A stretch of 64,000 nucleotides of DNA from Octopus sinensis (taxonomy: Eukaryota): the NCBI RefSeq assembly GCF_006345805.1, contig NC_043013.1:17360001-17424000 (forward strand), read 5' to 3'. The position numbers and the translations under genes were made by a program. Within the stretch, counting starts at the first letter, position 1. Every line of letters starts with the position of its first letter. The notes under the pieces are model-generated. The model was not told the DNA's origin, searched no databases, and saw only the letters and a program-made list of their open reading frames with translations. Below, piece after piece: positions 1 to 64,000 of the stretch.

Positions 1-185
1 ATGGTTTGACTGAGTACTGATAAACCAGACGGCTGCACCAGGCTCCAATCTGATCTGGCAATTTTTCAACAGCTGGATGCCCTTCCTAACACCACCACTC
101 CAGGTGCTTTGTATGTGCCACTGGCATGGGGAATAGTCAGGCAGCACTGGCATTGACCACACTTGAATGGTGCTTTTTAAGTGCC
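1..185 (-). mobile_element. RTE-type 3' end repeat (family A), cut by the window start
   Basis: Shares CAGCTGGATGCCCTTCCTAA...CCAACCACTCC with the other family A copies. Confidence 0.75.
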
Positions 186-595
186 ACTTTTTTCCTTTCC
201 TGAGTCTGTCCACTATTTATTAGCAGTGGATCAGCCCACTTCTCACCTTGGGGCATCCACCACAACACTTGCCCCTTTTTTCTCTTCTTTCGATACAACA
301 CTATTTTTTTTTCTTCTAACCAGAATTATTTTTCCCTTCTTATTTAGATTTTTTTTGTTCCACACAGAATTGTATTTTTAAAAAAAATGCCGCAGATAAT
401 ACCAGTCTACATTGTTTACAGGTAGCGCTATTAACATATAGCGATCTGGCTAAAATCCTTTGAACGGACTTATAATTTTTTGTTCCATAGAGAACCATAT
501 ATTTTTTTGAAAATGCTGCAGGTAGTACCAGTCTACATTGTTTACCAGTAGCGCTATTAACACATAGTAACCTGACTTAAATCCTTTGCATGGCC

Positions 596-633
<38 letters not shown>

Positions 634-1289
634 GTTTTCTCCACACAGAATTATATATATATATTTTTTTTCCCTCAAAATCTTTTTTTTTTATATATTT
701 TTCACTGTGTGAAGTTCAAATCCCACTCCAGGATTTTTAACATTTTTTTCACTGTGTGAACTACAAATCCTTGTCACCACTGATATGTCCTGCATTATGA
801 TGATGTATTTCAGTGTCTGCATATCTGACCTAAACAGCATACCTCACTGACTGACACTACTTACTGAGTTAGTCCACTATTTGTTAGTAGTAGATCAGCC
901 CACTTTTCATCTGGGGGTGTCTGCCACAACACATATAACGATGAAAAAAATATATATAATGTAAGTATGGATGGTACACAATATTGGTTTTAAATTTTGG
1001 CACAAGGATAGGAATTTTGGAGCAGAGGGTAAGTTGATTACATTGACCCCAGTGTTGAACAGGTACTGATTTTATTGACTCCAGAAAGGATGAAAGGCAA
1101 AGTCAACCTTGGCAGAATTTGAACTCAACTCAGAATGTAAAGATGGATGAAATGTCACTAAGCACTGATTATGCCAAAAACAGTGAAATAAAAGTATATA
1201 TTGTATGCAATATTGATAAAAAGAAATGAAATAATGTATAAATGGTATACAATATTAAAAAATGGATGATGATGATACAGTCCTCCTGA

Positions 1290-3800
1290 TAAAGGAGAAT
1301 TTCTAAGGCCAATCAAGAAACTCCATCATCCAAGATCTTGAGCACCAAAGGCAAGTACCCCTCTCCAACTTACAGGTCTATATTTAGAATGGTGTCATTC
1401 ATTCTTGCCAGTTTTTACTACTTTCACCCACCTTTCAATAATTCAATGAGGGCTGTACCAAACAGAACTGTCTCTGTCCTTGCATTTTCCACTGTCTTCC
1501 ACCACACAACGTCTCTCACTATAGCCACCAGGCAGAAGAAAACTACTTTCTGTACCCAGTTAAAGGAGGGTGGTAGAGCAATCATCACTATAGACTTGAC
1601 TACTGCTAGATCTGTCCCTCATGTGACAGCAGTTGGTCAATATAACTCCATGAATCAGAAATGCCTAAAACTAAAGTGTCTGCAGAATGGTTTCATTGCT
1701 CTGTGTGCATCTCAGACAAACCTTTCTGATGGCACTTCTATGTCTAGAGTTTGTATCAAACCAACTGCACCCCTTGGTACCATTTCCAAACCAAAGATGT
1801 CTGGAAATTATCCATGGTAGTCCCCAATCCAAAATATCCTTCAGAACAGACGAGCCAGTTTGTTTATATTAATGTCCAGAGTCTCCCTGTGCAACCACTC
1901 ATTGCTTCCCATATTTCAATAGTCTTGATCAGCTTTTTGCAGAACCTCTAATCTTGTCAAGAACCACAGCAGGTTGTTGAGGTAGGAATTAAAGTCTGCT
2001 ACTGTTGCTATCCCATCACCTGCCCCAAACAGTTGTACTCGGTAAAGCCGCATACATTTGCTTGTAACTGGGTAGTTCATACCTATCCCAATCCATCATA
2101 GACTGGATTGTGGTTTTGTTGCCATGTCACACCTCAACCATTCAAGTCCATTGGATTGCTAATGTTCCTTCATGTTTGGGCACACAGGCCTTAGCTTTAA
2201 CATAGCAGCCTTCATGTTTTACTTTGAAGAAATTGGTCAAGGACCATTCTCACTGCTAGCACATTGGTCATTATGCCTTTACATAATTGCCTCATCTAGA
2301 TTGCTAACTAATTTTCCCTCTAATCTACTTCTCTCTATTACTAGCTCTTTGGAAAATGCTATTGATTCTGTTCTAATTGCCCTCTTTAGGACAACTCATT
2401 CCAGTTGCTGATGATTGCTTCTATGAACTACTGCTTAGCTAATTTGATCCATGTGGTCTTTGCATGCCAGTAAGGGTGTATACAACTGCCAGTAACTAGT
2501 CTCCTGTCTATGGGTCCTATATCTATTGACTGAAAAGATAAGAAATTTGTTCTCTGTGTAGCTGACTAGCTTGAACTGTAGACATCCAATTCTATTTCTA
2601 TCCCCTGCCATAAAAAAAAAATACTCTATCTAGACAATTTAGTTGACATCTACTGTTGCTTCATGTCCAAACTGACATATCAAGAAAATTCAGTCAGTAC
2701 CTGTTAAACTGTTAGTAGCTGCTGGTTTTTGAGGCTTTTGCACTCCCTTTGCTATATGCATCCAAAATACATTTCCAATCCCTAACTAGCAATAGTGATT
2801 GGGATGTTCTTAGGAATGCTTTTTTTCAGGAGGTCAAAGAAAGCTAGCCTTTTAGCTCCTGTGCGGGTATAAATGACCATTTGCCTAAATGAACCATCTT
2901 CACTGTCTCTCATGTCCAGGACAACCAAATTACCATCTAGTCCAAGAAGATTACCCACACTTTGAGATCTCAAGATTTCCAGAATAACACTGCTACCCAA
3001 CCTCCTAGCCCCCACCAAACAAGATGAAAATATTTCATAGTCATGGAAAATGGAAAGGAATGCATGTGCTACAGAGATTCTGGTCTCACTGATGGCTACA
3101 ATATTTATGTCAAGACCTGAGGCCATTGAGCACGTGGCCTCCCTTCCAAGCTGATCCCAGGTCACACACATTTTCATATCCACTGTGAGTACAGCCATGT
3201 CTGTTGGAGAAAAAAAGGGAAGAAGTCATTCACCTTGGTCTTCAAGAAGCCCAGATTTTCCAGTTCTCTCCTTGAGCAAATGTTTCTTGAAAGACCCATC
3301 TAAAACTGTTTTGGCATTATTTTCATGAAAATTCCCAAACTTGATTCGAAATTGCCAAGAAGAGTTTTGTACATCTTCACCAACAATTTGTCTTTGGAAG
3401 TTTTGAGGATAAATTCCCCAAATGTCTTCCCTTTTGTCACTATTTTATCTTTTATGTACGTTGATAAACATTCTGTAAACTCACTGTCATATAACAGGGA
3501 AGTTGATGGCATTTGTTTCTAGAAAATTTGACTCATTTAGCTGTTGCTATTGGTGTTTCAGCTGTGGTTGTTGCTGTGTTTGAGTGTTTTCCTGTTGTTG
3601 TGGGTAGTAGTGGTTGTGAGTTTGGCTGCAATTGGGTTGGTTTTTGGTTTTGTTTTTGTGGTATTTCTTACTGTTTTGATATTTGTGTTGAGAGTTTGTT
3701 GATTTGTAAGGTTTCAAATGGGATTCCTTCTGTTTCTTATTTTTTGTAACAAGGCTTTGCTCTTTTCTCTTCTTTGTCTTGCCTCTTTCGTCTTGTTCTC
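1290..3800 (-). mobile_element. Degenerate, internally deleted Tx1/L1-clade LINE (ORF1 end, AP endonuclease, post-RT region)
   Basis: Minus-strand remnants LDINIVAISETR...DGNLVVLD...GDWKCILD (AP endonuclease) and a GLG motif near 2090-2120; multiple stops and frameshifts. Confidence 0.7.
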
Positions 3801-3879
3801 TTTTATCATGTTTCAGGCCACTCTTATTTCTCTATCTCGTTGATTTTGAGGGAGATGGTGAAGTCTGGCCAAAACATGT

Positions 3880-4360
3880 GGTCATGTCGAAGTCAAAATC
3901 AAACTCGGTGACTGGCATCCGTTGCTAGTGGAGTGCTAAGAGTACCATACGAGTGAGATTGTTGCCAGAGCAACAAGCTGGCCTTCGTTCCAATGGCACA
4001 TTAAGCACACCATTCGAGTGTGATCGTCACCACGTCGTCTTACTAGCACTTGTGCTGGTGGCACATGAAACATTTGAGCGAGGTCGTCGCCAGTGCCGCT
4101 GGACTGGCTCCTGTGCAGGTGGCACATAAAAAGCACCATTTGGGCATGGCCATTGCCAGTACCACCAAACTGGCCCTCGTGCCGGTGGCACGTAAAAGCA
4201 CCCACTACACTCTCGGAGTGGTTGGCGCTAGGAAGAGCATCCAGCTGTAGAAACTCTGCCAGATCAGATTGGAGTCTGGTTCGCCAGACCTCAGTCAAAT
4301 CATCCAACCCACGCTAGCATGGAAAGCGGATGTTAAATGATGATGATGATGATGATGATG
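3880..4360 (+). mobile_element. Family A repeat with several internal ~60 bp units and a (GAT)n tail
   Basis: Repeated GGTGGCACRTAAAA units; GGAAGRGCATCCAGCTGTAGAAAC; ends ...GTTAAATGATGATG. Confidence 0.85.
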
Positions 4361-4429
4361 TCACTTAAACTGTTGTTGGTATTGGTGCTGATGTCAGTGT
4401 TGGTTTGGGGAGTAGGTCATTTGAGAGAA

Positions 4430-4880
4430 GCTTGCTCTTCTAAGAGTGTTGGTAGCAAACTCTGCTGTGCAGTCTTGGCAATGTATTAGTTTACTGTCGT
4501 TCTTGTTGCAGTAGGTGTGATGTTGGTTGGCATCAGGTGGAGAGAGGCTTTTTCATTTATATTGCCTGAAAGCAGGAAACTTGTTGATGGGTGGTGTTCC
4601 TGTCTTTTCTGCATTCTACCACCACTGTTAGGGGTTCCTCTTCTCTCTGTGTAAATGTCATGGATACTTTGGAAATTTTCTGCTCTGAACAGTATTTCCA
4701 CTGTTGATCAGTTTCTAGCTGGGAGGATCTAATGGTAAATATTTCACCATATTCACCCAATATCATGGTAAAATATTAGATGCTTAATTTGAGAAACACG
4801 TTAGAAGATGTTAGTTTATATATGTTCCCAGGTAGGTAGGTATTAATACTTTTTTGAAGAGCATGTATTTATGGCTATTT
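4430..4880 (-). mobile_element. Probable ORF1 remnant of the same LINE
   Basis: ILGEYGEI...LTVVVECRK resembles LINE ORF1 just before the zinc knuckle; same strand, upstream of the endonuclease remnant. Confidence 0.4.
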
Positions 4881-4976
4881 TCTTAAACCTCTCTTCCATA
4901 TGACTGAGCTACTCCTGTACCAAACTCTTTTCCTCTCCTCACATGCAATATTGAACCCCAAACATCTTTCAAGCAT

Positions 4977-5204
4977 GGAATCGAATTCGGAATCTTGCGG
5001 TTAGTAGCCCGTGCTCTTAACCACTACGCCATATGCCCGTAGGCATAGTGACCTGAACACTAACAATAATAATAATAATAATGAGTTCAAATTTCTTCTA
5101 CAAGGGCAGCTTGGAGGAGGGGATTAAGTTGATTACATTGGCCCCAGTGCATAACTGGTACTTATTTAATAACAATAAGAATAATAGTAACATCGAAAAA
5201 AAAA
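4977..5204. mobile_element. Short tRNA-headed SINE with an inverted 5' end and a nested family B fragment
   Basis: Minus-strand A and B boxes at 4977-5040; (AAT)n and an A-rich end on +; 13 bp direct repeat ATCTTTCAAGCAT at 4964-4976 and 5205-5217. Confidence 0.6.
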
Positions 5205-6199
5205 ATCTTTCAAGCATTTCTCAACCTATGCTGGGGTCGGATTGTTTATAATTTTTTATCTTTTTGTTGATGCATTTAAAGATTAGGTTTCTTTTGCTAA
5301 TCATTTTCTTCTTGACTGGTGGTATTGTTTAATCAGGCAGTATTTGTATTTTCCTTTTCCTGAAATTATTGTCGAGAGTAAGTTCTACTAATCGTTGCTG
5401 TAAATTTTTATCGAAAGACCTGGCATTGTTTGTGTTGCTTTTGTTGAACATTTTTGCTTTTATTTTAATATTTATCCTCGATGTTGTTTTTGATATCATT
5501 CACGTGTTTTGTCAACAGCAACGCTGCTTTGCGCTTCTATCTCACTTTCTTCATATCGTCGACGTTACTCACATCTATTCCCCCCCCCACTATTATTATT
5601 GTTTTCATTGTCGAAAGATTGACAGTAAATAAACTTACAGTACTAGAGCAACATTTATATCGAATAAGAATAACAAGTGCTTTCTACTGTAGGCAGAGGC
5701 CTGAAATGATGGAGTTAGTCGATTCCATCGACCCCAGTGCGTAACTGGTACTTATTTCATAGACCCCGAAAGGATGAAAGACAAAGTCGACCTCGGCAGA
5801 ATTTGAACTCAGAACGAATAATAATAATGGAAATACTACTGCAGAATGAGCTACTTTATTTCATAGAAATTTGCCATAGAGGCATTACAAAGAGTAGCTT
5901 GCGGCTAAATATAGACATTAATGAGGCGGATACGAGAAAAAGCAAAAAAAGTTATACAAAATACTTCAGTGAAATAAATGTTCCTTTTGTCTTTGTGTAT
6001 TGAGTATTAGGTCAAATATTCCTTTATTACGTAATTTGCTTGTATAACCAAATATAGAGCGAACATTGTTGTTACCTGTTTATTGAACAGAGAAGAAGAA
6101 AAAAAACAACTAAAAAAACTGTGACTTTTTAATAAATTCGCATTCCAAAATTCAGTTTCGTCAACTCGTTTTATTTAAAAGATGTCAATTAATGACACA

Positions 6200-6401
6200 A
6201 GGGACATCACTCTAGTAGTCTTTTTCTCTCGCCCGACACACACCGTGTTGATTGCTAAGGTGAATGTCAGTTTCACTCCGTGACCCTGGAGCTCCAAGTA
6301 CGCACATGGTCAGACGGTAAGGTTACCATGTTTCAAGGGAAATAAATAGGAAACTTATAAACGGAGTGTGACATAATAACCTTCGCTTATTTGCGGTAAG
6401 T
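6200..6401 (+). promoter_or_regulatory. Candidate promoter / non-coding first exon of SLC22
   Basis: CpG-retaining unique sequence with donors ACG|GTAAGG (6317) and GCG|GTAAGT (6396); coding exon 1 has an acceptor upstream of its ATG. Confidence 0.35.
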
Positions 6402-7624
6402 CAGTATTTTACCTGCTTCTTTCCTCGTCCGTACCAAATGTTTTCTTATCTGTCAAAAGATAAAATTGTTCCGGGAGAAAAATCTAATGAGTATTTATTA
6501 TTATTATTATTATTATCTTATATTTAGTTTAACAACCTTGTGGGGAATTTAGTTAGCAGATGATGTTTAAATTTCGGGAGATTCGTACAGAAATGAAAAA
6601 CACGTGTAGAAATGTTTTGCTTTAAAATATTATTTCACGCACTATAAAATAATTACGTCCATATATTCACTCGACGTTCTGAAAATACCTGTGTTTTAAC
6701 AAAGGTAGAAAATATATTTTGAAATAGACAAAAGTTACATTCAGATGCACTTAATCTTTTACGTAGTATATTTTTAACGTTGCTCTAGAGGAATAATTGA
6801 TCTTTTTCGGCGATAATCTTAATCTTGTATATTTTACATAAACACAGGTGTGAGGTGCTCTTGGGTATAAAGAGGGAACCACTTCTTATTAAACAAAAAA
6901 CAATATGAGTTTCTCCTTTGTTATATGAAGTCACGATTACCATTACCTTAAACAAAATTAAAACGCGAACAAATCCGACTTCGATTCTTGACCAGAACGA
7001 ATTCACTAGTTGCGAAATATACGGTTATTATTAATAATTCATCCGTTATGAATTAATGTTTACTAATCTATATTGATTTCAAGATTGACAGAAGGTCATA
7101 AATTAGTATGATATTGAAAAGGTTAATTACATTGACAATTAAGTATATTTTTTGGTATATATTTTATCAATACCCGAAAGAATGATTGGCTGAAAATACC
7201 AATTCCAGCTATATTTCAACGCCGTTTACATCAACAGCTTATTCTTTATTAAATGATATAAAGTACTCAAATAACTCCGATTTAATTGGCCAGCTTAATC
7301 AGGTTGTTTAGCAATAAGGTAAATCAGTTTGGGCATTCCTATAATAATAATAATAATATAATAATGAAATTATTGTATACAGTGCTCAGGTGCGCCACAA
7401 CTTGTCAGAACTATAATCAGAAATGATCTAGCACGTTAAAAGCCATGATTTTTCCTTTTTCTTTTCAGATTTGTAACGTTACGATGATTAAAACATACAG
7501 ATCCGAAGAAATAAAGGTTCCTGGCACACTTGATTCTAAAGATTAGTTCGAAGTGCCTATAGGTATACCGTCTGATCCAGCAAACCTAGATATAAGGTGT
7601 TGCAGCTGTCACCATTCCGTATTC

Positions 7625-7770
7625 GGCGGACTTTCGGAATAGAAGGTATTTTAATTGCGAATTACATTCTTTAGAATGTGGGATATTATAAAAGGACTAA
7701 AAATATCGCTCCCGCCTCTAAAAGAATATCCATTTTATTCGTGACAGCTATTCTGAAAGTCCGCCTCGTA
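7625..7770. mobile_element. Small mariner-like MITE remnant
   Basis: 18 bp IR GGCGGACTTTCGGAATAG / CTATTCTGAAAGTCCGCC; right end CCTCG-TA. Confidence 0.45.
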
Positions 7771-8194
7771 TTTTTATTTTAGATTTATTGCGGTAAACAG
7801 GCATGTTAACCGTATCTACTATATATGCCCCCCCTCGACTTTGTTTCCCCATAACTTTTTAAAAAAAGGTACATATTAATGAAATTTTCTACAAATATCA
7901 TTAATATGGTGTAGATTATGATTATATGGGAATTTAAGGCAGAAAAAATTGATAGGGATGCACACACATGTTGAAAGAATGAAATGAAACTTGAAATTTT
8001 GAAAAAAAAATACGTTATACGTGCCGGTCTATATATGCGCATCTACCAGTTTAAAAAAAGTATCTTTTTACATTAAATTCTTATATAATCATAATCAACA
8101 CCATCCAACATTAAAAAGTATCTATTTTTCTGAAAGTTATGAGGAAACAAATTCAGTGTTTATCTCATACAGAGTATGGGATAAATATACTCTT

Positions 8195-8567
8195 GGATGG
8201 AAGCACTCCGTCGGTTACGACGACGAGGGTTCCGGTTGATCCGATCAACGGAACAGCCTGGTCGTGAAATTAACGTGTAAGTGGCTGAGCACTCCACAGA
8301 CACGTGTACCCTTAACGTAGTTCTCGGGGATATTCAGCGTGACACAGAGAGTGACAAGGCCGGCCCTTTGAAATACAGGTACAACAGAAACAGGAAGTAA
8401 GAGTGAGAGAAAGTTGTGATGAAAGAGTACAGCAGGGATCACCACCATCCCCTGCCGGAGCTTCGTGGAGCTTTAGGTGTTTTCGCTCAATAAACACTCA
8501 CAACGCCCGGTCTGGGAATCGAAACCGCGAGTCCGCTGCCCTAACCACTGGGCCATTGCACCTCCAC
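8195..8567 (-). mobile_element. Full-length tRNA-derived SINE (family C); a second copy lies at ~19210-19500
   Basis: Minus-strand head TGGCCCAGTGGTTAG...GGTTTCGATTCC; 13 bp TSD TAAATATACTCTT at 8182-8194 and 8568-8580. Confidence 0.9.
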
Positions 8568-8969
8568 TAAATATACTCTTACTATCCCATACAGGGTAAT
8601 ACTCGATAACATAGTATTCAAAAACTCTGCTTTACATGCACTGCTTTACGTGTAATGATTGAAAAAAATCTTTAAAACGACACGTTGAAACGTGCCTTGA
8701 ACGGCCTTGTTACTTCACCAACCATTTCAATGGAACACTATTAGTGCAGTAGTGGGGTGTATCCGACCCCGCATATTATTTATCTTTTATGTTTTATTTG
8801 TTTCAGTCATGAGACTGTGGCCATGCTGGAGCACTCCCTTCAATAGTTTTAGTTGAACAAAACGACCCTAGTACATATTTTTTAGGCTCGTACTTATTCT
8901 GACGGTCTCTTTCGCCGAGCCTCAATGTTGCGTGGATGCAAATAAACCAACTCTAGTTGTCACATAACC

Positions 8970-9021
<52 letters not shown>

Positions 9022-9039
9022 CGGAGATGTACTTGCATA

Positions 9040-9350
9040 GCGAGTGACCTGATCTGAGATTGTGTGCTGGAACGAAAACAATTGCAGCGTGGAAGGTGTT
9101 TATAAGCCATTTAAGAAACGCACAAAAACCGTTAGATTCACTTCAACATTTAAATTTAATTTGTCAAAATATTTTCGTCGCTTTGAGACCGCGACCTGTT
9201 CACTGACAAAAAGATGCAGCACGGAGTTTTGTCAGTGAACAGGTCACGGTCTCAAAGCGACGAAACTATTTTGACAAATTAAACTTAAATGTTGAAGTGA
9301 ATCGAACGGTTTTTGTGCGTTTCTTAACTGGCTTATAAACACCTACGCTG
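9040..9350. mobile_element. Foldback (MITE-like) palindrome, copy 1
   Basis: Arms of ~115-120 bp around a 15 nt loop at 9212-9226. Confidence 0.85.
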
Positions 9351-9351
9351 T

Positions 9352-9845
9352 AGTCGGCGTGAAGTGGAGGAATTGATGTGTGGTGTGTATGTGAAGTTGT
9401 TTTATTAGTGTGTGTGAAAAGACAGAGAGAGAGATAATTGAAATTTTTTTTATTTACTTTTTTGTTATGAATGAATGTGTTATTGACAGAGAGAAAGAGT
9501 GAGAGGTTATGTATGTATGAATGGCTTCAGTGACACACACACATACGTACACCTATTGCATACGGTTTTTTGCATACTTGTGCGTGTGAGAGAAGGAGAG
9601 AGAGAGAGAAAGTATGTTATTTTGTTTTTGCTTGTTGAACATAGCAGACCGTTACATAAACATACATGCAAAAAAACATACATTTGTGTCTGTGTGTGTG
9701 TGTCACTAAAGCCATTCACACATACATACGTACATACATATATACATAACCTCTTTCTCGTTTTCTCTGTCAATCACTCACTACAAAAAGTAAATATAAA
9801 AAACTTCAGTTATTTTTCAATCACACACACACACCAGCACCATTG

Positions 9846-9878
<33 letters not shown>

Positions 9879-9963
9879 CACTCTCCAAGAGCTGAAACAA
9901 CTTCACACACACACACCACACTTTCTGTCTCAAACACATCAATTCCTCTGCTTCACGCCGACT
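9352..9963. mobile_element. Larger, microsatellite-rich degenerate foldback element
   Basis: AGTCGGCGTGAAG...GAGGAATTGATGTG at the left end versus CACATCAATTCCTC...CTTCACGCCGACT at the right; internal inverted matches around ATGGCTTCAGTGAC / GTCACTAAAGCCAT. Confidence 0.7.
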
Positions 9964-10287
9964 TCAAAAGATAGTCCCTTGTTCTAATTGCATATTCGGA
10001 ATCTCCGTCATCTAAAACATAACGGGAAAAAAATTTCCGAAAAAATTCAAAATTTTTCGGGGGGGGGGGGTTAATGCATTTTTCAAGGAGAGGTGCGAAA
10101 CTGCATCGGCCCCCTTAATTGATTAAAAATAAGTAGTTTATATAAAAATTATATTCCCAGTTAACTAAATTAACAATTCTTTTGTCACCCACATTGACAA
10201 TTCCAAAATATTTTTGAAATATGCGAAGATATTGAAATTATATACTTTCAGTGTGAGCTTGTTGCTTTTGAAAAGCTTTATAGACAA

Positions 10288-10662
10288 CTAGCAGTATCGC
10301 CCGGCGTTGCTCGGGTTTGTAAGGGAAATAACTATATAAGCATTTTTAGAGTTATAGCCAAAAAATGCATTAAAAATGGGAAAAAAATTATGGTAAATTT
10401 TTTTTTAAAACCGTTGACTCATCGTAGACATTTTTAGAGGGTTACTTCCCTTATATAATAGCGAAAAAATGCATTAAAATGGGGGAAAATGATGGTAAAT
10501 TTTTTTTTAAATCGTAGACGCGCGCTAACACTCAGAAGGGCTAGATATGAATCACGACTATAAGATACCCGGTTTTGGTTAAACTGCACCGCAAAATGTG
10601 GGAGTAGTTAGGAATCTAAATCGTAGGAGACAGACACACAACTTGACTTTTATATATAAAGA
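10288..10662 (-). mobile_element. Complete non-autonomous Helitron
   Basis: Minus strand: A|TC 5' end, subterminal hairpin CCCGAGCAACGCCGGG, 3' end CTAG|T. Confidence 0.8.
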
Positions 10663-10810
10663 TTAGAGGTGCAGACCTGGTTGTTTGGTAAGAAGCTTGC
10701 TTCCCAACCACATTGTTCCGGGTTCAGTCCCACTGTGTGGCACCTCTACCAAAGTTTCGTCTGCCAAAGTGAATTTGGTAGACGAAACTGAAAGAAGCCC
10801 ATCGTGTGTG

Positions 10811-10854
<44 letters not shown>

Positions 10855-10914
10855 TATCTTTAATGGTAATTGTTCAGTTTGGTTAGATTTTTTAAAAAAA
10901 TATTAAAGGGGAGA

Positions 10915-11135
10915 TAAGTCAACTTACTTTTTACACAACATAAACACTGACATAATATGACTTCTCTCAAAAAATGAATGGTAACGAACAGATTTGCTCC
11001 TTTTACAACGCCTGCAGTGCCATAATTTTCCATCAGTAACATCACTGAGTAGTAAGACCACATGGTGATTACAATTTTCACAGGTGTTCATATTTGAACA
11101 CCAATGAAAAATGCGGATCCATACTAACAATATTC
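10915..11135 (-). mobile_element. Merlin (IS1595/ISXO2-like) transposase N-terminal remnant
   Basis: CENC...SDVTDGKLWHCRRCKRSKSVRYHSFFERSH fits the CxxC...DGxxWxCxxC...SxRxxSFFxxSH zinc-ribbon region. Confidence 0.65.
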
Positions 11136-12309
11136 TTTAAAAATTAAACCTGGAAAAGTAATAAAAAAAAAAAAATCAAATCAAAGGAGCTGTCCGTCTC
11201 TTCTCTTCTCTATCCTCCCTCGCTCCGTGTGACTCCGGATCTCTTAGACGTTGAGAGAGAAGCACCCCCGATAATCAACTAAACTAGCCCAATGCCCCAG
11301 AATACTTGAGACTGGCCTTCACTTCTGATAACATCAGAAAGACTGGCTAAAATTTCCCAAATTTAATTTTAGATAACATCAGATTCTTTTATTTTGTTTT
11401 TGGATTTGGTTTGCAAGATTCTTTATGTGAGTCCATGTGTTGAAGCATACTCTGTTGTCTGCTTTTTTATTTTTCTAAAAAATAAAAGCAATAAGTGCAA
11501 ATTTTACTGGTGAGTGTGTTAAATTATAAGGCACTAAAAGAAAATGACTCCTCAGACATATCAGATTCTTTAATTTACACGATAATCAAAATTCACAGTT
11601 GCATTGATACACCAAAATTGAAAACCAATCTGAGCAAAATTAAAGGTGTTTCATTTTGCAAATGAAGAAGACTAGATCCGCCTTTTGTAGCTATATTAAT
11701 ATAACTGTTTTGAAATAATAGTCGTTTGATGTCTTTGCTTTTCGCATGCCTTAAACCCCACTTTGTGTTCTTATACATAAATAAAATGATTTCCATGTTC
11801 TGTTTGAATTTTCTTTTTTAAATCCAAAGGGCACACAACCTCCCAACATTTTTGTCCATTTATCAGTGTCTTTCCCTCTTCCTCTGACCATACTTTGTCT
11901 CCCCTCCCTCTTTGTCTTCCTTGTTTTCATTGTAATTTAATTTTTCTGCTTTGTTCTCCATGCTACTTACTAATTTTCCATTTCCTTCTGTCTCTCCATG
12001 CTACTTGCTCATTTTTCCACTCTCTCTATATTCCTTTCTCTCTCTCTCTCTTCTTTACCTACACTATTTCACCTCCCTCCTCTCTCTCTCTCTCCTGTCC
12101 TCTCCTGTGCTCAACACCAGTGCAGCCAATCCCAGAATTCTTACTTTCCACTTTGTTGTTTCATTTGAAAAGTTCAGTGAAGATAAGACTCCCTTCTGTT
12201 CTCCCATGCTATATTGCTTTGTGAGTATCATTTTCTCATGTTCCTAACCAAAACGTTAATGTCTCTTTATATGTTTACTTGTGTAATTGTGTATATGAGT
12301 GAATGTACA

Positions 12310-12477
12310 CTAGCACTATGACCCGGCGTTGCCAGGTCATAGTGCTAGTGCATGCATATACAGCTGCGTGCGTGCGCACATACACGCGAGTACTGTCCAA
12401 ATCTCCGACCAATCACATACAACTAGCTGGCATTCAATTGGCGTATCAAGTTTCGGGCATTTTGATTGGGTTTTAGA
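12310..12477 (-). mobile_element. Second short Helitron family; 3' end clear, 5' end tentative
   Basis: Minus strand ...GGCAACGCCGGGTCATAGTGCTAG|T. Confidence 0.55.
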
Positions 12478-13223
12478 TAGAAAATTCACCAAAAAGTCAC
12501 TTGACAACCAGTGTTGGTATGTTTACATCCTTGTAACTTAGTGGTTCAGCAAAGGAAACCAGCAGAATGGTACCAAGCTTTACAAAACAAAAACAAAAAA
12601 GTACTGGGGTTGATAAGTCCAACTAAAATTCTTCAAGGCTACACATTTGTAGCAGCAGAGCTGTGAGCTTTCAAGACCTGGAGAGAGCCCTGGATCTTCA
12701 AGCTATGGTCAACATGAGGTCATAGTAGAAGACACTTGTCCTAGGTGCCACACAGTGGGACTGAACCTGGAACCATGTAGTTGGGAAGCAAACTTCTTAC
12801 CACAGAGCCACACCTAGGAACAATTTTAAAATTGTAAAAAATAGGTCGCAGTAACTCAAACAGAAAAGATTGCACAATTGTAAGCTACGTTGCTTAAAAT
12901 ATCATGCATACGAAGAAATTAGTTTTGTGGTGCTCAAGATAATTTCCAACTCCATTCTACAGACTGACTCAGTCTTTTTTTTCTTTCTCCACTTCAAGAA
13001 AATTTAGGATTCAGTCCCACTACTCTACCCCCAGGATTTGGAAGATGGAAACTGTGAGGAAGCTCATCAAATATATATGTATATATCTATGTTCATGTAT
13101 CTTTGTGTTTGTCTCCCACCACCACTTGACAGACAACCAGTGTTGGTTTGTTTACATTCCCATAACTTAATGACTTGACAAAATGGGACTGATAGATTAA
13201 GTGACAGGTTTTTAAAAAATAAA

Positions 13224-13454
13224 AGGCAGCGAGCTGGCAGAAACGTTAGCACGCCGGACGAAATGCGTAGCCGTATTTTGTCTGCCGTTACGTTCTGGGT
13301 TCAAATTCCGCCGAGGTCGACTTTGCCTTTCATCCTTTCGGGGTCGATTAAATAAGTACCAGTTACGCACTGGGGTCGATATAATCGACTTAATCCATTT
13401 GTCTGTCCTTGTTTGTCCCCTCTGTGTTTAGCCCCTTGTGAGTAGTAAAGAAAT
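13224..13454 (+). mobile_element. Full-length tRNA-derived SINE (family B; central domain resembles Meta/MESC), nested in an older SINE
   Basis: A box GAGCTGGCAGAAACGTTAG, B box GGGTTCAAATTCC, central GCCTTTCATCCTTTCGGGGTCGAT; 18 bp TSD AGGTTTTTAAAAAATAAA at 13206-13223 and 13455-13472. Confidence 0.9.
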
Positions 13455-13736
13455 AGGTTTTTAAAAAATAAATACTGGGGTGATTCGTCCAAATAAAACC
13501 TGTGATGGTGGTGCCCCAGCATGGCTGCAGTCCAATGACTGAAGTAAAAGATTAAAGAAGAGATGCTTTTGTATTGTATTCTTGTTCTTGAATCAAGCAA
13601 TACAATTGTTAATTATAAATTTTAAACAATTGCATATGTTATACAAAAGGGCAAGTGTAGCTCTGAGCCAACCAAGGCCTTGTGAGTGGATTTAGTAGGC
13701 GGAAAGTGAAAGAAGCACATCCTGTATATGTATATA

Positions 13737-13796
<60 letters not shown>

Positions 13797-16000
13797 GTGT
13801 GTGTTTGTCCCTGACAGCTGTGTTTGTGTTACAAGTAAAAGATATAAGTACATACTCTGTTGTTTATTGTTTTTTATAGACAAAATTATACATTCTGTTA
13901 TCCTGTTTGTACTCCATTATTTTCTACTTTGTTGAAAAGTTGCCAATTGAAGTAAACAAACTTATATTTTCATTGTTTTATGACTTCTCAATCCAAAGAA
14001 GCGGCCCTTGGAAGATTCGAAACTGGAAACTGTTTTAGGGACACAACTAAATAATTATTTTGTTCTGTTTTCTCAATGTTCCTACTGCTCTGATATATTT
14101 CTGTATTGTCTTGGTGGAAATACCAGACAGGGCAGTAATTTACTGATTAAATTACATCAGATATATTTACCTGGTAACTTGCACTGAATTACCTGGACTC
14201 TTTCTTTCTGTGTTGCCCTTTCTGCTCTCATTCAAGTTTTATTGTTCTCTGTTTTATGTTGTTTTTTCTTATCTTCATTCCCTTGCTCTCTTTTTTCTTC
14301 TATATTTGCCTATTTAACTGTCTTTTACTCTCTCCATCCTCCAACTACTTATCTGTATACCTACCTTTTTACCTATCACATCTGTCTATTGATTTAGCTC
14401 AACAGCTGTCTAATGGTCAAGTTAGCTTGGCAGCTATCCATCGCTACTCACCTTTTTTTCTTACTTTCTGTGATTTGCTTTAAATTGTTGACTCTATATT
14501 GTGAACTGGAATTATTGAAATAAAAAAAAAATGTGAGGTGGGGAGAAAATTCGAAATAATAGTTTAGTTGCTATGACAACTTCAAATTATTGTAGTAAGA
14601 AAATGTTTAGATTTCTGTCACTTCAGAATAGCTGTCTTTTGTTGATTGCTCTATATTTGTAGATATAGATTTACCTACATAGCGACCAGAATTTTTAAAA
14701 GCACTATCTTGATAGCTATATAGCACCAAATAAAAATGAAAAGGACACACACACACACACAAAAAAAAACCCCAGCCCCTAAGCATAAATTCACCTAAGT
14801 AGGTGTAAACAGCAAAACATTTCAATGCTGATTAGATTAACTTAATTACTTTTATTTCTACTCCATATTTTTGAAGATTCCCCATCAATTTCTCTTGATG
14901 TAGAAACTGCAGTTTCAACATGATTTCTATGGATCCAATTTTTCTTAACAGTTTACAATGTAATTTATAATCATAATACTTATTACTCCTTTCCTTAGGT
15001 TGTTATGCAAATTTGATTTCATAAACTACATGGGAATAAATATTCTCTCCACATTGGCATATATGCACGTGCTAAAATGTTTTAAAACTTATACAAATTT
15101 TCAAATGGATTTTTCCAAATTGAATCCCTATACAATGATACTTTGATCCAGACAGAAACTGCAGCTAATAACTGTCTATTATACATTTAAGAATATTTTT
15201 CCCACTGAAAATAATTTTTTTTTCAGAATCTTTAAATTTTCATTAAAATACTTTGCAAGGCCTATAATTCCAGGTTTTGTTTTGAGAATCTGTTACACTG
15301 AAAAAATTCATTGACTATAAAAGGTGAAAATTATCATGAAGATGCTCCAAAACTTCCACAACAAATTTCATGCTTTTGCCTCTTATACAACTTTCCACTT
15401 GCTCGATAGATTCACTCCACCAAACTGTTGTCAAACTTTATGCTCCTAACACTAGCTTAATGATAAGTTAATTTACTAAAGTCTTTATGTTTAAAATTAA
15501 TTGAATGAAACACAGAGCATCTCAACAGAAATATGGTAACAAAAGGGTTAATGGTTGATTTACTTCATATATTTTAGCATAAAGTTCTTTATATTTTGCT
15601 TGATGAATTTGAAAACTAGCTGTGTTTCTTTTATCATGAAATCCAAATTTCTTGACAAATATTCAGTTGCAGGGAATAGTGTGTTAATATATCAAGTTTT
15701 TCTCAAAAAGGAAACGCACTGAATGTTTGCAGTGTAGTAGATTTAACTTAAGATACCTAAAAGCCATAGGTGGGACTTTACAGTGAAGTAAGGGGCTAGG
15801 TCTATTACTCAACAGCAGGTAGAGTTTGATGGGTTTCCCAAAGATCCTAACTTTTACTCTCAAGGTGTGGATTGATCTGAAGCTATGAGAGATGTGCCAC
15901 ACTGTCAGATTGAACCTAGAACATCTTGACTGCAAACTGCTAAAAAAAGACACATGCTCAGAGGTATCGGTAACAGATGAAAAGCATTCAGCAGCAGTGG

Positions 16001-16282
16001 TCATCATCATCATCATCGTTTAATGTCCACTTTACATGCTAGTATGGGTTGGATGGTTCGACTGGGGTCTGGGAGGCTGCACCAGACTCCAATCTTGATC
16101 TGGCAGTGTTTCTACAGCTGGATGCCCTTCCTAATGCCAACCACTCCGAGAGTGCAGTGGGTGCTTTTTATGTGCCACCTGCATGGAGGCCAGTCAAGGC
16201 GGCGCTGGCAATGGCCACATTTGGATGGTCCTTTTACGTGCCACCGGCACTGGTATCACAACTGCTATTTCCATTGATTTTT
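16001..16282 (-). mobile_element. Family A repeat upstream of SLC22 exon 1
   Basis: Starts (CAT)n-CGTTTAA; same 5' end (AAAAATCAATGGAAAT) as the copy at 26651. Confidence 0.85.
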
Positions 16283-16417
16283 AATGGAATTGCTAAATGT
16301 AGATTTCTGTGTCTTTTCATATCATCAATGAGCAAGTATGTACTAAATTTTCTTTTTCCATTCTTGTTTTTTAGTTTTAATTTTCTGTACATTTTATTCT
16401 TTCCAGGTTCACTCACA

Positions 16418-16708
16418 ATGCAAGCTGATGAAGTCCTACAACTCCTCAATAACTATGGAAAATACCCAAGAATTATCTACTTCTTACTCTGTTTTGTTAT
16501 TTTACGTGGAGTTTTTTCTGTGTTCTCCATTATGTATATTGCTCCGACCACATCACACACATGCAAGTCTGATCGATGGAACTCTTCTAGTGTCTCGGTA
16601 GCCACTTCAGACTGTTCTGCATTTGTCTACAATGGAACTGACAATGTCACATACGAATGTATGGATTGGTCTTACGACAAATCTCCCGAAGAATCCATAA
16701 TAGCACAG
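16418..16708 (+). CDS. SLC22 coding exon 1 (MQADEVLQLL...ESIIAQ); the exon starts at 16407 after an acceptor, so an upstream non-coding exon is implied
   Basis: ttccAG at 16405-06, ATG at 16418, donor CAG|GTCAGG at 16709; encodes TM1 and the Cys/N-glycan loop. Confidence 0.9.
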
Positions 16709-17640
16709 GTCAGGGTCTTTTATATGATTTCCATGTTTTATTTTGCTTTTGTTTTCTTACTAGCACTTGTGCTGGTGGCACATGAAACATTCAAGCAAGG
16801 ACGTCGCCAGTGCCACTGGACTGGCTCCTGTGCAGGTGGCACGTAAAAAAGCACCATTTCGACGTGGCCGTTGCCAGTACCACCAGACTGGCACGTACAA
16901 ACACCCACTACAATCTCGGAGTGGTTGGCGTTAGGAAGGGCATCCAGCTGTAGAAACTCTGCCAGATCAAACTGGAGCCTGGTTTGCCAGACCTCAGTCA
17001 AATCGTCCAACCCACGCTAGCATGGAAAGCGGGCGTTAAATGATGATGATGATGATGATTTTTCCATGCCAGCATGGTTCAATAATATATTATTGACACT
17101 TTGTTTACAGTTGAATGCCCTCCCTGTCACTAATCCTTGTCTGTTTCTTTTTTCTTTTTGCAAGTAAGGGATCTCTTATTCCACACATCTTCAAACACAC
17201 AAAGCCATTAGGTTATTTGTTGATAGGGGAAATGACATCACCATTTGTAGGTCAATGATTTTCATAGAAGTGCAAATATAAAACAAATACATAGACATGT
17301 ACATGCATACTTTCACATGCTGCACGCATATGTGTATATATATATATGTATCATCATCATCATTTAACGTCCACTTTCCATGCTGGCATGGGTTGAACGA
17401 TTTGACTGAGGACTCGCGAACCAGATGGCTGCGTCAGGCTTCAATCTGATCTGGCAGAGTTTCTACAGCTGGATGCCCTTCCTAATGCCAACCACTCTGA
17501 GAGTGTAGTGTGTGCTTTTACGTACCACCGGCACGAGGGCTAGTCTGGCGGTACTGGCAACAGCCATGCTCGAAATGGTGTTTTTTACGTGCCACCTGTA
17601 CAGGAGTCTGTCCAGCGGCACTGGCAACGATCTCGCTCGA

Positions 17641-17671
<31 letters not shown>

Positions 17672-20600
17672 CACATACTTATTTTTATGTTTCCTCTTGA
17701 CATTGTATGCTAATTGTTAATAAACGTTATCATACAAATGGTGTTGTTAGTTTGCAATCTTCCATGAAGTGTGTCCAGCTTTTGGGCCCTTCATGTTTCA
17801 AGGATAAGAGGTAGTATTTCACCCATCTGGAAATGGGTGAAGGTTGGTGACAGGAAGAGCATTCAACTCTAGTAAATCTCCCTTAACTGTATCGAAAAGT
17901 AGACATTAAAAAACCAATGATTTTTGCACACACATACATTCAACAATAAAATAGATGTAAAATAGTTTGGGTTGGGATCAATATATTGTCATTGGAAAAT
18001 TGTGAAGAATTAATTTTATTATGCGGTTTGCTTATGTTTTTATTATTTATTTCATAACATCTGGGTTTTTTTATTTTCTTTTTCAGTGGGACTTGGTGTG
18101 TGATCAAGAGTACATCATTCACCTCTCAACAGCCATCTACATGGTTGGGAATCTCTTTGGATGCCTAATTTTAATGCCATTCGCTGACAAGTTTGGTCGA
18201 AAGTTAATACTTAATTTTCTTCTTAGTATCCAACTGATTCTAAATTTTTCCTTAATCTTCAGTAACTCCATTATAACATTCACCATTCTACGGTTTTTCA
18301 TTGGTGCTGCTAACATTGTGAGTGACATTTGATTCCAAATTTATTTTCTTGCAGCATTTTCACATCTTTACATCTACCATTGTGGGAGTATAGTCTAACA
18401 GTTAGTGTGTTGGGTTTTTTGATCATGAGGTCACAGGTTCAATACTTTGGGTGGATAGCAGGTGGTGTCCTTGAGCCAAGACACTTCATTTCACATTGCT
18501 CCATTCTGCTCAGCTGAAATGAATACCTATTTCTTTACTACCCACAAGGGGCTAAACACAGAGAGGACAAACAAGGACAGACAAACGGATTAAGTCGATT
18601 ATATCGACCCCAGTGTGTAACTGGTACTTATTTAATCGACCCCGAAAGGATGAAAGGCAAAGTCGACCTCGGTGGAATTTGAACTCAGAATGTAGCGGCA
18701 GACGAAATACCGCTAAGCATTTCACCCGGCGTGCTAACAATTCTGTCAGCTCGCCGCCTTGAATACCAGTTAAATGCTGGTTGCCACCTGTCCTCTTTTT
18801 TCAACTGTTACATCCTTATTCCAAAGGTGAGAGGGCTGACAAGGTGTCTGTTTCTACCTGCATCTACACAGGCAACTGTAACAACTAGCAAAACCATGGT
18901 TATTGCTACTTAGTGATACTCACTCGCTAGTGACTGATAGCTTTTGACCACTGCCGTCACTTATACATTTCCTTTATTTCCTGTTCATTCATACAATCAT
19001 TTATGAGTTTCACAGTTATTTAACCAGCAATTGTTATGTATAGATGTTTGGTTAAGAAGTTTCCTTCCCAAACACATGGTTTTATATTCAATCCCACTGC
19101 ATGGCACCCTCGGTGAGTGTCTTCTACTATAGTCTTTAGTTTACCAAAGCTTTGTGAGTGGATTTCATAGGTAGAAATTAAAAGAAGCCTGTTGTGTGTG
19201 TGTATGTATATCACCGTGACCGACCAGGCTATCAGATGTTGCTACACATCGCTGGTCACAATGTGTCTTGGTATTGTTTTAGCCTTCAAATGACACCACC
19301 CTGCGGGCTAAGCGAGCAGGCCAACAGAAGAAAGAGTGAGAGAAAGTTGTGGCGAAAGAGTACAGCAGGGATTGCCACCACCCCCTGCCGGAACTTTGTG
19401 GGGCTTTAGGTGTTTTCGCTCAATAAACACTCACAACGCCTGGTCTGGGAATCGAAACCGCGAGTCCGCTGCCCTAGCCACTGGGCCATCGCGTCTCCAC
19501 GTGTATGTATATGTGTATGTGTATACATAATTAAAGCACATAGATGCAAAACAAGATGCAAAATGATACTTGAATACCAAAGGAAAGTAATATACTATGT
19601 CATTAAAACTGAAAAGTTATTGTCCCCATTCTTTTAAAATTATGTGTGTGTAATTCATAAATACTTCCTTAGTGTTCTCTAACCATTCATCTTACATATT
19701 GTCACTTTTATTCTTCTCCATTTTCCAGACAATAGCTTTGTTAGCCTACTGTATGTTATCTGAAGTCTTGCCTTCAACTCACCGAACATTACGTGTAATT
19801 GGTGCTTCTTCATTTTGGTCGCTCGGCATCATGTCCCTGGCTCTATTTGGTTCTCTCATTTCTGACTGGAAGATTCTGCAAATTGTTCTTTCATTACCAA
19901 ATCTTGTTGTGATTTTCTTGTGCTGGTAAGGGAAATTTTTTGAAACATTTATTTATGTGTTAATGTGTGAAAATATATTTTCAGGTGTGTGATATTGATG
20001 CTTTTAAATATTTCCTATGTTTTCTCTGTGTGTGTGTGTGTGTGATGCTTTCATATGTTCTATGCCTGTGTATTTGTGTGATGTTCTCGTGTGTGTGTGT
20101 GTGTGAGATCGTTTCTCCGTCCTTGTTTCGTATACATTCAAAGCTTTTTTCAAGGAATCTAATGCTCTTAGCTTAGTTTTTCCTTGGGGCTGGCCAGATT
20201 GGAGCAACTCAAGATTAATCAGCCGAAATTGCAAGGATGATCCGGTTCATGACTGAAGATTAAAGGCTTCGAATGACCCATCCGTGTTTTTTGTATCGTC
20301 TTCTGGATGTTTTGTGTTCTTGTCCCATTTTGTATTTATATATATATATATATATATATATGCTTTCAAGAGGCAGAGCCTCATAAAAGCTATGACAACA
20401 GGCAGGTGACAAGTGGTGAGATGCTGTGCTGAAGAAGATTTGCCCAATCCCAGCAAATATGGGAAAAGCAGATGTAAAAGTGATGATGGTGATGATGCTG
20501 ATATGTGTATGTGTTACAATTGCGTGTTTGTGTTTTGCATTCCTATATTGACATGTTTCACTTGCAATGTCTTCATATTCTGATAGAAATGTCTATTTTG

Positions 20601-23600
20601 TACTGTGCTACTAGTTTCACATGCAACTAGTGGAGGCACAAATAGTGAGTTGATGAGAGTTTATTTGCCTGGAATGAGAGTACAATTTAAACTAAACACC
20701 TATTTCTTGGTGATGCAATGGTACTACTAATGGTTTAAAAATTTTGGCACAGGGCTAACAATTTCAGGGGATAGGGTAGGTCAATTACATTAATCCCAGT
20801 GCACAACTGGTACTTACTTCATCAACCCTGAAAGGATGAAAGGCAAAGTTGACCTTGGTGAAATTTGAACTCAGAATGTGAAGACGGATGAAATGTTGCT
20901 AAGCATTTTGCCTGGCATGCTAACAATTCTGCCAGCACGCTGCCTTTTTGGTGAATTGTAATAATGAGTACAGGGTGACAGATTTCTGGGGGAGGGGTGA
21001 ACTCAAGGAAATTGACCCTGATATTTAACTGGTATTTTATATATATTAGAGAGATCTAGAAGAGTGAAAAGTCCTAGGACAATGTATATGTCTAGAAATC
21101 CAGGCAGTTTGTTCAATACCCTAACTACTCTATCATTTCAATAATAATAACCCTTTCTACTGGAAGCACAAGGCCTCAAATTTAGGGGAAGGGATTAAGT
21201 CGATTACATTGACCCCAGTGCATAATCGACACCGAAAGAATGAAAGGCAAAGTCAACCTTAGCAGAATCTGAACTCAGAAGATGTATGAAATGCTGCTGA
21301 CCATTTTGTCTGGTATGCTGACAATTCTGCTAGCTTGCTACCCTCAATGCAATAATCATAATAATTGTTTCTAATTTAGGCACCACAAGGCAAGCAATTT
21401 TGAGGAGAGGCAGGGTCAGTCAATGCTATCAACTCTGGTGGGATGAAAGGCTAAGTTGACCACGGTGGGATTGATCTCAGAATGTAAAGAGCTGAAACAA
21501 AAATACTACAGGGCATTCAGCTGAATGCTCTAATATAATTTATCAATATGAATATATTTTTTAATACTCTTTAATTCTTTTTTTTTTCTCTAGGCTCCTT
21601 CCTGAGTCAATATCCTGGTTATTTACTCACAAAAAATTTGAAAAAATCATGGAAATTTTAAACTGTGCTGCAAAATGGGACAAAAAACAACTACCCGGTG
21701 ATTTTAATTTAGAAACCTTGCAACATTCTCAAAACCATGATTTATTGCTGAATGATGTTAAAGTGAAAAATGATTTTCCTTCAAACAGCACACTGAATAA
21801 ATCACAGGATAGCAGCTATGAACCAAATAGCTACCAAAGCAAGAATTCAATAAAAGACTCTCAAGAACAACCAACAGAATCTACAGAAAACCCTTGTGCT
21901 AAACCTGGAAATGGTAACAAAGACATCGCAGAGAATGACACTTGGCAGTATACGGAACTGGTACCACAGACTAATTTAAACAAAAACTTTGAACTGAAGA
22001 CATTAAACATTAAGTCATTGTTTTCTACACCAAAAATGCTGGGATACACATTTATAATGTTTTATATATCGTAAGTCCACCTCATTTCTTCTACATTCTA
22101 TACCTATGTCATGCTACTCTTAAGCAGCGAGAGAAAATTTTTTTTGTTTTATGCAGTTTGCACGTAAAAGAACCATCCGATCGTGGCCGTTGCCAGCGCC
22201 GCCTCGACTGGCACCTATGCTGGTGGCACGTAAAAAGCACCAACTGATCGTGGCCGCTGCCAGCCTTGCCTGGTACCTGTGTCGGTGGCACGTAAAAAGT
22301 ACTCACTACACTCACGGAGTGGTTGGCATTAGGAAGGGCATCCAGCTGTAGAAATACTGCCAGATCAGACTGGTCCTGGTGCAACCTCCTGGCTCCCCAG
22401 ACCCCAGTCGAACTGTCCAACCCATGCTAGCATGGAAAGCAGACGTTAAACGATGACGATGATGATTTAGACACAAGACTTTTTGGTCAAGGACTATAGG
22501 AGTGGGTGGGAGTAGCGACTGAATTAAGCCTTTTCCCATATGTGTATGTTTTACTTGTTTCAATCATTGGATTGCAGCCATATTGGGACACTGTCTTGAA
22601 TTTTTTTCATTGAATGACTCAACCCCAATACTTTTTTTTTTAAGCCTGGTTTTTGTTCTCTCAGTCTCTTTTGTTGATCTAAGTTATGGGGACATAAGCA
22701 CCATCACTGGTTGTCAAGCAATGGTGGTGGACAAACAGACACAAAGACACACGCACGTAGGCTGATATATATGTGTGCATACATACATACATACATATAT
22801 ATGCACGCTCACTCACAACAGTTTCTCTCTACCAAATCCACTCACAAGGCCAAGGCTATAGTAGAAGACACTTACCAAAAGTGCCGTGCAGTGGCACTAT
22901 ACCTTGAACCATGTGGTCAGGAAGCAAACTCCTTATTGCACAATTTTTTTTTTCCTTGACCCCTAAGACTCAGTAAGACTGGTTACCCAGTTTCTATGAC
23001 ATATAAATGACTGGGATCACAACATTCCAACATTCCCCTGAATAGGATGCTGGTACATTGCAAAGTTCAAGACCAGCAATTTTCAGGGGAGAGAGCAAAT
23101 CAATTACAATGACCCCAGTACTTGACTGACCCTTTATCTTATTGATCCTCAAAGGGATGAAAGGCAAAGTTGTCCTTGGTGGGATTTGAACTGAGAATGT
23201 AAAGAGCCCTAAGATATGCTGCTTAGCATTTTGTCCAACTTGCTAATAACACAGCTAGCTTGCCAGTTTCCTATTATATTACTGGTACTTATTTTATTAC
23301 CATCCTCCATCTTAGTTAGATGACTTAATCAGAGAATGACTGTGTTTGACTGAATTCAGAAGTTGACTTCATGAAACCTGTGAACATTTTGACCATTTCT
23401 GCCAATCCACTGATTGCTACAATGATGATAATTTCATACATTGGCACACACATTTTTTTGGGGGAGTGGGGGAGGTCATTCTCAATAAAATAGAATGAAT
23501 GATAAAGTTGACCTTCACAAGATTTCAACTCAGAATGTAAAGGGCTGTAACTAAACGCAGCGAGGTATTCTGTCCAGCCCTCTGATGAACCTGCCGTTTC

Positions 23601-26600
23601 ACTGCTGTTTTGCCTGACCCTTCAATAATTCTGCCATCCCATTGCTCTTTCTCTTCAATAACAATGATTTGTACATAAATGCAAGACCACAAACTGCAGC
23701 AAATGATGTCATTGACAAAATTAAATCTAGTATTTTGACTGATATTTTATCATCCCCAGGAAAATGAAAGGCAAAGCCAGTCATGATGAAACTTGAAATC
23801 AGAACATAAAATTTTATTAAATATTTTTCTCTACAACAACATTTAACAAAATTTCCAGCATAGTCACTGTGGGATGATGTCAGCAGCTGGGGAGCTGACC
23901 AGAACTTGGGGTTGACCGGAAGAGGACGGGGCAGGGGAGCATTGGGCCTTTTTGATCTGGGTAGCTGACAGTGCTGGACATGTGAGTGCTTTGACAAGAT
24001 AAGGGGAAAGCAGCTGCTATTTTTAGAGTTCAGGTCGGGCCATGTGGAAGGGTGCGTTACCACCGGAGAGGTCTGCGTTGACAAAGAGAAGATAGGTGTC
24101 TTTACTTCAAATCTCCCGCGTACACCACAGTCACAAGGTCAAAAGTTTGAGTGTAGTTTTAGATATGCAAAAAGGTAGGACGCTTACAGTGAGAAAGTCT
24201 CTGATCATAGATCTGCTCAGTCAGGACTGACCTAGAGCTAAACAAAAGCAACAGTGTATGTGTGTGTGTGTGCATGCATGTGCACATATGCATATAGATA
24301 TGCATATCTATAAAATTTTCTTTTATGTTTGTTTCCAGGACAGTAAACAGTTTAAGTTATTTCGGAATAATTCTCAGTACACCATCTCTGCCAGGAAACT
24401 TATCTTGGAATCTCTTCTGGACTGCAATCTCTGAGATATTTGCATATATCGTGACAATGTTGATATCAAACAAGTAAGTTATTTTCTCAAAATCCCTTAA
24501 CCCTTTCGTTACTATGTTTCTGCAGAAATACGCCACCCTTGTTTCAGTTCATCATGAAAGTAATGAAGAATTCAGTAAAATAACCTTGTCTTTATTAAAC
24601 TTGTGTTTGGAACATAAATTAACAGGAAATTTAGATGGGAGGTTTTAATTTTGATCACTTCAAATTTTCAAGGAGTTTGTATCATCACACCAGGCTGGTA
24701 TCAAAAGGTTTTAACCCTTTTATTAGCATATTTCTGTTGAATTACTCTACTTTTTTACATAAAATAATCATATTGAAAATGTAATATTGTATTTCTATAT
24801 CCAAGTGGTCAGTATTTTAACCCTTTAGTGTTCACATTATTCTGCCAAAATTAATGCTTTTTAATCCACATTGTTTTAAACTAATCATGCATTATCTTGT
24901 AGCTTTGAGATTTTGATGAGGTAGCTGTTAATTTTTAAAACGATATTGTAGGATTGGTGTGAGAGACCAGATCTAGCCAGTTTGAACATAAAACAGGCAG
25001 AATACTTTTGGCCAGATATGGCCAGTTTAAATGCTAAAGGGTTAATCTGTTTGTTTCAGTAGTAAAAACGTCCATTCTGTTCTCTTCCACAGATTAGGCT
25101 GCCGTTATCCCATGTCAGCAATGATGCTAATAGCTGGCTTTTCAAACTTGGTAGCATACGTTTTAATCACCTATTGTAAGTGATCCTCTTAGCCACTTTA
25201 ATTTGAAGTATTTTCTAATGTGTGTGTGTAAAAAAAAAAAATATGACGATAGTTGTAATTGAGGTATTTTGTATTACTATAAATACAGGGTGTGTATTGT
25301 AGGAAAAAGCCATCAAGGTCTGATTCCTCATCTCTATTTCCAAATAATTCCAACTATTTTTCTTTATTTAGTTTCTCTTTGTAATTACCACCTTAAGTAA
25401 CAGGTATATTCTGTTTCTATGTGTGTGTCAATGAATTCAAGTGATAATAAATAAAGAAAACAATCACTGTGTATAGTTAGTACAAGAAATAAAAGTTACC
25501 TGAGCGAATGAATAGACACACCTGTAAACCAAAATGTCATGGGGTTTTTCCCAATGACAGTGATTTTCCTACAGTACACACCCTGTCATCATCATCATCA
25601 TCATCGTCGTTTAACGTCCGTTCTCCATGCTAGCATGGGTTGGACGGTTCGACCGGGGTTCTGGGAAGCCAGAAGGCTGCACCAGGCTCCAGTCTAATTT
25701 GGCAATGTTTCTACAGCTGGATGCCCTTCCTAACGCCAACCACTCCGTGAGTGTAGTGGGTGCTTTTTACGTGCCACCTGCACAGGTGCCAGGCGGGGCT
25801 GGCAACGGCCACGGTCAGATTGGTGTATTTTATGTGCCACCGGCACGGAAGCCAGTCGAGGCGGTGCTGGCATCGGCCACGAGTCGGATAGTGCTTTTTA
25901 CGTACCACCAGACCAGGGATCCTGGCTGGTTCAATTCGATTTCGATTTCGCTTGCCCCAACATGTCTTCACAAGCAAAGGGGGTTGGCAAGGGTGCCTGT
26001 CGTACGGTCGCATTGGAGTATTTTACGTGCCACGGCCACGAGTCGGATAGTGCTTTTTACGTACCACCAGACCAGGGATCCTGGCTGGTTCAATTCGATT
26101 TCGATTTCGATTTATAGTAATACAAAATACCTCAATTACAACTTTTGTCATATTTTTTCCCTGATTACATTGCATCGTTATTATTATATGTAATTTTTTT
26201 ACTTATGTAATTGATAAATTTTAACAAATTCTTAATTTGTCCCCATTATTTAATTGTATGTCTTTCACCCTTCCCTTGACTTTATATAAATCATTTACCC
26301 TGGCCAGCATGTCTTTGCAAGTTCTTTGTTTAATGTACTTTATTGTATCTTTCAAGGCATTGTGACAAATAAACAACCTCGCTGGGGTTGACTGTCTTTC
26401 ATCCTCTCACGGTTGATAAAATAAGTTCCAGTTGAGCACCTGGGTCGATGTAATCGACTTACCCCTCCCTTGAAACTGCTGGTTGTGTACCAAAATTTGA
26501 AATCATTATTATTATAATAATAAATGAAAGTTATTTATCCACACAAACCATACTGAAGCAGACATCGCAGTATGATGCCGTCCTTGGATCTGTTGGATCC

Positions 26601-28129
26601 TGTCAAACCATCCAACCTATACCAGTTTAGATGATGATGATGAATCGCTCAAAAATCAATGGAAATTGTAGTTGTGATACCAGTGCCGGTGGCACATAAA
26701 AGTACCATCCAAACGTGGCTGTTGCCAGCACCGCCCCGACTGGCCTCCATACCGGTGGCACGTAAAAAGCACCAACCGATCGTGGCCGTTGCCAGCCTCG
26801 CCTGGCACCTGTAAAAAGCACCCATTACACTCACGGAGTGGTTGGTGTTAGGAAGGGCATCCAGCTGTAGAAACACTGCCAGATCAGACTGGGCCTGGTG
26901 TAGCCTCCTGGCTTCCCAGACCCCAGTTGAACCGTCCAACCATGCTAGCATGGAGAACGGACGTTAAACGATGATGATAATGATGATTAGGGGTGTATTA
27001 TATTGGAGATCATATGGCTGAGATGACTTTGTGTCCTATGTAATGAGTCTATTGCTTAGACTAGATGCACCACTTTATATTACCCAAGAAATACAGAAAA
27101 TAGAATTGGTTGAATTCTGTGAAGACAATGGATGAGAAGCAATAAACCTTCCTGTAGATATATAGGTCTTAGAGGATTTGCTGGAACCCAGATTCACTTG
27201 ATGCTCAACAGTCTTGAACTTGTTGTGAAGGAGAGAAAAAATGTTGCCAAAAAATTGTCAAAAGCTTCTGAGGAAGCAAGCCATTATATCTTCTAGCTCA
27301 AGAGAGGATGAGTTGTGCACAAGAGCAAGCATTGAGGATGATAGAAACATCTGACCCAAAGTCACATTTGACTCAACAAAGCCTATGTTGTGTGGGAGTC
27401 TTGTTGGCAAGTGACTCCAAGCAGCTCTGGTGTCATGGTGGATCTGCTTCACCTCCTGATGACACATCAACTCCTGCATTTAAACAAACAGAATACAGCA
27501 GCACCCTCAGCTCACAAATGTTTATAATCCATAATGGTTTTAGATTTATTAGAAATTGTAAGGCGTTATGCAAGCACTCAACAATGAGTCCACTGCATCT
27601 TATAGCAGAAACAACTGTAAGCCAATGAAGTTCATAAAATAATCATTTATTCCCTTGTATCTCATTTTCTTACTATCACTCTGTACTCAACTAATGCTTC
27701 ATTCTGAAGCATAAATATATTGAGTTCTACACCAAGTTATGTAGAACTTGCCAAAGCAAAATATATGTATGTAAATACATTAACATATCTAAAGCCATTT
27801 TGGATCATAAACACTAAAGTATTAAGCTTCCAGAAAAGAATTGTGTAGCTGTTTACTAGATTGTTTTTTGTTTTGTTTTTCTCTTCAGATACTTTCCAGA
27901 CTCCTTTGATTTACATCTTTACAATACTCTGTACAATGGTTGGCAGGTTTGGCATGAGTGGATCCTACAGTATATTATATCTTCTCTTTACAGAACTTTT
28001 CCCAACAGCTATCAGGTATTTATCTTCCAGCTCCTAACATCTCTCTTTCTCTCTCCTCCTCCTCATCCTTACCTCTGTTTTATTCATTGTGGCATTAACA
28101 ACTGGTTCATTGAATCTTGAGTCACTCCC

Positions 28130-28161
<32 letters not shown>

Positions 28162-28525
28162 CATGTGTATGTATGTATGTATGTATATGTATGTATGTAT
28201 ATATGTATGTATATGTATGTATGTATATATGTATGTATGTATGTATATATATGTGTATGTATGTATGTGTATGTATGTGTATATATATGTATGTGTATGT
28301 ATGTGTATATATATGTATGTGTATGTATGTATATATATATGTATGTGTATGTATGTATGTATATATATATGTATGTATGTATGTATATATATATGTATGT
28401 GTATGTATGTATATATATATGTATGTGTATGTATGTATGTATATATATATGTATGTGTATGTATGTATGTGTATGTATGTATGTGTATGTATGTATGTAT
28501 GTATGTATGTATATATATGTATGTG

Positions 28526-28570
<45 letters not shown>

Positions 28571-30845
28571 GTGTATATGTATGTATATATGTGTGTATGT
28601 ATGTATGTATATATGTGTGTGTGTGTGTGTATGTATGTGTATATATATGTGTATATATATATATGTGTGTGTGTGTGTGTATGTATGTGTATATATATGT
28701 GTATATATATATATATGTGTGTGTGTGTGTATGTATGTGTATATATATGTGTATATATATATATGTGTGTGTGTGTATGTATGTGTGTATATATATATGT
28801 GTATATATATATATATGTGTGTGTGTATATATGTGTGTATATATATATGTGTATATATATATATATGTGTGTGTGTATATATATATGTGTATATATATAT
28901 ATATGTGTGTGTGTATATATATATGTACGTAGAGATGTAAGCATATATATGTGTGTATATGTATATATGCGTATATATTAGTAACTGAGGGCCTATCAAT
29001 ATCAAGAGGTAATACTTATCCCCACTTAAATGTGGATTCATCTTTAAGTGGGGATAAGTGTTACCTTTCGATATATTTATGTTTGAACATGTATATGAAA
29101 AATGACAGTTGAGCTAAAAGTTTGTGTATACTGTAACTTGTTAAGCGAACCAATGAAAGAGGAACGTGTGTGTGTGTCTCTATTTTGTATATCTCAACAA
29201 AAGTAAAATTACACCTTTTATTATTGTTGTCTTTTACAGAAACCAAGCAATGGGTTTTGCTTCATTTTTTGAAAACCTTGGCGGAATTTTTGCACCAATT
29301 ATACTTTTGACAGTAAGTAGACAAACTCAATCCCTCTCATTCGTTCATATCTGTTGAGATCCTCATCATCATCGTTTAACGTCCGTTTTCCATGCTAGCA
29401 TGGGTTGGACGGTTCGACTGGGGTCTGGGAAGCCAGGAGGCTGCACCAGACTCCAGTCTGATCTGGCAGAGTTTCTACAGCTGGATGCCTTTCCTAATGC
29501 CAACCAGTCCGTGAGTGTAGTGGGTGCTTTTTACGTGCCACCGGCACAGAAGCCACTCAATGAGAGGAGACAGAGTACAGTGGCTGATTCTAGAGAAGCA
29601 TGTAGCACACAAGGTCTATATGCAGCCTCAAAATGGATACATTGTTTCAAGACCAATAGTCTTGTGAAGCAAGACAAAATTTACAAATTAAAATACTAGC
29701 AGTCCTTAATTACTTAATCTACCAGGGTGCTATCTATTCAGATAGCTGGTCCATCTCCTGGGTCAACATTTAGCAGGCTCTCCTCCTCCCATTCATTCTC
29801 CACGTTCAGCAGCCTTTCATAATGGCATCTCCAAGCCTCTTTCTTTTCAGAATTATCATCATCATCATCGTTTAAAACAAGTGCACCATCATCCATGTGG
29901 ACACATTTCTCTGCTGTGACATCACAATTTTCTCTTACACTATCTTGCAATCTGAAATACTTCAGTTCGTTGGTCCTCGTGTCACTGAACATTGGCAAAC
30001 TTCTTTTTTTCTACTTCTCCCTTGGCTGTGTATACCTGTCACCCAGCCTCCCTTCTGGCTATCTGGTACAGTTCCCTGCTACTCCCACTCTTCCAGACTT
30101 TAGGAAGTTATATATTGAAGGGTCAATTTAAATAATTAGCTCACGAAAGATATTAGTAAATAAATAATTCATAAATAAATAAATAAATGTAAATAATAGT
30201 ACATATTAAGTGTTAATGGTGAATGGCTGAGTGAAAAGATTGAAAGAGGAGAGAATATCTTAGCTTAGCAATGCATAACTGGGCATCCAAGAACAAATTA
30301 AGTTGAGATTGCTTGAAAAACAGGGAGGAATTATGTGGGTAAAGTGTTTTATAGATATGCTACAACTGGAAGTGGACATTATGGAGGATGCTTTCTTCCT
30401 TCCTGGGCCACGTGTATATGTGTTTGTTTGTATGTTTGTACACATGTAATTTTTGGATATCTTAAAGACCATATCTATGTCCAATTTCATACAACACTCA
30501 TTCATATATTATATATTAGTTCTGTTTCCAAAATTGTTAAACCTATTTATGGAAAATCTTGGGGCTTTTTCCTTGTTGGAATCATAATTTTCAAATTTTA
30601 ATGTACTTTTATTTCTCTTTCAGACAAAAAATATACCATTTGTGATATTAATTATTTTTGGAGTGCTGAATGTAATTGGTGCTATTCTAGTCCTGCTGTT
30701 ACCTGAAACCCACCTGAAAGCTCTGCCAGAGTCTGTGGAACAAATTGAAGGATGGTCTGAGAAATCTTTCTGTCAAATCTTTTGCTGTCGGACTGCGAAA
30801 AATGCCACAAGAAAACAGTTCACACATGGAGAAAGAGAGAGGTGA
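16418..30845 (+). CDS. SLC22-family (MFS organic cation/anion transporter-like) gene; join(16418..16708,18087..18317,19729..19925,21594..22070,24339..24473,25093..25175,27889..28015,29240..29312,30624..30845), 611 aa
   Basis: Nine exons with AG/GT boundaries and matching phases (0,0,2,2,2,1,2,0) sum to 1836 nt. SLC22 motifs: WDLVC, four Cys and N-glycosylation sequons in loop 1, ADKFGRK, SEVLPSTHR, LPES..WL, TELFPTAIR, GGIFAP, LLPET. The specific paralog cannot be assigned. Confidence 0.95.
16760..17060 (+). mobile_element. Family A repeat in SLC22 intron 1
   Basis: Family A core plus (GAT)n tail. Confidence 0.85.
17351..17639 (-). mobile_element. Family A repeat in SLC22 intron 1, inverted relative to the 16760 copy
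   Basis: (CAT)n-TTTAACGTCC start; family A core. Confidence 0.85.
18087..18317 (+). CDS. SLC22 coding exon 2 (WDLVCDQ...GAANI)
   Basis: tttcAG|TGG acceptor, ATT|GTGAGT donor; contains the DKFGRK MFS motif. Confidence 0.95.
18535..18760 (-). mobile_element. Near full-length family B SINE in SLC22 intron 2
   Basis: Reverse complement of the 13224 copy. Confidence 0.88.
19729..19925 (+). CDS. SLC22 coding exon 3 (TIALLAY...FLCW)
   Basis: ttccAG acceptor, TG|GTAAG donor; phase 0 to 2. Confidence 0.93.
21594..22070 (+). CDS. SLC22 coding exon 4 (LLPESISWL...FIMFYIS), with a long hydrophilic central loop
   Basis: ctctAG acceptor, TC|GTAAGT donor; phase 2 to 2. Confidence 0.93.
22150..22466 (+). 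mobile_element. Family A repeat in SLC22 intron 4
   Basis: Three GGCACGTAAAA units, core and GAT tail. Confidence 0.85.
24339..24473 (+). CDS. SLC22 coding exon 5 (TVNSLSYFG...LISNK)
   Basis: ttccAG acceptor, AA|GTAAGT donor; not present in the ORF track. Confidence 0.92.
24501..25041. mobile_element. Cluster of three piggyBac-like TTAA MITEs (24501-24710, 24715-~24800, 24821-25041); a related end lies at ~15400-15551
   Basis: TTAA-CCCTTT starts at 24497, 24711 and 24817; CTAAAGGG-TTAA end at 25034-25045; AAAAGGG-TTAA at 15541-15551. Confidence 0.75.
25093..25175 (+). CDS. SLC22 coding exon 6 (LGCRYPM...LITY)
   Basis: ccacAG acceptor, T|GTAAGT donor; phase 2 to 1. Confidence 0.9.
25586..26110 (-). 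mobile_element. Family A repeat with an internal 77 bp duplication
   Basis: Family core; 25874-25950 is repeated at 26033-26109. Confidence 0.85.
26651..26988 (+). mobile_element. Family A repeat in SLC22 intron 6
   Basis: Family core plus GAT tail. Confidence 0.85.
26990..27490 (+). mobile_element. Degenerate 3' end of an RLE-type (HERO/NeSL/R2-group) non-LTR retrotransposon
   Basis: Broken frames read ELVEFCEDNG*EAINLPVD(I)GLRGFAG...KLSKASEEASHYIF*LKRG, matching the GW..PVEVG.RGF...AE.AS..LW.KR pattern of the RLE domain. Confidence 0.6.
27889..28015 (+). CDS. SLC22 coding exon 7 (TFQTPL...TELFPTAIR)
   Basis: cttcAG acceptor, AG|GTATTT donor; contains the ELFPT motif. Confidence 0.93.
28130..28978. 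repeat. Compound (TA)/(TG)/(TATG) microsatellite in SLC22 intron 7
   Basis: Nearly pure alternating purine-pyrimidine; ~50 bp higher-order units at 28610-28920. Confidence 0.95.
29240..29312 (+). CDS. SLC22 coding exon 8 (NQAMGFASFFENLGGIFAPIILLT)
   Basis: ttacAG acceptor, ACA|GTAAGT donor; encodes TM11. Confidence 0.93.
29363..29550 (-). mobile_element. Family A repeat in SLC22 intron 8
   Basis: (CAT)n start; family core. Confidence 0.85.
29735..30110 (-). mobile_element. RTE-clade LINE ORF2 fragment (linker between endonuclease and RT)
   Basis: SRELYQIARREA...EKKKFANV...EKCVHMDDGALVLN...KKEAWRCHYERLLNVENEW. Confidence 0.8.
30624..30845 (+). CDS. SLC22 terminal coding exon 9 (TKNIPF...LLPETHLKALPES...ERER*)
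   Basis: tttcAG acceptor; contains the LPET motif; TGA at 30843-45. Confidence 0.93.
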   Translation, partial: TKNIPFVILIIFGVLNVIGAILVLLLPETHLKALPESVEQIEGWSEKSFCQIFCCRTAKNATRKQFTHGERER

Positions 30846-32083
30846 AGGAAAGTTAGGCGGCCTTATTGGGATTATGTTTCTGGTATTAATAAACTGATTT
30901 ATAGAGGGGAGGGGGACATGCCTATATTCTTTTTATTGCACATTTGTCATTTTTGTCACTATCATCACCATTATCATCATCATCATTGTTTTACTCTAGA
31001 AGAGATCGATCTCCACTAAACTCAATGAAAAAAATAAACTCCTTGAAGTTTTTATTTATTTATCCATCTTGATTGTCTTTGCCTTTTGTTCTTCCAGGTT
31101 AGGGTTGACAGTCTCAGTTTAATTGTCTCTGCTCTCTCTCAAAGTTTGTGTCCTTGTGCTAATATTAGAAATTAATATTAGTTGGGTTTAAGGCAGTGAG
31201 ATGGCAGAATGGTTAGCATGCCCAGAAAAATGCTTAGCAGCATTTCATCCATCTTTACGATCTGAGTTCAAATGCCACTGTGATCAACTTTGCCTTTCCC
31301 CCTTTTGAGATTGATAAAATAAGTACCAGTTGAGCACTGGAGTCGATTTAATTGAGTCAAGTCCTACTCCCGAAATTGCTGGCTTTGTGCCAGAATTTGA
31401 AACCAATGTTAGTTGGGTTTTACCCATGCTGACATAGGTTGAACAAGAATTCACACAATTAATTGAAACACAATTTATCAAAAACAGCCTCCAGAAAAAA
31501 TTCAGTTGATTGAAATAATAGTTGCTCAAGTCAGCACTTTTTATGTTTGTAGATACAAGGCCTGTGGTGTATAGTGACATCTCAGACAAAGACACAGGCT
31601 GTGGAGTGGACTGGCAATAGAAATGTCTAGCAACAGTGTTTAGATAACACTAAAATCCATTTAACTGATCAAAGATCAGGAGTCAACTACACTCTTTTGC
31701 TCTACGACCATAGGGCTGTATTTAAGTGAATACATGGTGACATTTATCTGGCCAGTCTTGAAGCTACAATCAGTGTTACAACTGATAATGTGACTGGAAT
31801 GCCAACTTCCAGAACTTGCTTGTTCTTGCCCCCCCCCCCTTTTTTTTGTTCAGCACTTCAGAACAGAAAGCTTTTACATAGCATTCGCTACCTAAAATGA
31901 GAAAACTTGCATGTCTTTCCTGCACTGGCAGTCTTATTTACCCTTGGCTTAATGCTCACAAGAAGGCACAGCTCCAGAATAGTCTTGTATACATTTTTTG
32001 CTCAATGATGTTTTGTTTGTGTGCAGGTGTTAATTTAGTTTCCACCAAGTACTCAGAATCATTTGATAAAAATTATTTTTCTC

Positions 32084-32396
32084 TGACCTGATCTGAGATC
32101 GTGTGCTGGAACGAAAACAATTGCAGCATGGAAGGTGTTTATAAGCCATTTAAGAAATACACAAAAACCGTTAGATTCACTTTAACATTTAAATTTAATT
32201 TGTCAAAATATTTTCGTTGCTTTGAGACCGCAGTCTGTTCACTGACAAAACTTCGTGCTGCATCTTTTGTCAGTGAACAGGTCGCGGTCTCATGGCGACG
32301 AAAATATTTTGACAAATTAAATTTAAAAGTTGAAGTGAATCTAACGGTTTTTGTGTGTTTCTTAAATGGTTTATAAACACCTTCCATACTACAATT
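32084..32396. mobile_element. Foldback (MITE-like) palindrome, copy 2
   Basis: Same family as 9040; loop at 32251-32264. Confidence 0.85.
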
Positions 32397-33166
32397 AATT
32401 TTATATTGCACAAACTCTCAGTGTAAGGAATTTGGCATTTGATATATTATAACTTCTTTTATTCCAGAAGCAGCATTTTTAGATGGGGGGTATGCAAGAG
32501 TCTGCTTGAAAGGGAGAATTGGAGATTTACAAAGCCAAGGCACTCACAACATCCAAAAGACATTTGTTACAACATATATAAAGCATCACACATCTTGTAC
32601 AAGGATACATATGGGCTCTCTGGTTGGTCCCTAATTGTTTTACACTTGAACATCAAATTACATAAATCCAAGTTATCACAAATGGTATCCAAAATGGGAA
32701 ACTAGAATGAATCACATATATTCCCTCTAGATTTACATCTACATGCCTCACAACATCACTGTCATAGAAACTAGTCATCCATCATAATGAAGAACCACAT
32801 TTACAAGAAAAACTTTCAAAAATTTCCACAGAAATCATCACATTAATATCTTCCATCTTTATCACAATTAAAATCACAGTCAAATTAACAAATGAAAATC
32901 TTTAAGAACAAACATACTTCATGAACACAACAAAATATTAAACATACTTCCTCTAGACATGAACTTTACCGAACGCACACTACCCACGTTAGGCCAGGCA
33001 TGAATCAAATGTATTTAACTAAAAACCAGCCAATCATCACTTATACTTATATTACATAACTCTGAACATATATTCTGTACTTTTCCCTCTCTGGAGCACC
33101 CTGTCACCAGCTCAACACCATACACCTCTTTTGTTGCATACATACATACACTACTAGATATATGTT

Positions 33167-33380
33167 TCTTTACTACCCACAAGGGGACAAACAAGGACAG
33201 ACAAACGGATTAAGTTGATTTCATCGACCCCCAGTGTGTAACTGGTACTTAATTTATCGACCCCAAAAGGATGAAAGGCAAAGTCAACCTTGGCGGAATT
33301 TGAACCCAGAACGTAATGGCAGACAAAATACTGCTAAGCATTTCGCCCGGCGAGCTAACGTTTCTGCCAGCTCGCCGCCT
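33167..33380 (-). mobile_element. Family B SINE. Further diverged copies lie at about 997-1175, 5680-5817, 20745-20950, 21150-21345, 21375-21530, 23080-23265, 26380-26500(+), 31190-31410(+), 33760-34500, 35270-35450, 37850-38050, 41645-42380, 43095-43790 and 46460-46660(+).
   Basis: All share GGATGAAAGGCAAAGTYGACCTYGG...ATTTGAACTCAGAA or its reverse complement. Confidence 0.85.
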
Positions 33381-34509
33381 TCCAATAGGAGCACACAGCC
33401 AAGTTTTCCAACAGATGGGACCAGGTCTGGGAAGGGAATAGGAGGAACATTTAAGAGGAGGTTAACAACAGCTGTTATTTTTTTTTGTCTCAATACGTTT
33501 CTGAGTCGCTACTTGCTTTTACCATCAATTAATTCCTTGTTTTGTCCCTCGGTGAATCAAAATCCATGTGAAGATTTTCTTTACACGTCTAAAGCCATAA
33601 GATGTATAACTAAGTGTTTGAGTGTGCGTGTTTAGATGGGTACAGGGGGGAGGGGGGCAAGTTATGTAGAATGAAATGTCTTGTCTAAAAATAAGGACCA
33701 AAAATATAGAAATAACAGAAACCCAGTGACGTGGTAACAATTCGACATTGAGAGGAGCTGGTTGATTACATTGACCCCGTTGTTCAACTGGTCCTTATTT
33801 CATTAACTCTGAAAGGATGAATGGCAAAGTTGACCTCAATGGAATCTGAATTTGAGAGTAAAAAGCTGGAAGAAATGCCACCAAGCATTTTGTCTGGGTG
33901 CTGGCATAATGAATCATAGCACGAGAGATGTCATTTATTATTATTTTATATAAAAAAGAATGAAAATCATAATGTTTCAGATTTTGGCACAAAGCCAGCA
34001 ATTTTAAGAGTTGCTGCTAATCAATTACACCAATTCCTAGACAGGTACTTTGTTACATCAAACCCCAGAGGAATGAAAGACAAAACTGATCTCAGTGGGA
34101 TTTGAACACAGAATATAAATAGCTGGAACAAATACCGCAAAGCATTCTTACCAACACATTGCCAGTTCACTACCTTTAATAGTTACTGATTTAAGTAATA
34201 GGTCAGCAATTTTTGAGAGTGGGATTTAGTCTATACTGTTGGTTCCAGGACTTGATTGGTAGTGGGATTTGAAATCAGAATGTAAAAGATCATAAGTAAA
34301 CATCACTAGGAATTTTGTGTGATGTTTTACAATTTCTCTTAAACCTATGTTCTCAATAATGATAATCCTTTCTACTAAAAGCACAAGGGCTGTAATTTTG
34401 GGAGAGTGGCTAGTTGATTATAAATCGACCTCAGTACTCAACTGGTACTTATTTTATCAACCCTGAAAGGATAAACGGCAAAGTCAACCTCAGCGGAATA
34501 ATAATAATA

Positions 34510-35250
34510 AATGCCCTGACTCTGTACCAGGCAGTGGCTTTCATGGTTTCTCATCTTAAAAGATTGGAAGTGTTACCATGTACATTGTTTTGTCTTGGTA
34601 TAAAAATATGGGTTACCGCAAATATTCTGTTCAATACCACAAATTTACTTGTCCGTTGTTTGACCAGTTGAGTATGTCCCTTAGTGGCTGATGATACGTG
34701 CACCTCTGATCATGAGCAGAAGTAGTGGGGGAGCATCACAGCTGTGTTGAGAGGAATTCTTTGGGGTTTGGATAATTCACCTCTGGAAACATGGGTATTT
34801 CGTTTGTTGTTCAATGCTTGAAATGAGGAGTAGATAAATAGCCGACAACTGATGAAGGGTCGTTCTTTGTGTTACTTGTTCTGTTTTCCATTTATTTCGT
34901 TGTTTGCGTATTGAACTCATTTGTTTCATATTTCATGTCGTTTACTGTTGGTGTACCCATATATGCATACATATATATATATATCCTTAAACAACCCTTA
35001 TTCAGGGACCTTTTGAGTGGGATGGGCTACTTGACCTGAAGAAAATTCTAACTAGGCCCCACCTGCAAGGTCATGTGCTGTTAATCTTGATATGAGATCA
35101 CCATGTTCCGCACATATGGTTGTGATGCATGTGCCTGGTGTACCCTTACCAGACAGGTAGTCATGATAGGTTTACTGGGCTTCGTATATTTTACCCCAGT
35201 GTCACTTTGATGGCATGCACTTCTCTCTCACTCAATAATAATAATATAAT
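34510..35250 (+). mobile_element. Retroposon 3' region with an (AAT)n/(TAG)n tail, interrupted at ~34801-34983; a second copy lies at ~44033-44370
   Basis: Shared GTGTTGAGAGGAAT...GATAATTCACCTCTGGAAAC...GATGGCATGCAC. Confidence 0.7.
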
Positions 35251-36879
35251 AAATAATAATGGTTTATGATTTAGGCAGCAATTTTGAGGGAAAAGAATCA
35301 GTTAATACTATTAATTTATCACTTAACTGGTACTCTATTTTACCAACCTTGGAGGGATGAAAGGCAAAGTTAACTCTGCAGGAACTGAACTCAGAACATA
35401 AACAAGGTATTTTGATCAATACTAATGATTCTGCCAGCTTGTTGCTTTTTTTTAATATATATATTTATATAATAATAATAGTAATAATAATAAAATTCAA
35501 ATTTGGACTGTTGGGTCGATACTGAAGGCTTTTGACTGTTGTGTTAAAGGGGCAATTTAGAATGCGCACTCACTGTACTAGAAACCTGTTGTTTGTTGTG
35601 TAGGGCATTTCTGCAAGTCCTGGTACTTAACCAAGTTGACCATTGTCTTTTGGAGAAGACAGATAATGTGGAATAGAAAAAAACAAAACACAAGTAATTT
35701 GGACTGTTCAAAGATAATGTACAGTATGGGCTTTAAGAAAAAATGATATTAAAAAATAAAATGACAGCAAAAAATAATAAACAAATAAACAGTAACACAA
35801 AGAAATGAATGTTTTGAAAATATAACAATATTAGCTGTTGTTTAAACCCCAAAAATTAGATAAAATTTATGCAAAAGAAATGGACCCAAAATTGTTTTCA
35901 ATAATAACCAACAACATTTAATATATTACAATTATATTGGTAAAAAAAAGAGACCTCGTTTTTGGATAGAAATTTTTTTGTATATATATATATTTATATA
36001 TATATACACACACATACATACACAATCTTTTTTTCCTTTTCCAAAGAAATAGAATGTTTTCCATTTTAAAAACATTTTGTAATTAGCATTTCAACAATGT
36101 GTTATTATCATTTATTATTATTATAATTATTGAATTACACAGTAATGTTGCCAACAACTGTGTGATTCACACAGTAGCACATTTAATGTCAGTTAAATTC
36201 TTCCCCACCAAGACACTGCTTCATTGCAACTGGACCATGCAGAGTAAATAAGAGAAAAACGATGAGGTGTTGACCATTGCATACAAGTGATATGTTTCAA
36301 CAAGATATGTAATGTATAATAGTGAATAAAAAAAAAATCATATAAAAAAAAAAGAAATATCAAAAGGATAATAGTCATTGAGACTGATAAAAATTTTCTT
36401 TTTAAAAACTGTGTAAGCCTTGAAAATTTCTTTGATGGTTTTTGGTTTGTCAAGACCAGAATAGATGTCATTATTAATTAAAGAATATTTTTAAAAGAAT
36501 ATATTTCATAAAATTAAAATAATTTAAATTTAGAAAAATAAGCTTTCCTCATTGTCTTTTGCATGGTTAATATTGTTCTTGTTTGCCCTGAAAGGCTGCC
36601 TGCAATGGAGCTCCAGAGAAGAATCAGATTTACCATGATCACTTTGATGGCAAGGAAGATTTATTTTTTCATCATTTCTGTCAGTTAAGGACATTAGAAA
36701 ATTTGAATATCTACCCCATTACCTTGGAATTTAAAAAAAAAAAAGCATTCATCTTTGGACATTTTTTTTCTTTTTAATAATTCTTTGCAAACATTGCTCA
36801 GTAGTGATTCATGATGGTTAGCTCTGTGGGTGTGGGTAAAGTTGCAAGCTACAAAAGTTGTAGCAATGAATATGCTCAA

Positions 36880-37800
36880 TAACATTTAACAGATTATATG
36901 AAAAAAAAAGATAACAGAAAAAATGATGACACTTTAAAAAATAAGGACAATTGTAGGCAAGGACATTGGCACCTAAACAAATACAAATAAAAAAAAAGAG
37001 CAACAAAAGCAGAAATTTTAGGAACAAAGGCAACAACAGCTGTACAGTTTTTGCTAGCATTGCAAGCCAGAGAGAATAGCTGAACACAGAGCAGCTTCAA
37101 GGAAAGAAAAAACATGGTAGAGGTATGTCACAAAAGACAGTGCCTCTTTACCAGAAAAATCACAGAAAGAGCAAGGAAGAAGAATAATTCTCAAAAAATG
37201 GAGAGGGCTTCTGTACAGCCTCAAGGAAAAAGTAAATGGAAACCTCATCTGATGTGAGTTCCATCAACCAAGGAAAGGTATATGAAAGTGATTGCTTGGT
37301 ATTTAAGACCAAAAACACGGCAAGAAATCAGGTAGAGCTGATGCCCCATTCACCTGCCTGCAGGCTGGTTCTGCAATATATAAAGATGCTCATGGACAGA
37401 GTCATTGGTATGGATGTTCATCCCTGGCTTATTGTTACTTATATGGCACAATATAGGCAGTTAATGAACATGAAGGTTATACACAATAACATGTGGTTGG
37501 GTGGTGCATACATCAATATGCAGGTTTTGATGACCCTTAAAGATCACAAAGCTATCTTGGAATTATACTCGTTTGTGAGGGCAGAAATAAATTTAATGAA
37601 AATGATGGTAGTACTGGGAAAAAAGCATAGTTGCTACACATGTGGTAGTTAGAGTCACCTGAGAGTTTTCTTTTCTGATTTAGAAAAAAAATTGCAAAGG
37701 AGGAAAGTGGGCAATGGACAGCAATAGAGATAACAACAACTGGCCCCCAGGGGCGAGACCTTTAGCTACCACCCACACTGCACCACCAGTCACAACTTCA
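36880..37800 (+). mobile_element. LINE ORF1 (gag-like) remnant with a decayed CCHC zinc knuckle
   Basis: ...VVLGKKHSCYTCGS*SHLR; no splice signals; in-frame stops. Confidence 0.55.
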
Positions 37801-38305
37801 AGGATAGCTAGAAGAGAAGAAATCACAAACTGATTTCTAATTTAGACACAAAGCCAGCAATTTTGATTGAAGCATGTTAATCAATACTATCAACCCTAGT
37901 ACTGGACTGGTATGCTATTTCAATGACCCTGGAAAGATGAAAAGCAAAGTTAACCTCAGCTGGATTTGAACTCAGAATGTAAAGGGTCAGAACAAGAACA
38001 CAGGGCAATTTACCTGATGCTCTAACAATTCTGCCAATCTGTCACCCTTGAAATTAGTTATGATAATAAAGTCTTCAGCCCCCACCCAAACCTAATTCTA
38101 AAGATTGGGTTTAGGGGGCTGAATAACACCAAAATGTTACTGGTTCATATTCTATCAGTTCTGAAAAGAGATTGATACTTGTGAGATCTGAACACTGAAT
38201 ATAGTGAGATATAACTCAATTATACCACTCAGCATTTAATCTGATTCTCTACCATTAGTGCTGTTCTAATGTTAGGTACAACTAATTTTTAACAACTGAG
38301 TGGCC

Positions 38306-38341
<36 letters not shown>

Positions 38342-38349
38342 ATATATAT

Positions 38350-39581
38350 ATTAACATTTATCGCCAAGCTAATATGACAGTCCATAAATATAGGACGAAA
38401 GCTGTCGTTGATTAGCTCCAAGAGGCCATCAATAGAATCTACAATTCTATTGATGCTGTACTCAGTATCGATGAAGCTGTGAATTATCCAGTTGAATTTT
38501 TGAATAGTCTAACACCACCTGGCCTCCCACCTCAAGATTGAGGCACCAGTTATACTCCATCGAAACCTCAATCCACCAAACCTTTGCAATGGTACACAAT
38601 TTATAATAAAGAAGATGATGCCAACAGGCTTGGAGACAACGATTTTGACTGGTAAAGCAAGCGCTGAGCCTATATTCATTCCTAAAATTCTACTTATTCC
38701 CTTGGATATGCCTTTCCAGTTCAAGTACCTGCAATTCCCATTGAAACTGAACTTTGCAATAAGCATTAACAAGGCCCAGGGGCAGTCGTTGAACATGGTA
38801 GGTTTAAACCTTGTGGAACCAGTTTTCTCCCATGGCGAACTTTATGTGGGATGCTCAAGAGCCAGCATTCCTAATCATTTGTTTATTTATGCCCCACAAA
38901 GAAAGACCAAAAATGCTGTTTAACAAGAAGTTCTGCAAACTTAATAAGATTCACCAAATCATCAGATATTTATTATTTACCTGTAATATTTGTAAGAGTT
39001 GTAAACGTATTGATAATCTACAAGTTATTTTGTTTTTAAACCTGTATGCAAATTTATTTGTATGGCTACTATAAAACTAAATGTCAGCCTGTTTCTACAT
39101 TCATTGTAAATCTATTTCAACACTAGTGCCCCTGAGGGTAATATTCTCTGGGAATGCACAAAAGCCCTTTTCAGAGTTAATTACTTTGAATTGTTAGTAT
39201 CTCATATCTGATTAGCCTGTTATTATGTAACATCTTTCACAATTTTGGTATACATACCTTATTGGTATTTCCTCCTAAGTTCTATATACTCTGGGAATGC
39301 ATTAAAGCCCTTTTTGGGGCTACTTTAGTTGAATTCTTACTATCAGGTAACTAGTTTCATATTATTACATAACTGACTTCACAATTTTGGTATTCATAAC
39401 TTATTGGGAGTTCCTAAAAACAAGATCCTATGTAAGACAGTTCGGTATTCTCTGTAAATGCACAAAAACCATTTTAAGGGCTACATACTTTGTATTACTG
39501 TTACTGGATTATTGAAACAATTTTGAGAACGGAACCAAGGGATAAGCCCACTTTTATGGGAATTACCGGGTATGTCAGCTA

Positions 39582-39582
<1 letters not shown>
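38350..39582 (+). mobile_element. 5'-truncated Helitron with a PIF1-family helicase C-terminal pseudo-ORF
   Basis: [17 protein letters not shown] / RNLNPPNLCNGT / QFPLKLNFAISINKAQGQSL...VFSHGELYVGCSR, with a frameshift; 3' end ACCGGGTATGTCAGCTAG|T at 39582. Confidence 0.9.
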
Positions 39583-39622
<40 letters not shown>

Positions 39623-40457
39623 AAAATTATATATATATATATGTATTATATATGTGTATATACACCACACACACACACACACACACAGATATATAAGAAA
39701 ATTTCTATATGTAAATATTTCAACGAGAGACTTTACATACATATATATATTTACATACATGCATACATACATACATATGAGAGAGAGAGAGAGAGAGAGG
39801 GAAACAGACAGATAAATGTATACACACACTTGTGAATACATCTATCTCCCATAAATATATATATATATATATAGTATTTAATTGAAGCAGGAAATATTTC
39901 ACAAGCTGTTACTCAGAGTTTTATATAACCAATCATTTGACAGTCATGAATATTTAGAAGAATCTAGATACTTGAGTCTGTCTGATCTGATGATTGGTTC
40001 TGTGAAACTTTTCAGATTTAATAAAATAATATTTTATTCTGCCATTGGTATTCAGATACTATTTTCTCCACCATGTTTTGCACGTATGTGCTTATGTAAA
40101 TGTGTGTGTGTATGTGTGTGCTACATAACTTCTACAGGCCATAAAAGATTGCAAATATTTAGGAGGAGTTTTTATTTAGTGTGTATTGAGAAACACTGAC
40201 CTGAAGTGTCAGTATCATTCTTTTTAAGGATTGTCAGGTGTGGTGACCCAAGTAACTTCTATGACTTTTGTGTGGCATATCTTATGTAATGTAACAAGTG
40301 TTTTGTAACAATTTTGAAGTCTGACTCAACTAATTTGAAATTTTCACTTCTTTCTTTCATTTGCTCATGATATCTTTCAATCACATTCTTTTATTTACTT
40401 TGTGCATGTGTGTGTGTGTGTAAATATACAGTGTAGCAGTATGTATATATGTACATA

Positions 40458-40680
40458 TATTTCTTTACAACATACAAGGGGATAAACATAGAGTGGACAA
40501 ACAAAGGGATTAAGTCGATTAGATCGACCCCAGTGCGTAACTGGTACTTAATTTATCGACCCCGAAAGGATGAAAGGCAAAATTGACCTTGGCGGAATTT
40601 GAACTCAGAACATAACGGTAGACGAAATACCACTAGACATTTCGCCCGGTGTGCTAACGTTTCTGCCAGCTCACCACCTT
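40458..40680 (-). mobile_element. Full-length family B SINE
   Basis: 20 bp TSD AGTATGTATATATGTACATA at 40438-40457 and 40681-40700. Confidence 0.9.
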
Positions 40681-41867
40681 AGTATGTATATATGTACATA
40701 ATACACACACACACATGTATGTATGTATGTATGAAATACATGTGTACTGTGTATTACATAAAGTGTAAATATATATATGTATTACAGTGTATTAAATACA
40801 GATCTGCATACTCTGTACAATATACATAATGTAATACATATATGTGTACACATGTATTACATACTTAGTATATAAATATGTATAATATGAACTAAATAAT
40901 TGGTGTAAATAGATGAATGTATACTGTGTATAAGATATAGCTTTTTGTTAAATTATTGTTTTAGTGGTTTAATATTTCATAAGGCCCACTGCTAGAAAAA
41001 GGTTACCATATCTGGAGTGGAGGGAAATTTGGCTGCTATTGCTAGCAAGGCAAGTAAACTATATAAGGGCTCCATCATTGTCTTATCAACAAACTATAGA
41101 TCAGGAGAAGGAGTTATACATCATTGATTTACTTGTATCAGACTGTGACTCCACCACCACCACCAACAACAATAACAACAACAACAAGGAGGTAGCCCAA
41201 AGCAATAAGGGAGTCTCTGTGTGATTGACCTGAAAGAAATAGCAGCCAAAATCTCTCTCTAACCATAACTGTCTTATAAATTGACACAGTGGGTAAAATT
41301 GTCTACAATACACAGGTCTGAAAGAATAGATGGAATGATCATGGTTAGAACAGCCTTTCATCATAAATATATATATATATATCTACTCCCATCAAGGATA
41401 ACCTGGAGCCAAAAAAACCCCCCTCAACAACAACAATAACAGTTCCTACATGGTCCTCTGAAGATTTCAAATATATGAGACTCATTAAAAATGAGAATTT
41501 AGTGAAATAAAAATCAATGCATTTTCCCACTAACACTGTTGCCAGGGCGATACAAAAAAGCTTGTGCCAATATAAAAATTTCATAAAAGTTAGAAAAGAA
41601 CAATAACATGAAAATGATAATAATAATAATAATAATAGTAATAATAATATTTCTTTACTACCCACAAGGGGCTAAACAAGGACAGACCAACGGATTAAGT
41701 CGATTACATTGACCCCAGTGTGCAACTGGTACTTAATTTATTGACCCCGAAAGGATGAAAGGCAAAGTCGACCTCGGTGGAATTTGAACTCAGAACGTAA
41801 CGGCAGACGAAATACCACTAAGCATTTCGCCCGGTGCGCTAACGTTTCTGCCAGCTCGCCACCTAAT

Positions 41868-41899
<32 letters not shown>

Positions 41900-42674
41900 A
41901 TGATAATAATTTTTTCTGATTTAGGCACAAGGCCAGCAATTTTTGAAGGGTGGGGATCAGTCAATACCACCTAACTCCTGTTTTGATAGTTTCCAAAAAA
42001 TGAAAGGCATAGTTGCCCTCAGTGGGATTTGAACTTGGAATGTAATTAAATGGAAAAAATACTCTAAAGCATGTTTTGCTCTAATGATTGTGCCATTGCA
42101 GCACCCAAACAATTTCAATAAATAATAATAATAATAATAATAACAATAGCAATAATAAAAATCCTTTCTAATTTTGGCACAAAGCCAGTAATTTCGAAGA
42201 CAGGGCCAAGTCGATTATATCAGCCCCAGTACTTCTCTAGCTTTTTTTTGTTGACTTGAAATGTTGGAAGGCAAAGTCAATCTTGGTGGCATTTGAACTC
42301 AGGATGAAAAGTGCCGGATGAAAATGCTGCTAAGCATTTTGTTTGGCACAGTAACAATTCTGCCAGCTTGCCACTTGCATTTAAATAATAATAGTAATGA
42401 CAATAATAAAACTATTCTAATAAGATTAACAATGGTTTTGCTGGACGGAACAAGACTGATATAACACTCTCTTGGACTTTGTAAATCTTATGGGGGAAAA
42501 AAAAATGATATTTTTGCAGATTTCTTCTTTTTTTTGTCTTTTGCAATAATCAGGTAATTATTGCTTGTTTACTCATCTGAGATGTAACTAGGTCAGAAAT
42601 TGATACAAGAATTATACACACACACACATACCCATACATACGTCTACATAACAGCCCACTAACTATTCTAGCTG

Positions 42675-42706
<32 letters not shown>

Positions 42707-42776
42707 GGGTATAAACTGAACTGGTGAGTGTGTTAAATAATAAGGTACTAAAAGAGAATGACTCTCCCCAGACACA

Positions 42777-42811
<35 letters not shown>

Positions 42812-43067
42812 CATACACACACACATGATTACAGCATGGCCTCAGCCGGATGGCTGAAACAAGTAAAAGAGTAAAAGAGTATACCAATATTTGCAAAAAT
42901 TGTAAAATGTGACTTTAAAATCATTGTGAATTGACAATGTATATATTTTAAAATGAAAATTATTTAATTTTAAATTTAGCAAATCTACTTTATCAATATA
43001 TTATCTTTAAGTAGCTCCAGCACCTTCTGCATAGAGCAACCATCTCTGATGTTTATTTCACCTACAA

Positions 43068-43650
43068 TTTTAAGTGTTTCTTACAAAAGAACAAGGCCTG
43101 ACTTTCGGGGAAAGAAGGTTGTTGATTAAACTGACCCCAGTATTTGAATGACACTTTATTTTTATCAACCTCTCAGCAATTTTCTTTTCTTTAATCTTAC
43201 TTATTTATCAGCCCAAAAGTGACCTCAACCTCAATGAGACTTGAACTTGGAATGTAAAGGAGTGAACAAAATGCTGCAAAATTTATTTCTTCTTCTGCAG
43301 TTTTAACGAGTATGCCAATCTACAATGAATATTGAAAACAGGCATGAAGTATGTCCGTTGAATTTAAGTGTTTCTTACAAAAGAACAAGGCCTGACTTTC
43401 GGGGAAAGAAGGTTGTTGATTAAACTGACCCCAGTATTTGAATGACACTTTATTTTTATCAACCTCTCAGCAATTTTCTTTTCTTTAATCTTACTTATTT
43501 TATCAGCCCATAAAAGTGACCTCAACCTCAATGAGACTTGAACTTGGAATGTAAAGGAGTGGAACAAAATGCTGCAAATTATTTCTTCTGCAGTTTTAAC
43601 GATTCTGCCAATCTACAATGAATATTGAACAGGCAGGAAGGATGTCGTTG
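43068..43650. repeat. Tandem duplication of a ~294 bp unit
   Basis: 43068-43360 is repeated at 43361-43650 with few differences, mostly indels. Confidence 0.9.
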
Positions 43651-44525
43651 ATTAGATTGACCCCCAGTATTTGACTGGTATGTATATTTATCAAACAAAG
43701 GGGGATTTAAACTTGGAATATAAAGTGGCAGAACTATAGATACAGCAAGGGGTTTTGTATGATACTCTAACAATCCTGCCTCCAAAACCACTGCACTACT
43801 ACTACTACTGCTGCTGTTGATGATGATGATGATGATCATCATCATCATCATCGTTTCTGCTTTAGATACAAGGCCAGTAATCTTGAGGGTAGAGGGTTTG
43901 TTGATAATAGTGATCCCAGTTCATGAATGGTTCATTACTTTACCTAAAAATATGGTAGAAGACCGTGTTTTTTTCTTTTTTGTTTTGAGAGTCTGGAGGT
44001 TTGAATAATAATAATAATAATAATGATAATAGTCATGTGTTGAGAGGAATTTTTGGGGTTTGGATAATTCACCTCTGGAAACATTGGTGTTTTGTTCAAC
44101 ATCCTTAAACAACCCTTAATCAGGGAGCTTTTGAGCAGGACAGGCTACTCGACCAGAAGAAAATTCTAACTGGGTCCCACATGCAAGGTCATGTGCTGTT
44201 TATTTTGATATGAGATCATGTCGTGCACGTATGGTTGTGATGCTTGTGCCTGGTGTACCCTTATCAGATGGGTTGTCAAGATGGGTATACTGGGCTTCGT
44301 ACATTTTATCCCAGTGTTACCTTGATGGCATGCACTGCTCTATCACTCTAGTAGTAGTAGTAGTAGTATGAAATATATGGGAATGTAATTTGGATAGTAG
44401 AAAAAACATAGCTGTGTTTGATAAAATATTACCACACCAGGCATTAGGACTTAATAAAAAAATATATCAGGGTAGAGCGAGTGTTTGTGAAAGAGAGAGA
44501 GAGAGATGAGAGAGAGATAGTTCTT

Positions 44526-44577
<52 letters not shown>

Positions 44578-45007
44578 ATATATATATAATATATATATAT
44601 ATATATGGATATATATATATATATTATGTAAAGAAAGAATTTTAAATTCAAAAAGGAAAAAAAAAGTAAATGCATTTTATAATCTCCATCATCATCAACA
44701 ACAAAATCATTTCACCATATTCACACACACTAAGTGATATAGACTTTACAAATAACCATGCATGTGTGTACCCTTACCTAGACACCATGTAGTGGTTGTA
44801 AATGAGCATCATTGTCATGCAAGTGAGGTTGTTCGTTTCCAGTCTTCTGTGAAAAACATATCTAGGTATGGGAAAATAAAACCTGGCTTATAAACAGGTG
44901 AGAAACTTGGTGACAAGAAGGACATCTGGTTGTAGAAATAAATTCCATCTGATCAATACAGATCATGATGATATATATATTGATGTTTATATGTTTATAT
45001 ATATATA

Positions 45008-45197
45008 TATAATCAAAATAAGCAACAAGGATATCCAAGGTAGAGTAGTACAATCGTTTCATGCTACTTCATTTTATTAAGCAATGTAAGCATTACATCA
45101 AAACTGATGTAATACTTACATTGTTTAATAAAATGAAGTAGCATGAAACGATTGTACTACTCTACCTTGGATATCCTTATTGCTTATTTTGATTATA
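45008..45197. repeat. 190 bp near-perfect hairpin (93 bp arms, AAAC loop), MITE-like
   Basis: Arms 45008-45100 and 45105-45197 differ at 3 positions. Confidence 0.9.
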
Positions 45198-45305
45198 ATC
45201 ACCCCGTTTGATTTATATGGATAATACCATACCAAATTCTGGTGCCTTTAACTTAAGTACCATATTCATCTGAATCTAAATTTTGCTGAACTTATAATAC
45301 CATAC

Positions 45306-45346
<41 letters not shown>

Positions 45347-46110
45347 CATATTGAGGTGGGGTGGGAAACCAAAGTCCAGTCAATCCCTTTTCTCCACTGT
45401 TTTGTTTTTTATGGCACTCACATGCACACACATGCAAATAGATTAATATTAAAAGCTATGTTTTAAATGATGCACATTTAAAGTTTGTAAACAATATTCT
45501 GAGAGCAAAAGTACCAATAAATCCACAGCATGAAATTGAACCACATACCTTTTGCTTGCCAGACAAACATTACCATTGACATTACAAAGGGCCCACAGAT
45601 TTCCTCTTCATATCTGATACAAATGTCAAAAGTAATAATTCTCACACATTTTTTTTTATCCATTCACCTTTTATAAATTCATAATATCAAAAAATACACT
45701 TTTTTAATACTTTTTCTTTCTTTTTAATGGCCTTGTGAAAGAAGAACGGTCAGCACCCATGACCTCCAAGACTGCTGGGAGTGATGGAATATCGATGCTA
45801 ACCATACTTCTTGATCCTTTTAGGTAGACCCATTGGAAGCCAATGCCTTCAGATGGGAGCCTGCCACAAAATAGAGCAGCCTTTGGTGGCGCCATTATTC
45901 TTTACTTAGGGACCTTTTATGTGAAGAGAGAATACAAATTTCTCATAAAATGAAAAAAAAAAAAAAAATTGGTGTGGCATATTTAGTTATTCATTATAAT
46001 TTTTTCTCTTTAGCAGGGTTGGACAAATGCAACAATGAACTCATGGACAAATAAATATTACAAGAGTTGAAACTGTAGAAAGAAGAACATGCAATAAGAA
46101 GGGGCGTGTT

Positions 46111-46279
46111 TCATCTGGGCTTGTAATTAGCCTGAAGCCAACGAAGAATCTCTTCCAATCCTTTACCATTCCAGGCACTTATTTCATGGACTGTAATATT
46201 TTGGGTGGAATACTGAATTATTTCTTCCAAGCGAAGGTAGTTTTCAAATTCTGGTCTTGACATTATAGTAGCCATGTCT
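46111..46279 (-). CDS. ARL16: ARL16 terminal coding exon 5 (DMATIMS...YKPR*)
   Basis: ttttatAG acceptor; phase 2 completes NK-I-D; stop at 46113-46111. Confidence 0.95.
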
Positions 46280-49200
46280 CTATAAAAAAAGAGAAGTAAA
46301 GGTATTTAATATCAATGTGATGTGAGTTGTGTAATCTGTTGGGTTGTAAGAGTAAGAACTTGGAGCCTTTACCTTCATATAGTGTACGGAGGAGAGACAG
46401 TTAGACTCTACAACTATTCAAACAATAGCTATGTAATACTAATATTTGCGTGTGCATGTGAAGCAGTGAGCTTTTATGCCAGGCAAAATGTTTAGCGGCA
46501 ATTTGTGCATCTTTACATTCTGAGTTCAAATTCAACCAAGGTCAACTTTGCCTTTCGTCCTTTTGGGGTTGATAAAATAAGTACCAGTTGAGCACTGTGG
46601 TCAATGTAATCAAATTACCCACTGCTCCAAAATTGCTGCCCTTGTGCCAAAATTTGAAAGCAATATTTGTTTGTATGTGTGAATATATAAATATAGGCAG
46701 CTATGGACACATAAGAAGTGCAATGGTATCATAGGAAGGTTAATAGAGAAAGTAGTTTTTATGTATGGTTGATGTTTCTACAGTTGGCGTTAGGAAGGGA
46801 ATTCAGCTGTGGAAACACTGCCAGATCAGACTGGAGCCTGGTGCAGCCTCCTGGCTTCCCAGACCCCGGTCAAACCGTCCAACCCATGCTAGCATGGAAA
46901 ATGGACGTTAAACGATGATGATGATGATGATGTGCAGGTACAATAAACACTAAGAAGGTACAGAAAACAGATTTCCTCAAATGTGCAGGGGTGGGGGATC
47001 CTTAGATGTAGTAGATAGCTTCTGTTATATAGTCGACCAAGTCAGCAGAGAGAGGATGCTCTGAGAGCATAGTTGCTATGGGTTGGTTGAATATATATTG
47101 TGGCATTATTTTTACAGCCAGATGCCCTTCCTTTCACTAGCCCTTACCTACTTGTCAAGTCATGGATTTCTTATTACACACATCTTTGGAGACACAAAAG
47201 AAAAATAAGAACCCAGAGACAGATACATTACAAACAGGTATAAACCAGTAATACTTACATTTTGTTCAGAAGAAGAAGGACAGGTGTATTGGTCAGTTGT
47301 TTGTCTTGTAAAATGGTCAGCAACTGTATACATGCAGCTGAGATTTGCTGTCTGTTGTTTAAATCTATCATATACTGAAACACAAAAAATACCCCAATTA
47401 GCTTTTACCCTTCATCTGTTGTCTGTCTTGCATGGAGCACAGAGTCAATCCTTACTTCAAGGAATCAGTAAGGCTCAGAAATCCCTACAAACCTCAACTA
47501 TATTTCAGTCAGTCTACATGAAAAGCTTCTATGTGGTCATTTGATCAGACAGAAATAACAGCCAAGCAAAATCTGTCTCAAATTATACGTTCCAGTTTTA
47601 GTAAAAAAATGACTCATTGGACAATGTGGTCCTAAGGACAAAAAAAAAAAAAAAGGAAACAAACATGGGATGGTCATAGATGGAATGACATTGATTGTAG
47701 GCATACTTCATCAGGACTGACCTGTGGTTCAACAACTACAAGTTAACTGTTATTACAAGGTCAATTATTAATACAATTATAATCCAGTAAACTTTTGACA
47801 AATAGTTAAATGGGGTTTCACATATTTAATATAAGTGAGTCATTCAAAATGTTCAATTAATTAAAATTACAATTAAAAATAATAATAATGAAATTATTGT
47901 ATACAGTGCTCAGGTGCACCACAACTTGTCACAAGTGCGTATAAAGAATATGCAGTAATGTACAAATGTCTGGGAAGTGAACAGTGTATGAGTCAGATAC
48001 ATGCTTGCATGTGTATGGAGCGGAGAAAAATCAGGTGTAGTGTTGGTGAATCTCAGGAAGCATGGAAGTTTTGAAGGATGCAGTGCTCCGACACTAACAA
48101 CTGATGCCGGCAGTCTGTTCCATGCTTCAGCAACTCTTAGTGTGAAAAAATGTTTCCGAAAGTCATGGGAGCTGTGCTGTTTTCTGACTTTGTAAACATG
48201 TCTACGGGTGTTTGAAAAGGTGCTCAGAGTTATTGTTTGTAAGATGGTTAATAATTTTATGGGTGTCTGCTAATTTTATAGGTGTCAGACGTCGGAGTTT
48301 CAATGTATCCATGCCCAGAGAAGTAAGGCGTTCAGAATATGGCAAATGCCTGATGGAGGGTATTCTCTTGGTTGCACGTTGCTGAACGGTTTCCAGAGGA
48401 TTAATATCCTGGGCCAGATAGGGGTTCCAGACCGGTGGTGCAAATTCCAAGTGAGGCCGTACCATAGCTATATAAAACCTCAGATAAATAGCCAGAGAGC
48501 CGCTCACAAAGGACTCGGTAGGTCATGCCAAGATACCCTCAGCCTTCTAGGTAGTGATAAGAAAAATATATTTGGCTCAATGACTCAAGCAGGTCAAGCA
48601 ATTCAAGGGAAGCAACTTTTGAAGAAAAATTACTTGCAGGTAGTGGGCAGTGAATCTGGGCTTTGATAAGTATGGTGAGATGAACCTGTATGTTTCAGTG
48701 TTATTAAAGCTCCTCGGCAAATAAGTTGGATAACACCAGTTTACTTTCTTTATTGTTTGTTTGTTATTTTTATGGAAAATATGTTCTCAAGAAATTATGC
48801 CAGTCACCTCGCCATTTTTCTTTGACATATAAAGAATGTCTTGAAGAGACTAGATGACAGAATTTCATTGTCAGAAATGAGTGAAAATAGATGCAAAAGG
48901 AACAACTTTTGGTCACGCAACAGAACTAACAAAAAAATTTAAAAAAATTTCAAATCTTGAATGTGCTGAGAAGGATTCTTTGGGGCTTGAATAAATGTAA
49001 AGAAGTTTGATGGAAATATTAGCCATTTTTCATAGTTTCTAAGGATAAGCAAATAGGAAATAACAGTCGCTATCCAAGGACAAAAATTGTGTTACACAGT
49101 ATAAAAATGATAGTAATGATAGTTTTACATACCATAAGATATTCTGTGTCTCTGAAATAACTGTGCCAAATTGGTCCCATGCAACCTCCAAGTTCTCGTA

Positions 49201-52200
49201 TAACAATGTCTATTTTTTTGCTTAATAATACACTGACCATATTTGTACCCACCTAGGAAAGAATAAATCTTATATATAATATAATATAATATAATATAAT
49301 ATAATATAATATAATATATATATATATATATATGCATGTGCACACACACACAATCCATAGACATCACACAATTTAAAGATAGGTAAACAAATAATGATAA
49401 TTAATTCTGTTAGTTTTATCATTTATGATTCAGTCTATATATAAATAGAAAAAAAAGAAATCTTTTGAGTTAAGTTTAAACACAGACATTTTAAATTAGC
49501 CTAATGCAATCATAGGTGGTATCAACAGAGCTGCAAAAATAAACATCACTTAATTTAAGAGCATCTAAACCTAAAGCATAAACTTTTTCTATCAATAAAA
49601 TATAATGTGTGCACTGTTTAGTAATTTGTTGTACTTTTGTCTTTCCCTGCTATCATGGGTTAGATGAATACATATTAAAGAGTCATTGTTTTGCTGGATG
49701 CACTTCCTGTTGCTAACCCTTATCTGTTTTTCAAGTAAGGTATCTTCTTGTCTACAAGAAAGTAGAGCTAGTGGATGATTTTGTTCACAGGGAATGACGA
49801 CAAGCACCAGTTTTTAGCTCAACCCTTTCACATGAAGATGTAAACATTCACACACACATACACACAGTATTCTTGAGGGTGACAAGCTCAGAGGAACATA
49901 GCCAAGCCACTTAGAAAAATAACTCACAATCAGAAGTTTGGTTGTTAGCTTGCTTACACTAATGTAGCTTGAGGGAGGGGGCCACAGTTGGCACTTTTAA
50001 AGGGGCTGTACTTTTGGGTCTGCTGTAGGCAATATATTTTTTTATATGGGGTCCAGGGGCAGCAAACAGAAGGGCTCCCCCCCCCCCCCAAGTAGTACAC
50101 ACTCTAGTTACGCTAGTGGCTTGCTTAATCCATAACAGTGAGTTTAGCAAAATATATTCTGCTTCATATGCGGGCTTATCAGGTTGGGATGTGCATGACA
50201 CAAACACATGGAACCATGACTGAAGAGTTTTCCATTTGAGACCTTTCTATCTTTTATTTAGAGAGTATCTTTTAGATAACATTATCCAATGTGTCAATCC
50301 ATTTTCTCAATGATCAAACTGCAAAATAGAGAAACAATAAATAATAATTTCGTTTTTGGATTTGGTTTGCAAGATTCTTTATATGAGTTCATGTGTTGAA
50401 GCATTTTCAGTCGTGTCTGGGGAGAGTCATTTTCTTTTCACTCACCGGTAAAAGAGTCAAGACTATTGAAAAGGTTGCAAGACGCAACGAAAATTTTAGG
50501 AAAATAAAAATAAGAAATAAGTGGAAATTTTACCGGTGAGTGTGTTACATTATAAGGCACAAAAAGAAAATGACTCTCCCCAGACACAACAGAATAAATA
50601 ATAAAATACGAATAAATATTAAATAAAAAATTATTTATATAAAATTAATGAAATGTTTTCTTACTGTTGGAATAGTTGCTGGAATTTCATGGAGGTTTTC
50701 AAAAGTACCTTTACTTGTACAATCAAAATTTATTAAGGAATTAACAAACATATTTGCGAGCACATAAAATGGACACATATTGTATTAAAATATGCCACAA
50801 CTAAAACAATTTCATTAAAAGACATCCAGTTCTCTATATGTTATGAGAAAATACAGTCACTCACTCTCTCTTTCTCACATGCACACACACACATACATAC
50901 ATACAAAAAATACAAAAAAAAATGCATGCAAATGTATTTATGTATGTGTATATGAAAGATAATGTGTGAGCTCGTGAAACCATCTAAACCCTGCCAGCAT
51001 GGAAAACAAATGTTAAATGATGATGATGATACATACATGTTAAGTATCTGCACAGCTTCTGTCAATGAAATTCTCCTCCTAAGGCATTAGTCAACTCAAG
51101 GCTACATTAAAAGACACTTGTCCAAACAGTTGTGTGGTGGGATTGAACTTGGAATCTCATAGTGGAGGTGATAATACAACTAGCAGGTCCTGAAGCCATT
51201 GTAGTAGAAGTGATACAAGCAGAATGAGGTTACAAAGTGTCTGAGACCCAGTGGCTGTAGTGCATAGGTGGCTGTTTTTTGCCAGTCAGATAACCATATT
51301 TCTGAATGCAACCTAGGATGGGTGTGTATATGTGTGTGTGCATGAGAGAGCGAGAGAGAGAGAGAGAGAGGGGGAGAGAGATGAACTTTGTAAAGATCAG
51401 CAGCTGATTGGAGCCAAAATATTTTCTGGCCCTGAAAAAAAAAAGCAAAAAAAAAAAGCTCTGAAATGCAGTTGTAGCTATGTAGCAAATAGAGATTGAG
51501 ATGTAGTTTCAATCCTTGCTTGAAACCAATCTGCTTCATTTGCACATCCAATGTCCTTGTTAAAGGAAGGAATTTCACTGTAGCCCACACCTGGAGAAAA
51601 TATATATGAAAAGGCCCACTCATGTCTAGTCACAAAACAAATCAAGAATTATTCCTATCTGTTTATAAGACTTCAGATAGAACTTAATTTTTGAAGAGAT
51701 TGGTTGACAAGGTCTTGACCAACCAAGATTTTGAAGAGATTGGCACACAAGGTCTTGCCCAGCCATGCTTCAAGCACATCTTTAATTGGGGTAAAATGAT
51801 TTTCATCCTACTCTTACCTGTGTGATATTTCAGTGTTAATGGTTTCGTTATGAAGAAGGGAGAACAGCCACTAGCATGGAAAGATCTATGCTAGGACCAT
51901 CGTTGTGGGAGCAGATCCGAAATGAGGAAATTTGAGAACAGAGTGGCACGAACGATATGCCTGCAGAATACCTAAAACACAAGTTCCACAGACAACAGGT
52001 GGATCCGAGCAGTAATCAATTAAAATAATAATAATAATGAAATTATTGTATACAGTGCTCAGGTGCACCACAACTTGTCAGAAAGTGCATATAAAGTGCA
52101 TGCAGTAATGTAAAAATGTCTGGAAAGCGAACAATGTATGAGTCAGTTACATGCCTGTGTGTGTATGGAGGGGAGAAATACAAGAGACCGAAAGAGGCCA

Positions 52201-53863
52201 CTTGAATGATCTCCAAGACGATGGGAAGATGACGTGGTCAAATAATGAGGGGTCAAAGAGAAGAGAAGGGTCTAATCAAAGGAAGAATGGAAAGACATTG
52301 AGTAATGTATAAAGGCATCTAATAGTTAAGTTAGCAAAATATTCAGATTTTTCACCTCACTACATTAAGAATGTTAGAAGTATTTGTTTTCATGCAGAAA
52401 GTGAGCGTAGGCATCCTTCTCCTACATCCCAATAATCAATTAATTTCAGTAAATATATATCGATTAGATTTAGGCGAGTTCAAGTGGCATTTCTAACAAC
52501 AGGCCATCCTGTTCTGAGTCTAAGAGGGCCTGATCACACTAGCTGTTTCCTTTTTTTTTCTTTTCTTTTTCCCTTGTAATTACTTTGATATTCATTTCAC
52601 GGTTGATGAAACTGTGTCAGAGCTTTTACAGTCCATGGTCCCCCCTTTTCACACTGGAGCATATATAGAGAACAGAGATTCAGCGTGAATTGTTGCCGGT
52701 TGTTTTGGTGGTTGCGTTATTGTTTAACCCCTGGCCAATTTCCATCAATAAGCGTATAATTAAAGACGTTCCTGCTGGGACCACTATGTCTTATTTATTT
52801 TCAGACATTGTACAATTTAGGACTACATTATCCAGTGTTTCTTTCTGTTGCTTATAAGTACTGGAGAATTGACTGTTATTTCTAGTGAATCGAGTTGCCG
52901 CGTAGTCTTCTCTCATCTCGTTTTTTTTTTAAAGTAGACGACTTTTATTTGAGGGAAAATAGGCTGTTATTTCTAGGTGGGTCGAAGCACCTTTGTTAGT
53001 TTTACAATTTAGTTGCGTTGTAGACCAAATATTAGAAAATAACCGACAATAAGAAAGAAATGAGAAAACAGGAAAGAGAGAAGCAAGAAGTATATTTTTA
53101 TAGAATAATGAAACAGTGTTATAACAATAATAACGTTAGCAAAAAATGTCATTAGTCACCAAGAATTCTCGTGATTTAAATCATTATGCGGTCGCTCGAT
53201 GTGACAGAAACAACAGCCAAATACCCCCAGACTGCGTCCTACCATCTCCAATGAAAAATGGAAAAAAAAAAAAAAAAAAGATGCAACGGAAAACATTATC
53301 TCTGGTATAATAGTCAGGATGCTCATAAAATACATTGTTTGTGATCTTAGTTTTGCTGGACTGAGAATTGACCCAGGGCTAAACAACCAGAAAATGACCC
53401 GGAGACGAATTTAAGATAATAACGACACAAACAAGAATAAATCCGATCCATTTGAATGGCAATTATTAAAGATTGCAAAAAGACTGAAGGTGTATTTTTG
53501 GGAGAAAACATCTGCTTAAACAGACAGAAAACTTGCCTCCAGGGATATGTAATAAAAGCTGTGTATTATATATTGTTAGAGTAATTCTTGCTGTGATCCT
53601 TAACTGGGGGTTATTTTTTATTGTATTGCAAGTAAGTCAGTGGTTGAAAGAACGGTGGGGGAGGAGGACGAATAATAGTACGAACCTTTGAAAAAAAGAA
53701 AACAGGTGATTGAGGAGGGAAAACCATTTCGAAAAAAATCGCACACAGTTTATACACACACATACATGCATAAACACGCATACACACCTATCAATCTATC
53801 TATATCTATCTATATATACATATATACATGCGCGCACGCACACACACACAAGCACATATATGT

Positions 53864-53903
<40 letters not shown>

Positions 53904-54211
53904 GCATGCACATACATACTTGCATTTTAAGTGTTAATAACAGAACACATGTAGTTATTAACACTTACAATTAGCCACACACACACACACATAGAGACCA
54001 AAACACACACACACACCACAATACGGTAACACACACACATCAATCACACACATACACAAACACACATTACACTAACACCAATTAACAAACACAGAATTAA
54101 TAAAACACACACACACACAGTTAGCAACAGTCGACTGTTTCAAAGGATACTTTGCATCCTCTTCATGAGTAAAGTTTTACCAACTCCGGGTGGTCCAATT
54201 AATAAACACAT
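46111..54211 (-). CDS. ARL16: ADP-ribosylation factor-like GTPase 16; complement(join(46111..46279,47259..47374,49133..49252,50665..50723,54151..54211)), 174 aa
   Basis: Translation MCLLIGPPGVGKTLLMKRMQ-NCTSKGTFENLHEIPATIPT-VGTNMVSVLLSKKIDIVIRELGGCMGPIWHSYFRDTEYLM-YMIDLNNRQQISAACIQLL...LLNKI-DMATIMSRPEF...HEISAWNGKGLEEILRWLQANYKPR*. It has a P-loop, PTVGTN, the ARL16-typical RELGGCMGPIW, NKID and ISA motifs. Confidence 0.93.
46770..46932 (+). mobile_element. Family A 3' end in ARL16 intron 4
   Basis: Family core plus GAT tail. Confidence 0.8.
47259..47374 (-). CDS. ARL16: ARL16 coding exon 4 (YMIDLNN...LLNK)
   Basis: tttcAG acceptor, AT|GTAAGT donor; 116 nt. Confidence 0.95.
47878..48720 (-). 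mobile_element. CR1-clade LINE 3' fragment in ARL16 intron 3; 3'UTR-only copies at ~7341-7420 and ~52025-52180
   Basis: YIAMVRPHLEFAPPVWNPY...LETVQQRATKRIP...YSERLTSLG...RR; (ATT)n tail with a shared GAAATTATTGTATACAGTGCTCAGG. Confidence 0.88.
49133..49252 (-). CDS. ARL16: ARL16 coding exon 3 (VGTNM...EYLM)
   Basis: ttcctAG acceptor, ATG|GTATGT donor; 120 nt; contains RELGGCMGPIW. Confidence 0.95.
50413..50587. mobile_element. MITE-like element with 26 bp perfect inverted repeats; relatives at ~11390-11560 and ~42718-42780
   Basis: GTGTCTGGGGAGAGTCATTTTCTTTT at 50413-50438 and its reverse complement at 50562-50587; inner IR CTCACCGGTAAAA. Confidence 0.75.
50665..50723 (-). CDS. ARL16: ARL16 coding exon 2 ((N)CTSKGTFENLHEIPATIPT); the 5' boundary assumes a TG acceptor
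   Basis: Ends ACA|GTAAGA in phase 0 into VGTN; preceded by the U12 branch site TTCCTTAAT. The acceptor position is inferred from reading frame. Confidence 0.8.
50724..54150 (-). other. U12-type (minor spliceosome) intron 1 of ARL16, 3427 nt
   Basis: 5' splice site GTATCCTTT at 54150-54142; branch site TTCCTTAAT at 50740-50732; no polypyrimidine tract. Confidence 0.88.
54151..54211 (-). CDS. ARL16: ARL16 coding exon 1 (MCLLIGPPGVGKTLLMKRMQ + 1 nt)
   Basis: ATG at 54211; GxxGVGKT P-loop; followed by the U12-type donor GTATCCTTT. Confidence 0.92.
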
Positions 54212-55005
54212 GTTGATCAATGTTAATCAGGCGACAACGTAAAGAAATGTGATGAAATGGATTCATGAAGAGATATTTGTTCGTTTGGATTTCTTTTCTT
54301 TTTTTTTTCTTTCTTTCTTTTATCTCTCCCCCGAAAAAGCAGACCGCTTTTATTTCATCATTCTTTGAGGACGGCAGCGACAACAACAACAACAACAACG
54401 GCGACGATACCAACAATTGTTTTCCTTCCCTCCCTACTTCCCTTCTTAGACTCACCCTCCCACTTCTTTAACACTCACTCCTCTTTCTACTCCTCCTCTA
54501 GTCACATTACTTATCTACGCCCCTTACGATACGGACAAATACAAAAACAAAAATAACTAAAAAAACATAATATAAAAAAATATATTCTAACACTGTGTTT
54601 ATACCATAGTACACATACATAGACATACATGAATAATTTATTGGACATATTTCTCCTAAAATTTTATTCAATATATATCATTTTATTATTTGATAAATAT
54701 CTCGGTTAATTCGACAGTATTATTTTCTGTCGCTCTCTCCCTGCACCACCCCCATCAGAATCTCATTACTGCTTCTTTTCTAATGACGTAAGAAACACGC
54801 CATCTTGACTCAGTGGCGAAGCCAACATTCGTAGCAGATGATCTCCACTTAGTCATCCTTACCTTTGCCTTCTTCTATAAACATTACACACATTCACGTT
54901 TTGCTGCTGCCGTTTTTCCAACTCAAATTCGAAACTGAACGACCATCACACACATACATACACACAGCTCGTTCCTCTTCTTCGGATTCTAACATTGCTG
55001 ACAAT
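54212..55005. promoter_or_regulatory. Probable ARL16 promoter/5'UTR, possibly bidirectional
   Basis: Non-repetitive and CpG-retaining; lies directly upstream of the ARL16 ATG. Confidence 0.5.
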
Positions 55006-55149
55006 ATGTTCGGCCGGTTGTTATTATTTACTCTTGTTGTATGTATTCTAAAATTATTTTCCGAATTTTTTGGTTTCGGAGAGCAACTATGGATTTTACA
55101 AATCCTTGTTTATTTTATCGAGACATTTATTTCCTATTCCCATCCCTAA

Positions 55150-63152
<8,003 letters not shown>

Positions 63153-63519
63153 TTGTATATATTGTGAGAGGAAGAGGAGTGTCTCATTGATTTGTGTGTT
63201 ATATATATATTTTGGATAATCATCGGTGTCTATAAAGATCTTCACTCGTTAACAAAATACCCAGCGTGCTGGGCGTTAACAGCTGTGTAGAAACCTGGGT
63301 GGGGTGATCTGAATGAAAGCTTAATGATATGAGGTTTATGACAGACTAAAGGTCACTCTCTATTACTCTTTACTTGCTGAAGCACCATCTTTAGTCGGAC
63401 AAATGAACCCCAGGATTTATTCTTTGTAAGCCTAGTACTTATTCGAGGGTTTCTTTTTCCAAACACACCCCAAGCGATGATGGGGGGGACAAACACAGAC
63501 TCACCAACCACATAATCAA

Positions 63520-63705
63520 GCACACGTGTGTGTGTGTGTGTGGACGGCAGGTTTCTTTCAATTTCCGTCTTCCAAATCCACTCACAAGGCCTTGGTCGGC
63601 CCGAGACTATAGTAGAAGACACTTGCCCAAGGTGCCACGCGGTGGGATTGAACCCAGAACCATGTGGTTCGTAAGCAAGCTACTTACCACGCAGCCACTC
63701 CTGCG
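63520..63705 (-). mobile_element. tRNA-derived SINE (family D); other copies at ~10669-10850, 12490-12810, 19020-19200, 22800-22930 and 51040-51160
   Basis: Minus-strand head TGGTAAGTAGCT...GGTTCAATCCC, then GTGGCACCTTGGGCAAGTGTCTTCTACTATAG (CORE/V-domain-like). Confidence 0.8.
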
Positions 63706-64000
63706 CCTATTGTATATTTTTACCTACTTTGTTTTTTATTACGGCACACCAATGGACATACCGCCAAATTATCATGCCTGTTCGTTGCTGTGTGGATGTT
63801 ACTAGAATCATCTATGAAGCGAGTTCGTCTTTATAGTTACATCTGTGTGTTGGTTTTATTTTGTTTCTCTCCGAATTGGCATGTAGTAGCACTGAATATA
63901 TTTCTTACTCTATCACATCCGTAATACAGCTCTTTGTTTTGCATATCATTCATTAAAAGAGAACTGCGCTGTTTTCGGTTGATGTCAAATACCACTTTTG

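What the first reader, a model, noticed from the sequence alone, without database searches (positions are those of the whole stretch)
50665..54211. ARL16 minor (U12) intron that stays in frame only with a non-canonical GT-TG boundary
Seen: exon 1 ends CAA-A|GTATCCTTT, the U12 donor consensus. Upstream of exon 2 the minus strand reads TTCCTTAAT-AAATTTTG|AT-TGT-ACA-AGT. The first AG (50715-14) shifts the frame and stops early in exon 3. Only TG, TT, TA or AA acceptors keep the frame. The TG site (50725-24), 8 nt after the branch motif, gives a 20-aa segment from Q to PT, matching my recollection of vertebrate ARL16 (NLHEIPATIPT vs DLxEPPPTRPT). Established: U12 3' splice sites are set mainly by distance from the branch point and tolerate odd terminal dinucleotides. 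Inference: a rare GT-TG U12 intron, or a one-base error or polymorphism (TTTAG to TTTTG).
Basis: partly seen in the sequence, partly recalled or inferred. Interest (0 to 1): 0.8.

Follow-up and report, generated by a model that had tools for sequence, protein, structure and literature searches.

The report
Octopus ARL16 GT-TG minor intron
The first intron of the octopus ARL16 gene is an ancient minor-spliceosome (U12-type) intron that ends in TG instead of AG; the odd ending is real and shared by four octopod genomes, but it belongs to a known rare class and is already built into the RefSeq protein model.

Summary
The window matches Octopus sinensis CM016875.1 exactly. ARL16 lies on the minus strand in five coding exons. 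Exon 1 ends CAA-A|GTATCCTTT, the only RTATCCTTT in the window. TTCCTTAAT lies 8 nt upstream of ATTGTACAAGT.

The second AG (50710-09) also keeps the frame, giving a 169-aa protein, and one published O. bimaculoides model uses it.

Comparative evidence still favours the TG acceptor (50725-24):
- The 174-aa product is identical to RefSeq XP_029647029.1 / XP_014769920.1 and maps only with GT...TG.
- O. bimaculoides and Argonauta hians carry TG|ATTG at the same site. An O. vulgaris read-through model implies TG or CG there, not AG.
- Sepia esculenta mRNA contigs join exon 1 to the homologous base.
- All differences in exon 2 among the three lineages are synonymous third-position changes.
- Only the long form keeps the 14-residue linker seen in most other phyla.

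The orthologous intron is U12-type in a primate and a hemichordate (AT-AC) and in amphioxus, a gastropod and a bivalve (GT-AG).

Sequencing error is excluded. GT-TG minor introns are a documented rare subtype (29 of about 73,700 conserved animal minor introns). This is a valid new example of a known kind, of modest interest. No octopus RNA could be checked here.

The parts
54151..54211 (-). ARL16 coding exon 1 (61 nt, ATG to CAA-A; the intron is in phase 1)
   Evidence: Identical to the start of RefSeq XP_029647029.1.
54142..54150 (-). U12-type 5' splice site GTATCCTTT
   Evidence: The only RTATCCTTT in the window. Conserved as GTATCCTTT in O. bimaculoides and A. hians. It reads ATATCCTT in Ptychodera and Propithecus and GTATCCTT in Branchiostoma, Babylonia and Potamilus.
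50724..54150 (-). Intron 1, 3427 nt, U12-type with GT...TG termini
   Evidence: This is the only mapping of the 174-aa RefSeq protein onto the O. sinensis and O. bimaculoides loci. Length.
50732..50740 (-). U12 branch-point sequence TTCCTTAAT
   Evidence: Identical 9-mer in O. bimaculoides and A. hians. The branch A lies 9-10 nt from the 3' end of the intron.
50724..50725 (-). Non-canonical 3' terminal dinucleotide TG
   Evidence: TG|ATTG is conserved in O. bimaculoides and A. hians.
50665..50723 (-). Coding exon 2 (59 nt, completes N then CTSKGTFENLHEIPATIPT), followed by a U2-type donor GTAAGA
   Evidence: The Sepia mRNA begins exon 2 at the homologous base. All interspecies differences are synonymous.
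50714..50715 (-). First AG after the branch site (19-20 nt from the branch A). Out of frame; it would give a 46-aa truncated product.
50709..50710 (-). Second AG (24-25 nt from the branch A). In frame; this is the alternative acceptor used by the 169-aa UniRef model A0A0L8HRR5.
49133..49252 (-). Coding exon 3 (120 nt); U2-type GT-AG introns on both sides
47259..47374 (-). Coding exon 4 (116 nt)
46111..46279 (-). Coding part of exon 5, through the TGA stop
   Evidence: The gene span equals the L014 gene call.

Best explanation
Intron 1 of Octopus sinensis ARL16 (window 54150-50724, minus strand) is an ancient U12-dependent (minor spliceosome) intron of the G-type. Its 3' end is TG instead of AG.

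Proposed mechanism, inferred from established U12 biology and not tested here:
- U11 binds the perfect 5' splice site GTATCCTTT.
- U12 binds the branch sequence TTCCTTAAT.
- The 3' cleavage site is chosen mainly by its short distance from the branch adenosine, so the G at 50724 is used even though T precedes it. That G is 9-10 nt from the branch A in Octopus and 8-9 nt in Argonauta.
- The AGs 19-20 nt and 24-25 nt downstream are at or beyond the usual working range.

Splicing joins ...ATGCAAA to ATTGTACA... and yields the 174-aa ARL16 with the linker QNCTSKGTFENLHEIPATIPT.

The TG ending is a derived state that is fixed in octopods. Other bilaterians have AT-AC or GT-AG at the same intron.
For: (1) The donor is the only RTATCCTTT in the window and lies exactly at the exon end. 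The branch sequence lies 8 nt before exon 2.

(2) The 174-aa TG product is identical to RefSeq XP_029647029.1 (O. sinensis) and XP_014769920.1 (O. bimaculoides). It maps to both genomes only as GTATCCTTT...TTTTG|ATTGT.

(3) The window is 100% identical over 12,097 nt to O. sinensis CM016875.1. O. bimaculoides, whose introns are about 90-93% identical, has the same 3' end. A. hians has TTCCTTAATATAACTG|ATTGCACC.

(4) Sepia esculenta RNA-seq contigs carry ATGCAAA|ACTGTACAAGCAAAGGA, the homologous junction. The index lists this product in 43 blocks of the collection, and three of the runs are named in Sepia papers. No shorter isoform using the AG2 equivalent was found.

(5) Across the 20 codons of exon 2, the pairwise differences among Octopus, Argonauta and Sepia number 9, 7 and 12. 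All are at third positions and synonymous, including those in the 15 nt that the AG2 model would make intronic.

(6) The TG model restores the 14-residue linker between KRxQ and PATIPT seen in Ptychodera, Branchiostoma and Propithecus; bivalve, gastropod and annelid linkers vary from 13 to 17. The AG2 model deletes 5 residues.

(7) The orthologous intron is U12-type elsewhere: AT-AC in Propithecus and Ptychodera, and GT-AG in Branchiostoma, Babylonia and Potamilus. Human ARL16 is listed among minor-intron genes (PMC13216214).

(8) GT-TG is a documented minor-intron subtype (PMC1557818 Table 2; PMC8280824; PMC10639083 Supplementary Table S1). The usual branch-to-3'ss distance is 10-20 nt, with an optimum of 11-13 (PMC8199999).
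Against: - No octopus RNA read or cDNA was examined. No Logan transcript contig encodes either full-length octopus isoform.
- RefSeq XP_ models are predictions, and their transcript support could not be inspected here.
- The branch-to-TG distance (8-10 nt) is at or just below the published 10-20 nt range.
- An in-frame AG exists 15 nt downstream and could be used at some level.
- The genomic acceptor in Sepia is unknown, so its mRNA proves the exon boundary but not the dinucleotide.
Confidence: 0.85

Rival explanations
1. It is an ordinary GT-AG U12 intron that uses the second AG (50710-09). Exon 2 then starts at 50708 and the protein is the 169-aa form QSTFENLHE.... The 15 nt ATTGTACAAGTAAAG would be intronic.
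For: This acceptor is in frame. It is the model in UniRef A0A0L8HRR5 for O. bimaculoides, and the A. hians GenBank model uses the same acceptor.
Against: - The AG lies 24-25 nt from the branch A, outside the 10-20 nt range.
- An out-of-frame AG lies between it and the branch site.
- The 15 nt show only synonymous third-position changes across Octopus, Argonauta and Sepia.
- Sepia mRNAs include these codons, and no short form was recovered.
- The short form breaks the 14-residue linker shared with Ptychodera, Branchiostoma and Propithecus.
- No contig encoding the 169-aa product is on record.
- The A. hians model needs a cryptic donor that reads through the U12 5' splice site (QSILSY), a sign that canonical sites were forced.
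Confidence: 0.08
2. Mixed or regulated use of acceptors. TG gives the productive mRNA, while AG1 (frameshift, likely a nonsense-mediated-decay target) and/or AG2 are used at appreciable levels, making the weak 3' end a brake on ARL16 expression.
For: - The TG site is non-consensus and very close to the branch site.
- Both AGs are preserved, though that is explained by their coding role.
- Minor introns with weak sites show higher retention in human cells (PMC8280824).
Against: There is no transcript evidence for either alternative junction in the Sepia assemblies. NMD targets would be under-represented, so this evidence is weak.
Confidence: 0.06
3. Assembly error or rare polymorphism: the true sequence is TTTAG and the intron is canonical GT-AG.
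For: None beyond the rarity of GT-TG.
Against: Three independently assembled octopod genomes show TG at the homologous base (O. sinensis, O. bimaculoides, A. hians). The O. vulgaris protein model implies T/C-G there.
Confidence: 0.01

Closest known systems
Non-canonical G-type (GT-NG) U12 introns: GT-TG, GT-GG and GT-CG minor introns catalogued in SpliceRack (Sheth et al. 2006) and by Larue & Roy 2023
   Same: A perfect U12 5' splice site starting with GT, a U12 branch sequence close to the 3' end, a terminal G kept, and position -2 not A. Animal counts are GT-TG 29, GT-GG 159 and GT-CG 46. SpliceRack lists one mouse GT-TG. GT-TG is listed among human G-type minor introns.
   Different: This is a different gene and lineage. 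The branch-to-3'ss spacing (8-10 nt) is at the short extreme. As far as I could find, this particular intron is not described in the literature (one search found only two versions of one study that mention both ARL16 and minor introns, both about human and zebrafish).
Orthologous ARL16 intron 1 in other animals (primate and hemichordate AT-AC; amphioxus, gastropod and bivalve GT-AG)
   Same: Same gene and same phase 1. The position is identical (after nt 61 of the CDS) in Propithecus, Ptychodera and Branchiostoma. All have the U12 donor RTATCCTT and a TCCTTRAC-like branch site.
   Different: Their termini are canonical (AT-AC or GT-AG). The branch motif ends 10-13 nt from the exon, against 7-8 nt in octopods. 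In Potamilus and Babylonia the donor lies 6 and 9 nt further into the CDS.
U2-type GT-TG introns (for example ARS2/SRRT, conserved between human and mouse; Sheth et al. 2006)
   Same: The same terminal dinucleotides, GT...TG.
   Different: Those have a U2-type 5' splice site and a polypyrimidine tract. This intron has the U12 donor and branch sequence and no pyrimidine tract before the acceptor (TTAATAAATTTTG).

Membership tests
U12-type (minor spliceosome) intron | 5' splice site matching RTATCCTTT directly at the exon end | tested here: met
   GTATCCTTT at 54150-54142, a perfect 9/9 match and the only one in the window.
U12-type (minor spliceosome) intron | Branch-point sequence TCCTTRAY about 10-20 nt upstream of the 3' splice site | tested here: met
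   TTCCTTAAT at 50740-50732. The branch A is 9-10 nt from the TG terminus (8-9 nt in A. hians), at or just below the published range.
U12-type (minor spliceosome) intron | No polypyrimidine tract before the acceptor | tested here: met
   The last 30 nt are ATGTTTGTTAATTCCTTAATAAATTTTG, A/T-mixed and without an extended pyrimidine run beyond the branch motif.
U12-type (minor spliceosome) intron | Orthologous introns in other species are U12-type | tested here: met
   Seven genomes from four phyla carry U12 donors and branch sites at this intron. Human ARL16 is listed as a minor-intron gene.
U12-type (minor spliceosome) intron | Splicing depends on the U11/U12/U4atac/U6atac snRNPs | not testable with these tools
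   Needs knock-down or in vitro splicing.
GT-TG subtype of minor introns | The mRNA junction places GT at the intron's 5' end and TG at its 3' end | tested here: met
   The RefSeq 174-aa protein maps uniquely with these termini in two Octopus genomes. The Sepia mRNA has the homologous junction. The codon substitution pattern agrees. This is indirect for Octopus itself.
GT-TG subtype of minor introns | Junction reads or cDNA from the same species | not testable with these tools
   No octopus transcript contig is in the collection.
ARL16 (ARF-like GTPase 16) | Full-length orthology to annotated ARL16 with an Arf-family domain, and the conserved HGS neighbour | tested here: met
   The best hits are all ARL16 with PF00025. 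HGS lies head-to-head next to ARL16 in O. bimaculoides, A. hians, Branchiostoma and Propithecus.

The most novel reading that the evidence does not exclude
The GT-TG ending, together with an unusually short branch-to-3'ss spacing (8-10 nt), has been maintained since before the split of argonauts and octopuses, and possibly since the cuttlefish-octopus split. This would be because cephalopod minor spliceosomes choose the 3' site almost purely by distance. The weak site would act as a built-in throttle, with the out-of-frame AG as an unproductive decoy, on expression of the ciliary GTPase ARL16.
Probability: 0.15. Interest if true: 0.45.

Novelty: new member of a known kind. Interest (0 to 1): 0.3.

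Why it matters
It is a clean, phylogenetically anchored example of a very rare minor-intron subtype. GT-TG makes up about 0.04% of conserved animal minor introns.

The same orthologous intron appears as AT-AC, GT-AG and GT-TG in different lineages. That makes it useful material for studying subtype switching and 3' site choice by distance in U12 splicing.

It also shows in practice how such introns derail gene prediction. Four octopod annotations give four different ARL16 N-termini, and only the RefSeq model agrees with the comparative evidence. It does not reveal a new mechanism.

Tried and rejected
- Frame argument alone: rejected, because the AG at 50710-09 is also in frame.
- Sequencing error or polymorphism: rejected by three or four octopod genomes.
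- Hidden micro-exon: rejected. The RefSeq protein maps with a single intron, and the Sepia mRNA is collinear with exon 1 plus exon 2.
- A-to-I RNA editing creating an AG: impossible, because position -2 is T in the genome.
- U2-type splicing: unlikely. The donor lacks the U1 consensus beyond GTA and there is no pyrimidine tract.
- Decapodiform genomic sequence: I searched with the neighbouring HGS protein from the Sepia contig. Only transcript contigs and octopod genomes came back, so the Sepia acceptor dinucleotide remains unknown.
- Octopus transcript fragments: a search with the N-terminal 80 aa found none.
- Contigs encoding the 169-aa AG2 product: none on record.
- Gigantopelta locus look-up: failed, product not on record.
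Full report
**What is in the sequence.** On the minus strand, an ATG at 54211 opens MCLLIGPPGVGKTLLMKRMQ. The exon ends CAA-A at 54151 and is followed at once by GTATCCTTT (54150-54142). About 3.4 kb downstream lies TTCCTTAAT (50740-50732), then AAATTTTG, then ATTGTACAAGTAAAGGTACTTTTGAAAACCTCCATGAAATTCCAGCAACTATTCCAACA|GTAAGA, with the exon ending at 50665. All are flanked by ordinary GT-AG introns with pyrimidine tracts. RTATCCTTT occurs once in both strands of the window, exactly at the exon 1 end. TTCCTTAAY occurs twice, one copy being this one.

I enumerated every exon 2 start that keeps the frame. The second AG at 50710-50709 (AAAG|GTACT) is in frame and gives a 169-aa protein...KRMQSTFENLHE... 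The first AG (50715-14) does shift the frame and terminates in exon 3 after 46 aa. So frame alone cannot separate a GT-TG intron (174 aa) from a GT-AG intron that uses a distal acceptor (169 aa).

**Identity of the locus.** The full-length model hits ARL16 orthologues across animals. The cluster of the best hit contains four octopod models:
- RefSeq XP_014769920.1 / XP_029647029.1 (O. bimaculoides / O. sinensis), 174 aa. It is identical to the TG model.
- UniRef A0A0L8HRR5 (O. bimaculoides), 169 aa. It is identical to the AG2 model.
- O. vulgaris CAI9735382.1. It starts inside the intron and reads through its 3' end (MFVNSLINFDCTSKG).
- A. hians GAB1609348.1. It reads through the U12 donor (QSILSY) to a cryptic GT and then uses AG2.

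The window is 100% identical over 12,097 nt to O. sinensis CM016875.1. When the 174-aa protein is mapped back onto the O. sinensis and O. bimaculoides loci, there is exactly one solution: GTATCCTTT...TTTTG|ATTGT.

**Is the TG real?**
- O. bimaculoides is an independent assembly with introns about 90-93% identical. Its sequence from the branch motif into exon 2 is identical.
- Argonauta hians has CAG-A|GTATCCTTT at the donor and TTCCTTAATATAACTG|ATTGCACCAGTAAAGG at the 3' end. It is TG again, one base closer to the branch motif.
- The O. vulgaris read-through model encodes F-D-C across the site, which requires T/C followed by G there.

A sequencing error or private polymorphism is therefore excluded.

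**Which acceptor is used?** There are four independent lines of evidence.
1. A 174-aa protein, 82% identical, is encoded without interruption on transcript contigs that the index lists in 43 blocks of the Logan collection. Three of the runs (SRR23936182, SRR25097173, SRR19578111) are listed as Sepia esculenta larval RNA-seq in PMC10571815 and PMC10141105. All ten contigs, plus two exon-3-skipping contigs, read ...AGAATGCAAA|ACTGTACAAGCAAAGGAACT... Exon 2 therefore begins at the base homologous to window 50723. No Sepia product using the AG2 equivalent was recovered.
2. Across the 20 codons of exon 2, the pairwise differences among Octopus, Argonauta and Sepia number 9, 7 and 12. All are third-position and synonymous, with none non-synonymous. 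This includes four changes inside the 15 nt that the AG2 model would treat as intron.
3. The long form keeps the 14-residue spacer between KRxQ and PATIPT found in Ptychodera (HCSNKGSF..., visibly similar to NCTSKGTF...), amphioxus and a primate; bivalve, gastropod and annelid spacers range from 13 to 17. The short form deletes five residues.
4. Published U12 rules place the 3' site 10-20 nt from the branch A, with an optimum of 11-13 (PMC8199999). TG lies at 9-10 nt, AG1 at 19-20 and AG2 at 24-25, with the out-of-frame AG1 in between.

**Evolutionary context.** The same intron is U12-type in every genome I could fetch.

| Species | Group | Exon 1 length (nt) | 5' end ... 3' end |
|---|---|---|---|
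| Propithecus | primate | 61 | ATATCCTTC...GTCCTTGACggccccgcAC |
| Ptychodera | hemichordate | 61 | ATATCCTTT...TTCCTTGACagcatgattAC |
| Branchiostoma | amphioxus | 61 | GTATCCTTT...ATCCTTAACaataatttaatAG |
| Babylonia | gastropod | 70 | GTATCCTTC...CTTCTTAACcagttttgcAG |
| Potamilus | bivalve | 67 | GTATCCTTC...CCATTAACtcagtttctcAG |

Exon 2 starts ATTGT in Ptychodera exactly as in Octopus. Human ARL16 is treated as a minor-intron gene in PMC13216214.

The intron is therefore ancient. It has switched subtype between lineages, and the octopod TG is derived relative to the gastropod and bivalve AG. The gap between the branch motif and the exon is 7-8 nt in octopods against 10-13 nt elsewhere, so the octopod 3' end is also unusually compact.

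**Comparison with what is known.** GT-TG is an accepted but very rare minor-intron subtype.
- There is one mouse case in SpliceRack (PMC1557818, Table 2).
- It is listed among human G-type minor introns (PMC8280824).
- It accounts for 29 of about 73,700 conserved animal minor introns, 0.039% (PMC10639083, Supplementary Table S1). That survey included O. sinensis.

Keeping the terminal G while position -2 varies (GT-GG, GT-CG, GT-TG) fits the general view that the identity of position -2 matters little in U12 splicing. That view is established knowledge and was not tested here. I found no paper that discusses this particular intron.

**Limits.** No octopus RNA was available. The collection holds no octopus transcript contig for either isoform, and I could not inspect the evidence behind the RefSeq models. 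No decapodiform genome with this locus was reachable, so whether Sepia also has TG is unknown. Minor use of AG1 or AG2 cannot be excluded.

**Verdict.** The GT-TG U12 reading is well supported (about 0.85), and sequencing error is excluded. It is a new, well-anchored example of a known rare class, already implicit in the RefSeq annotation, and of modest interest.

Noticed in passing
window 55789-62627: A compound (TA)n/(TG)n microsatellite of about 6.8 kb lies 1.6 kb upstream of the ARL16 start. GC is 0.16-0.19 and GC skew is up to +0.95 on the plus strand. It sits where the head-to-head neighbour HGS would be expected to begin.
   Followed up: partly
window 50406-50438 and 50562-50594 (ARL16 intron 2): A 33-nt inverted repeat, 94% complementary, with arms 123 nt apart, looks like a small foldback or MITE-like element.
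   Followed up: no
L011 109-513 and L012 111-515 (Sepia esculenta transcript contigs): An in-frame isoform that skips the 120-nt exon 3 (134 aa...ATIPT|FMIDL...) appears in two runs. It would remove the VGTN...RELGGCMGPIW part of the GTPase core.
   Followed up: no
L013, L015, L019, L020, L001: ARL16 and HGS (VHS-FYVE-Hrs) are head-to-head neighbours in Argonauta, O. bimaculoides, amphioxus and a primate. In Sepia one 4.2-kb transcript contig even joins the two mRNAs, with about 440 nt between the two start codons. This suggests a shared bidirectional promoter with overlapping 5' ends.
   Followed up: no
P0001, P0071, P0072, P0073 (octopod ARL16 models): Four public annotations give four different N-termini for the same gene, because pipelines forced canonical splice sites around the U12 GT-TG intron. 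Only the RefSeq model fits the comparative data.
   Followed up: yes
window 53790-54130 (5' part of intron 1) and L013 3130-3350: Long (TG)n/(TA)n dinucleotide tracts lie just downstream of the U12 donor in both O. sinensis and A. hians.
   Followed up: no
L017 568 / L018 571: In the bivalve Potamilus and the gastropod Babylonia, the U12 donor lies 6 and 9 nt further into the coding sequence than in octopods, amphioxus, hemichordate and primate, in the same phase. This could be intron sliding or small exon-end indels.
   Followed up: no
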